A DNA stretch of 64,000 bases, taken from the NCBI GenBank assembly GCA_018970485.1, contig JAGWWH010000001.1, positions 7,137 to 71,136 of the forward strand, in the 5' to 3' direction. The DNA is from Pseudomonadota bacterium. Lineage in GTDB: Bacteria > Pseudomonadota > Alphaproteobacteria > Rickettsiales > UBA1997. Shown piece after piece: positions 1 to 64,000 of the stretch (the first letter of the stretch is position 1; each line of letters starts with the position of its first letter). The translations under genes and the position numbers were made by a program. The notes under the pieces were generated by a model. The model was given only the letters and a program-made list of their open reading frames with translations, was not told where the DNA came from and searched no databases.

Positions 1-609
1 ATTGTCTGCACCGTGATCTACATCGCCGTTGCTTTGACGCTTACCGGAATTGTGAATTTTTCCACACTAAACAACGCTGAGCCAATGGCTCGCGCACTTC
101 GCGACAATGGTAGCAATCTTGGTTCAGCCATGATTGCAACTGGCGCAATCGCTGGAATGGTCGCGGTTTTGTTGGTGATGATGTTTGGTCAATCGCGTAT
201 TTTCTTTGCGATGTCACGTGACGGATTACTTCCCACCTTTTTTTGCAAACTTCACAAGAAGCACGGAACTCCTTACCTCAACTGTCTTTTCGTCACATTA
301 ATCGTTTGTTTAGTAGCTGGCTTCATGCCAATTCATTTGATGGGACAAATGTGCAGCATTGGATCGCTTTTTGCTTTCGCGATTGTTTCAATCGGCGTGA
401 TTATTCTTCGCATCAAAAGGCCAGCTCTACACAGGCCATTTACTTGCCCAGCGGTTTTTGTGGTTGCTCCTCTAGCTGTGGCCGGATGCGCTTACTTAAT
501 TTACACACTAATGCTCGAGGCAGGCAAACCTACACTGATCTGGTTCGCCATTGGTACTGCGATTTATTTCCTCTACTCTCGTCAGAGAAGTCATCTTCAC
601 AAAAAATAG
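1..609 (+). CDS. APC-family amino acid permease (5' end outside window)
   Basis: Multi-TM protein with SRIFFAMSRDGLLP and RPFTCP motifs; frame open from base 1. Confidence 0.9.
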   Translation: MVCTVIYIAVALTLTGIVNFSTLNNAEPMARALRDNGSNLGSAMIATGAIAGMVAVLLVMMFGQSRIFFAMSRDGLLPTFFCKLHKKHGTPYLNCLFVTLIVCLVAGFMPIHLMGQMCSIGSLFAFAIVSIGVIILRIKRPALHRPFTCPAVFVVAPLAVAGCAYLIYTLMLEAGKPTLIWFAIGTAIYFLYSRQRSHLHKK

Positions 610-714
610 CATTTAGCCTTGAATCACCTCCGCTAGCGATCACTAATCTTTAGCGCGATTCTCTCGATTACACCAATTCCCCTCTATTAAAAGGCCAAGA
701 GCCTAATTCCAAAC

Positions 715-3700
715 ATGACGACAATTTCTAACTACAACCACAAGCTCTCTGAAAAAAAGTGGCAAAAAATTTGGGCAGAAAAAAATACTTTTAAATTCGA
801 CGAAAATTCCGCGAAGGAAAAATATTACGTGCTCGAAATGTTTCCTTACCCGTCGGGAAAAATTCACATGGGACACCTTCGCAATTACGCGATTGGCGAT
901 GCTTTAGCACGTTTCAAAAAAATGCAGGGCTTCAATGTTTTGCATCCGATGGGTTTTGATGCTTTCGGTCTTCCCGCCGAAAACGCTGCACTTGAACACA
1001 AAATTCACCCCGAAAACTGGACGCTAAAAAACATCGAGCAGATGCGTGCCGAGTTGAAATCAATCGGCCTCTCGATTGATTGGAATCGCGAAGTCGCAAC
1101 TTGTTTGCCGAATTACTACAAACACGAGCAAAAAATTTTCCTCGATTTCCTTAAAAACGGCCTCGCTTACCAAAAAGAATCTCACGTCAATTGGGATCCA
1201 GTAGATCAAACCGTTCTTGCCAACGAACAAGTCATCGACGGCCGCGGCTGGCGTTCCGGCGCGTTAATCGAAAAAAGAAAATTGAAGCAATGGTTCCTAA
1301 AAGTTTCTGATTTTTCCGAAGAACTTTTGTCGGAATTAAAAAACCTCCCCGGCTGGGATGAGCGCGTGCGCATCATGCAGGAGAAGTGGATTGGGAAGAG
1401 TGAAGGGCAGGTGATTGATTTTAAAATTTCCGAATCAGCAAAAGCCCTCTTTGAAAAAGAGGGAGGAGTCGCGAGAGCGGCGGAGGGTGATTTAAGTTCC
1501 GAGTCCGCTTCACTAAAATCCTCCGTCGCCTCTAGCGACACCTCCTTTTTCGAAGGAGGCATTCCGGTTTACACGACACGTCCTGACACCTTATTTGGCG
1601 CGTCTTTTGTGGCGATTTCTCCGAATCATCCGATCGCTTTGGAGTTGGCGCAGACAAATCCTGAACTGCAAAATTTCATCGCTGAATGTAATCGTTCTGC
1701 GGTTGATGAACAAACTCTCGAGAAGCAAGAAAAGCGCGGTTTCAAAACCATTTTACAAGTTGAACATCCCCTCGATTCCAATTGGAAATTAGACGTTTAC
1801 GTCGCCAATTTCGTTTTGATGGAATACGGCACGGGAGCAATATTTGGCTGCCCGGCGCATGATGAGCGCGATTTTGAATTTGCGACAAAATACCAATTAC
1901 CAATTCGCCAAGTTGTTGAAAATTTCGACAAATTTTTAGCAGAAAATGATTTAGTAAATTTTTCCGATGCCGGCATCCAGGCAGTAATTGCAAGCCTCAA
2001 AGCCAAATCAAAAGATCAGACTGAACTCGCCAAACTCGCTTACGAATTTGTGCGTGACGAGATCAATCACTCAATGGATGACGCAAAATATTTGCCACAA
2101 ACTCCATTCCTCAAAGCCAGCGAAGTCTTGAGGGCAAAGGTTGGATTCTGCTTCGGAAAATCAGTTTTACTTTGCGCAATTTTGCGCGGAATGAAAATTC
2201 CTTGCGGATTTTCCGAACAACTTTTGATGTTCGACGAAACTGTTTCTGAGCGCAAAATCATTCACACCGTCAACGCGATTTACTTAAATAAAAAATGGAT
2301 TCGCGTCGATGCGCGCGGCAACAAGCCGGAAGATGTGAATGCGGATTTCAACGGACATCTCGCTTACCGGGCCCGCTCCGAATTTAACGAAATCGACAAT
2401 CTTGGAATCTACGCCGAAGTTTCTGCAGCGGCACGCAAACTTCACCAAATCAGCAAAACAAACGCCGAAATCATCGAAAATCTTTTTGCTGAAATTAACG
2501 CGCCAAGCCAAGCCAATCTTGAAGATGGAGTGATGATTAACTCTGACTTTTTGGATGGATTAACTTCTGCGGAAGCGAAGGAAAAAGTTTTCGAAAAACT
2601 TTCCGCAACCAACCAAGCGACGAAAAAAATTAATTACCGTCTTCGTGATTGGGGCGTTTCGCGTCAACGCTACTGGGGCTGCCCGATTCCAATTCTTTAC
2701 TTGGAAGATGGTTCTGTTGTGCCAGTTCCCGAAGATCAACTTCCGGTCGAGTTACCAAAAGATGTAGAATTCACCGGCGCCGGAAATCCTCTCGCGCTGC
2801 ATCCAACTTGGAAATACACGACTTACAAAGGCCCTGACAATAAAACCCTTAGGGCAATCCGCGAAACTGACACTTTTGACACTTTCTTCGAGAGCTCCTG
2901 GTACTTTTTGCGCTACATTTCTCAGCCAGAAAATAAAGCCTTCGACCGCGATGCAGCAAATAAATTCATGCCTGTAGACCAGTACATCGGTGGCGTTGAG
3001 CACGCAGTTTTGCATTTGCTTTACGCAAGATTTTTCACCAAAGCGCTAAAAAAATGCGGTTACCTCGACATCTCCGAGCCCTTCAAAAACCTGCTTACTC
3101 AAGGCATGGTTTGTCACGCAACTTACAAAGACAAAGAAACGGGAAAATGGCTTTTTCCTGCTGAGGCTCTCGAGCGCAAACCAGAAGAAGTAATTTTTGG
3201 TCGCTCTGAAAAAATGAGTAAGTCGAAGAAAAATACGGTAGAACCTTCGCGAATTGTTGAGGCCTACGGCGCAGATACCGCAAGGCTTTTCATGCTTTCC
3301 GACACTCCGCCTTCACGCGATTTAGAATGGTCTGAAAGCGGCATTGACGGTTGCTGGAAATACACCAATCGCCTTTGGAGGTTGGTTGCCTCCTTTGAAA
3401 AAGGAGTTGGTGCGCGTAGTGCGACGGAGGATTTAAATCTCACTAAACTTACTCACAAAACAATCGCCGAAGTAAAAGATGAGTACGAAAAAATGGGCTT
3501 CAACCGCGCGATTGCTAAGATCCGCGAATTTTCAAATGCGCTAGAAAAATCTGAAAACGTTTCTGAATTCGCGCTGAAAAATTTGGTGATTCTGATTGCG
3601 CCAATCATGCCGCATTTGGCTGAAGAATTGTGGGCAGAGCTTGGACAAAAAACTTTAGTCTCCGAAGAAAAATTCCCTGATTTTGATCCAGCTTTAATCG

Positions 3701-3897
3701 TCGAGGATGAAGTAGGAATTGCCGTGCAAGTTAGTGGCAAGCTACGCGCTGTAATTCAAATGCCGAAAGGTTTAAGCAAAGAAGCTCTCGAAAAAGCGGC
3801 GTTTGAAAATGAAAATGTAAAAAGATTTCTCGAAGGAAAAGAAGTTAAGAAAGTAATCACCATTCCGGACAAATTAGTGAACATCGTTGCTGTTTAG
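715..3897 (+). CDS. leuS: Leucine--tRNA ligase with three in-frame insertions
   Basis: [39 protein letters not shown]; 1060 aa versus the usual ~830-860. Confidence 0.98.
1445..1559. repeat. Palindromic repeat family C, inverted pair in-frame in leuS
   Basis: CCCTCTTTGAAAAAGAGGG (1445-1463) and CCTCCTTTTTCGAAGGAGG (1541-1559) hairpins with GGAGGGTGATTT / AAATCCTCCG flanks; matches 3389-3435 and 52989-53094. Confidence 0.85.
1921..2500 (+). other. Transglutaminase-like domain inserted in LeuRS
   Basis: [49 protein letters not shown] between LPIRQVV and DGVMINS. Confidence 0.85.
3389..3435. repeat. Palindromic repeat family C, single unit in-frame in leuS
   Basis: CCTCCTTTGAAAAAGGAG..GCGACGGAGGATTTA; reverse complement nearly identical to 52989-53034. 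Confidence 0.85.
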
Positions 3898-3905
3898 CCA
3901 TTCTC

Positions 3906-3980
3906 TGGATTGCCCGCGCTTCGCTCGCAATGACGTGACCAGAGTTCGTCATTGCGAGGAGCGTAAGCGACGCGGCAATC
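3906..3980. repeat. REP-like palindrome family A (CGTCATTGCGAG type), inverted dimer
   Basis: GGATTGCCCGCGCTTCGCTCGCAATGACG..CGTCATTGCGAGGAGCGTAAGCGACGCGGCAATC directly after the leuS stop. Confidence 0.85.
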
Positions 3981-4012
3981 AATCTCGTTACAACTAGTAA
4001 AAGTAAAAATTC

Positions 4013-4381
4013 ATGAATTTAATCCTAATCGCCATCGGCGGCGCTGCTGGCTCGGTGGCTCGTTACTTACTTAGTCTTTTTTTAGAAGCGGGAAAATTTC
4101 CGCTTGCGACTTTTGCTGTAAACGTAATTGGCTCAATGTTAGCGGGCATTGCCTACTACTTCGTAATCAAGCATTTCGACGCAATCGACCCGCGTTTTAA
4201 GAATTTTATTTTCGTTGGATTTCTCGGCGGATTTACAACTTTTTCCGCTTTCTCTCTCGATTTTTTCCGCCTCTTTTCTGCGGGAAATTATTCACAGGCA
4301 TTGCTTTACGCACTTGCTACAACTCTACTCTCAATCCTCGCCGTATTTTTCGGATTTTATTTAACCAAACTAATCGCGTGA
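4013..4381 (+). CDS. crcB: Fluoride efflux channel FluC/CrcB
   Basis: GGAAGSVARY, NVIGS, GFLGGFTTFSAF. Confidence 0.95.
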   Translation: MNLILIAIGGAAGSVARYLLSLFLEAGKFPLATFAVNVIGSMLAGIAYYFVIKHFDAIDPRFKNFIFVGFLGGFTTFSAFSLDFFRLFSAGNYSQALLYALATTLLSILAVFFGFYLTKLIA

Positions 4382-5313
4382 AATCTTCCTTTCGCAATTC
4401 CGAGCGCAACAAGCGCAGAAAGCCGCCCAGAGCTTCTCAAGATCAAGAAGTGCCAGCTGAAGATCAGAATGAAAAATCGCTACGTCTCGACAAATTTCTT
4501 TGCAAAAAATTCGACATTTCTTTTGGCCTCGCACAAAAAATAATTCGCGAAAAGAAAGTTAAAGTGAATGGGAAGAGGGTCGATGCCGCTTACAAAGTAG
4601 AGAAGGAAGACCAGATTGAAATTTTCTCTGACCTAAAAAAACGTCACGACAAGCAAAAGCAAAAACCGCAAATTTCTTTCGAAAAAATGAAGAAATTTTT
4701 GTCTTTCGTAATTTACGAAGATGAAAATCTCGTCGCCATTGACAAGCCTTCGGGCTTTGCTACGCAAGGCGGCAGCGGAATTGAAATTTCTGTGAATGAC
4801 TTCGCGCAAGAAAAAGGTTGGCAGCTAGTTCATCGTCTCGACAAAGACACCAGCGGCATTTTGTTGCTCGCAAAAAACAACGAAGCGACAGAAGTGCTGA
4901 CAGAAGGATTCAAAAACAAAACCATTGAGAAGACTTACCTGGCGCTGGTTTGCGGCGTTCCGAAAAAATCGGAAGGAACAATTGTAATTCCGCTGCGCAA
5001 AAAACTTTTGGGAAAAAACGAAAAAGTTTTGCCGGATTTTGAAGAGGGAAAAGAAGCGATTACCAAATTTAAAGTGCTCAAAACTTTTGCTGACCATGCT
5101 TTACTCGAGCTCAAGCCGCTTACTGGCAGAACGCATCAGCTTCGTGTGCATTGCAAAGAACTTGGTCATCCGATTGTGAATGACGTAAAATACGGCGGCA
5201 AAGAAACGCTGAAAAAAGAACTTGGAAGCAAGATGTGTTTACACGCGCGCAAGATTGTGATTCCGAAGTTTTTTGGGAAGAAAGTTGAGATTGAATGTAA
5301 ATCTGTGTTTTAA
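4378..5313 (+). CDS. rluC: RluA/RluC-family pseudouridine synthase
   Basis: S4 domain RLDKFL, HRLDKDTSG, TGRTHQLRVH. Confidence 0.9.
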   Translation: MKSSFRNSERNKRRKPPRASQDQEVPAEDQNEKSLRLDKFLCKKFDISFGLAQKIIREKKVKVNGKRVDAAYKVEKEDQIEIFSDLKKRHDKQKQKPQISFEKMKKFLSFVIYEDENLVAIDKPSGFATQGGSGIEISVNDFAQEKGWQLVHRLDKDTSGILLLAKNNEATEVLTEGFKNKTIEKTYLALVCGVPKKSEGTIVIPLRKKLLGKNEKVLPDFEEGKEAITKFKVLKTFADHALLELKPLTGRTHQLRVHCKELGHPIVNDVKYGGKETLKKELGSKMCLHARKIVIPKFFGKKVEIECKSVF

Positions 5314-5460
5314 TTTTAGGGGTCTTTGAGGCGCTCTGTTGTTGGTTAAAATGAGATTTTGTCCGCGGGACAAAATCTAGTTTTTGGATTTGGTAAAATT
5401 AAATTTTCGTGAGGAGAGGTGTGTCAGAAATTGACTAATGGTAGTTTTCGTGGGTAGAGA

Positions 5461-5543
5461 TGGATTGCCGCGCTTCGCTCGCAATGACGTTTAAAGCAAG
5501 GCAACTTCTCTTCGCGTCATTGCGAGCGAAGCGCTGCAATCCA
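5461..5543. repeat. REP-like palindrome family A, inverted dimer between convergent rluC and polA
   Basis: 29-bp arms (5461-5489 / 5515-5543) with one mismatch. Confidence 0.9.
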
Positions 5544-5560
5544 TTGGGTCACGAGTGAAT

Positions 5561-8206
5561 TTACATCCACCTTTCGCCAATTTTTAAATCCACAACTAGC
5601 GGCGCGTCTAGCTTCACGGCGTTTTCCATTTCCAAAATCAAAAGTTGCGACACTACTTCCACTTCCTCTTTAGGCACTTCCACCAAAAGCTCGTCATGAA
5701 TTTGTAGCACCATTTTCGCTCTCAAATGTTTTTTGCTGAGAGCTTTGCTCACTTGAATCATCGCCTTCTTAATGATGTCGGCGGCGCTGCCTTGGATTGG
5801 GGCGTTAATCGCTAATCTTTCCGATTCTTGACGGCGCATCGGGTTCTTGTTGTTGATCTCGTGCACAAAACATTTGCGACCAGAAAGAGTGGTGACGTAG
5901 CCGTTTTGCTTAGCGAAATTAATGTGATTTTTCATGTATTCCTCAATGCCAGGGTAGGTCGCAAAGTAAGAATGAATGTAATCTGCCGCTTCGCTTTGCG
6001 GAATGTCTAGCTGTCTTGCGAGGCCGAAAGCACTGATTCCGTAGATGATGCCAAAATTAATCGCCTTCGCTTTTGAGCGCATGTCGTTGCTTACTTCGCT
6101 TTCAGGAATTCCAAAAATTTGCGCGGCGGTAATGCGGTGAATGTCTTTATTTTCTTTGAAGGCTTCAATTAGCGCGGTGATTTTTGCGACGTGGGCAATC
6201 ACGCGTAACTCAATCTGTGAGTAGTCGGCGGAGATTAGGAGATGTCCGGGTTTCGCGACAAAAGCTTCACGAATTTTTCTGCCTTCAAGCGTGCGAATCG
6301 GAATATTTTGTAGGTTTGGATTAGTTGAATTGAGTCGTCCCGTAACAGTTGAAATCGAAGAGAAGCTAGTGTGAACGCGATTAGTTTCTGGATTAATTTC
6401 TTTGGGCAAAGCGTCGGTGTAGGTATTTTTTAATTTTGAAAATTTACGAAATTCGAGAACTTTTGTCGCAATTAAAAAACCTTGTTCTTCTAGCTCTTCA
6501 AGCACTTCGGCATTTGTTGAAAGTACGCCAGTTTTTTTCGATTTTTTCTTCGATTTAAGGCCAAGTTTTTCAAACAAAATTTCACCAAGCTGTTTGGGTG
6601 AAGCGACGTTGAAATCGCAATTAGCGAGCAGATGAATTTCTTTAGTCAGCTCTTCAATTTTTTTACCAAATTCTTGCGAGAGTTCGTGCAGTTTTTTTGT
6701 GTCGATTTTAATGCCTTCACGCTCGATTTGCGCTAGAACTGGAAGAAGAGGAAGTTCGTAAGAAGTGTAGGGAGTGTTAAGTTTTAGTTCGGAAATTTTC
6801 GGTGAAAGAATTGTGTAAAGTTGAGCGAGAGCAAAGTTACGAAAGCAGGCGGAGTCTAGTTCTGAGAAGTCTTTTCCTTCAGAATTTTCGACGAGATTTA
6901 AATCAACTAATTCACGAAAATCATTTTTAATCGAAGAGTTGAGAAGGTGATTAATCACCGAAACATCTTCAAAAGCGCTGATTTCTAAATCGTAGTTTCT
7001 GAGAAATTTTTTAGTGTCGAAAAATATTTTTTTAATCGAGCTGTCTTGCAAAATTTTTTGTAGCACATCGGGCACAATCTCTTGATTTCGTTGAGTTCCA
7101 AAGAGATCGACAACTTCTGATTTTACTGAGAAATAAAAGATTTCTTTTGGTGCTGAGTTATTTTTGTAAGTCGAGATTGTTAGAAAATCCTTGTCGCAAT
7201 CAATCACCAGCAAGCCATTTGCGAGCGCTGTTTTTCTGATCTCATCAATCATTTCAGTAGAAGTGATTTCAGTTTTTTTCACTTCTAAAAAAGAAATTTC
7301 ATTCTTTGTTGATTGAGCCTGCTTCACATCATCTTCAACCAAAAACTCTTTTTTTACGCGAGTAATTAGTGAGTGAAAACCTTGTTCCTGTAAAAATGAA
7401 ATCAGCCTTTGAGGATCAACGCTTTGAAGACGAAGATCATCAATTTCAATGCCAAGCTCAACCTCGTAACACAAGGCAACTAAACGCTTCGAAAGCTCGG
7501 CATTTTTTTTGCCTTCAAGCAAAAGTTGGTGACGTTTTTCCTGCTTAATTTTGTCGAGATTGGCAAAAAGATTTTCGAGAGTGCCAAATTCTGAAATTAA
7601 TTCTGCTGCGGTTTTTGGACCAATTCCTCTTACTCCAGAAACATTGTCAGATGAATCACCCATTAGCGCTAACACATCTACAACTTGCTCAGGTTCAACG
7701 GCGAATTTTTCAAAAACTTCTTTGCGCGTAATAAATTTATTTTTCATTGCGTCATACATGAAGACGCTTGGATTTACTAACTGCATCAAGTCTTTGTCGG
7801 AAGAAACCACGAGCACTTCGTAACCTTTTTCAACTGACTGTTTGGTGATGGTGGCGATTACGTCGTCGGCTTCGAATCCAACTTTTTCAATAATTGGTAA
7901 ACCGAGTGATTCAGCAGCTTGACGCACGATTGCAAATTGTGGCTTTAGATCTTCTGGGCAAGGCGGGCGATTAGCTTTGTAGTCTGGAAAAATGTCGTTA
8001 CGAAAAGTTTTGGATCCGGCATCAAAAACAACGGCGACATGCGAAACATTTAATCCGGCGAGTAGTTTAATCAGCATGTTGGTAAATCCGTAAACTGCGC
8101 CAACTGGCGTACCATCTTGACGGGTTAGCGGAGGAAGAGAGTGGTAAGCGCGAAAGACAAAACTGTAGCCATCAATGAGGGCAATTTTTTTTGCGTCAGA
8201 CATCAT
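5561..8206 (-). CDS. polA: DNA polymerase I
   Basis: LIDGYSFVFRAYH 5'-3' exonuclease, DYSQIELR, KAINFGIIYG, QIHDEL. Confidence 0.98.
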   Translation of the reverse strand: MMSDAKKIALIDGYSFVFRAYHSLPPLTRQDGTPVGAVYGFTNMLIKLLAGLNVSHVAVVFDAGSKTFRNDIFPDYKANRPPCPEDLKPQFAIVRQAAESLGLPIIEKVGFEADDVIATITKQSVEKGYEVLVVSSDKDLMQLVNPSVFMYDAMKNKFITRKEVFEKFAVEPEQVVDVLALMGDSSDNVSGVRGIGPKTAAELISEFGTLENLFANLDKIKQEKRHQLLLEGKKNAELSKRLVALCYEVELGIEIDDLRLQSVDPQRLISFLQEQGFHSLITRVKKEFLVEDDVKQAQSTKNEISFLEVKKTEITSTEMIDEIRKTALANGLLVIDCDKDFLTISTYKNNSAPKEIFYFSVKSEVVDLFGTQRNQEIVPDVLQKILQDSSIKKIFFDTKKFLRNYDLEISAFEDVSVINHLLNSSIKNDFRELVDLNLVENSEGKDFSELDSACFRNFALAQLYTILSPKISELKLNTPYTSYELPLLPVLAQIEREGIKIDTKKLHELSQEFGKKIEELTKEIHLLANCDFNVASPKQLGEILFEKLGLKSKKKSKKTGVLSTNAEVLEELEEQGFLIATKVLEFRKFSKLKNTYTDALPKEINPETNRVHTSFSSISTVTGRLNSTNPNLQNIPIRTLEGRKIREAFVAKPGHLLISADYSQIELRVIAHVAKITALIEAFKENKDIHRITAAQIFGIPESEVSNDMRSKAKAINFGIIYGISAFGLARQLDIPQSEAADYIHSYFATYPGIEEYMKNHINFAKQNGYVTTLSGRKCFVHEINNKNPMRRQESERLAINAPIQGSAADIIKKAMIQVSKALSKKHLRAKMVLQIHDELLVEVPKEEVEVVSQLLILEMENAVKLDAPLVVDLKIGERWM

Positions 8207-8288
8207 TAAAAATTTATGATTTAAGATTTGGGATTTAGGATTTGATTAGTAATTAGATCGCAAATCTTAAATCATTAAATTTTTATTC

Positions 8289-8966
8289 ATGTACCGCCTC
8301 TACCATCATCCAATCTGCCCTTTTTCGCGCAAAGTTAGAGTACATCTAGCTGCAAAAGAAATTGGCTGCGAGTTGATTCAAGAAAATTTTTGGGAAAGAA
8401 AAAAAGAATTCATCGCCATGAATCCCGCCTGCACAGTGCCGGTGATGTTTGATAACAATAACGCAGTGGTTGTCGTTAATAGTTCGGTGATTATTGAATA
8501 CGTGGAAGAAAGGCATGAAAACACTAGATCTTTCATTGGAGAGTCTGCGGCGGAAAGGGCAGAAGTGCGCCGCCTGCAATATTGGTTTGATGAAAAATTT
8601 TACCACGAAGTCAGCAAGCATGTTTTGAATGAGCGTTATTTTAATCGCTATTCTTCTAGCTCTAGCTCGCCTAGTTCAGAAGTTCTTCGCGTTTCTAGGC
8701 GCAACTTAAACATTCACATGGGTTACATCGAATATCTTCTTGAGAGTAAAAGATATTTGGCGGGAGATCAAATCACCGTCGCTGACTTTGCCGCCGCTTG
8801 CCAGATTTCTGTGCTCGATTATTTTGGTGACATCAACTGGCATCATTACTCACCGGCAAAGGATTGGTACAGCATGATCAAATCTCACAAGATTTTTAGT
8901 GAAATTCTCAAGGATAGAATTCCAAGCATCGTGCCGGTCGAATGGTATTCGAAATTAGATTTTTAG
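8289..8966 (+). CDS. fzlA: GST-family FtsZ-binding protein FzlA
   Basis: LYHHPICPFSRKVR, WFDEKF, C-terminal YSKLDF typical of alphaproteobacterial FzlA. Confidence 0.75.
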   Translation: MYRLYHHPICPFSRKVRVHLAAKEIGCELIQENFWERKKEFIAMNPACTVPVMFDNNNAVVVVNSSVIIEYVEERHENTRSFIGESAAERAEVRRLQYWFDEKFYHEVSKHVLNERYFNRYSSSSSSPSSEVLRVSRRNLNIHMGYIEYLLESKRYLAGDQITVADFAAACQISVLDYFGDINWHHYSPAKDWYSMIKSHKIFSEILKDRIPSIVPVEWYSKLDF

Positions 8967-8977
8967 CTCCCAAGAAA

Positions 8978-9922
8978 ATGACCCTTACTCTTAACGAACA
9001 GCAAGCGAGAAGCTTTCTTGCCGCAAATAAAATTAGCGATTGCGAGATTAAAAAAGTTGCCGGTGACGCATCTTTTCGCTCTTATTACAGAATTTTTTCT
9101 GGTGAAAAAACTTACATTCTAATGTTTGCGCCACCTGCTTACGAAGATGTTAAGCCTTTCATGAAGATTGATGAATTTCTTGTGTCTCGCAATTTTTTTG
9201 CGCCAAAAATTTTTGCTGCTGACATCGATTCCGGGTTTTTGCTGCTTGAAGATTTAGGTGACGAAACTTACAGCAGAGTGCTTGCGAAAGATCCTTCGCA
9301 GGAGATGAAGATTTACCAACAAGCTTGCGATGTTCTGCTTGATCTCCACAAGGCTTCTATTCCCGCAGAGGTTGAAGAATACAATCATGCCTTACTTTTT
9401 CGCGAAGTTTTACTTTTTGTTGATTGGTATTTGCCCCTACAAAAACGCTTTCTGAGCTTAGAAAAAAAAGCTCAATTTAAGCTTTCATGGTTTAAGATTT
9501 TCGATCTTCTTAGCAAAGAAAAGCGCGTTTTGGTTTTACGTGATTTTCATGCCGATAACCTAATGACAATCCCTCGAGGTGTGGGATTACTTGATTTTCA
9601 AGATGCGGTGATTGGATCAAATGCTTACGATTTGGTTTCTTTGCTTGAAGATGCGAGACGAGATGTTGATGAAAAAACGCGTCAAAAAATTATTGAATAT
9701 TACCTAGATAAATCGGGTTGTGATCGAGAAAATTTCCTCCGCGATTATTCAATTCTTTCTTTGCAGCGTAATATTAAAATTCTTGGAATTTTCTCTCGTC
9801 TTTCTGTGCGAGACAAAAAACATAATTATTTAAGTTTAATCCCGCGAGTCCTTGATTTTGTTGAATCAAGACTGAATGACGAGATATTTTTCGAAATCAA
9901 AAAATTGATCAAAGATGAGTAA
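8978..9922 (+). CDS. amgK: Anomeric MurNAc/GlcNAc kinase (APH-like phosphotransferase)
   Basis: AGDASFRSYYR, LLLEDLG, RDFHADNL, LDFQDA, LQRNIKILGIF; ATG at 8978 preferred over the overlapping 8942 start. Confidence 0.8.
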   Translation: MTLTLNEQQARSFLAANKISDCEIKKVAGDASFRSYYRIFSGEKTYILMFAPPAYEDVKPFMKIDEFLVSRNFFAPKIFAADIDSGFLLLEDLGDETYSRVLAKDPSQEMKIYQQACDVLLDLHKASIPAEVEEYNHALLFREVLLFVDWYLPLQKRFLSLEKKAQFKLSWFKIFDLLSKEKRVLVLRDFHADNLMTIPRGVGLLDFQDAVIGSNAYDLVSLLEDARRDVDEKTRQKIIEYYLDKSGCDRENFLRDYSILSLQRNIKILGIFSRLSVRDKKHNYLSLIPRVLDFVESRLNDEIFFEIKKLIKDE

Positions 9923-10388
9923 AAAACACGAAAACATCTCAATGAATGAGGCAACTCCTGACAATCTAAAATTGCTCAGCGAAGTTTTTAAATTAATCGA
10001 AACCGAAACGGCTGAAATTGCTGAGATGGTTTTTGATTATCTTGTCGATGTTCTCGATGAGTATGTCATGACTGGAACCATTTCTGAAAATCATCCAAAC
10101 CCCAAAGTCAGGGCCTACATAAAAATTCTTAATCGCCTTTTTTTGTTGTCGCGCAAGAACTCTGACAAAGGCTCTTTTAAATTAATCAATCGCAAGACAG
10201 TGCAAGATTTGGATAAAAAAACTTACACCATTTGCATGTGCTTTGATGGCGGTGTTTCGCTCGATATTCTTTGCGATATCGTGAATGTTGAGAATCAAGG
10301 AAGAACGCCGGCCGCCTCTCCAGTCAAGGTTACGGTTAAACAAGTATTTCTCGGTGATCTAACTCACTCTAACTCGAGGGGTGGGTGA
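9915..10388 (+). CDS. Hypothetical protein
   Basis: 157-aa ORF overlapping both neighbours in an operon-like run. Confidence 0.7.
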   Translation: MSKKHENISMNEATPDNLKLLSEVFKLIETETAEIAEMVFDYLVDVLDEYVMTGTISENHPNPKVRAYIKILNRLFLLSRKNSDKGSFKLINRKTVQDLDKKTYTICMCFDGGVSLDILCDIVNVENQGRTPAASPVKVTVKQVFLGDLTHSNSRGG

Positions 10389-10600
10389 AAAAAATTTCGA
10401 TTTTCTTAATCAGATTTTATCAGCTTCTAATCTCGCCGCTACTCGGCTCTTACAAATGTCGCTTTAATCCAACTTGCTCAAATTACATGATTGAAGCGAT
10501 TTCTAAAAAAGGCTTATTCAGAGGATTTTTGCTCGGAATAAAGCGCCTGCTTAGTTGTCATACATTCTCCAAAAAAAGTGGATTTGATCCGGTCGAATGA
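10385..10600 (+). CDS. yidD: Membrane protein insertion efficiency factor
   Basis: IRFYQ..ISP, CRFNPTCSNY, RLLSCH, GFDPV. Confidence 0.93.
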   Translation: MKKISIFLIRFYQLLISPLLGSYKCRFNPTCSNYMIEAISKKGLFRGFLLGIKRLLSCHTFSKKSGFDPVE

Positions 10601-20514: not shown

Positions 20515-20781
20515 AAGTTTTTCTTTTTTAATAAATTTTGCCAGAAACCAATAATAAGTTCAGGCTAAATGAAATGATGGTTCAATCACTCAAATTAGTA
20601 TCGAGAAGGTCTAATATTCTAGAGTTATTTGGAAAATCTTTACGATTTAAAGAAGCGGCTTTTCAAGAAAAGATTGATCTGGCCAAATTAGCTAGGTTAT
20701 TTGATCAGTAACCAAATTTACGGCTAACAAAAAACAATTCTCAACATCATCGCTTCTTAAGCGCAGATTAATTTTTAAAAC

Positions 20782-21675
20782 ATGAAACAAGAACAAGGCG
20801 CATTAACAGCTTCAGGAAAACTTCATTCTAGATTTTCAGAGATTTACGCAGAGGAAGAAATCTTATCGGATTAGCGATTGTGGGATTGGCTGCGAATAAA
20901 GCTCACGAGACTTACTACCCAGAAAAATACTGTTACGTAAAAGCCAGAAATAAGCTCAGAAAAGAGCTGAAAATAGACGGAGAAGATGAGTCTTTGCTTC
21001 AATCTGTTAAAGGACTCTTTGGCTTTGGAAGAAATCCAGAAAGAGATGCTAGACGCAAAGAGTTTAATAAGGTTTTTCGCGAGGTGTTAATCAGGGCTTT
21101 CTTCAACCTGAACAATCTCCAGATGATCTAGAAGAAAGATTAAAAGGTCATGCTTTTGAAGAATATTTTGAAGATACTTCTAGGCGCGATCCTAGATCAA
21201 ATAGTAAAAGTTCTGTAACTAGAGAGGGTGAGATCGAGATTAATTCTAGCTCGACTCTTCCAACAGAAGATCCCTCAACAAAAGATGTAAAAGATCAAAT
21301 CGCAGCACCCGAAATGAAAAATCTTTTTGATGACAAGGTTCTAAAATTAGAAGGCAAAAGTCTAAAATCAGTTACTTGCGAGACCTCAGAAAACGCTGCG
21401 GAAGTTGCTGATCAGATGGTAAAATTTTGCGAAAAGTAGGGGTTCCTTGCTCGAAAGAGATTGGGGAGGGCGGCTCTCAAAATCTTAAAGTTACAATGTC
21501 AGAAGGTTGGAAAGGTAAGGCTGAACCTTTTACCATGAATCAACAGGAACTAAGTGAGCTGAGTGCTGAGATTGCCAAACAAAAAGAAGCCCAACAAAAA
21601 ACTCCCGGGACAGGAAGTCATGCTGAAGCTGTTAGGGAGCGACAAAAAGCAGCGACATCAGGTCGCCAGCTTTGA
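20782..21675 (+). pseudogene. Frameshifted hypothetical (effector-like) gene
   Basis: ATG at 20782; coding-like sequence continues across about three frame changes (~20865, ~21105, ~21425) to SHAEAVRERQKAATSGRQL*. Confidence 0.6.
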
Positions 21676-21716
21676 GTGCTTGGGTAATTTATTTTGCGCC
21701 AAGGATTTTTTGATCG

Positions 21717-22895
21717 CTAAAAAGACAAAAAAGATTTTTCCAACTTCTCGATTCCTTCTTTCACTTGCGCGGAATTGATGTTTAGCGGAGGAAGCACACG
21801 AATCACATTGTCGCTTGCTGGAATCACAAGCAGACCGTGATTGATCAGTTTTTGAGTCATTTCAACATTTGGAATTTTTTCGTTGATTTTGATGCCAAGC
21901 ATCAAGCCAACTCCGCGAATTTCCTCGATTAGGTTTGGAAATTTTTTGTGAAGATTTTGCAATTCTGATTTCAATTCAGCGCCAACTTTTCTCACATTTT
22001 CTAAGAAATTTTCTTCAAGCATTACATCAAGAACAGCTGAGGCAACGGCCATGGCCATTGGATTGCCACCGTAAGTTGTGCCGTGAACACCAATCGTCAT
22101 TCCACTTGCCGCTTCTTTTGTTGCTAAACATGCACCAAGCGGAAAGCCGCCAGCGATTGCTTTAGCGGTGCCAACGATGTCCGGCTTTACGTCGAAAAAA
22201 TTGTGAGCAAAAAGTTCTCCGGTGCGTCCCATGCCGCATTGAACTTCGTCAAAAGCGAGAAGAAGGTTTTTTTCGTCGGCGATTTTTCTTAATTCTTGAA
22301 GAAATTTTTTCTCAGCGACGCGAATTCCCTCTTCGCCTTGGATTGGTTCGATCAAGATTCCAGCGGTATTCTCAGTGATTGCATTTTTTACGGCTTCAAT
22401 ATTTCCAAACTCAACATTGTCGAATCCATCAAGCGCCGGCCTGAATCCTTCGAGATATTTTTCTTTTCCGGCGGCAGAAATTGTGGCGATTGTGCGACCG
22501 TGAAAAGCGCCGGTAAAAGTAATAATCCGATTTTTGTGCGGTTGATTTTTTACGAAGAAATAACGGCGAATCATTTTGATTGCGCATTCAATACTTTCTG
22601 CTCCCGAATTGCAGAAAAAGACGTAATCAGCGAAAGAGTTAGAAGTTAGTCTTTCCGCGTAGTTATTGAGCTCGTTGCCGTTGTAAATATTAGAAACGTG
22701 CCAAAGTTTTTTTGCTTGAGAGGTGATTGCTGCAACCATTTTTGGATGACAGTGACCAAGAGCGTTCACTGCAATTCCTGCGCCAAAATCGAGATATTTT
22801 TTTCCCTCATTGTCAAAAAGGTAAGAACCTTCCCCGTGCGAAAATGTGACGTCGTAGCGCTTGTGAACCGGAAGAAGTTTCGGAGAAGTAGTCAT
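21717..22895 (-). CDS. argD: Acetylornithine aminotransferase
   Basis: GIAVNALGH, NSGAE, FHGRT, EPIQGE, DEVQCGMGRTG, HGTTYGGNP. Confidence 0.93.
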   Translation of the reverse strand: MTTSPKLLPVHKRYDVTFSHGEGSYLFDNEGKKYLDFGAGIAVNALGHCHPKMVAAITSQAKKLWHVSNIYNGNELNNYAERLTSNSFADYVFFCNSGAESIECAIKMIRRYFFVKNQPHKNRIITFTGAFHGRTIATISAAGKEKYLEGFRPALDGFDNVEFGNIEAVKNAITENTAGILIEPIQGEEGIRVAEKKFLQELRKIADEKNLLLAFDEVQCGMGRTGELFAHNFFDVKPDIVGTAKAIAGGFPLGACLATKEAASGMTIGVHGTTYGGNPMAMAVASAVLDVMLEENFLENVRKVGAELKSELQNLHKKFPNLIEEIRGVGLMLGIKINEKIPNVEMTQKLINHGLLVIPASDNVIRVLPPLNINSAQVKEGIEKLEKSFLSF

Positions 22896-22974
22896 TTTGA
22901 TTTTTGGTTTTACAAATTGAGAGCGCGCGCAGATAAAACTAAAATCTAAATCTGAAATCTAAATTTTCCCTCCA

Positions 22975-23661
22975 GTGCTTCTCGACTCTCCAGAAACGAA
23001 AGAAAAAATCCTGAAAGAATTTTTGCAGATCGCTGTCTTTGATGGATGGAACAAGGAAGCGCTCGTAAAGGCTGCTGCGAATTGCGGAATTGGTGAAAAT
23101 TTTCTGCCGTTAATTTTTGAAAATGGTTTGCTCGATTTGGCGGAATTTTATCTGCAATCGCAAAATGAAAAATCGCTAGAAGTTTTAGAAAATCTCGAAG
23201 GCAAAAAGATCCGCGACAAAATCAGGTTGTCGCTTTACGCCCGTTTTGAAGTTGAAAAAGAAAATAAAATTGCGCTGCAGCGTTTGATTAATTTTTATTT
23301 TGATCCGAAGAATTTTACTTCCTTTGAAACTGGCCCAAGGCCCATTTTTCAAGCCTTGAAAGCCTGTTACAAAATTGCTGATTTTATTTGGCAAAATATT
23401 GGCGACCAATCAACTGACTTCAACTATTACACTAAAAGAGCCACCCTTGGCAAAATTATTTTTCGGGCGATTCCGTTATTTTTAAAAAATGGCAACATCA
23501 ACAATTTCATTGATGCCGAGATTGAAAAAGTAATGAGATTTGAAAAATTCAAATCAGCAGCCAAAAAAACTCTTTGCCAAACTTTTTTTGATGAAAGCGG
23601 CTCTCCACGCTCTCCAAAAGAGCTCGTCAAAAATCTCCCATTCTTTCGTTTATTTTCTTAG
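22975..23661 (+). CDS. COQ9-family (rpsU-divergent) ubiquinone-related protein
   Basis: FDGW, GDQSTDFNYYTKR motifs. Confidence 0.88.
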   Translation: MLLDSPETKEKILKEFLQIAVFDGWNKEALVKAAANCGIGENFLPLIFENGLLDLAEFYLQSQNEKSLEVLENLEGKKIRDKIRLSLYARFEVEKENKIALQRLINFYFDPKNFTSFETGPRPIFQALKACYKIADFIWQNIGDQSTDFNYYTKRATLGKIIFRAIPLFLKNGNINNFIDAEIEKVMRFEKFKSAAKKTLCQTFFDESGSPRSPKELVKNLPFFRLFS

Positions 23662-23664
23662 CCA

Positions 23665-24408
23665 ATGTCTACCACTTTTAACACTCTTGACCTGATTTTT
23701 TTCGCCTTCACCGCGATCTTTGTACTTACCGCCGTTTTTCGTGGCTTCATTAAAGAAATATTTTCCTTCTTTAATTGGATTTTAGCGCTTGCGATTTCTT
23801 ATTTTTTAACTCCCTACATCTCTGATTTTTTCTCGCCTTATTTTGAGAGTAAGCTGGCGATTGATCTAGTCTCACGAAGCAGCATATTTATTTTAATTTT
23901 TCTGATTTTTTCTTTTTCAACTACCAAGTTTCGTGACTCTTTAGACGACAAAGTTCCGACGGTTTTCAATCGTTCCTTAGGTTTACTTTTCGGTCTTGCA
24001 AAAACTTTAATAATTTTTGGCGCCATTTATTCGATTTATTTGAATGCCTACACCTCAGTAATGAAGAGCAAGGTGAAAGAAGAGCCAGAATGGTTTCGTC
24101 AGGCTAAATCTCGTAGCTTGATTAAGACCTCAGGTGAAATGATCGATCCTTTGGTTAGAAAATTTTTCGACGCAGTGATGAAAAATTTCGATCAAGTTTT
24201 GCCTAAACCAGAAGATCTTTTGAACGAAAAAATTGACGAAATATTAAAAGAAAAATCCGCAGAATCTGTTGGAGGAGAGGCGAATTCAAAAACTGAAGAA
24301 AGCTCCCGATCCCTTACTGACAAAGAATTGGAAGAATCTCTCGACACCGGATATTCCAGGAAAAACATCGAGAAACTCAACCAGCTCATGGAAATTATTA
24401 ACAAATAA
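23665..24408 (+). CDS. cvpA: CvpA-family membrane protein
   Basis: RGFIKE, NRSLGLLFG, about 4 TM helices. Confidence 0.8.
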   Translation: MSTTFNTLDLIFFAFTAIFVLTAVFRGFIKEIFSFFNWILALAISYFLTPYISDFFSPYFESKLAIDLVSRSSIFILIFLIFSFSTTKFRDSLDDKVPTVFNRSLGLLFGLAKTLIIFGAIYSIYLNAYTSVMKSKVKEEPEWFRQAKSRSLIKTSGEMIDPLVRKFFDAVMKNFDQVLPKPEDLLNEKIDEILKEKSAESVGGEANSKTEESSRSLTDKELEESLDTGYSRKNIEKLNQLMEIINK

Positions 24409-24419
24409 ATATCAAAAAT

Positions 24420-25157
24420 ATGTTCAGACTTACGGGAAAAAACGTGTTAGTAACTGGTGCCACAGGTGGCATCGGGGCGGCGATTGCCAAGACTTTAGCC
24501 AAGCAAGGTGCAAAGTTAGTTTTGTCTTCAACCAGAGAAGAAAAGCTTCAAGAATTAGCTAATGAAATTGGCGGCGATGTAAAATTTATTGCTTGTGATT
24601 TGTCGAATGTTGAGGCCGTAGATGCCTTATTTGACAAGGCGGAAGAGCTTGTTGGTCAAATCGACATTCTCGTCTGCAACGCTGGGATCACCAAAGACAA
24701 TCTTGTTCTACGCATGAAGAATGAAGATTTCGATCACGTGATTGATGTGAATCTCAAATCAACCTTCATCCTCAATCGTAACGCCGTGAAAAAAATGATG
24801 CGCCGCAAATACGGTCGAATCATTAACATTACTTCGGTTGTTGGTGTAACGGGAAATCCGGGGCAGGCGAATTACGTCGCTTCAAAAGCTGGAATGATCG
24901 GGATGACAAAATCAATCGCACAAGAAGTTGCGTCGCGCGGCATCACCATTAATTGCGTCGCGCCGGGTTTTATTAAATCTCCAATGACCGAAATTTTAAC
25001 TGAACAACAAAGAGCGGCGATTCTTCACAAAATTCCTGCAGGTGAAATGGGCGAATCAACTGACATCGCTAAAGCAGTAGCTTTTCTAGCAAGCGAAGAC
25101 GCGTCTTACATTACGGGACACACACTCCACGTGAATGGCGGAATGTTCATGAATTAG
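24420..25157 (+). CDS. fabG: 3-oxoacyl-ACP reductase
   Basis: TGATGGIG, NAGITKD, GNPGQANYVASKAG, VNGGM. Confidence 0.96.
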   Translation: MFRLTGKNVLVTGATGGIGAAIAKTLAKQGAKLVLSSTREEKLQELANEIGGDVKFIACDLSNVEAVDALFDKAEELVGQIDILVCNAGITKDNLVLRMKNEDFDHVIDVNLKSTFILNRNAVKKMMRRKYGRIINITSVVGVTGNPGQANYVASKAGMIGMTKSIAQEVASRGITINCVAPGFIKSPMTEILTEQQRAAILHKIPAGEMGESTDIAKAVAFLASEDASYITGHTLHVNGGMFMN

Positions 25158-25205
25158 CCAACAGCTTTTATTTTTTTCAGCGTCGCAAAATTTAATTAAC
25201 AAAAA

Positions 25206-26144
25206 ATGACAACTCACAAAACAAAAGTAGCGATCATTGGCTCTGGCCCAGCGGGATTTAGTGCGGCGATTTACGCAGCGCGCGCAAATTTGCAGCCAAT
25301 AATCATTAACGGAAATGCTCCGGGGGGACAGTTAACAATCACAACTGACGTTGAAAATTACCCTGGTTTTGCGGAAGCCATTCAAGGCCCGTGGCTAATG
25401 GAACAGATGCAAAAACAAGCCGAGCATGTCGGTACGAAAATTGTTAACGACCACATTGCGCAAGTCGATTTTTCTTCACGTCCATTCAAGTTAATTGGTG
25501 AATCGGGGGATGTTTACGAAGTGGAAGCAGTTGTGATTGCAACCGGTGCGCAAGCGAAATGGCTTGGCTTGGAATCAGAAAAAAAATTCCAAGGATTTGG
25601 CGTTTCTGGTTGCGCAACTTGTGACGGATTTTTCTTTCGCGGCAAAGAAGTGATTGTCGTTGGCGGCGGGAATAGTGCGGTTGAAGAGGCTTTGTACTTA
25701 ACCAATCACGCCAGCAAAGTTTACGTCGTACACCGTCGCGATGCATTTAAATCAGAAAAAATTCTGCAAGATCGTTTGTTTAAAAATCCAAAAATCGAAG
25801 TGATTTGGAATCACGCTTTGGAAGAAGTTTTGGGCTCGGAAAATCCAAAAACCGTTACCGGCGCGCGCTTAAAAAACACCGTTTCTGGCGAAATTCGTGA
25901 AATGAAAATTGACGGAATTTTCATTGCGATTGGTCACAAACCAAATTCTGATTTATTCAAAACAACTGGCTTAAACATTGATCCAGAAGGTTACATCCTG
26001 ACAAAATCTGGCTCGACTTCGACAAACATTCCGGGCGTTTACGCCGCAGGTGACATTCAAGACAAAATTTACCGTCAAGCCATTACCGCTGCCGGAACTG
26101 GATGCATGGCCGCGCTTGAAATCGAGAAGTTTTTGGCTCATTAA
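25206..26144 (+). CDS. trxB: Thioredoxin reductase
   Basis: GSGPAG, CATCDG, GGGNSAVEEA, YRQAITAAG. Confidence 0.97.
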   Translation: MTTHKTKVAIIGSGPAGFSAAIYAARANLQPIIINGNAPGGQLTITTDVENYPGFAEAIQGPWLMEQMQKQAEHVGTKIVNDHIAQVDFSSRPFKLIGESGDVYEVEAVVIATGAQAKWLGLESEKKFQGFGVSGCATCDGFFFRGKEVIVVGGGNSAVEEALYLTNHASKVYVVHRRDAFKSEKILQDRLFKNPKIEVIWNHALEEVLGSENPKTVTGARLKNTVSGEIREMKIDGIFIAIGHKPNSDLFKTTGLNIDPEGYILTKSGSTSTNIPGVYAAGDIQDKIYRQAITAAGTGCMAALEIEKFLAH

Positions 26145-26231
26145 ACACTGCTAAAAAAACCTCAAAAAACAGCCTTCAAAAATAAAATATTTTTGCGAGC
26201 CCAACAGCGCCAAGGGTTTTAATGGGGAGGT

Positions 26232-26253
26232 TTGTCGCCACCGGTGGCGACAA
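26232..26253. repeat. Perfect 22-bp palindrome
   Basis: TTGTCGCCACCGGTGGCGACAA, 28 bp upstream of the DUF1016-SNase start. Confidence 0.9.
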
Positions 26254-26281
26254 TTGAAGCAAATTTAAGGAGAAAATCTTT

Positions 26282-27424
26282 GTGAGAAAAAAAACGAAAA
26301 TCGTCGTAAATTCTGCCGACATTTCCATTGGCGATTACGCAAAAATTCTCAAAGAAATCCAAAGCTGCATTTCTCAAACGCAAAATAAAATCATTCAAAA
26401 TGTTGCGCGCCAGAAAGTTGAAATGGCTTGGCAAATTGGCAAAACCATTGAGAAATTTTTGTCAAAAAAAGATCGCGCCAAATACGGCGAAAGACTGATT
26501 ACAAAGCTCGAAGCTGACACGGCAATCACAAAAACTGTGCTCTACAAAATGCACGGCTTTTACAAAACCTACCCAAAAATTCCCAAGGACGATCCGCGTT
26601 TAAATTGGAGTCATTACCGCATTCTCAGCGGTGTGAAAAAAATCGAAGAAAGAAAATTTTTAGAAGATCTAACCAGGCAAAATTCTTGGGAAGTAAGCGA
26701 GCTGCAGCAGGAGGTTAAGAAAAATAAAGTCAGTCAGAGCCTTGAAAATAAAGACTCGAAACAAATGAGTAAAAAAAATACTCAATCCAAAAACCCTCTG
26801 GCCAAAAACCCTCTGGCCAAGAACCCTCCTGAAAGAAAAATTACGCCAACTCGCGGCAAATTATTTTCTTACGAAATTAAAAAAATTGTCGGTTCCGAAA
26901 AATATTTTTTTGATTGTGGCTTTGGAATTTTTCGCGAGATCTCAGAAATTTTGCCGCGTACTATTCGTCGCGACGGAGTAGTAGCAAATGTTACGAAAAA
27001 AAATGGCGTTTACTCGATCAAAAAATCGGCAATTCCTCCACAAAAATTGCACACCTACAAAGCCCATTTAGAGCGCGTGGTTGATGGCGACACCATTAGA
27101 GTCAATCTCGATTTAGGTTTTGGAATTTTTCACCACGAAATCTTGCGTTTGGCAAAAATTAATGCGCCTGAAATCAAGACTAACGAGGGTAAAAAAAGTT
27201 TCGTGATTCTGAAAAAAATCTTAAAAGACGTGCCATTTTTAATCGTTAAGAGCATCAAAACTGACATTTACGGTCGCTACGTAGCCGATGTTTTTTTAGC
27301 CAAGAAAGAGCAGAAAAAAACTTTGCTGTTGACGGCAGAGAATGAATTGCAAAATGTCGCGGAATCTGGTGAGTATTTGAATCAGAAAATACTTAATGAA
27401 GATCCAGCTTCGCTAATTTTTTAA
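26282..27424 (+). CDS. DUF1016/YhcG N-terminal domain fused to a thermonuclease (SNase-like) domain
   Basis: WQIGK, YGERLI, LNWSHYRIL (YhcG-N); VVDGDTI.VNLDLGF, LRLAKINAPE, DIYGRYVADV (SNase). Confidence 0.82.
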   Translation: MRKKTKIVVNSADISIGDYAKILKEIQSCISQTQNKIIQNVARQKVEMAWQIGKTIEKFLSKKDRAKYGERLITKLEADTAITKTVLYKMHGFYKTYPKIPKDDPRLNWSHYRILSGVKKIEERKFLEDLTRQNSWEVSELQQEVKKNKVSQSLENKDSKQMSKKNTQSKNPLAKNPLAKNPPERKITPTRGKLFSYEIKKIVGSEKYFFDCGFGIFREISEILPRTIRRDGVVANVTKKNGVYSIKKSAIPPQKLHTYKAHLERVVDGDTIRVNLDLGFGIFHHEILRLAKINAPEIKTNEGKKSFVILKKILKDVPFLIVKSIKTDIYGRYVADVFLAKKEQKKTLLLTAENELQNVAESGEYLNQKILNEDPASLIF

Positions 27425-27435
27425 AAAATAAAAAC

Positions 27436-28335
27436 ATGAAATTGAAAAAGGCCTTTTCTTTGATCGAGCTCTCGATCGTTATTTTAATCGTTGGCGTACT
27501 TGTCGCTGCTGTCGGTCAAGGAATTGATCTTTTGCAAGATGCAAGATTGCAAGCAGCTAGGGTAAAAACCCAAGGCTCGCGTGTTAATGGCATCAAAGAT
27601 TTGGTGTTGTGGCTGGATGCGACGGCTGAGAATAGTTTTGCTGAGGGAGAGGCTGTTGATAATGGACGAATTCAATTTTGGAACGATTCTAATCCTCAGA
27701 GAGAAAAAAATAACTTCAATCAATCCACTAATGGTCAGAGGCCAAGATACTTTGAAAACGTCATTAACAATCTTCCCGCCATTACATTCAATGGTACCGA
27801 CGAAAACATGGCTTCAACAACATTTCCAACTATTACTTCTGGAGAATTTACAATTTTCGCAGTTATTAGAACTGGTACAGCTTTAGCGCCTGCCAATACT
27901 TACGATGCGATAATTTCAAAACGCTCTGCGACCACTACCGCTAACGTTAACCTAGAATTATCGCAAGGCCAAGATGGTTCAGGAAACAAAGGTTTTCTTG
28001 CTCAAAGAACTCAGCGCATCGATTTATCGACCATCGCTATTAACACCAATTACGCAATTTCTCTTACCGTTTCTCCTCCTGCTTCCAAGGCTTTTGTGAA
28101 TGGAAAGGGAATCTACAATCTTACTACAGGAGGGCCATCGATCAACACTAGTTTGCTTTCGACCGATCTTCTTTATATCGGAAGACAAGGATTAACAGCC
28201 GCTCCAACTTATTTTGATGGTTCAATCGGAGAGTTAATAATTTACGACAGAAGCTTGTCTATGAAAGAAAGGCAATCGATCGAAGATTATCTTGGTAAGA
28301 AGTGGGGAATTGGCATGACTGTCGAGTCTTACTAA
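27436..28335 (+). CDS. Prepilin N-methylation signal plus LamG/concanavalin-like domain protein
   Basis: KAFSLIELSIV; LVLWLDA, LYIG, FDGSIGELIIYDRSLS, YLGKKWGI. Confidence 0.85.
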   Translation: MKLKKAFSLIELSIVILIVGVLVAAVGQGIDLLQDARLQAARVKTQGSRVNGIKDLVLWLDATAENSFAEGEAVDNGRIQFWNDSNPQREKNNFNQSTNGQRPRYFENVINNLPAITFNGTDENMASTTFPTITSGEFTIFAVIRTGTALAPANTYDAIISKRSATTTANVNLELSQGQDGSGNKGFLAQRTQRIDLSTIAINTNYAISLTVSPPASKAFVNGKGIYNLTTGGPSINTSLLSTDLLYIGRQGLTAAPTYFDGSIGELIIYDRSLSMKERQSIEDYLGKKWGIGMTVESY

Positions 28336-28356
28336 TTCAAATTCATTCAAAATTTC

Positions 28357-30522
28357 ATGTTTTTGGCAACAAATTTCTCGCTCTCAATCGACAAAAAAGG
28401 TGTCGCTAGTATCGTTCTTGATTTGCCGAATGAAAAAATAAACAAACTCTCCGCTCCAGTAATGGCAGAGATTGAGCAGGCTTTGAATGTTATTGATGGA
28501 AATAAAGCGGTCAGAATTTTGGTAATTAGCTCAGCCAAAAAAGATATTTTTGTTGCTGGTGCTGACATCAATGAAATTAAGGATTTACGCGACCCAGAAG
28601 ATGCGAGAAAAAAAGTTTCGCGTGGTCAAGAAATAATGAATAAAATTGCTGCGCTAAAGATTCCAACCATTGCGGTGATAAATGGAGCTTGTCTCGGCGG
28701 TGGTTTGGAACTTGCGCTAGCTTGTAAATATCGCGTCGCAGTTTTGAGTCAAAAAACACAGCTTGGTTTGCCAGAGGTTAATCTTGGAATTATTCCTGGT
28801 TTTGGTGGAACGCAACGCTTGCCGAAGTTGGTTGGATTGCCTGAATCTTTGAAAATCATTCTTTCTGGAAAATCAATCGACTCCCGCAAAGCCTTAAAAA
28901 TCGGTCTTGTAGACGACTTAATTCGTGAAGAATTTTTGACTGAAAAACTCAGTCAATTTGCCAATGAAATTTTAAAAGATCCAAAGACCAATCGCTACCT
29001 ATCAGCTCGTAGCGTTTCTCGTAAAAAGCGCTTCTTAACCGAAGGTTTGTTTTTTGGAAAATACGCAATTTTTTACTTTGCTAAAAAGGATTTGTGGAAA
29101 AAGACAAAAGGTTCTTATCCTGCACCATTTGTTGCTTTAGAGGTTATTAAAAGAACCTACGAAATGACTTACGGCGTACGTGGATTTAAAACCGAACTTG
29201 ATGCTTTTTGTGAACTTTGCGTTGGTGATGTTTCTAAAAATTTAATCGACATTTTCTTTACTAACGAAGCCTTGAAGAAGGATTCTGGAATAGAAGGTGA
29301 GGGCCGTGGATTAGAAGTTGAGAATGTTGCCGTCATTGGCGCTGGAGTGATGGGTGGCGGAATTGCTTGGCTCTTTGCCAATAATGACATCAATGTTCGC
29401 GTCAAAGATATTGCTCAAAACGCGATCGCGCTCGGTTACAATCAAATCATTAAAATCTTCGATCAGCTTAAAAAAATTCGAAAACTGACTCAGGAGCAAA
29501 TCAATTTTAAAATTGGTAAAGTAACGACAAGTCTTGATTACATTGGTTTCTCGCGAGCTGATTTGGTGATCGAGGCCGTTGTTGAAAACATGGCGGTGAA
29601 AAAAAAGATTTTAGCTGAGCTGGAAACTAAGGTGAAAAAAGATGCCGTGATTGCTTCCAATACTTCTTCTCTTTCAATTTCTGAAATGGCGAGCGCACTA
29701 CAAAATCCTGAACGCTTCGCGGGTATGCATTTTTTCAATCCCGTAAATCGCATGCCTTTGGTTGAAGTAATTCGCGGCGAAAAAACTTCAGACAATACAA
29801 TAGCAACGATCGTCAAATTGTCGAAGAAGTTAGGAAAAACACCAATTGTAGTAAAAGATGTTGCGGGATTTTTAGTGAACCGCGTTCTACTTCCTTACAT
29901 GAATGAAGCGGCATTTTTGTTGCAAGAAGGTGCGGAAATTACTCGTATTGATTCGCTAATTGAAGGATTCGGCATGCCAATGGGGCCTTTTATTTTGGCT
30001 GATGTGGTTGGAATTGATGTTGGTGTAAAGGTTGCTCATTCCTTAAGAGAAGCTTACGGAGACCGCATGCCAGTAGCTGATATTCTCGAAAAAATTTATC
30101 AAAATCACAAAGATCTTTTAGGAAAAAAAGTTGGAAAAGGTTTTTACATTCATGGCGAACAAAACCGCGTGAATTCTCAGATCAACGAAATTTTGTTAGA
30201 AGTCAGAAAACAGAAAAATATTCATCAAATCTACATACGAGATGAAGACATTATTGATCGCGCCATTTTGATGATGGTGAACGAAGCAGCGAAATGTTTA
30301 GAAGAGAATGAAGTAAAAAATGCTCGTTACCTTGACATGGCAATGATCATGGGATGCGGCTTTCCAGCATTTCGCGGCGGTGTTTTAAAATATGCTGACA
30401 GCTACGGAATTGATAGGGTCGTAAGCAAGTTGCAGGAGTTTAGCAAGAAACATGGAAAGCGCTTCGAAGTAAGTAATTTGTTGATTCAAATGGCGCAAAA
30501 AAGACAAAAATTTTACTCATAA
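28357..30522 (+). CDS. fadJ: Fatty acid oxidation multifunctional enzyme (enoyl-CoA hydratase / 3-hydroxyacyl-CoA dehydrogenase)
   Basis: AGADI, GGGLELALAC, LPEVNLG, GAGVMGGGIA, SNTSS, GMHFFNP; start may be 28378. Confidence 0.9.
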   Translation: MFLATNFSLSIDKKGVASIVLDLPNEKINKLSAPVMAEIEQALNVIDGNKAVRILVISSAKKDIFVAGADINEIKDLRDPEDARKKVSRGQEIMNKIAALKIPTIAVINGACLGGGLELALACKYRVAVLSQKTQLGLPEVNLGIIPGFGGTQRLPKLVGLPESLKIILSGKSIDSRKALKIGLVDDLIREEFLTEKLSQFANEILKDPKTNRYLSARSVSRKKRFLTEGLFFGKYAIFYFAKKDLWKKTKGSYPAPFVALEVIKRTYEMTYGVRGFKTELDAFCELCVGDVSKNLIDIFFTNEALKKDSGIEGEGRGLEVENVAVIGAGVMGGGIAWLFANNDINVRVKDIAQNAIALGYNQIIKIFDQLKKIRKLTQEQINFKIGKVTTSLDYIGFSRADLVIEAVVENMAVKKKILAELETKVKKDAVIASNTSSLSISEMASALQNPERFAGMHFFNPVNRMPLVEVIRGEKTSDNTIATIVKLSKKLGKTPIVVKDVAGFLVNRVLLPYMNEAAFLLQEGAEITRIDSLIEGFGMPMGPFILADVVGIDVGVKVAHSLREAYGDRMPVADILEKIYQNHKDLLGKKVGKGFYIHGEQNRVNSQINEILLEVRKQKNIHQIYIRDEDIIDRAILMMVNEAAKCLEENEVKNARYLDMAMIMGCGFPAFRGGVLKYADSYGIDRVVSKLQEFSKKHGKRFEVSNLLIQMAQKRQKFYS

Positions 30523-32016
30523 ATGACAGTTGTAAGTCACCTTTATCTTTTAGTTTTTTTACCCCTGATTGCTGCAGTTGTTTGTCAAATTGTTCCTAAA
30601 AATAGATTTCCTTTTTGGCTAACCATCTCTTGTTGCTTAGTTCTTTTTGCTCTAACTGCTAGCCTTCTGCCACAAATTTTGACCTACAAGAATATTGGGA
30701 ATGATTTCAATTTATCTCTTCTGTCGATTGCGCTCGAATTCAGAATTGACGTGCTCGGATACTTTTTTTTGCTTTTAATGATTTTTCTGAAAATCGTTAT
30801 TTTGCTCTTTTACAATTCAGACATTGAGAAGCTGTTAGATGAAAAAAATAGACGAACTTTTTATTCGGTTTTTTTGATCAACCTTTTTGGATTGGTTAAC
30901 ATTTTTACTACCAACAATCTCTTCAACTTGTTCGTATTTTTAGAGATTTACGCTTTCAGCTTTTTTGCCATTTCTTCTCTGTCGCGAGATCAAGAATTGT
31001 TAAAAATTTCATTTCGTGATTTTTGCTTAAATGCGGCAGCTTCTCTGCTGATCCTCTTCTGTTTTTTAATAACATATTTGGTGTTTAAGAGAAGCAGTTT
31101 TGATCAAATCATGACTGACACTAACATGTTTTTAGGCTCTAGTTTATTGCTTCCGTCAGTAATGTTGATATTTCTTGCAGTTTCTTTCTTAGTTAAATTT
31201 TTTCCCTTCTGGCTTTTCTTCTCGAAGATGAAAAGCAGCAATCTTATCGCCAATTTCTTGATTGGCGAATCGATGTTCATCAAGGGCGCTGTTGGATTTT
31301 TTTTGATGCTGAAATTTGTCTATTTTTTCTTTGGAACGGTTTTTCTTTTCGACGTTCTGAATCTAAGTTATCCTATCATATTCATCGCTATCACTCTTAT
31401 CACGTTTAGTGCAATTGGCATTTACCAACAAAAGCATTTGCAGTCGATTTCCGCTTATTTGTGTTTAAGTAACCTTGGATTTGTTCTCGCCGCGATTGGT
31501 TTGAGCAGCAGCGAATCGCTTCGCTCCGTATTTTTCTACGCACTAAATTTCAGTTTGGTTAATCTGTTTATTTTCATCTTCGCTACTTTCATGAAGCGTC
31601 ACTTCGATAGTTCGTCATTTGCAAAAATTTCTTTAATAAAAAGAGATTACCCAGCTTTAGCACTTCCTCTGAAAGTACTGATTTTTTTTATTGCTGCCTT
31701 CCCACTTACTCCACTTTTTTTTGCCAACTGGCACATGACTCACGCCAGCCTAAATCCTGGCTTTGAATCTTCTATATTGATTGGATTAGTCGCGGCAAAC
31801 TTTGCTTACCTTGAATTAGCAACTCGTTTTATTGATGCGATTTTTGTTGAAGACGACTCAATTCAAAAAACAAAACAATCAATCAGCTTCAAAAACTATC
31901 GATTCTATTTCCTATCTTTCTGGTTATTGCTTTTTGTGATTGGAGGATCGGCTTTTCTTGCGGTGTTTGTTAATAACTTATCCAAAGATTTCGCCTCTTA
32001 TTTGCTTTCAGTATGA
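30523..32016 (+). CDS. Divergent Mrp/Mnh antiporter subunit D-like protein
   Basis: About 14 TM helices; LEFRID, NLFNLFVFLEI, AYLCLSNLG, AFPLTP.F. Confidence 0.7.
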   Translation: MTVVSHLYLLVFLPLIAAVVCQIVPKNRFPFWLTISCCLVLFALTASLLPQILTYKNIGNDFNLSLLSIALEFRIDVLGYFFLLLMIFLKIVILLFYNSDIEKLLDEKNRRTFYSVFLINLFGLVNIFTTNNLFNLFVFLEIYAFSFFAISSLSRDQELLKISFRDFCLNAAASLLILFCFLITYLVFKRSSFDQIMTDTNMFLGSSLLLPSVMLIFLAVSFLVKFFPFWLFFSKMKSSNLIANFLIGESMFIKGAVGFFLMLKFVYFFFGTVFLFDVLNLSYPIIFIAITLITFSAIGIYQQKHLQSISAYLCLSNLGFVLAAIGLSSSESLRSVFFYALNFSLVNLFIFIFATFMKRHFDSSSFAKISLIKRDYPALALPLKVLIFFIAAFPLTPLFFANWHMTHASLNPGFESSILIGLVAANFAYLELATRFIDAIFVEDDSIQKTKQSISFKNYRFYFLSFWLLLFVIGGSAFLAVFVNNLSKDFASYLLSV

Positions 32017-33428
32017 CACAAATTTTATTGCTAACGCTACTCCTAATCCCACTTCTTGGCTGCGTGGTAAGTGGTTTTAAGAAAGAGAATTTTTTCCTAA
32101 AAATTTTGGAAGGAGTTTTACCGGTTTTATTTTTAGTCAATTTGATCGGCCTGCGCCAATCTCTACAAATATCGAACAATGAAGCGATTTTGTTCAATTT
32201 TTATCTCAACAGAACTTCATTTATTTTTTTATCGCTGACCAATTTTCTGTGGCTGGTTTTTACTTTTTATTCTCAGCGTTTTTGGCAAATAAATTCAGAA
32301 GAAAGATCGCATCAAATGCGGTCATTTTTTAGCATCATCGTTGCTACTTTGACTCTGATTTGTGTTAGCAAAAATCTGATGATCACCTTGTTTTTCTACA
32401 GCTGCCTAATTCTAGCAACTCAGCTTTTCGTGTTAAGATTGTTAAGATATGCCGAAGTTGGCTTTTTACGCTTCTTCAATTTTCTTCTCTATTTTGAGTC
32501 ATTTTTTTTCTTTTTAGCGATAGTTACTACCTACAAATTACTAGGTCGTCTTGATTTTCTTGAAGGAGGAATAGTTTCCGACAACCTTGGTCGTGATGAA
32601 GAAATTTTGCTTTTGATCTTTTACTTTTTTGGCCTCTTTTTTTCTGCCTTCCTGCCATATTTTCTATTTTTTCGTAAGATCAATTTTGAGCCCATCGCCA
32701 CGCATCTTTTATTCTTTTTATCTTACAGCTTAGCTAGTCTGTGCATTTTCATTAAAGTAATTGATTCGATATTTGGCTTCGACTGTTTTGCGAGAATTTT
32801 TGCGGAAAGTGATTTGGGTTTTATTGAACTGATTTTTTTGTTTAACATTCTCGCAGCTTCGCTCTTTTTGCTGTTTAGCAAGGGAATAAAGCTCTCATTT
32901 TTTTACCTATTTTTTCAGCAATTTTTCTTCGCAATTTTTGCAATTTTCTTTTTTGCAATTTTTAACCGAGAGATTGTCTATGTAAGCCTGATCTCTTTTT
33001 CTCTTTCTCTTACTTTAATTTTTTTCTGCGTTTCCAACATCTCCACCTACCTTTCAAAATCAGGAGCAAAAAGTCTTTCGGGGATTTTTTATAAATTACC
33101 GATCAGCGCAACTTTACTGATTTTTGCTCTCGTTAGTTTGGCTGGATTTTTTCCCGCAATAGGTGCGGTTGAAAAGTTCTTTTTGATCAAAGCTATTTGG
33201 CAAAAAAAAATGTGGATTTCGGCAGTAATAGTTTTGGTTAATTCGACTACGCTTCTGATTTTTTCTTTAAAAATACTTTACCATTTTTTCTCTAATTCAG
33301 AAGAAAATGTTAGCGAAGAAAATGCTGCCTTAGCTCGTGACATTGATTTTGATTCTAGGCTTATTCTTACAGCTTCCGTAACCGCTTTATTGATGTTTGC
33401 TGGTCTTTTTGTAACTAAGTTTATCTAG
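32013..33428 (+). CDS. Highly divergent Mrp D/A-like membrane subunit
   Basis: About 13 TM helices; LSGIFYKLP, SLAGFFP.IG..EKFFLI. Confidence 0.6.
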   Translation: MTQILLLTLLLIPLLGCVVSGFKKENFFLKILEGVLPVLFLVNLIGLRQSLQISNNEAILFNFYLNRTSFIFLSLTNFLWLVFTFYSQRFWQINSEERSHQMRSFFSIIVATLTLICVSKNLMITLFFYSCLILATQLFVLRLLRYAEVGFLRFFNFLLYFESFFFFLAIVTTYKLLGRLDFLEGGIVSDNLGRDEEILLLIFYFFGLFFSAFLPYFLFFRKINFEPIATHLLFFLSYSLASLCIFIKVIDSIFGFDCFARIFAESDLGFIELIFLFNILAASLFLLFSKGIKLSFFYLFFQQFFFAIFAIFFFAIFNREIVYVSLISFSLSLTLIFFCVSNISTYLSKSGAKSLSGIFYKLPISATLLIFALVSLAGFFPAIGAVEKFFLIKAIWQKKMWISAVIVLVNSTTLLIFSLKILYHFFSNSEENVSEENAALARDIDFDSRLILTASVTALLMFAGLFVTKFI

Positions 33429-33548
33429 GCTAAAACCAGAACAGACGGAGCCAATAACTTCTCTGGGGTTTTCAAATATAACTTCAGCCAAGTTAAATTT
33501 GGTTTGTCTCGCAGATTCTAAATCAAAAATCTAATTGATTAAAACTAG

Positions 33549-33586
33549 AAAGGGCCGTCTCCCGCAAAGAAGTCGGCCCTTTTTTA
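33549..33586. terminator. Probable bidirectional intrinsic terminator
   Basis: AAAGGGCCG..CGGCCCTTTTTTT between convergent genes. Confidence 0.7.
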
Positions 33587-33604
33587 TTGCGCTGAATTTA
33601 CGAA

Positions 33605-34825
33605 CTATTCTTTTTTAGCTAAAAATTTGGCTAATAAATTTTTGCCTTGCTCAGTCTGGGCTAAACCTTCCAGAATTCCACCGATCTCCGTTCCGCCTTT
33701 AGCAGAAAAGACATCCATAATTTTAGTTACTCCACCAGCCACATCTCCACTATTTGCGATCACCTTTAGATCTGCTTCTTTTAAGGCTTCGGCTTGTTTC
33801 ATGCCAATGGCTTGATCAGCTTCAATCTTGCGAATTGAAAGTAGGTAATGTTGGTAATTCTGATTCTCGCCGATCTCTTTCGCCAAAGTAATTTGAGCAG
33901 AAATTGGTGCTAGCTGCATTGCTTTTTCTGCGTCCGCTTTTGCTTCACCCTCGGTCTTGATACCTTCAGCGCCAAGCTTTTGTGCCTGCAAATTACCTTC
34001 AGCTTGTAGGATGGATTTTTGTTTAGCTCCTTCGACTTCAATGATACTTTTTTGTTTCTCACCTTCTGCGATTACGACGCCGGATTGTTTAGCTTGCTCA
34101 GCCTGAACTAAGTTTTTCTCTTTTTCGATCTCGGCTTTTTTAACTTCTTCAACGCGCAAAACATTCATCTCTTTTTCTTTAGTAAGCCTTTGCTGCTCTT
34201 TGATTTCTTGAGCTGAAACCTCGACAGAAATTCCGATCTGCTTGTCTGTTTCAGCCTTTCTTTGACCTATTTCTTGTAGAGCTTGTTGCTCTTGTAGTGA
34301 TGTTAATTTCTAGCTTCAATCTCAGCAATTTGCGCTGCCTGCATATTTTTTGCGACCTCGGTACGAGATTCCATCTCGATGTGAGATTTTTTCTTCTCCA
34401 TGATATTTTTGATCACGTAGCTATCTTTGTGATCTCTGATGTCCATCAACTCAATGTTCTTAACGGTTGAAACACCCCAGTTTGATAGCTGTCCACTAAC
34501 TTCTTTGGTAAATTCTTCACCAAATTTTGAACGTCCTTGCATGATTTCTTCGATCTCATTGCTTGCAAGAATGGTGCGTACCGCGCCTTGCACCACGGCC
34601 TGAAGTTGTCCGTGTAATTCTTCAAAAGATGCAACACGCTGTGCCGCGACATCGCTACTGGTAATTCTGAAGAAGGCTTTCACATCAATTACGAACGGTA
34701 GTCGACCCTTGTCGTAAGCCTCGTATCCAGATAAATCCAAATCAAAAACACTTACGGGGGCAAAACAGTTTTTGTAATACCGATGATTGGCAGTGCTGCG
34801 TGCCATTCGTAGTAGGTATTTCCGA
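33605..34825 (-). pseudogene. SPFH/Band 7 (flotillin-like) pseudogene
   Basis: GNTYYEW..LPIIG, YEAYDKGRLPF, NIELMDIRD, coiled-coil C-terminus; frameshifts near 34760 and 34305; N-terminal TM missing. Confidence 0.8.
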
Positions 34826-34912
34826 ATAAGAAATTGCAGCGGCACACAAAGCGCCGAAGGGAATTAAGAAAACTGAGCTTTGTGGGAGTTAGTTTTTTAG
34901 TTAAGTGGGAAA

Positions 34913-35929
34913 TTAAAGACCGTGTTTTTTCACCAAGATTTCTGCGATTTGAACCGCGTTTAACGCCGCACCTTTTCTCAAGTTGTCAGAAACAACCCAG
35001 AGTGACAGGCCGTTAGCAACTGATTCATCTTTTCTGATTCTAGAGACAAAAGTTGCATCTTTGGTCGAAGCTTCAATCGGAGTGATGAACATCATGTCTT
35101 TCGGGCGATCAATCACAATCACGCCTTCAGCTTTTTCCAAAGCAGCTCTGGCTTGAGCAACGGTAATTGGTTTTTCGAACTCAATATTAACGGCTTCTGA
35201 GTGACAGTTGAAAACCGGCACGCGCACGCAGGTTGCTTCAACTTTGATGTCAGAGCCTAGAATTTTTTGCGTCTCAACTTTCATTTTCCATTCTTCCTTA
35301 GTCACGCCGTCATCCATGAAGGAATCGATTTGCGGAATGACGTTGAAGGCGATTCTTTTGCTGAATTTTTTTGGTTCAGAAAAGCTGTTTGAGTAAATCT
35401 TTTTGGTTGAGTCGTAAAGTTCATCCATCGCCTCTTTACCCGCGCCAGACACGGCTTGGTAAGTTGCAACAACGATGCGTTTAATTTTCGCGATGTCGTG
35501 CAAAGGCTTCAAAGCCACAACCATTTGAATAGTTGAGCAGTTAGGATTGGCGATGATTCCAGATTTTTTGTAATCGCCGATTGCTTTTGGATTAACCTCA
35601 GGAACGACAAGAGGAACATTCTCATCCATTCTAAAATGCGAAGTGTTGTCGATGACCACGCAACCTTGCGCCGCAGCTCTTGGAGCGTGAATGGCAGAAA
35701 CTTTTCCACCTGGCGAAAACAAACCAATTGCGGTTCCAGTGAAATCATACTCATCCAAAACTTGAACGGTTAAATCCTTGTTGCCGTAGGAAACTTTTTG
35801 ACCACGAGAATTGTGTGAGGCGAGGGCAACGACTTCATCGGCAGGGAATTTTCTTTCCACCAAGATGTTGAGAATTTCGCGACCGACATTTCCAGTCGCG
35901 CCAGCGACGGCGATTTTACGAGGAGCCAT
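34913..35929 (-). CDS. asd: Aspartate-semialdehyde dehydrogenase
   Basis: GATGNVG, NPNCST, YQAVSGAG, DNLRKGAALN. Confidence 0.97.
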   Translation of the reverse strand: MAPRKIAVAGATGNVGREILNILVERKFPADEVVALASHNSRGQKVSYGNKDLTVQVLDEYDFTGTAIGLFSPGGKVSAIHAPRAAAQGCVVIDNTSHFRMDENVPLVVPEVNPKAIGDYKKSGIIANPNCSTIQMVVALKPLHDIAKIKRIVVATYQAVSGAGKEAMDELYDSTKKIYSNSFSEPKKFSKRIAFNVIPQIDSFMDDGVTKEEWKMKVETQKILGSDIKVEATCVRVPVFNCHSEAVNIEFEKPITVAQARAALEKAEGVIVIDRPKDMMFITPIEASTKDATFVSRIRKDESVANGLSLWVVSDNLRKGAALNAVQIAEILVKKHGL

Positions 35930-35940
35930 GTTTTAGAGAA

Positions 35941-36948
35941 TTAGAATTTTAGGATTGCGGCGACATCAAGCATACGCTTTGAGAAGCCCCATTCATTGTC
36001 ATACCAAGAAGCGACTTTAACCATGTTGCCGCCGATGACTTTAGTTTGTGTTACGTCGAAGCAAGAGCTGTAGCTGCTGTGATTGAAGTCAATCGAGACC
36101 AAAGGCTCGGTAACGATTTGGAGAATTTCTTTCATTGCGCCGGTCGCGGCCTTCTTCACTGCTTCGTTGATTTCCTCTTTAGTGGTGTCTTTTTTAGCGA
36201 TGAAGTTGAGATCAACCATTGAGACGTTAGCCGTTGGTACGCGCACTGCGCCGCCATCTAACTTACCCTTCAATTCTGGCAGAACTAATCCAAGCGCTTT
36301 TGCTGCGCCAGTTGAAGTTGGAATCATCGACATCGCGCAAGCTCGGGCGCGACGTAGGTCTTTGTGAGAATTATCAACAATGTTTTGATCGTTGGTGTAA
36401 GCGTGAATTGTAGTCATGAAACCTTTCTCAATTCCAACTGCGTCATTCAAAGCTTTAGCGATTGGAGCTAGGCAATTCGTGGTGCAAGAGCCGACAGAAA
36501 TAACTTTGTCATCAGCTTGCAACATTTCATTATTTACGCCGTAAACGATGGTTCGAACTGAATCTTCTTTTGCTGGAGCAGAGATGATTACTTTTTTTGC
36601 TCCTGCGGTTAGGTGTTGAGAGGCGTCATCGTAACTTGTAAAAGCGCCAGTGCATTCGAGAACGACATCAATTTTCAAATCAGCCCAAGGTAATTTTTTT
36701 GGATCGCGTTCGCCGAAAAGTTTTACTTGCTTGCCATCGATGACTAATGCGCCTTGGCCAGCTTCTACCGATTTAGAAAAGCGCCCATGAATTGAATCAT
36801 ACCTCAACAAGTGAACCTGAGTTTCGATCGGAGCTGGTCCATTAACAGCAACAAGTTCGATATTCGAGTAACGAGGATCTTCAAAAATTGCGCGAGTTAC
36901 GCAGCGGCCAATTCTGCCTAGGCCATTGATGGCAATACGAATAGTCAT
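35941..36948 (-). CDS. gap: Glyceraldehyde-3-phosphate dehydrogenase
   Basis: INGLGRIGR, SCTTNCLAP, WYDNEWGFS. Confidence 0.97.
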   Translation of the reverse strand: MTIRIAINGLGRIGRCVTRAIFEDPRYSNIELVAVNGPAPIETQVHLLRYDSIHGRFSKSVEAGQGALVIDGKQVKLFGERDPKKLPWADLKIDVVLECTGAFTSYDDASQHLTAGAKKVIISAPAKEDSVRTIVYGVNNEMLQADDKVISVGSCTTNCLAPIAKALNDAVGIEKGFMTTIHAYTNDQNIVDNSHKDLRRARACAMSMIPTSTGAAKALGLVLPELKGKLDGGAVRVPTANVSMVDLNFIAKKDTTKEEINEAVKKAATGAMKEILQIVTEPLVSIDFNHSSYSSCFDVTQTKVIGGNMVKVASWYDNEWGFSKRMLDVAAILKF

Positions 36949-37427
36949 TATTTTTTATGTTGGGAGTTACGGCTATTTAGGTAGCCAAGAGCACTTCTGA
37001 AATCACGTAAATTTAACTTAACAGTGATCTCTTTTTCCGAGTCGCGCACGTTAAAACGTAAGAACAAAAATTCGCCGTTTTTCATTTGAGTAAACAGAGA
37101 ATTTTTCTGCAAATCATCGAAAGGCACTAAGCCAAAGTCTCGATCACTAATGTTTCGAGAGAGAAGAAGATCATTTTGATCGGCACGTATTTTCACGAAG
37201 CTACCCACCTGAACCTGAGGAATAATCACAAAAAATTGATTCATTGATTTTGACATCGGTTGAATCGTGATTGCTGACGCATTGTCGTAAAATTTTGCGG
37301 CAATTTTGCAGTGGGAAATTCCCATCATTTCATCGATTTCGCAAAAAACCTTCCAATCACCGAAGGCTTTTTCTTCATTGCGTAAATCGATAATTTCTGC
37401 CCAAGCATTTTTTTGAATGGCGTTAAA
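36948..37427 (-). CDS. Invasion-associated locus B (IalB)-like exported protein
   Basis: Signal peptide, FGDWKVFC..C, LNLRDFRSAL; ORF track starts at 37469 and the true start is uncertain. Confidence 0.65.
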   Translation of the reverse strand, partial: FNAIQKNAWAEIIDLRNEEKAFGDWKVFCEIDEMMGISHCKIAAKFYDNASAITIQPMSKSMNQFFVIIPQVQVGSFVKIRADQNDLLLSRNISDRDFGLVPFDDLQKNSLFTQMKNGEFLFLRFNVRDSEKEITVKLNLRDFRSALGYLNSRNSQHKK

Positions 37428-37467
37428 ACAAAGCGTCATTAAAAAAACCGTAAACAAAATTTGTCTC

Positions 37468-37737
37468 ATGATGGTTATCTATGGAATGTTGATTTTCTTG
37501 TGTTCGGCGGGGGTTTTGAATCTTTTTCTTTTGCAAAATTACATCAGAAAAATTTTCTCACTTGCAGTTACTTACAGCAGTTTTTCGATTTTGATGATTT
37601 TGCTTTTTCTAAAAAACGAAAATCTCAACGAGACGCTAATGCTAATGTTTAGTATTTTTACGGTTTTCTCGACCAATCTTTTTGTTGGTATTGGAATCGT
37701 AAAAAATATTAGCGAAGCGCAAAAATCTGAAAATTAG
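37468..37737 (+). CDS. Mrp subunit C-like small membrane protein (divergent)
   Basis: 3 TM helices; QNYIRKIFSL resembles MrpC/NuoK. Confidence 0.5.
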   Translation: MMVIYGMLIFLCSAGVLNLFLLQNYIRKIFSLAVTYSSFSILMILLFLKNENLNETLMLMFSIFTVFSTNLFVGIGIVKNISEAQKSEN

Positions 37738-37880
37738 TTTTTTTTCTTTAGCTCTTCCATGATCTTCTTTCTAAGCTCGATGGTGTGAACTTCGATCGTT
37801 TCCAAGAGATCAAGAATGTGCTGAGCTTCTTTGGAAATTTCGCTAAGTTCATTCTCTTTGATGATTGGCTGAGTTTTCAT
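37734..37880 (-). CDS. Small coiled-coil hypothetical protein (48 aa, not in ORF track)
   Basis: MKTQPIIKENELSEISKEAQHILDLLETIEVHTIELRKKIMEELKKKN*, fills the gap between neighbours. Confidence 0.55.
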   Translation of the reverse strand: MKTQPIIKENELSEISKEAQHILDLLETIEVHTIELRKKIMEELKKKN

Positions 37881-37927
37881 GACTGAAGTTGATTCAAGTT
37901 AAATTAAGAAAGATCAAGATCCGGCCA

Positions 37928-40481
<2,554 letters not shown>

Positions 40482-40538
40482 AATTTTTCTAGTCGAAATT
40501 TTTGAGTTGGAGCGAAAGGTTTCGAAACTAAATTTTAA

Positions 40539-41135
40539 ATGAAAACGAAGAAATTTTTACTGACATTACTCCTTGTCACAATCTCCTCTTGCGCCTTAAC
40601 CAGTGCGATGTGGAACAAGAAATACAACGACACCATTAGGAACTTTTTCGTCAGCGCCGACGGAAAATACATCGCCTTTCTTGGTCAAAATTTTCACTAC
40701 GTTCTTTCCGATGATTCAAATATTTTAAAACTGATTTTGTCTTGGAATGGTCGTAGCGCAATCTTCATCAACACCGAAAAAACCGAGTTACGTTTGGACA
40801 GAAACAACAACATTAGCGGCGACGTGGTGATTGAATGTTTCGAGTCAAAAACTTTGCTCAAAGAAGACCGAGTTTTGCTCACTTCGCTGGGCTTTCGCAG
40901 AAATAATTACAACGGCGAGCTGACGCTGAGACTCAAGATTTCTGGCAAAAGATATTTACCAAGAAGCGACGTTGTTTACGGAGTTTCGTCGTTAAGACGT
41001 TTTTACGTGATTTCGATTAAACAGGGTCGAGGCGTCGGCGCTTCAATCGCGATGACTGCTTTAACGCCAATTACAGTGACAGTTGATGGAGTGATTCTGC
41101 TTGGAAAAATAATTCTAATGCCCTTTGGAGATTAG
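40539..41135 (+). CDS. Hypothetical lipoprotein
   Basis: Lipobox-like ISSC; C-terminal ALTPITVTVDG hydrophobic segment. Confidence 0.7.
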   Translation: MKTKKFLLTLLLVTISSCALTSAMWNKKYNDTIRNFFVSADGKYIAFLGQNFHYVLSDDSNILKLILSWNGRSAIFINTEKTELRLDRNNNISGDVVIECFESKTLLKEDRVLLTSLGFRRNNYNGELTLRLKISGKRYLPRSDVVYGVSSLRRFYVISIKQGRGVGASIAMTALTPITVTVDGVILLGKIILMPFGD

Positions 41136-41250
41136 ACTTAAAAACGACCACTTCTTGCGATTTTTGACAGAGCACCCCTCTTGAGACCTTGATTACATTG
41201 AATCGCCAAAAAAAGATAAAATTTGCCCGCGGGCAAAAATTGCCTAAAAA

Positions 41251-41988
41251 CTACCTCACAAACACAAAGTTTTCTTCATCCGACATCTCTTTTTCAAATT
41301 TGTAATTCTCAATTTTGAAATTTTTTAACTCCTGCGCATCGGTTAATTTATTTTTGATGATGAAGTTACTCATTAGTCCGCGAGCCTTCTTGGCGTTGAT
41401 TCCGACAATTTTGTAAACACCATTTTTATTTTCTTTGAAAATGACGTTGATGATTTTTGCAGAAATTTTTTTTGGATTTACAGCGGAGAAATATTCTTCA
41501 GAAGCTAAATTAATGATCTGCTTCGCGCCTTGAGCGTCAAGGTATTGCGAGATTTTTTCACTCCAGAATTTGCAAAGATTTAAACTACTCGTACCCATTT
41601 CTAAGCGGTAAGGCTGCATTAAATCCAGAGGGCGCAAAATGCCGTAAAATCCTGAGAGAATGCGTAAATGTTTTTGGGCAAAATCGAAATCTGCGGCACT
41701 GAATTTTTCCACTTCGATTGGTTTGTAAACATCGCCATCAAAGGCTAGAAGAGCTTGTTTGGAATTTTGAAATGTGAATTTGTCGGAAAATTTTTTGAAT
41801 CTTTCGTGATTTAATTCGGCCAATTTTTTACTGACTCCCATCAATTTTTCCAAATCCAGAACCGAAAATTTTCTAAGTTTTGTGACAAGCTCTTTGGTTT
41901 CGTTACTGAAATGTGGAGTCGTAAAATTTGAGTAAGAAAAGCCAGATTCGTAATTCAGCGACTTGGCTGGAGAGATTAAAATCAACAT
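41251..41988 (-). CDS. yaaA: Peroxide stress protein YaaA
   Basis: ISPAKSL, ILSGFYGILRPLD..PYRLEMGT, NLASEEY, AKKARG. Confidence 0.95.
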   Translation of the reverse strand: MLILISPAKSLNYESGFSYSNFTTPHFSNETKELVTKLRKFSVLDLEKLMGVSKKLAELNHERFKKFSDKFTFQNSKQALLAFDGDVYKPIEVEKFSAADFDFAQKHLRILSGFYGILRPLDLMQPYRLEMGTSSLNLCKFWSEKISQYLDAQGAKQIINLASEEYFSAVNPKKISAKIINVIFKENKNGVYKIVGINAKKARGLMSNFIIKNKLTDAQELKNFKIENYKFEKEMSDEENFVFVR

Positions 41989-43526
41989 TGCTCGACCTCT
42001 TTAGAAATTCTTTCCAGATTACTTTGAATCTGTTTTTTGTTTACTTTTTTCCCAACAAAAATTCTGCAAGCGAGGTAGGAAATTGTGACGATGAAAATGT
42101 TGTCGATGGGAAAAAGAATCATTTTTTCTTGATGTAAAAATTTGATCGCAAGCAGAGCTAGCAAGTATGCGGAGATGAAAAAATTAGACTTTAGCGAGTT
42201 AATCAAATGAGTGGGTTTTTTCTCGATTAACAAAATGTGAATCAAAATTAATGCGCCGGTTAGTGCGGCGAGGTAAATTAAATTGCGAATGTTTGACCAG
42301 TAAATCAGCAAGCTACAGCAGGCAAAACCGCCGTAACCAATGAGTTTGTAAGCAAGTAATTTGAACGGTCGATTCAGCTCTGGAAGCTCTTGGCGCAAAA
42401 CAATCAAAACAATTGGTCCAGCTAAGTAAGAAAAAACTACGACCGAAGAAAGAAAATCGACAAGCTGTTGCCAAGTTGGAAATGGTAGCAAAAAACCAGC
42501 TCCGACAAAGGCGTTGAACCAGAGGCAGTAAGCGGGAGAGGAAAATTTGTTTAATTTGTTGAAAGGAGTTTTTGGGAAAAAATCTTTCGCCAATCCCAAC
42601 AAAATTCTTGAAGTTGCCGCAGTGTAAACATTGGCGGTGCCAAGTGGCGCAAGGACGGCGTCGATGAATAAAATATTAATGACGACATGAATTCCAAACA
42701 AAGAAACTATTCCAAGTAAAGGCGCGGCGCTGCCGGAGGGAATTTTTTTGTCACCAAGACAAGCGATGTAAATCAACGAAAGTGAAGAGTACAAAATCAA
42801 GCCGATCAAAATTGGAGCGAAAAGAGAGTAGGGCAGAGCCTTTCTTGGATTTGAAGTGCTGTTGGCTAAAATTAGACCATTTTGAAATCCCGTAAAAGCA
42901 AAAGCTAAGCCACTTCCGGTGATTGCGAGCAAGGATTTTTCTAAAGAAAATTCGTGATGAAGATTGACGAAGTTAACATTTTCCCAACTACCAAACAAAG
43001 CGATGAGAACCCAAGCAATTGCAATTGGAGCTAAAATTTTCCAAATGCTGACCAGCGAATTAACTCGCGCGACATTCTTAAGTAAAAAGCAATTGAACCA
43101 AGTAAGTAGGGTGATCAAAGCAAAAGAAACGAAGAGACCAATTTTGCTAAGAGTAATTCCAGCTTGGTTTTCGATTACTAAATCATTGCACCAAAAGCTA
43201 AAATATTGCATCGCTGACTGTACTTCGATCGGCAAGTAAACTACGTAACTCAACCAGCCGACAGCTAAAAATACGAAAGAAGTAGTGCGGTTGTGAGTGA
43301 TGCCGATGAAGCGAGAAAGGCCGCCAACAATGGGGGCGATGGTTATTACTTCAGCAAAGGTAAGCGCGATGATGAGAGTTAAAATTGCAACAATTAGCCA
43401 AGAGAGAAGTACGCCAACACCAGCAGTTTCGAAGCCGTAGTAAGGAGAAAAAAGCCAGCCGCAGCCAATCATTCCGCCGGTCGACATTAGCATTAACTGC
43501 GCGGTGCTGAGTTTGTTGTTTTTCAT
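41982..43526 (-). CDS. APC-family amino acid permease
   Basis: GGMIGCGWLF, FAFTGFQ, RPFKL; start taken at MKNNKLST. Confidence 0.85.
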   Translation of the reverse strand: MKNNKLSTAQLMLMSTGGMIGCGWLFSPYYGFETAGVGVLLSWLIVAILTLIIALTFAEVITIAPIVGGLSRFIGITHNRTTSFVFLAVGWLSYVVYLPIEVQSAMQYFSFWCNDLVIENQAGITLSKIGLFVSFALITLLTWFNCFLLKNVARVNSLVSIWKILAPIAIAWVLIALFGSWENVNFVNLHHEFSLEKSLLAITGSGLAFAFTGFQNGLILANSTSNPRKALPYSLFAPILIGLILYSSLSLIYIACLGDKKIPSGSAAPLLGIVSLFGIHVVINILFIDAVLAPLGTANVYTAATSRILLGLAKDFFPKTPFNKLNKFSSPAYCLWFNAFVGAGFLLPFPTWQQLVDFLSSVVVFSYLAGPIVLIVLRQELPELNRPFKLLAYKLIGYGGFACCSLLIYWSNIRNLIYLAALTGALILIHILLIEKKPTHLINSLKSNFFISAYLLALLAIKFLHQEKMILFPIDNIFIVTISYLACRIFVGKKVNKKQIQSNLERISKEVEQC

Positions 43527-43545
43527 CTGTTGGGAAATTTTAAGT

Positions 43546-43587
43546 AAAAAAAAGAGGGAGTGAATCGGGTTCACCCCCTCTTTTTAT
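43546..43587 (-). terminator. Intrinsic terminator after fabI
   Basis: AAAAAAAAGAGGGAGTGAA..TTCACCCCCTCTTTTT hairpin with T run on the minus strand. Confidence 0.75.
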
Positions 43588-43596
43588 TTGGTCGAA

Positions 43597-44415
43597 TTAC
43601 TCGCCATCTCGAATGATGGAGAGATCGGGAGCATCCGGCGCTTTCATTCCAACTACGTGGTAGCCAGCGTCAACGTGAAGATTTTCACCAGTTACACCAC
43701 CACCAAGTTCAGAAAGCAAAAAGACAGCAGCACCGCCAACATCTTCCAAAGTGATGTTGCGACGCAGTGGAGCGTTGTACTCATTCCATTTAAAGATGAG
43801 GCGGAAATCGCCAATTCCGCTAGCAGCAAGAGTTTTAACCGGGCCGGCAGAAATTGAATTTACGCGGATGTTGTCTTTACCCATGTCCATGGAGAGGTAA
43901 CGCACAGAAGCCTCGAGAGCGGCTTTGGCAACACCCATTACGTTGTAGTGAGGCATTACTTTTTCAGAGCCGTAGTAACTTAAAGTAACGATGCTGCCAC
44001 CGCCGGCTTTTTTCATCAAAGGCTCAGCTTCTTTTGCAACCGCAACTAAAGAGAAGGCGGAGATATTCATGGTGTTGGTGAAGTTGGCGGGACTGGTGTC
44101 TAAATATTTGCCGCGAAGTTCGTCTTTGTCTGAGTAAGCAATGGCATGAACTAAGAAATCAAGTTTGCCCCATTTTTTTTCGATCTCTTCGAAAACTTTT
44201 TTAACGGAAGCGGGGTCATTAACGTCGCAAGGAAGAACGATGTCGGATCCAACTGAAGCAGCGAGTGGCTCTACGCGTTTTTGTAGGGCCTCACCTTGGT
44301 AAGTAAAAGCAAGTTCCGCACCGAATTTTTTGCATTGTTCGGTAATGCCCCAAGCGATTGAGCGATTGTTAGCAACGCCCATGATTAGGCCTTTTTTTCC
44401 TGCAAGAATTGTCAT
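43597..44415 (-). CDS. fabI: Enoyl-ACP reductase
   Basis: GVANNRSIAWGI, YNVMGVAKAALE, SAGPVKTLA. Confidence 0.97.
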   Translation of the reverse strand: MTILAGKKGLIMGVANNRSIAWGITEQCKKFGAELAFTYQGEALQKRVEPLAASVGSDIVLPCDVNDPASVKKVFEEIEKKWGKLDFLVHAIAYSDKDELRGKYLDTSPANFTNTMNISAFSLVAVAKEAEPLMKKAGGGSIVTLSYYGSEKVMPHYNVMGVAKAALEASVRYLSMDMGKDNIRVNSISAGPVKTLAASGIGDFRLIFKWNEYNAPLRRNITLEDVGGAAVFLLSELGGGVTGENLHVDAGYHVVGMKAPDAPDLSIIRDGE

Positions 44416-44418
44416 TTT

Positions 44419-45045
44419 TTAAGAGTTTTGTTGAGTTGAAGAGTTGAATAGCCACGGAGCTAGTCCTTTAGCCTTAATCTCAAAGGCTGAAATTTGAGAA
44501 GATTTTTGAAGAGTTAAACCGATGTCGTCAAGCCCTTCAATCAGGCAATGTTTGCGAAAAGGATCAACTTCAAATTGATAAATTTTGCTGCCAGCACGCA
44601 CTTCTTGTTTTGGCAAATCGATGGTCATTTTGTTTTCAGCTGACTTCGCGAAATCCAACAATTCTTCAACTTGCTTGGAAGGCAGAACGATCGGCAAAAT
44701 CGAATTTTTGAAGCAGTTGTTGTAGAAAATATCGGCGAAAGATGGCGCGATGATTGCATGAATTCCAAAATCAGCTAAAGCCCACGGAGCATGTTCACGA
44801 CTTGATCCGCAGCCAAAATTATCACGAGCGATTAAAATTTGCGCATTGCTGAATTCGGGTTTGTTCAAAACGAAATCTTCAATTTTTTTCTCGTTCAAAT
44901 CGAAACGCATTTCAAAAAATAAAGCCTTGCCAAGACCAGTGCGCTGAATGGTTTTGAGGAATTGTTTCGGGATGATCATGTCGGTGTCAATATTGACCAA
45001 AGGCAAGGCAGCAGCGACTGAAGTAAGGGTTGTGAATTTTTCCAT
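44419..45045 (-). CDS. leuD: 3-isopropylmalate dehydratase small subunit
   Basis: [31 protein letters not shown]. Confidence 0.96.
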
Positions 45046-45103
45046 TTTTGAAGATTTTATTCATGTCTTCCTGAAGTCAGGATTGGAGACACTTTGTTGG
45101 TGG

Positions 45104-46063
45104 TTAAGCTAAAAATCTATTCCAAAATTTATCGCTTAGGTTTGGTAAAACTGAGTTGATTTCTCTCATCTCCTCCATCTTGCCATTGCAGTGCAAAACA
45201 AGGTCGCATCCGGCATCCAGAATTGCTTTCGTTTTTTCAGAAAAATTTCCTTTAAGCGCTTTCATCGAAACGTCGTCACTCATCAAAATATTTTTAAAAC
45301 CGATTTCTTCTCGAATTAATTGAATCGCGGTTGGCGAGGTTGTGGCGCAATTAATTTTGTCAATCGCTGTGTAAAGAATGTGAGCAGTCATCGCGAATTT
45401 TTGATCGCGGAGCTGTTGGAATGTAACGAAATCTGTAGCCCTCAATTCAGAGATCGAAGCCTCAACTACAGGTAATTCTAAATGTGAATCGGAAGTGCCG
45501 CGACCATGACCGGGAATGTGCTTAATCACCGGAAAAACATTTTGTGAAAGCAATCCCTCACAAACTTTTCTGCCCAAATCTGCAACTTGCGCAGCGTTAT
45601 TTCCGTAAGCGCGATCACCGATTACTTGGTGAGTTTTTTCAGTCAAAATATCGAGAACGGGAGCGCAATTTACGTTGATTCCAACTTCATTCAAATCGCG
45701 ACCAATTTCCTGAAAGTTTTTAAACAAAGCCTCGCGAGCCTTTTCTGGATTGGTTGCGTAAAGATCAGCAAAATATTTTCCTGCGGGATATTTTTTCCAA
45801 TTCGGTTCATTCATGCGCGCAACGCGTCCACCTTCTTGATCAACTAAAACCAAAATTTCGCCATCCATCACTTCGCGCAGAGAATCGGTTAATTTTTTTA
45901 ACTGATTTTTGTCGACGATGTTTCGTGAAAAAATAATGAAACCGAGGCCAGCATTTTTTGCGAAAAAATATTTCTCTTCATCACTAAGAGAAGCGCCAGC
46001 AATTCCGTAAATTACAGGCTTGGAGATTTTTTTATTTTCAGAAATTTTTTGTAAAAGAGACAT
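45104..46063 (-). CDS. nagZ: Beta-N-acetylhexosaminidase (GH3)
   Basis: DQEGGRV, KHIPGHG..DSH, MTAH, SDD. Confidence 0.95.
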   Translation of the reverse strand: MSLLQKISENKKISKPVIYGIAGASLSDEEKYFFAKNAGLGFIIFSRNIVDKNQLKKLTDSLREVMDGEILVLVDQEGGRVARMNEPNWKKYPAGKYFADLYATNPEKAREALFKNFQEIGRDLNEVGINVNCAPVLDILTEKTHQVIGDRAYGNNAAQVADLGRKVCEGLLSQNVFPVIKHIPGHGRGTSDSHLELPVVEASISELRATDFVTFQQLRDQKFAMTAHILYTAIDKINCATTSPTAIQLIREEIGFKNILMSDDVSMKALKGNFSEKTKAILDAGCDLVLHCNGKMEEMREINSVLPNLSDKFWNRFLA

Positions 46064-46098
46064 CGAATTGAAAATGATTTGGAGCGTGTTTTTAAAAA

Positions 46099-47100
46099 TT
46101 ATTGCAGGGAATCGAAGAATTTTAAAATTTTTTTACGGTTTTCTTCGAAGAGAGTTTCAAGTTTTTTTGCGTTGTAACTCAAAACTGAAATGATCGAGGT
46201 AAAGTCTTTAAATCCCATACCCGCATAGCTTTGAAAGGTTTTAATTTCAGGAATTTCTAGAAAAGATTTAACGACGAGGGAGCGAAAAAAAATTGTCGAA
46301 AAATTTTCTTCGAAAAATTTTTGTTCTCCTTGAGTTTGCTGTAAAGGAGTCGAGGAGTCTAGATCACCACACATTTCAAGGGTATTTCCATTACAAATTT
46401 TTTCCAAATTCTCAAAAAACTTTTCGTAAAATTTTTCTAAATTTTTTTCATTCATCGCAAAAATTTCAGACCATAGTTCAGGATCCGAATTATCTAGGCG
46501 AAAAGCTTTTTGAAAAAATTCTTCAGTGATTTTTTTGGGCGAAAATTCTGCGGTCAGAAAAGATAAAAATTGCGGCAAGTGTGAAACTAGTGCGTAAATC
46601 TCGTCATGCTTTTTTGCTTCGAGAAAATCAGGAATCGCGCCAATTTTTTTAGCAATTTCAACAACTTCTAAACTTTCTTTGCAGAGAATAAATTTTTTGC
46701 CGGAAAATAGGTCGGCATCAGCATTTTCAAATCCAGTATTTTCAGAGCCGGCAACTGGGTGACAAGGAATGAAATTTTTTGGTAAATTTTCGACATCAAG
46801 TTCTTTTACCGAACCCAAATCAATCACCAAAGCGCGAACATTTTTTAGTTCAAAAAATATTTCATCGTAAGCTGAAATTGGGGCGGCGACAACAATGAAA
46901 TCAAAGCTAAAAAGATCTTCAGAAAAGAAGCTTAAGTTAGTAAATCCGTCCTTAATTATTTCGGAATTTTTAGCGTAATCAATCGTTTCTAAATCAGTGT
47001 CACAAGCAAAAATCTCTTTACTTAAATTATTTTTTTTAAGGGCTTTGGCAAAAGATCCGCCGATTAATCCCAGACCGATTATTAGAGTTTTTTGAAACAT
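46099..47100 (-). CDS. tyrA: Prephenate/cyclohexadienyl dehydrogenase with extended C-terminus
   Basis: GLGLIGGS, DLGSVK, HPVAGSE, HDEIYALVSHLP; start at MFQKT. Confidence 0.85.
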   Translation of the reverse strand: MFQKTLIIGLGLIGGSFAKALKKNNLSKEIFACDTDLETIDYAKNSEIIKDGFTNLSFFSEDLFSFDFIVVAAPISAYDEIFFELKNVRALVIDLGSVKELDVENLPKNFIPCHPVAGSENTGFENADADLFSGKKFILCKESLEVVEIAKKIGAIPDFLEAKKHDEIYALVSHLPQFLSFLTAEFSPKKITEEFFQKAFRLDNSDPELWSEIFAMNEKNLEKFYEKFFENLEKICNGNTLEMCGDLDSSTPLQQTQGEQKFFEENFSTIFFRSLVVKSFLEIPEIKTFQSYAGMGFKDFTSIISVLSYNAKKLETLFEENRKKILKFFDSLQ

Positions 47101-47176
47101 ATTTTTTGCGTTGATAATTCTTTTGTCGGTTCCTACGTTCACGTCACTTTTTCTGTTATTCAAGCTTCCCCACCAA

Positions 47177-47335
47177 ATGAAAAAAATAATTCTGTTCGCA
47201 ATCTTATTTTGTGCAGCTTCTTGTAATAATAAGGTGATCGATATTAAGAGCCCTTGCGTTTCAACAGAAGATGGACCTTGCGGTCCAAAAAAACCAGTAA
47301 ACGAATGGTGGCTTAAAAATTACAAAAACTCTTAA
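47177..47335 (+). CDS. DUF2706-like small lipoprotein
   Basis: AASC lipobox, IKSPCVS..PC..KPVN, resembling the Rickettsia DUF2706 family. Confidence 0.7.
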   Translation: MKKIILFAILFCAASCNNKVIDIKSPCVSTEDGPCGPKKPVNEWWLKNYKNS

Positions 47336-47337
47336 AC

Positions 47338-47721
47338 ATGTCAGAAAGTTTCGTCGACAGATTTGCTAAAAAAGGAAACACAACTTTTACAGCAGAAGCG
47401 ACAAAAAACCAATCTCCGCAATCAACCCAAAAAAGTTTTTCTGAGATGACTCAGAAAGATTCCCTCTCTAACAAAAAACCGGTAGATCCTCAAAAAAAAA
47501 TGCAATCTGAACTAATTTATCTAGTGAAAGGAGTTGATGCTGGGCGCAATGCTTGGTATTACGTTTTAGTTGATCGTTTGAAGTTACAACTTTTCTTAAA
47601 AGCTCTGAACGACGAAATCATACATCTCGAAAACTACGGAAAAATTCTTTACTCTGCTTACGGAGATGATCCTTCTGCTGAAATTACTGCGAAGCTGAAA
47701 GAAGAGTACGGAATCGAGTAA
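47338..47721 (+). CDS. Hypothetical protein
   Basis: 127-aa ORF in an operon; AWYYVLVD, YGKILYSAYG. Confidence 0.75.
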   Translation: MSESFVDRFAKKGNTTFTAEATKNQSPQSTQKSFSEMTQKDSLSNKKPVDPQKKMQSELIYLVKGVDAGRNAWYYVLVDRLKLQLFLKALNDEIIHLENYGKILYSAYGDDPSAEITAKLKEEYGIE

Positions 47722-47729
47722 AATAGAAA

Positions 47730-49031
47730 ATGAAGCTCCTAAAGATTTCCACCATTGTTACTCTATCTATCTTTGTCGGATTTGTCTCAGCTTTGTCTTT
47801 TTCGCAAATCGAAATTAAGCCGATAAAATTTGATGATAAGGTTGGGCAAAATCAAAAGGAGTTTCTCGATGATGTCATCAATCGAGTTAAAAAAGATTAC
47901 GTTGAAGAAAAAACAGATAGACAACTCGCTGAAGCCGCCGCTTCAGGAATATTATCATCTCTCGATCCTCATTCCTCTTACCTAAACGAAGACTCTCTTA
48001 AAGAAATGCAGGTGCAAACCAAGGGCGAGTTTGGTGGATTAGGTGTTGAAATTACAATCGAGGCCTCGGTAGTAAAAGTTGTATCTCCGATTGAAGGTAC
48101 GCCAGCTTTCAAGGTTGGTCTAAAGACTGGTGATTATATCACTAAGGTTGATGGAAAAAATGTAATTGGCCTTTCAATCGAAGAGGTGGTTAAAAAACTA
48201 AGAGGTAAGCCAGGAACTAGCGTTAAAATTACCGTTCTGCGTAAAGGTGAAAAAGCTCCTCTCGAAAAAACTATTACTCGCGAAATCATTAAAGTTAGAG
48301 CCGTTAAATCAGCCAAGTTCAAAGATATCGCTTACATTAAAATCAATACCTTCTCCGAGCAGGCCTATGCTGGATTGGAATCGGAGTTGAAAAAATTAAA
48401 AGACAAAAATCTCAAGGGCTTAGTGCTTGATTTACGCAACAATCCGGGTGGCCTTCTTGATCAATCAGTTAAGATTAGTGACGCCTTTTTAAACAAAGGA
48501 AAGTTAGTGGTTTCGATCAAGGGTCGAGATTCTGAATCAAAGGAATATTTAGATGAATCTGATGAATCCCTTGTGCCAAACTTGCCAATTGTTGTATTGA
48601 TTAATGAGGGATCGGCTTCTGCCTCTGAAATTGTCGCTGGAGCTTTGCAAGATCACAAAAGAGCAGTAATCATGGGAGTTAAATCTTTTGGTAAAGGTTC
48701 GGTACAAACCGTCATTCCTCTTGAGAAAAATCATGGCGCCTTGCGTTTAACTACCGCACTTTATTACACCCCAAGCGGTAGATCGATTCAGGCTCATGGC
48801 ATTGAGCCGGATATCGAAGTTATTAATGCTAAAATTGAAAAAGCTGAACAATCTGATCGCGATTCAGAAGCTGATCTTAAAGGTCACATTCAGCTACAGC
48901 AGGCAATTGAAGAGGCTAAAAAAGAGAAGATCGGGGAAGATAACTTGGATACCTACGGTCAAGATTATCAACTTGCTCGCGCTCTTGATTTGATTCGCGG
49001 CGTTAATGTTTATAAATCAGCTACAAAATGA
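47730..49031 (+). CDS. ctpA: S41 C-terminal processing peptidase
   Basis: LDPHSSY, PDZ GLG, DLRNNPGG, SASASEI, FGKGSVQ. Confidence 0.93.
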   Translation: MKLLKISTIVTLSIFVGFVSALSFSQIEIKPIKFDDKVGQNQKEFLDDVINRVKKDYVEEKTDRQLAEAAASGILSSLDPHSSYLNEDSLKEMQVQTKGEFGGLGVEITIEASVVKVVSPIEGTPAFKVGLKTGDYITKVDGKNVIGLSIEEVVKKLRGKPGTSVKITVLRKGEKAPLEKTITREIIKVRAVKSAKFKDIAYIKINTFSEQAYAGLESELKKLKDKNLKGLVLDLRNNPGGLLDQSVKISDAFLNKGKLVVSIKGRDSESKEYLDESDESLVPNLPIVVLINEGSASASEIVAGALQDHKRAVIMGVKSFGKGSVQTVIPLEKNHGALRLTTALYYTPSGRSIQAHGIEPDIEVINAKIEKAEQSDRDSEADLKGHIQLQQAIEEAKKEKIGEDNLDTYGQDYQLARALDLIRGVNVYKSATK

Positions 49032-49948
49032 AGAGGCTAATCTTCGCTGTAGCTTTTTCTCTGATTTCATCTCCATCCTTTTCTTTAGAATTCTCTGATT
49101 TTGTAGCTGCTAAGGTTAATAATAAGGCTATTACCAACTCTGAAGTTTCCGATCGTTATCGATTCGTTATTCTTACATCAAAAATAACCACAAAAGATGC
49201 GAATGAAAAAAAGATTTTACGGGAGCAAGTAATCAATAAAATGGTTGACGAAGAGCTGATTAGACAAGATGCCAAGAATCTAAAAATAGAAATCAGCGAA
49301 AAAGAATTAAAAGAAGCAATCGAGTTGGTGGCAACTCAACGTAAGCAAACTCCGGCACAATTTAAATCCCTCTTACAACGCAATAATTTATCTTTCGAAA
49401 GCTACTCCAATCAAATTGAAGCAGAGATTTGTTGGTCAAAAATAATTTCTGAAGTTTTGCGTGGTCGGGTAAAAATCAGTGATGTTGAAGTGAAGGAGTT
49501 TTTTGAGCAGAACCAGCTAAATTCAGACGTTAGAAAGTTTTTTCTCGCCGAAGTTTTGATTTCTCAGTCCGAAAATGCCGCTCAATTTGCTGAAAAATTA
49601 TCACTTGAACTCAAGCGTGGCGCAGATTTCAAGGCAATAATCAAACAATTTTCTTCCAGCGTTATTGGTGATGGAAGTGGGGAAATAGGCTGGGTAGCTC
49701 AAGCTGATCTCGATCCAAAAATTTACGCCGCAATCTCAAAGTTAGGGAAGGGGGAATATTCAGAGTCAGTTAAGCTGGCCAACGGCTATCACATATTCAA
49801 AGTCTTAGACAGTAAGGTTGAAAGCAATGTCGCAGATCAAGACCTAAAAGCTGCAAAGAACATGATCTTCAATCGTAAATTACAGATTTTGGCCAAAGGG
49901 TATTTAATGGATTTGCGCAAAAAGGCATTTATTGAGATCGAGAACTAA
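49028..49948 (+). CDS. surA: SurA-like periplasmic chaperone/PPIase
   Basis: AAKVNNKAIT, SurA N-domain, GEIGW, GYHI. Confidence 0.8.
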   Translation: MKRLIFAVAFSLISSPSFSLEFSDFVAAKVNNKAITNSEVSDRYRFVILTSKITTKDANEKKILREQVINKMVDEELIRQDAKNLKIEISEKELKEAIELVATQRKQTPAQFKSLLQRNNLSFESYSNQIEAEICWSKIISEVLRGRVKISDVEVKEFFEQNQLNSDVRKFFLAEVLISQSENAAQFAEKLSLELKRGADFKAIIKQFSSSVIGDGSGEIGWVAQADLDPKIYAAISKLGKGEYSESVKLANGYHIFKVLDSKVESNVADQDLKAAKNMIFNRKLQILAKGYLMDLRKKAFIEIEN

Positions 49949-50110
49949 AAAATTCATTAATTTTATTCTAAAGATTATTTAGTTATTTTCTGTCCCCTTG
50001 TTGAAGGAATGTTTTATTATGCGTGAGGTAAGTGTAAAAATATAAGATATAAACCATTTAATATTATTATATTTCAACCAATAGCAAACCTAATTTTTAC
50101 TTAAAATATT

Positions 50111-51047
50111 ATGTCTAGGGGTCTAATAGAATTATCAGAACTTCAGTCTCCAGAATTTAATGAAAAGTTCTCTAAAGGATTTGCAAAGTATGTTATTTTT
50201 TCTTTTAAAGACGATCCTGAAGCCTTAAAGAAAGCACTTATAACCGCACCACTAAGAATTAACTCAGATAACGGTCTCGCAACTTCTTCTTTGATTAAGA
50301 GCTCATTTTCATTCTGGAGAAGTGGAATTTATAATGATTCAGATACTAACTGATTAGGCCTCTATTTGAGGAATTTAGACTCAATCGATACATTACTACG
50401 ACAAGAGATCGAAGATCCTGAAAGTGGAATTGATAAAGAAGATAAAGAGTCACTAAATATTGCTGTAGATAAATCTCTTAGTGTACCCAGAAGTATTGCT
50501 GTAAAAATCCAATAATATCACTTGGTAGAATATTATATGAATTATACGAAGATAGCGAAGACGCCAAAGCTATCTTACTAGATATTCAGGGTAATTATTA
50601 TTTCGGAGGCGTGAGAATAAAAGATCGAAATCACGAGCTATTTAGTTAGAAATTGAAGGAGAAGGTACCCTCGCGTTTCTAAGTGGAGAGCGTCACGAAG
50701 GTTATTTTATTGAAGGCAGAATATAGGAGAAGACACCATTACTTGGGCAAACGGCACTGTTTATAAAGGCCATACTAACATTATCAGATGGATGGAGAAG
50801 GTAACTTAGAATGAAACTTATTACGAGGAAGTCGGTAATGAGCTGATTTCAGAGAAGAGTGTTTTTAGGAAAAAAAACTCAAGCAAAAGAAAGGGGTGGG
50901 CCTAACTCAGAGAATCCATCTAGCACAGCAGAGGTTGGAGGTGGTGGCGTAACAATAAATTATACCTCATCTCTCGAAGATGAAAAAAGTGAATCCAAAG
51001 AAAGTCCTTCAAGCCTTTTCCGCCTAAATAATTGGTCAGCTAGTTAA
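50111..51047 (+). pseudogene. Decayed MORN-repeat effector-like gene
   Basis: Fragments GEGTLAFLSGERHEGYFIEGRI / GEDTITWANGTVYKG / QMDGEG at ~50655-50805 across frameshifts and stops. Confidence 0.6.
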
Positions 51048-51146
51048 AAAACTGTTTAAATTATACTCGAGAATGGAAGGTGTTTTTCTTGGTTTGGCTG
51101 AGGTCATTAAAAACGACAAATCTAGTTTGCGCTTACAGAATTCTGA

Positions 51147-51692
51147 TTATTCAAGCAAATCTTCAATTTTTTGCGTGATTTTTTCCGACATTGGATCGGT
51201 CGATGATGAGAACCAAGCGACAAAATTACCATTTTTGTCGATCAAATATTTGTGAAAGTTCCATTTGGGCGAGCCCAGAAAGCCAGCTTGATTATTGGCC
51301 CAAGAATAAAATGGATGAGCTTTTTCGCCGCTAACTTTGCTAATCGATGTAAGTGGAAAAGAAATTTTAAATTCTTTTTGAGTAAAATCTTTCACCTTCA
51401 TTTCACTACTTAACTCTTGATTGCCGAAGTCGTTTGAAGGAACTCCGATTACAACCAAGCCGCGCTCTCGATATTTTTCGTAAAGCTGCTGCAAAGATTT
51501 ATATTGTGGAGTAAGGCCGCATTTTGAGGCGGTATTAACCACCAGAACCACCTTTCCTCTGTAGTCAGATAAATTCAAAACCTCGCCTTCAACTGAAGAA
51601 AAAGAAAATTGATAAGCATTTTTTTGACTAGTTTGAGCCTTTGCTCCGTAGGAGAAAAAAGCTAAAAGAGTTAGTAAAATCCCCACTTTCAT
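51147..51692 (-). CDS. Glutathione peroxidase
   Basis: VNTASKCGLTPQY, PSNDFG.QE, PKWNFHKYLID. Confidence 0.95.
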   Translation of the reverse strand: MKVGILLTLLAFFSYGAKAQTSQKNAYQFSFSSVEGEVLNLSDYRGKVVLVVNTASKCGLTPQYKSLQQLYEKYRERGLVVIGVPSNDFGNQELSSEMKVKDFTQKEFKISFPLTSISKVSGEKAHPFYSWANNQAGFLGSPKWNFHKYLIDKNGNFVAWFSSSTDPMSEKITQKIEDLLE

Positions 51693-51710
51693 AACAAGTG
51701 ATTTAGTTGA

Positions 51711-54392
51711 TTAAATTTTAGATATTTTTTGGTCATTCAAACTCTTCCAAACAAATTCGGTAGTGAATGGAAGTAGCGGTGCCGCGGTTTCGCACATATT
51801 TACTAAAACAGTGTAAAGCACGTCGTAAGCTTCTTGCTTATCTTGATCAAGTTCGCCTTTCCAAAAACGCTGACGATTACGACGAATGTACCAATTATTC
51901 AGCGCTTCAAAAAATTGATTAAACTCTTCGCAGGCAATTACCGTGTCATAGTTTTGCATTGCCTCATCAATCTTAGAAACCGCTGTCTTTAGCTTGGCTA
52001 AAATGTAGCGATCCAAAATGCTGCTTAAATCTTTTTTAAATTCGATGCGCTGAGCTTTGATTCCATCGGCATTGGCGTAAAGACAGAAGAAGTTGAAGGC
52101 GTTGATCAAAGGCTTGATCGACAAACGTAAGCAATCGCGAATTGCCTTTCCATCTTTGTCGATGCGCAGTTCTTGTCCACGCATCACCGGTTGCGAAATC
52201 ATGTAAAAGCGCATGGCGTCTGAGCCGAGGCTTGAAAAAATTTCGAGTGGATCTGCGTAATTTCGCAAACGCTTAGAAAGTTTTTGTGATTTCTCATCCA
52301 AGATTGTGCCGTGGCAAATGACGTTTTTAAACGGTGCGCGATCAAAAAGCGCGGTCGACAAAACAAAGAGCGTGTAAAACCAACCGCGAGTTTGCGCGAC
52401 ATATTCGGTGATGAAATCCGCCGGAAAATTTTCCTCAAACCATTCTTTATTTTCGAAAGGGTAGTGCACTTGCGCGTAAGGCATCGAACCCGATTCAAAC
52501 CAGCAATCAAGCACATCGGTGACACGTTTGTAAGTTTCGCCATTTTCAACAAAAGTGATGTTGTCGATGAAAGGGCGATGCAGATTCTCGATTTTTTGTC
52601 CGGAAACTTTTTCTAAATCAGCGACAGATCCAAACACACGAATCTTCCCCGTTTCACTTTTCCAAACCGGCACCGGACAGCCCCAGAAGCGGTTGCGCGT
52701 GATTGACCAATCGCGAGCGCCTTCCAGCCATTTACCAAATTGTCCGTCTTTGATGTGGTTCGGGATCCAGTTTACGCCTTGGTTTAACTCAACCATACGA
52801 TCTTTGAAATCGGTGACGCGCACATACCAAGAAGACACGGCTTTGTAGATTAGCGGAGTGTCTGTGCGCCAGCAGTGTGGGTAGTTGTGGAGATATTGTT
52901 CAGTTTTAAGCCAGGCGCATGTTGCTTTGAGGTATTTGATGATGTCGTCATTGGTTTCAAAAACTTGGCGACCTTTGAGTGCGAGAGTTAAATCCTCCGT
53001 CGCACTTCCTGCGCCACCTCCTTTTTCAAAGGAGACTTGGCCCTCTTTGGAAAAGAGGGAAGGAGACTCGTTGGCGTCGGAAGGGTGATTTAAATCAAAA
53101 ATCTCGGACGTGAACTTGCCACCTTCATCAACCGGGCAAAGAGTTGGAATTCCGTTCGCTTTGCAAAGTAATTGGTCATCTTCACCGAAACCTGGAGCGA
53201 GGTGAACGATGCCAGTTCCTTCTTCTGTTGAAACGAAATCGCCGTGAAGAACTACGAAAGAATTTTTGGTTTTTTCGACAAGGTAAGGGAAGAGGGGTTT
53301 GTATTTTAGTTCATTTAGTAAAACCCTACCGCCAAAAACATTAATTGCTTCGTAACCAGAATATTCTGAAGAAAGTTTTGAAGATTTTAATTCAGAGATC
53401 ATTCGCTCTCTTTCCGCGTTAAATTCTTCTGCATCTAACCATCCAGATCCTGGAATTTTGATTCCTTTGTTTAGTGAAGAAACAGATTGGATTAGAACTT
53501 CATCCTCTTTTTCTAAGGCTGCATAAGATATGTTTTCACCAATCGCCAAACCTAAGTTTGAAGGCAAAGTCCAAGGAGTTGTGGTCCACGCAACTAAGAA
53601 AACTTTTTTGCCGTTGTATCCAAGTTTTTTTGCACTTTCCTCAGTTAATTCAAACTTCACCGTCACCGCCTTACTAGCCTTCTGCCTGTAAGAATTATCC
53701 ATCCTCGTTTCAAAGTTCGACAAAGGTGTCTGACAAGCCCAAGAGTAAGGCACGACGCGGAAATCTTCGTAGAGCAAACCTTTTTCAAAAAGCTGATTAA
53801 ACGCCCAAATCACTGATTCCATGTAGCTCAAATCCATCGTTTTGTAGCTATTTTTGAAATCGACGAAACGGCCTTGGCGCGTGACGTAATTCTCCCAATC
53901 ATCGGCATATTTCATCACCGACTTGCGGCAAGAATCGTTAAATTTTTCGATGCCATATTCTTGAATCGCGATTTGCCCAGAAACGCCGAGTTCTTTTTCA
54001 ACTTCCATTTCCACCGGCAAGCCGTGCGTATCCCAGCCGAAACGACGTTCAACTTTTTTGCCTTTCATGGTTTGGTAACGCGCGACTAAATCTTTGATGA
54101 AGCCCGTAAGCAAGTGGCCGTAGTGTGGAAGGCCGTTGGCGAAAGGAGGGCCGTCGTAGAAGACGAATTCATGCTTGGTGTTTGCTGCTTCGTGGCGACA
54201 GTTTGTGTGATCTTTGAGGGCGCAGGGATTAAGGATTGGGGAGACGTTGTCTTCATCCAAATCGTTAGAAAAATTTCTGCTCTCAACAGATTTTTCGAAA
54301 ACTTTTTGTTCTTGCCAAAAACGCAGGATTTCTTCCTCCATCTTAGCGAAATCAAGATTTTGATTCGCTTCCGGGTAATATTTTTGTTTCAT
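51711..54392 (-). CDS. ileS: Isoleucine--tRNA ligase, class 2 type, C-terminally short
   Basis: FYDGPPFANGLPHYGH, WTTTPWTLP, GTGIVH.AP, QTRGWFY, KLSKR. Confidence 0.96.
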   Translation of the reverse strand: MKQKYYPEANQNLDFAKMEEEILRFWQEQKVFEKSVESRNFSNDLDEDNVSPILNPCALKDHTNCRHEAANTKHEFVFYDGPPFANGLPHYGHLLTGFIKDLVARYQTMKGKKVERRFGWDTHGLPVEMEVEKELGVSGQIAIQEYGIEKFNDSCRKSVMKYADDWENYVTRQGRFVDFKNSYKTMDLSYMESVIWAFNQLFEKGLLYEDFRVVPYSWACQTPLSNFETRMDNSYRQKASKAVTVKFELTEESAKKLGYNGKKVFLVAWTTTPWTLPSNLGLAIGENISYAALEKEDEVLIQSVSSLNKGIKIPGSGWLDAEEFNAERERMISELKSSKLSSEYSGYEAINVFGGRVLLNELKYKPLFPYLVEKTKNSFVVLHGDFVSTEEGTGIVHLAPGFGEDDQLLCKANGIPTLCPVDEGGKFTSEIFDLNHPSDANESPSLFSKEGQVSFEKGGGAGSATEDLTLALKGRQVFETNDDIIKYLKATCAWLKTEQYLHNYPHCWRTDTPLIYKAVSSWYVRVTDFKDRMVELNQGVNWIPNHIKDGQFGKWLEGARDWSITRNRFWGCPVPVWKSETGKIRVFGSVADLEKVSGQKIENLHRPFIDNITFVENGETYKRVTDVLDCWFESGSMPYAQVHYPFENKEWFEENFPADFITEYVAQTRGWFYTLFVLSTALFDRAPFKNVICHGTILDEKSQKLSKRLRNYADPLEIFSSLGSDAMRFYMISQPVMRGQELRIDKDGKAIRDCLRLSIKPLINAFNFFCLYANADGIKAQRIEFKKDLSSILDRYILAKLKTAVSKIDEAMQNYDTVIACEEFNQFFEALNNWYIRRNRQRFWKGELDQDKQEAYDVLYTVLVNMCETAAPLLPFTTEFVWKSLNDQKISKI
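52989..53094. repeat. Palindromic repeat family C pair in-frame in ileS
   Basis: TAAATCCTCCGTCGCAC..CCTCCTTTTTCAAAGGAG and CCCTCTTTGGAAAAGAGGG..GGGTGATTTAAA. Confidence 0.88.
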
Positions 54393-54477
54393 TTTTATTT
54401 TTTTCTTTGGGGAAAAATTGACTTACAGCTAGGCCAGAATTACAACGCGCGCCCCTCAATTTTGCTACAGATTTCTA

Positions 54478-55722
54478 ATGAAAAAATTACGAATCGGTCT
54501 TGCCGGACTGGGCGTTGTCGGTCGCGGCGTTTATGAAATTATTCAAAAAGATTCAAAATTATTAACTCTACGAACCCAAGTAGAGCTTGAGATCGTCGCC
54601 GTTTCTGCGCGCACGAAAAAAGATTTTCTTGAGCCAAAAATTAAGTTTTATGCGAGCGCAATTGATCTCGCGAATGATCCAGAAATCGATGTTATAGTTG
54701 AAGTGATCGGCGGTGATGGAGTCGCAAAAGATCTGATCGAAACCGCAATCAAGAATGGTAAAAAAATCGTTACCGCCAACAAAGCTTTGCTCGCAATCCA
54801 CGGATTTGAATTGGCAAAATTAGTCGAAAAATATCAAAGCTGCATTGGCTTTGAGGCCTCAGTGGCAGGAGCTACGCCAGCAATTAAAACTGCAAAAGAA
54901 AATCTCGCCGGCAATCAAATCAAAGAAATTCACGCTATTTTAAACGGCACTTCGAACTTCATTTTAACCAAGATGAAAGAAGAAAATTTGGATTTCTCTT
55001 TGGCGCTAAAACAAGCGCAAGAGTTAGGCTACGCTGAAGCTGATCCTTCCTCTGATATCAAGGGATTAGACACTGCGCATAAAATTATTTTACTCGCCGC
55101 AATTGCTTTTGGCAGTAAGCCAAATTTTGCTAAAACTTACATCGAAGGCATTGACGAAATTTCGATCGACGACATCAAACTTGCTGACGAATTCGGTTAC
55201 AAAATCAAATTACTCGCAACTGCGAAGTCAGGCCAGCAAACGGTTTATCCAGCTTTAATTAAAAAATCTGAGCAAGTCGCGCAAGTTGACGGCGCCTTTA
55301 ATGCAATTCTTTTTAACGCATCAAATGCCGGACAAAGTTTGATCGTAGGACTCGGCGCTGGAAGCGTTCCAACAGCTTCAGCAATAGTTTCGGACCTAGT
55401 TGATATTGCGCGAGAAAATCAAACATTTTTGTTTGGAGTGAAAAGAGAAGATCTTGTTGAAAGCAGTATTGGCGATATTTCGCAGCGTATTGGTAAATAT
55501 TTTTTACGCCTCTTTATCAATAAAAATTCTGGCGCAGAGAAAATTTTTGACGGCAAAATAAAAATAGAGCAGGCCGCATTTTTTGAGCGCGGTGATGAAA
55601 TTTTATGTGGATTTCTAACTGGCGAACAAAAAGAAAGTGAACTCGATGAAGCCTTGAAAAATCTTGATCCAGCACTGGTTCAGTCAGCAAAATTTATTCG
55701 AGTTGAAACAACTAATTTTTAA
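54478..55722 (+). CDS. hom: Homoserine dehydrogenase
   Basis: GLGVVG, VTANKA, FEASVAG, LNGTSNFIL, GYAEADP. Confidence 0.95.
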   Translation: MKKLRIGLAGLGVVGRGVYEIIQKDSKLLTLRTQVELEIVAVSARTKKDFLEPKIKFYASAIDLANDPEIDVIVEVIGGDGVAKDLIETAIKNGKKIVTANKALLAIHGFELAKLVEKYQSCIGFEASVAGATPAIKTAKENLAGNQIKEIHAILNGTSNFILTKMKEENLDFSLALKQAQELGYAEADPSSDIKGLDTAHKIILLAAIAFGSKPNFAKTYIEGIDEISIDDIKLADEFGYKIKLLATAKSGQQTVYPALIKKSEQVAQVDGAFNAILFNASNAGQSLIVGLGAGSVPTASAIVSDLVDIARENQTFLFGVKREDLVESSIGDISQRIGKYFLRLFINKNSGAEKIFDGKIKIEQAAFFERGDEILCGFLTGEQKESELDEALKNLDPALVQSAKFIRVETTNF

Positions 55723-55779
55723 CACCCTTCGACAAGCTCAGGGTGACACGAGTCATGCTGAGCCCGTCGAAGCATGACG
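55723..55779. repeat. REP family B dimer between hom and glyS
   Basis: CACCCTTCGACAAGCTCAGGGTGAC..GTCATGCTGAGCCCGTCGAAGCATGAC. Confidence 0.88.
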
Positions 55780-55793
55780 TAATTTTATCCCCA

Positions 55794-57908
55794 ATGTCAG
55801 ATTTTATTTTTGAAATTTTCAGCGAAGAGGTTCCTGCTAAAATGCAGAAAGCGGCAGCGGAAAATTTTATTAAAATTGCCTGTGAAGTTTTTACTAAAAA
55901 TAATCTTCAATTTACCTCGGCGCATGTTCAGGCTTTGGTCACACCACGTCGTTTGGCGCTTTTGGTTGGTGATTTAAGATTCACCCAAACTCTTCCTTCG
56001 GTTAAGCGAGTTGGCCCAAAAGTTAATGCCGATAAAAAGGCGATTGCTGGTTTTTTAAAATCAACCGGATTGCAAGATGAGTCGCAGCTCGAGCAAATTG
56101 ACGGCTCATTTGTTTTTGTGAGTAAAGCTTCAGAAATTTCCACCAACGAAATTATCAAAAATTCCTTGCCGCAGATTTTGCAAAAAATGGTCGGCACTTG
56201 GCCAAAATTGATGCGCTGGGATGATTCTGGAGTTAAATGGATTAGGCCGATTAGAAATATTTTATCTCTGTTCGATCAAGAAATAATCGATGTTGAATTT
56301 GCTGGAATCAAAGCGAGTAATTTATCTGGATCCATTGAAATCAAGGCCGCGTGGGATTACAAAGAAATCCTTCAAGAAAATTTAATCATTGTTGATCAGC
56401 AAAAAAGGAAGAAAAAAATTTTAGAGCAAATCGCAAAAGTTACCGAAGATTTAGATCTAATCACGATTGATGATCCCGAAAAATCTTCACTTTTTGACGA
56501 GGTTAATGGGCTTTGCGAATGGCCACTAGTGTTGGTTGGATCAATTGATGAGAGGTTCTTAAATTTACCTGATGAGGCCTTAATTTTAACTTTACGTAAT
56601 AACCAAAAATATTTTTGTCTGAATGACAAAAATGGTAATTTATCGACTAAGTTTATTTTTGTTGCCAATGGCTCTGGTGATGCAAAAAAAATTATTAGCG
56701 ACAATGAAAAGTTAGTTCGTGCGCGCTTGTCGGATGTTGAATTTTTTATTCAGGAAGATTTGAAGAGGCCTTTGATATCAAGGCTCGACGAACTAAAGAA
56801 AATAATATTCCACCAAAAATTAGGTTCGGTTTTTGATCGGGTTAGTCGCTTAAAAACTCTAACTAAGTTTCTTGCCGTTTTTGTTCCGAATTCTGATTTA
56901 AATTTCTCTGAAAGAGCGGCAGATTTGTGTAAAGCTGATTTGGCTACGAAAGCTGTTGGAGAGTTGCCGGAGCTTCAAGGAAAGATTGGTAGTTTTTATG
57001 CGCTAAAACAAGGCGAAGACAAAAAAACAATCGCGGCAATTTACGAACATTATTTGCCACTTGGTCCTAATTCAGATTTACCAAAAACAGCGCTGGGTAT
57101 TTCACTTTCGATCTCAGATAAAATTGATCTGATTGTTGGATTTTTCTTGGCTGGCGAAAAGCCAACAAGTTCACGAGACCCATATGGTTTGCGTCGTGCG
57201 GTTTTGGGAATTATTAGAATTAGCCACACCAACAATATTGCTTTTCCGATTCGGGTTTTGGTCGAGAAATCTTTTACCTCTTATCCGATAAAACTCACAA
57301 AAAGTCTTTTAGAAGAAGGAGAGCGGGGTTTCTTCATTCAAAAGAAGAAAATCATTGAAGAGGTAATTATTTTCATCGTCGAAAGGTTGAAAGTTTATCT
57401 AAAAGAAAACGAAAAACTTAAAGCTGATGTAGTTAATACTGTAATCGATCAATATCTCTCAGACCTTGATGCACATAAGTCGGTAGACATTCTCTACCTT
57501 GCTAAAAAAATAAAATTTTTGGATGAGATTGTGAAAGATGAGAATCACAAAAACCTGATCGCGCTTTATAGAAGATCGGTAAATATTTTGATGATTGAGG
57601 AAAAAAAAGATGGAAAAACTTACAGCGGCAAGCCTTCGCGCCTATCCTTTAAAACAAAATATGAATTAGCTCTTTACAAACGAGTTAAGCAAATTTCTGG
57701 CGATTTCTATAAGCTGGTAACAAAGGGCGAATTCTCTTCAGCGTTTCAATTACTGGATATCTTAGAAATTCCCCTCACGCATTTTTTTGCCAATGTGATG
57801 GTTAATGATGAAAACAAGGATCTGCGCGATAATAGGCTGTTGCTGCTTTCGTCTATTCGTGATTTGTTTGATGAGATGGGTGATTTGTCGAAGATTGAGA
57901 TTGGTTAG
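55794..57908 (+). CDS. glyS: Glycine--tRNA ligase beta subunit
   Basis: FEIFSEEVP, TPRRL, WIRPI, VGELPELQG, SSRDPYGLRR; start at MSDFIFE. Confidence 0.95.
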   Translation: MSDFIFEIFSEEVPAKMQKAAAENFIKIACEVFTKNNLQFTSAHVQALVTPRRLALLVGDLRFTQTLPSVKRVGPKVNADKKAIAGFLKSTGLQDESQLEQIDGSFVFVSKASEISTNEIIKNSLPQILQKMVGTWPKLMRWDDSGVKWIRPIRNILSLFDQEIIDVEFAGIKASNLSGSIEIKAAWDYKEILQENLIIVDQQKRKKKILEQIAKVTEDLDLITIDDPEKSSLFDEVNGLCEWPLVLVGSIDERFLNLPDEALILTLRNNQKYFCLNDKNGNLSTKFIFVANGSGDAKKIISDNEKLVRARLSDVEFFIQEDLKRPLISRLDELKKIIFHQKLGSVFDRVSRLKTLTKFLAVFVPNSDLNFSERAADLCKADLATKAVGELPELQGKIGSFYALKQGEDKKTIAAIYEHYLPLGPNSDLPKTALGISLSISDKIDLIVGFFLAGEKPTSSRDPYGLRRAVLGIIRISHTNNIAFPIRVLVEKSFTSYPIKLTKSLLEEGERGFFIQKKKIIEEVIIFIVERLKVYLKENEKLKADVVNTVIDQYLSDLDAHKSVDILYLAKKIKFLDEIVKDENHKNLIALYRRSVNILMIEEKKDGKTYSGKPSRLSFKTKYELALYKRVKQISGDFYKLVTKGEFSSAFQLLDILEIPLTHFFANVMVNDENKDLRDNRLLLLSSIRDLFDEMGDLSKIEIG

Positions 57909-57910
57909 TT

Positions 57911-58318
57911 TTAACCACCTTGGCCTTGTCCACCACCTCCAAGACCAGCTCCGATACCTTGCGAGCGTGCTTCGTTGGTGAGGTTTGATAGGTTAGTTTG
58001 TTTGATTTCGCTGCCAGTAACATCTTGTAAAGGTCCCAACCCATTCTTTTCAGCCTGAGGAGTTACCATGTAGTTAGTAGCTTGCTCCATTTGTTCATTT
58101 GGTATTTGACCCAAAGCCCCTGGATTTAATGATCTAAACAGACTATCGGCACTTGCTGCTGGTAGTGGCGTAGAAATTCCTTCGCTAGCAATAACGCCGT
58201 CAATACTCGCACCTTCAAATGGTAACATTTTTCCATTTCCTTGTTGACCTCCAGAAATTCCCTGGGCTTGAGTCGGGTGATTATCGCTCATTGCAAATAG
58301 CTCTTCGGCGGAAGCCAT
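57911..58318 (-). CDS. Gly/Gln-rich hypothetical protein
   Basis: 135-aa ORF 11 bp downstream of maeB on the same strand. Confidence 0.6.
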   Translation of the reverse strand: MASAEELFAMSDNHPTQAQGISGGQQGNGKMLPFEGASIDGVIASEGISTPLPAASADSLFRSLNPGALGQIPNEQMEQATNYMVTPQAEKNGLGPLQDVTGSEIKQTNLSNLTNEARSQGIGAGLGGGGQGQGG

Positions 58319-58329
58319 AAATTTGGTAA

Positions 58330-60606
58330 TTATTTAGTTTGCGAACCAACAGCTGCGATTGCTGCCATGTTCAAAATATCATTGATCGAAGATCTCATTG
58401 TCACGATTTGAACAGATTTTTCGAAGCCATCCAAAATCGGGCCAATCACGGTGCAATTGCCGACTTCTTCTAAAAGTTTTGTCGCGATGCTTGCTGAGTG
58501 TAAGCCTGGGCAGATCAAGATATTCGCTGGAGCGGTTAAGCGGCAGAAAGGATATTTCGACATTTTGTCCATGTTTAAAGCCACGTCAGCAGTCATTTCG
58601 CCGTCATATTCGAAATCAACTTTCATACCGTCGAGAAGTTCAACCGCGTATTTAACTCGTGACGATTCTGCCTTTAGAGCTGAACCAAAATTCGAAAAAG
58701 AAAGGAAGGCAACTCTTGGTTCGTAGCCCATTCCGCGTACTTTCGCTGCGGTTTGAATTGCGATTTTTACGAGATGCTCGGACGAAGAAAGTTCAGAGCA
58801 GGCGGTGTCGGAGATAAAAATTGTACGATTTTTCGAAATCACCATAGATACACCAAGAAGAATTTTATCCTTCTTATTTTTGATTACTTGCCACACATCA
58901 GTCATTGTTTTGCGATAGCCACGAGTCAAGCCAGTCACCAGCGCGTCACCATGTCCGCAAGCAAGCATTGAAGCAGCAAAGACGTTGCGATCATTGTTGA
59001 TCATGCGCGCGCAATCAGAACGAAGAACGCCGTTACGTTGTAATTTCTTGTAGAGGTAATCGGTGAATTTGCTGTTTTCGTCAGAGATCGAAGCGTTGTA
59101 AATCTCGATGCCTTTTGGATCGACATTAGCTTCTTTCATGTTTTCCAAAATACGCTTTTCTTTACCGATCAAGATTGGCTTGCCGTAGCCAGAATCGCGC
59201 CACATTGCAGCAACACGGATGATTTCAGGTTGCTCACCTTCAGCAAAAATTACTTTTTTTGGAGATCTTTCGAGTTTCTCGAAAATCATGCCAAGGCTGT
59301 TTACTGTAGGATCGCGACGGGCTTGTAATTCTCTTTTGTAAGCATCCCAATCTTTGATCGGTTTACGTGCGACGCCAGTTTCAACTGCAGCTTTGGCAAC
59401 CGCCATCGGAACTACGTGAATCAATCGTGAATCGAACGGGGTAGGGATAATGTAATGTTTGCCAAACTTCATGTCTTGGCGGCCGTAAGCCTTGATCACT
59501 TCTTCAGGAACGTGCTCGCGCGCTAGTTCTGCGATTGCTTTTGCGGCGGCGATTTTCATTTCTTCGTTGATCGTTGAAGCGCGGACATCAAGAGCGCCAC
59601 GGAAAATGTAAGGAAAACCCATTACGTTATTCACTTGGTTTTCGTAATCCGAACGGCCTGTAGCAACGATCGCGTCATCACGAGTAGCGTGAACTTCTTC
59701 TGGAGTGATTTCTGGATCTGGATTGGCCATGGCGAAAATCACAGGATTTTTCGCCATTGATTTAACCATCGCTTTTGTCACCGCACCTTTAACTGAAAGG
59801 CCTAAAAACACATCAGCACCTTTCATCGCTTCTTCTAATGTGCGTAATTTTGTGTCAACGGCGTGAGCTGATTTCCATTGATTCATACCGTCTGTACGAC
59901 CTTTGTAAATCACGCCTTTAGTGTCGCAGAGTAGGGCGTTATTGTGCGGAAGACCCATTGCTTTTAAGAGCTCCAAGCAAGCGATACCTGCAGCGCCAGC
60001 GCCATTTACGACAACTTTAATGTCTTTAAATTTTTTGTTCGCGAGATGCAGAACGTTGATAATACCGGCTGCAGAGATGATTGCAGTTCCGTGTTGGTCA
60101 TCGTGAAAAACTGGAATATCCATGATTTCGCGCAACTTGCTTTCGATGATGAAGCACTCAGGAGCCTTGATGTCTTCTAGGTTAATGCCACCCCAAGTTG
60201 GCCCGAGAAATTTAACGGCATTGATGAATTCATCGGTATTTTCTGTGGCAACTTCAATATCGACTGAATCGATGTCGGCGAAGCGTTTAAACAAAACTGA
60301 TTTTCCTTCCATCACTGGCTTGCCGGCAAGAGCACCTAGATTTCCGAGTCCAAGAACTGCCGTGCCGTTTGAAATCACCGCAACGTAATTTCCTTTTGCA
60401 GTGTAGTCGTAAGCGAGGTCAGGATTTTTTTGAATCTCCAAGCAAGGAATTGCAACTCCCGGGGAATAAGCCAAAGCCAAATCACGTTGAGTATTAAGAG
60501 GCTTGGTGGCATGCATAGCAACCTTTCCTGGCTGTCCTTGCATGTGAAATTGCAATGCTTCAAGTTCTTTTGAAGTTCTTGTTACTGCGTTTTTTTTTGT
60601 AGCCAT
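58330..60606 (-). CDS. maeB: NADP-dependent malic enzyme (PTA-fused)
   Basis: LAYSPGVA, HDDQHGT, GAGAAG, TGRSDY.NQVNN, PTA-like C-terminal domain. Confidence 0.96.
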   Translation of the reverse strand: MATKKNAVTRTSKELEALQFHMQGQPGKVAMHATKPLNTQRDLALAYSPGVAIPCLEIQKNPDLAYDYTAKGNYVAVISNGTAVLGLGNLGALAGKPVMEGKSVLFKRFADIDSVDIEVATENTDEFINAVKFLGPTWGGINLEDIKAPECFIIESKLREIMDIPVFHDDQHGTAIISAAGIINVLHLANKKFKDIKVVVNGAGAAGIACLELLKAMGLPHNNALLCDTKGVIYKGRTDGMNQWKSAHAVDTKLRTLEEAMKGADVFLGLSVKGAVTKAMVKSMAKNPVIFAMANPDPEITPEEVHATRDDAIVATGRSDYENQVNNVMGFPYIFRGALDVRASTINEEMKIAAAKAIAELAREHVPEEVIKAYGRQDMKFGKHYIIPTPFDSRLIHVVPMAVAKAAVETGVARKPIKDWDAYKRELQARRDPTVNSLGMIFEKLERSPKKVIFAEGEQPEIIRVAAMWRDSGYGKPILIGKEKRILENMKEANVDPKGIEIYNASISDENSKFTDYLYKKLQRNGVLRSDCARMINNDRNVFAASMLACGHGDALVTGLTRGYRKTMTDVWQVIKNKKDKILLGVSMVISKNRTIFISDTACSELSSSEHLVKIAIQTAAKVRGMGYEPRVAFLSFSNFGSALKAESSRVKYAVELLDGMKVDFEYDGEMTADVALNMDKMSKYPFCRLTAPANILICPGLHSASIATKLLEEVGNCTVIGPILDGFEKSVQIVTMRSSINDILNMAAIAAVGSQTK

Positions 60607-60628
60607 TGCTTGTTAAATAAAATTGAGT

Positions 60629-60681
60629 GTCACCATTCGACAGGCTCATGGTGACCGTCACGCTGAGCCTGTCGAAGCGTG
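60629..60681. repeat. REP family B dimer between maeB and the amidase
   Basis: GTCACCATTCGACAGGCTCATGGTGAC CGTCACGCTGAGCCTGTCGAAGCGTG. Confidence 0.85.
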
Positions 60682-60729
60682 GCAGTATTGAAGCGGAAAC
60701 GTATTTTCTAAAATTGTAATGTCAAAAAA

Positions 60730-61395
60730 ATGATTTTGATCGATCGCAGTAAAAAATTTTCTGAGTTTTTCGAGTCAAAAATAAAGCCGAGAAAGATCGA
60801 ATTTTTAGTTCTTCATCACATCGAGGCAAAATCTTTAGAGCATGCGATTGAGCAGCTTTGCGAGCATCAAGTTAGTTCGCATTTTTTGATCGATGAAATT
60901 GGAAATATCTTTGAATTGGTCGACGAAAATGACGTCGCTTATCATGCCGGAGTCAGCTACTGGCGCGGCGTTGACGGCTTAAATCAAACTTCAATTGGCA
61001 TCGAATTTATTAATTCTGCACCCTTCGAAAAAAAGTTCGAAACCACTCAGATGCAAGCCGGCCTTGAGCTCTGCCAATATCTGATCACAAAATACAAAAT
61101 CGCCGCAGAAAATATAGTAGGCCATTCCGATATCGCCTACAGCAAAGAAACTGGCTTGCCGGATCGCAAACAAGATCCTTCGTATTTATTCGATTGGAGA
61201 TTTTTAGAGCAAAATGGCGTTGGAATTTTTCCTAAATTTTCTCTTGATGTTTCAAGTAAAGAAAAGGTGCTCGAATTGAAACAAAACTTAAAAAAATTTG
61301 GTTACAGAGTGATAAATTTGAATGATGATTTTGACCAAGAGTTGCAGGCTTTGATTAGGGTTGTTAAGAGAAGATTTTTTTTAACCAATTCTTGA
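60730..61395 (+). CDS. N-acetylmuramoyl-L-alanine amidase (Amidase_2, AmiD/AmpD-like)
   Basis: LVLHH, VSSHFLI, AYHAGVSYW, SIGIE, GHSDIA, RKQDP. Confidence 0.92.
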   Translation: MILIDRSKKFSEFFESKIKPRKIEFLVLHHIEAKSLEHAIEQLCEHQVSSHFLIDEIGNIFELVDENDVAYHAGVSYWRGVDGLNQTSIGIEFINSAPFEKKFETTQMQAGLELCQYLITKYKIAAENIVGHSDIAYSKETGLPDRKQDPSYLFDWRFLEQNGVGIFPKFSLDVSSKEKVLELKQNLKKFGYRVINLNDDFDQELQALIRVVKRRFFLTNS

Positions 61396-61464
61396 AAGCT
61401 TACTTTTTTCTTTGATTAGTTCGCCTTTGGTTATTTAGCATCACCTAAAATTTTTTATCTGAAA

Positions 61465-62346
61465 ATGAACAAAAAAACTCACAAAGCCTTTTCTCTGATT
61501 GAGATATCCATAGTAGTTATAGTGATTGGAGTCTTGATTGCTGGGGCCACGGGAGCTTCAGTCGTTGTTGATAAATCTCGAATTAGAGTGGCTAGAGCTT
61601 TAACAGAAAGTTCTCCAGTTTATGGAATTAGTGATCTAGAGCTTTGGCTTGAAACCACTTCAATAGCTAGTTTCAGGGCCGATGGGATAGAAAGCGGAAC
61701 TCAAATACAAAATTGGTATGAGATTGGACCTTCGATAATAAAGTCAACAGCTTCCGCTGGGAGTAAAGCTCAATATCAAAAAAGGGGGATTAACAATCTT
61801 CCCTCCCTGAGATTTGCTGCCTCTTACTACGTTATTTCAGCACCTTTTTTTAAATCACCTGCGCCAACTCTTTCGAATAATTATTCAATTTTTGTTGTTC
61901 TAAAAACGAATACTAGCACCAACAATCAATGGCTCTTTTATGCAAGACAAGGGACAGCAGCTTATCCAACTTACCCCTCTGTAGCATCAACTGGAATTAG
62001 AGTTGGAATTAATAGAATTGCTTTCACTTCTCATACCAACGGTGGTATGGGAGATTTTCTTTCTTATACAACACCTATGATTTCGAGCGACCGGACAAAT
62101 ATGATCGAGATGCAAATTAGAAATAAGGCGGGAATTCTTTATCTGAATGAAAAGCTTGTTGCAGCTTCGGGAGCGCAGAATTTTTCATACATGTTTCCAT
62201 CAAATTATATTGGTGGAAACTACACTGGAGGAGACTTAACCTTTAGTGGAGATATTGGAGAAATTATTATCTTCGGCAGAGTATTATCGAATGAAGAAAG
62301 GGCGGATTTAGGTAAATATTTGAAGAAGAAGTGGGGAATTAGTTAA
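61465..62346 (+). CDS. Prepilin N-methylation signal plus LamG-like domain protein (paralogue of 27436..28335)
   Basis: KAFSLIEISIV; LELWLETT, YIGG, FSGDIGEIIIFGRVLS, YLKKKWGI. Confidence 0.85.
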   Translation: MNKKTHKAFSLIEISIVVIVIGVLIAGATGASVVVDKSRIRVARALTESSPVYGISDLELWLETTSIASFRADGIESGTQIQNWYEIGPSIIKSTASAGSKAQYQKRGINNLPSLRFAASYYVISAPFFKSPAPTLSNNYSIFVVLKTNTSTNNQWLFYARQGTAAYPTYPSVASTGIRVGINRIAFTSHTNGGMGDFLSYTTPMISSDRTNMIEMQIRNKAGILYLNEKLVAASGAQNFSYMFPSNYIGGNYTGGDLTFSGDIGEIIIFGRVLSNEERADLGKYLKKKWGIS

Positions 62347-62485
62347 TAAAAAATCTTCACCAAATTTTCTGTCGATTTCTTAACCAGAGAAAAAATTGTA
62401 AAGCTGAAATTAATTTAAAAAATTTCGGCCCAAAAAATGCAGAGTATAAGATTAAGTTTTAGCTACTACCTACGCGCATTTTAAC

Positions 62486-64000
62486 TCACCTTTCAAAGTT
62501 AGAATCTTTGCTTTCTGACGAAGCTGCAACCCGAACAGCTCTGTTGGTTGTTCTGCTGCAAAACTTACGAATTCCTGCAGCCAAAGCCACCAAAGTCGTC
62601 ACTCCACCAACAACTGGTACAACAATGTTTAATGGCGCGCTTGAGTTTGAATTGCCTAAAGCATTTGGATTTGAAGTTGGACTTGAAGTTGAAGAGCCGC
62701 TAGGAAAAGCACTTGGTTTGCTGGTTTCATGCAGTGATTCATAAGACGGAATCGTGCTTGGCTTATAAGACGGAATTGAGCTTGGATTGGCAAATGGTTT
62801 GAGGCTTGGTTTTGCGTTTGGTTGATTTGATGGCTGCGAGCTTGGCAAAGCGCTTGGCATTATCAAATCGCCAACCGATGGAAAATATGTTGGTTGCGCA
62901 GAAGGCGGTGTTGAAGGCTGCTGGCTTGGCAAATTGGTCAGTTGGTTTTGCGTCAAGAAATAAACCTCAGGTGTTTTTGCAACATCAGTGGCGTTAACCC
63001 CAATTAAAATAATTGTTTGGTTGTTAGGTAGTAAAATGATGGTGTAGGGGGATTGCGAGTTTTCTAAAGAAATTTCAGGTTCATCAGCTATATCGTCATC
63101 ACCTTCTTCATAATATCCGTAGGTATCATCTTCTTCGGTAGAATTGGTAAAATTTGCAACTTCCAAGTATCTTTCTGATTGCAACAATAAATCATTAATC
63201 GCCTTTCCGCCTCCAAGTTTTCTAGTCCAAATTTCATCAATTGATTTTGAATCGCTTTTTGGATCGGCAAGAATTTTATTTTCTTCTTCAAGTGAAAGCT
63301 GTCCGAGACTTATTGGGTCACTAATTGATAAGGGTGCTGTAGTACTGAAGTCGAGCTCTCCATCAAATAATTGATCGATGGTGTAATCGTGATTATTTGA
63401 GGAGTAGAGACAAATTTGTGAGTAGTGGTCAATTGGTAAACTCACTCTGGCGTTTGGGTTAGAGTCAAGACCAGTTAACGCGAGGAATGAGTTTGGATTT
63501 GACAAAACTTTTAAATCAACTGCTTCGTCTCTAGATAAAGACAGCATGACTTTTTTTGTTCCTGGTTTGTGGTATAAGATTTTGTGACGTCGTAGTTATA
63601 AGCTGTTTGCTCCGGAGAGTCTGGAGCATAAATTGGCGAGGTTATTGTAAATATGTAAGGCCTAACCGATCTAATTCGATGTCCAGTTGGCAGGTTTGCA
63701 ATAGTTGACGGTTGCACGTCATAATATGGAACAACGGAGTCAACCTCAACTAGCGCGATATTTTTTGCATTAAAATCTCCGCAATAAAATTTATTTCCTC
63801 CTCTCACAAAACAGGCGCCTTTTCTAGTGAGAAGAGCAGTGCTGTAGAAATTACGATCAAAATCAGGTTGGTTAGCACTGGTAACTTCATCAACCATGCT
63901 GTTTGAAACTAGCTCTCCTCTAGAATTCACCCTAGCAACAAAAGCTGCGGATTTGCCTGCAACAAATTGACTAAACTCTCCCATAGATATCTCGCTAGTT
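62486..64000 (-). pseudogene. Frameshifted surface protein with PSxxP stalk and C-terminal TM (may extend beyond window)
   Basis: ORFs 63511-63984 and 62486-63547 overlap, with a frame change at ~63545-63597. Confidence 0.55.

Follow-up and report, generated by a model that had tools for sequence, protein, structure and literature searches.

Why would a leucyl-tRNA synthetase (LeuRS) carry a transglutaminase-like domain within its own editing domain, and would that domain do anything there? The question is raised by leuS in the window (the whole stretch of DNA that was analysed, 64,000 nucleotides), which comes from a small-genome, Rickettsiales-like bacterium known from a metagenome-type assembly of 54 contigs. 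The parts of the gene that belong to the synthetase are as follows.

715..3897, plus strand: leuS, leucyl-tRNA synthetase of 1060 amino acids, a single open reading frame that matches TIGR00396
865..876, plus strand: class I signature of the HIGH type (HMGH, amino acids 51-54), unchanged in all 22 aligned LeuRS that bear the insert
1555..1920, plus strand: CP1 editing domain, part before the insert (PF13603, amino acids 281-407, profile positions 21-146 of 185)
2518..2649, plus strand: remainder of the CP1 editing domain, past the insert and as far as the strand that re-enters the catalytic core (second PF13603 stretch; aligns to 6q89 chain residues 388 onward)
3211..3225, plus strand: KMSKS signature (amino acids 833-837), likewise unchanged in all 22 of these LeuRS

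The synthetic and editing motifs of this chimeric protein are intact. The whole protein scores 1001.6 bits against the NCBIfam model TIGR00396 (leuS_bact), for which the equivalog cut-off is 548.4, and a search of the genome gives the same result, with a single locus passing the cut-off. The chimera is the sole LeuRS of the cell, and because the genome, which is 97.55% complete, has no second LeuRS locus, it is expected to be active in both leucylation and editing. PF13603, the LeuRS editing domain, scores 192.6 bits and matches in two stretches, the first ending at profile position 146 of 185 and the second resuming past the insert, and the T-rich, GTG and AHD..RD editing motifs are kept in 36 of 36 LeuRS rows. 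The closest solved structure is the bacterial LeuRS 6q89 (877 amino acids), which matches over its full length in three blocks (E 1.9e-242). Where 6q89 has about 13 residues (chain 375-387), the protein described here has 199 amino acids, and it differs from 6q89 by a further, private insertion of a palindromic repeat at about amino acids 242-284. The HIGH, KMSKS and editing motifs are also held in common with other solved bacterial LeuRS, i.e., E. coli entries of the 3zgz/4aq7 type.

The insert occupies a loop towards the end of the CP1 editing domain, and its boundaries were set by comparison with 5 outgroups and with 17 LeuRS of the genus that have the short form.

1921..2517, plus strand: in-frame insert of 199 amino acids (403-601), a complete transglutaminase-like protein, bounded by comparison with short LeuRS
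1990..2313, plus strand: Transglut_core match, PF01841 (amino acids 426-533; Pfam, 46.4 bits against a cut-off of 23, E 5e-12)
2149..2151, plus strand: codon of Cys479, the predicted nucleophile, C in 36 of 36 LeuRS rows
2263..2265, plus strand: codon of His517, invariant in the LeuRS rows and in the family alignment
2308..2310, plus strand: codon of Asp532, invariant in the LeuRS rows and in the family alignment

The insert begins 18 residues past the conserved AHD..RD editing motif and stands in place of an ancestral linker of 8 residues, so that the net gain is about 191 amino acids; its GC content resembles that of the remainder of leuS. An earlier note on this DNA had placed the insert at 1921-2500, which gives the 5′ boundary correctly but stops about 17 nt too early on the 3′ side. 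The residues named in that note (C at 479, H at 517, D at 532) are as it gave them and lie in the motifs that it quoted, and its assignment of these to a transglutaminase-like triad is borne out by a Transglut_core match well above the cut-off, by a match in fold, and by the position of the three residues at the catalytic columns of the PF01841 family. The earlier note had said that loss of the triad in relatives would argue for a neutral passenger: there are 31 LeuRS protein clusters with the insert, and the triad is kept in all 36 insert-bearing LeuRS rows.

Scored alone, the insert reaches 50.0 bits against PF01841 (gathering cut-off 23). An AlphaFold2 model of it has a pLDDT of 78.6 and a pTM of 0.83, with pLDDT of 51-68 over insert residues ~105-170, and the best Foldseek matches of this model are transglutaminase-like cysteine proteases, transglutaminases and arylamine N-acetyltransferases (3isr_A, E 1.6e-5, probability 1.00, TM 0.50; 9crn, E 2.3e-5). 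The insert is a transglutaminase-like domain of the papain fold with a Cys-His-Asp triad. With arylamine N-acetyltransferases and animal transglutaminases it shares the papain-like core with a Cys-His-Asp triad (Foldseek E 4e-3 to 1e-2, TM(query) 0.40-0.46), whereas sequence identity to them is 10-18% and it lacks the domains that flank the core in animal transglutaminases.

Several more specific identities were considered and rejected. An animal-type transglutaminase (TG2, factor XIII) does not agree with an insert of 199 amino acids, a target-normalised TM of 0.13-0.16 and an identity of 10-14%; an arylamine N-acetyltransferase does not agree with the lack of any such Pfam family at E <= 1 and with a weak fold match. 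The protein holds no splicing or endonuclease Pfam family, as an intein would, and the insert sequence is matched once in the host genome, not several times as a multi-copy mobile insertion would be. The only other PF01841 frame in the host genome belongs to another subfamily. A sequence-profile search of the PDB with the insert family had no match below E 0.1, neither the insert nor two free-standing relatives matched any NCBIfam family, and PADLOC gave 0 families for 3 proteins.

Where did this domain come from? A profile of the insert, searched against 1.84 billion representatives, gave 1106 matches at E <= 0.001. Among the 150 matches listed, the top one alone is of LeuRS size; the next ones are 199-209 amino acids long and cover profile positions 5-207 of 210, aligning, e.g., with residues 8-204 of a free-standing protein of 208 amino acids (E 1e-44). 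Identity between the insert and this free-standing family of about 200 amino acids is 31-41% from end to end, the triad is shared, and all 12 columns that are invariant in the family are retained in the insert. On these alignments, the insert is a whole captured gene of a free-standing Transglut_core family. In a tree of 86 family members, the 13 inserts that were sampled group as a single clade (SH-aLRT 100), and a single capture is therefore the simplest reading, the event having apparently occurred once.

The free-standing family is widespread, being found in at least 586 species-level genomes of Bacillota, Spirochaetota, Cyanobacteriota, Methanobacteriaceae and others, with one copy within the same order (genome G111); an example is the cluster P0003/P0152, which its source names "transglutaminase domain-containing protein". 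Across 24 aligned members His and Asp are invariant and Cys is present in at least 90%, with 2 of the 24, both free-standing, lacking the Cys; the family thus seems to tolerate non-catalytic members. Its genes are either separate or fused end to end with GNAT, alpha/beta-hydrolase, methyltransferase, aminotransferase or other domains, and none is nested inside another enzyme, unlike the insert. A GNAT domain is present in 7 of the 16 fused forms scanned, and GNATs make up 21 of the 115 immediate neighbours at 64 family loci, against a usual genome background of about 1%; this adjacency may reflect only the way in which small housekeeping enzymes cluster in Bacillota genomes. There is no conserved operon at these loci, the largest neighbour cluster being found at 8 of 68, and the glutamine-synthetase-like neighbour of the copy in G111 is absent from the 25 commonest neighbour families. 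The commonest GNAT neighbour was considered as an MccE-like protein and rejected, its best PDB matches being uncharacterised GNATs and PA3944.

The loop that received the gene has received other sequences too. In other LeuRS of the genus it holds 18-30 extra residues, and in one of them (genome G010) these are a palindromic repeat; the statement of the earlier note that the loop tolerates insertions is borne out by this, and the loop is an insertion hot spot. The leuS of the window bears a copy of a palindromic repeat as well, at another site.

1438..1565, plus strand: palindromic repeat copy of about 120 nt (amino acids ~242-284), in frame and outside the transglutaminase-like insert

This copy is private to the present leuS, being absent from the other 32 aligned LeuRS. 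The repeat has 27 matches in the host genome, on both strands, and is predicted to form a hairpin of -60.7 kcal/mol (z -5.3), which 0 of 200 shuffles equalled. Rickettsia palindromic elements insert in frame into genes, in surface loops of essential proteins, and the in-frame repeats in this leuS and in that of a relative, one of them at the insert loop, are like them. The insert differs from such elements in that it is single-copy, is not palindromic, and codes for a folded enzyme domain whose homologues range across phyla.

How is the insert distributed among relatives? In a survey of 44 genomes of the genus, 19 have the insert, 19 have a short loop, and 6 could be assigned to neither state. 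In a survey of 400 genomes of the order, the insert was found in LeuRS-length frames in 8, all of them from 3 genera of one family. The short loops share the motif LP[YF] before LEDG with outgroups and other genera, and for this reason are taken to be of the ancestral type. Because about half of the close relatives carry this ancestral short loop, the insert is accessory, i.e., dispensable.

On an RpoB tree of 36 labelled genomes, used as a proxy for the species tree, there are 7 changes of insert state, 6 of them forced by starred branches; the tree omits G050, G021, G042, G046 and G053 (without an rpoB match at 1e-100) and G006, G012, G020 and G051 (fragments). Within leuS itself, the insert tree pairs L024 with L026 (97/96) and the tree of the LeuRS body pairs L026 with L027 (98); opposite constraints on these pairings gave AU p values of 0.023 and 0.053, for groups that were picked after the trees had been seen. 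L024 has flanks that share 88-95% identity with short alleles. Judged from these trees, at least one leuS gene is a mosaic. Since allele types interleave on the RpoB tree and at least one gene is mosaic, the evidence, although modest, suggests that insert-bearing and short alleles have been exchanged by homologous recombination between relatives. Transfer of the whole gene is not claimed, because the LeuRS body is compatible both with insert-bearing alleles being monophyletic (AU p 0.203) and with a grouping that keeps the RpoB clade G017/G001/G019/G003/G041/G056 together (p 0.198). Amino acids 607 and 614, which adjoin the junction, are the only positions of the body that separate insert-bearing from short alleles.

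The rates of substitution bear on whether the insert does anything. Its dN/dS is 0.065-0.39 (median 0.157) and that of the LeuRS body is 0.046-0.196 (median 0.107), i.e., the insert is at about 1.5 times the body value; the ratios come from the 27 of 120 pairs with dS < 1.5, many with dS near 1, and are therefore approximate. By these values the insert is under purifying selection. Such selection, and even retention of the triad, could be explained in part if the domain has to fold cleanly so as not to harm the essential enzyme around it.

The most likely explanation, held at a probability of roughly 0.5, is that the insert works as an accessory thiol enzyme, catalytically competent and tethered to LeuRS. 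An ancestor in one family of Rickettsiales-like bacteria with small genomes (1.1-1.9 Mb) captured, apparently once, a gene of about 200 amino acids in frame, at a surface loop towards the end of the CP1 editing domain. The choice of site would have been opportunistic, because the same loop also takes in junk repeats. The embedded domain would be a hydrolase or an acyl or amide transferase working through a thioester at Cys479, and would perform the role of its free-standing relatives on an amine- or acyl-bearing substrate. Perhaps the gain from fusion was mainly constitutive expression together with a place at the translation machinery. The domain would draw on no LeuRS intermediates, as may be supposed because the loop is an insertion hot spot.

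A possible explanation, although one given less credence, is that the insert is a tolerated passenger without a function of its own, which persists because a clean deletion is rare and which is conserved only because its misfolding would cripple an essential LeuRS. This would accord with the unrelated insertions of 18-30 amino acids (one a multi-copy palindromic repeat) in the same loop of short alleles, with the second in-frame repeat in this very leuS, with the absence of the insert from about half of the relatives, and with the raised dN/dS of the insert relative to the body. However, constraint on the fold alone predicts neither the retention of the triad in 36 of 36 rows, among inserts down to 50% identity, nor the retention of every family-invariant column, and a dN/dS of 0.07-0.39 is far from neutral. 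Furthermore, short alleles of the ancestral type circulate and at least one gene is mosaic, so that removal by recombination looks to have been available, yet the insert is present in 3 genera. The neutral passenger, which the earlier note had offered as its alternative, is thus weakened by the signs of purifying selection and is retained here as a possible reading.

An unlikely explanation, ranking slightly below the passenger, is that the Cys-His-Asp site acts on the ligands of LeuRS itself, by taking the leucyl group of Leu-tRNA or Leu-AMP as a thioester for transfer, by an additional, hydrolytic proofreading step, or by cleaving or neutralising mimics of leucyl-adenylate that poison LeuRS. 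The earlier note had proposed the use of Leu-tRNA or Leu-AMP as acyl donor, by a domain placed beside the two active sites. Arylamine N-acetyltransferases and transglutaminases work via acyl-thioesters, and these are among the relatives of the insert in fold by Foldseek. The insert lies inside the editing domain, 18 residues past the AHD..RD motif, which would suit such a role; this position need not mean function if the loop is a hot spot for insertions. The full-length LeuRS model (from a 22-sequence alignment; pLDDT 65, pTM 0.41) is too poor for geometry between domains and gives the idea, and the placing of the domain beside the active sites, no geometric support either way. The residues at 607 and 614 that track the insert could be co-adapted to it; they may equally hitch-hike with it during recombination. 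Association of the free-standing relatives with GNATs is suggestive, in that PMC8323819 describes the GNAT MccE2 and the peptidase MccF as detoxifying aminoacyl-nucleotide inhibitors of synthetases, and TM84 as a leucyl-adenylate mimic that targets LeuRS; however, the commonest GNAT neighbour resembles uncharacterised PDB GNATs and not MccE. NCBIfam also lists an IleRS with a GNAT domain, known by its model name. The Leu/Phe-tRNA protein transferase (PF03588) is found in 0 of 44 genomes of the genus, whatever their insert state, and there is hence no complementarity between the two.

A particular form of this idea is more doubtful again: the domain would be a third catalytic site on LeuRS ligands, either a hydrolase for detoxification or proofreading that intercepts leucyl-adenylate mimics or aminoacyl esters, or an enzyme transferring a leucyl group from the thioester to an amine, and both alleles would be kept in one genus by a benefit that depends on the environment, e.g., on the presence of inhibitor-making neighbours.

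An assembly chimera or a mis-joined reading frame, which a metagenome-type assembly of 54 contigs might bring to mind, is refuted for practical purposes by the presence of the same architecture, in uninterrupted frames, in the 31 protein clusters (from independent NCBI, ENA, JGI and Logan assemblies), in 19 genomes of the genus and in 2 further genera. In 11 further genomes of the genus the insert is 66-84% identical and is always within a LeuRS-length open frame. The junctions, at which the earlier note had seen a need for bridging sequence, are spanned with 0 differences by Logan contigs of the runs X1 and X2 (record 5 of X2 covers 1600-2653), the two runs being from one sample, possibly the source of the assembly. 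A form of the gene with the insert deleted, suggested by two joints in run X4, was rejected, since the pieces are only 90-95% alike and have loose ends; the joints are read as conserved LeuRS flanks of other organisms.

What, then, does the accessory thiol enzyme that is favoured here add to what is known? The freely accessible literature covered had nothing on a LeuRS with a transglutaminase-like domain, on insertion of a transglutaminase domain in aminoacyl-tRNA synthetases, or on insertions in the editing domain of Rickettsiales LeuRS; in PMC10318531, the synthetase term occurs in the reference list only. What is new beyond the earlier note is that the insert is a captured whole gene, apparently of a single origin, and that roughly half of the close relatives lack it. 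Synthetases with added domains exist: eukaryotic synthetases carry appended domains, and the IleRS with GNAT (NCBIfam NF040702) likewise is a synthetase that has gained an enzyme-type domain from outside its own family. In contrast to these, the added domain is here of the papain fold and sits within an editing-domain loop, not at an end, and both forms of the protein occur within one genus.

Catalytic domains nested within a bacterial aminoacyl-tRNA synthetase are rare, and here one is found in the proofreading domain of an essential enzyme, in organisms with reduced genomes. The active site of the insert is intact and conserved, yet the insert is optional among close relatives, and the presence of insert-bearing and short alleles in sister species amounts to a natural paired experiment. 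The locus would be a clean case of the conversion of a whole gene into an internal domain, by capture in a loop that accepts palindromic repeats as well, followed by spread or replacement through recombination. It also offers a handle on an uncharacterised and widespread family of small cytoplasmic transglutaminase-like proteins. If the domain does act on aminoacyl-adenylates or aminoacyl-tRNA, this would be a new type of synthetase-linked chemistry.

One open reading frame of the window (715-3897, plus strand) encodes a protein of 1060 amino acids, which is a bacterial leucyl-tRNA synthetase (LeuRS) at the equivalog level (TIGR00396, 1001.6 bits against a cut-off of 548.4). The Pfam match to the editing domain (residues 281-407) breaks off at position 146 of the 185 in the profile and continues beyond an extra segment, the insert. 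Between these two stretches lies a match to Transglut_core (PF01841; residues 426-533, E 5e-12). An earlier note had described this segment as transglutaminase-like, with a Cys-His-Asp triad, and the description holds: the PF01841 match (46.4 bits) exceeds its cut-off (23), and the three residues are found at positions 479, 517 and 532, respectively. The limits of the insert were set against 17 LeuRS of the genus that do not have it (short alleles) and five outgroups.

Residues 51-54 and 833-837: class I signatures of LeuRS
1921-2517, plus strand (residues 403-601): extra segment in the alignment with short LeuRS, standing for an 8-residue linker

In 6q89, the closest LeuRS with a solved structure, about 13 residues occupy this site (chain residues 375-387). 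In base composition, the insert is not distinct from the remainder of leuS. Only one locus in the genome passes the leuS cut-off, thus the chimeric LeuRS must charge tRNA-Leu.

The insert inside LeuRS is real. It lies within stop-free, LeuRS-length open frames in 11 further genomes among 24 of the genus; across 44 genomes of the genus, 19 have the insert and 19 a short allele, the other six being fragmentary (G020, G005, G002, G052 and G023) or without a match (G053). When 5.8 billion clustered proteins were searched with the insert region, 31 clusters came up, all of them LeuRS with PF01841, from several archives and with insert identity as low as 50%. The chimeric assembly considered in the earlier note is countered by this recurrence in independent genomes and archives, and by contigs of two runs, built by another assembler, which span the junctions with 0 differences (both runs are of one sample, possibly the source of the window's assembly).

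In a search of 1.84 billion representatives with a profile built from 15 inserts, 1106 proteins matched at E ≤ 0.001; of these, 420 reach 1e-10 and 47 reach 1e-30. Among the best 150 of the 1106, only the top one is LeuRS-sized (P0002, 1050 amino acids, named by its source as leuS of a "Rickettsiaceae bacterium" MAG); those right after it are 199-209 amino acids long and cover essentially all of the profile. Since free-standing proteins of about 200 amino acids match it nearly end to end, the insert is a complete small protein and no mere fragment. When four inserts were aligned with 20 free-standing proteins, the latter shared 31-41% identity with the insert of the window; 12 columns, His and Asp among them, never vary, and at least 90% of the sequences have the Cys. 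The family is widespread (at least 586 confirmed stretches in species-level genomes); the hosts of the best 80 of these include Lachnospiraceae, other Bacillota, Spirochaetota, Cyanobacteriota and Methanobacteriaceae. In the family tree (86 rows), the 13 sampled inserts form one clade (SH-aLRT 100), which is compatible with a single capture. A free-standing copy from G111, a genome of another family of the window's order, is not placed beside them; its pairing with a glutamine-synthetase-like gene does not rank among the 25 neighbour families seen most often beside free-standing members elsewhere.

L057 (locus of G111) 6460-7035, minus strand: free-standing homologue of the insert, 192-aa open reading frame
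L057 7118-8191, minus strand: glutamine-synthetase-like gene, 358 aa, about 80 bp upstream of the homologue

For the insert family there is no solved structure detectable by sequence, no NCBIfam model and no PADLOC model. The AlphaFold2 model of the insert alone is fair (pLDDT 78.6, pTM 0.83) and weaker over the sheet bearing His and Asp; its top Foldseek matches are 3isr, a putative cysteine protease of Cytophaga (E 1.6e-5), and 9crn, TglA of Streptococcus pyogenes, followed by transglutaminases and arylamine N-acetyltransferases. The genome has a second PF01841 match outside the window (contig C53, 7133-7387; 53.7 bits, part of an open frame of 457 aa), which belongs to another subfamily, as the insert search missed it at E ≤ 0.001.

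In an order-wide draw of 400 genomes, the insert was found in LeuRS-length frames in only eight, all of one family: six from the genus and one each from two other genera. Several MAGs with insert-bearing LeuRS (among L061, L062, L066 and L067) are labelled Rhizobium sp. or Rickettsia typhi, which are improbable names, and others Rickettsiales, Rickettsiaceae or Alphaproteobacteria bacterium, and public naming in this clade seems unreliable. Insert state was mapped on an RpoB tree of 40 genomes, of which 36 are labelled (16 with insert, 20 without); it requires seven changes, six forced by well-supported branches, and sister species differ (G139 versus G098; G003/G056 versus G041). On the tree of the LeuRS body (LeuRS minus insert), there are five changes, three of them forced. 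Neither a common origin of all insert-bearing alleles (monophyly, AU p 0.203) nor an RpoB-defined clade (p 0.198) is rejected by the LeuRS data, so whole-gene exchange is not claimed. An LP[YF]-type motif directly before a conserved LEDG-like segment is common to short alleles of the genus and four other genera of its family, and occurs as FPY or LPA in three of five aligned outgroups, but is missing from insert-bearing alleles; from this we infer that the short alleles are of ancestral type and no deletion derivatives. The leuS of G050 (L024) is a mosaic: its insert and the one in L026 group together (97/96), but the body tree groups L026 with L027 (98), and its flanks have 88-95% identity to short alleles. 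Opposite constraints gave AU p 0.023 and 0.053, for groups picked after the trees were seen. The only body positions separating both allele types, residues 607 and 614, are beside the 3′ junction. Taken together, the insert clade, the patchy state, the ancestral-type short alleles, the mosaic and these two residues suggest, with moderate confidence, a single capture, after which the segment was gained and lost by homologous recombination among relatives.

A transglutaminase-like fold with this triad is that of a thiol enzyme, which works via an acyl-enzyme intermediate, as is established for the superfamily. Of 16 scanned fused forms of the free-standing family, seven carry a GNAT acetyltransferase and two an alpha/beta hydrolase; the remainder have a methyltransferase, class III aminotransferase, nucleotidyltransferase, phosphatase, Sel1 repeats or DUF3795, apart from one that lacks a second domain. 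Genes directly adjacent to the free-standing ones at 64 loci number 115, of which 21 match the GNAT family PF00583. A single conserved operon was not seen. These fusions and neighbours point to a putative role in metabolising or modifying compounds that bear amine or acyl groups, and to nothing more specific. Our preferred reading, at a probability of about 0.5, is that of an active accessory enzyme which, though tethered to LeuRS, still does the job of its family.

A passenger constrained only by its fold seems unlikely. Cys, His and Asp are kept in all 36 rows compared (31 clusters and five loci, with some duplicates), as are the editing-site motifs of the host LeuRS, and partial leuS genes agree wherever the motif is covered; loss of the triad in relatives, which the earlier note would have taken as a sign of a neutral passenger, was looked for and not seen in these rows. 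Pairwise Nei-Gojobori estimates (27 of 120 pairs, dS under 1.5) put dN/dS of the insert at 0.065-0.39 (median 0.157), against 0.046-0.196 (median 0.107) in the remainder of LeuRS; these ratios are rough, as dS is close to 1 in many pairs. The protein sequence of the insert changes about 1.5 times faster, but it is clearly under constraint. The loop itself, which the earlier note took to tolerate insertions, does so: short alleles have other material there, including a palindromic repeat in G010, which marks it as an insertion hot spot, so location alone says little about function.

L037 2860-2980 (short-allele leuS of G010): palindromic repeat at the insert-bearing loop, 91% match to its own reverse strand
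Window 1438-1565 (leuS residues ~242-284): in-frame, GC-rich palindromic repeat of ~120 nt, hairpin -60.7 kcal/mol, z -5.3
Window ~3387-3434 (inside leuS, minus strand) and 52990-53034: partial copies of the ~120-nt repeat

The G010 repeat has 12 matches in its genome, several at contig ends, and differs from that of the window; L035 has a related, shorter version. The window's repeat has 27 matches in its genome, on both strands and with 68-96% identity, is missing from the other 32 LeuRS aligned, and resembles Rickettsia palindromic elements in behaviour. Between catalytic core and anticodon-binding domain there is a second hypervariable loop (residues ~890-905, window ~3380-3430); there, relatives (L046, L047, L048 and L015-L017) have inserts of up to ~55 residues.

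More doubtful is a chemistry coupled to Leu-tRNA, Leu-AMP or mimics of either. By analogy, it would have a logical precedent: according to PMC8323819, aminoacyl-nucleotide inhibitors of synthetases are neutralised by the GNAT MccE2 and the peptidase MccF, and TM84, a leucyl-adenylate mimic, has LeuRS as its target. However, the commonest GNAT neighbour of the free-standing family is not MccE-like, and Leu/Phe-tRNA protein transferase (PF03588) is missing from all 44 genomes of the genus, whichever leuS allele they have (29 are at least 90% complete; the search control was positive in four of 14 reference genomes).

Insert-bearing proteins are already in public databases as ordinary leuS entries whose precomputed domain lists include PF01841, and no account of a synthetase carrying a transglutaminase-like domain came up in a literature search. 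The architecture belongs with synthetases that have gained an accessory domain; here that domain is nested in the editing domain and is polymorphic among close relatives.
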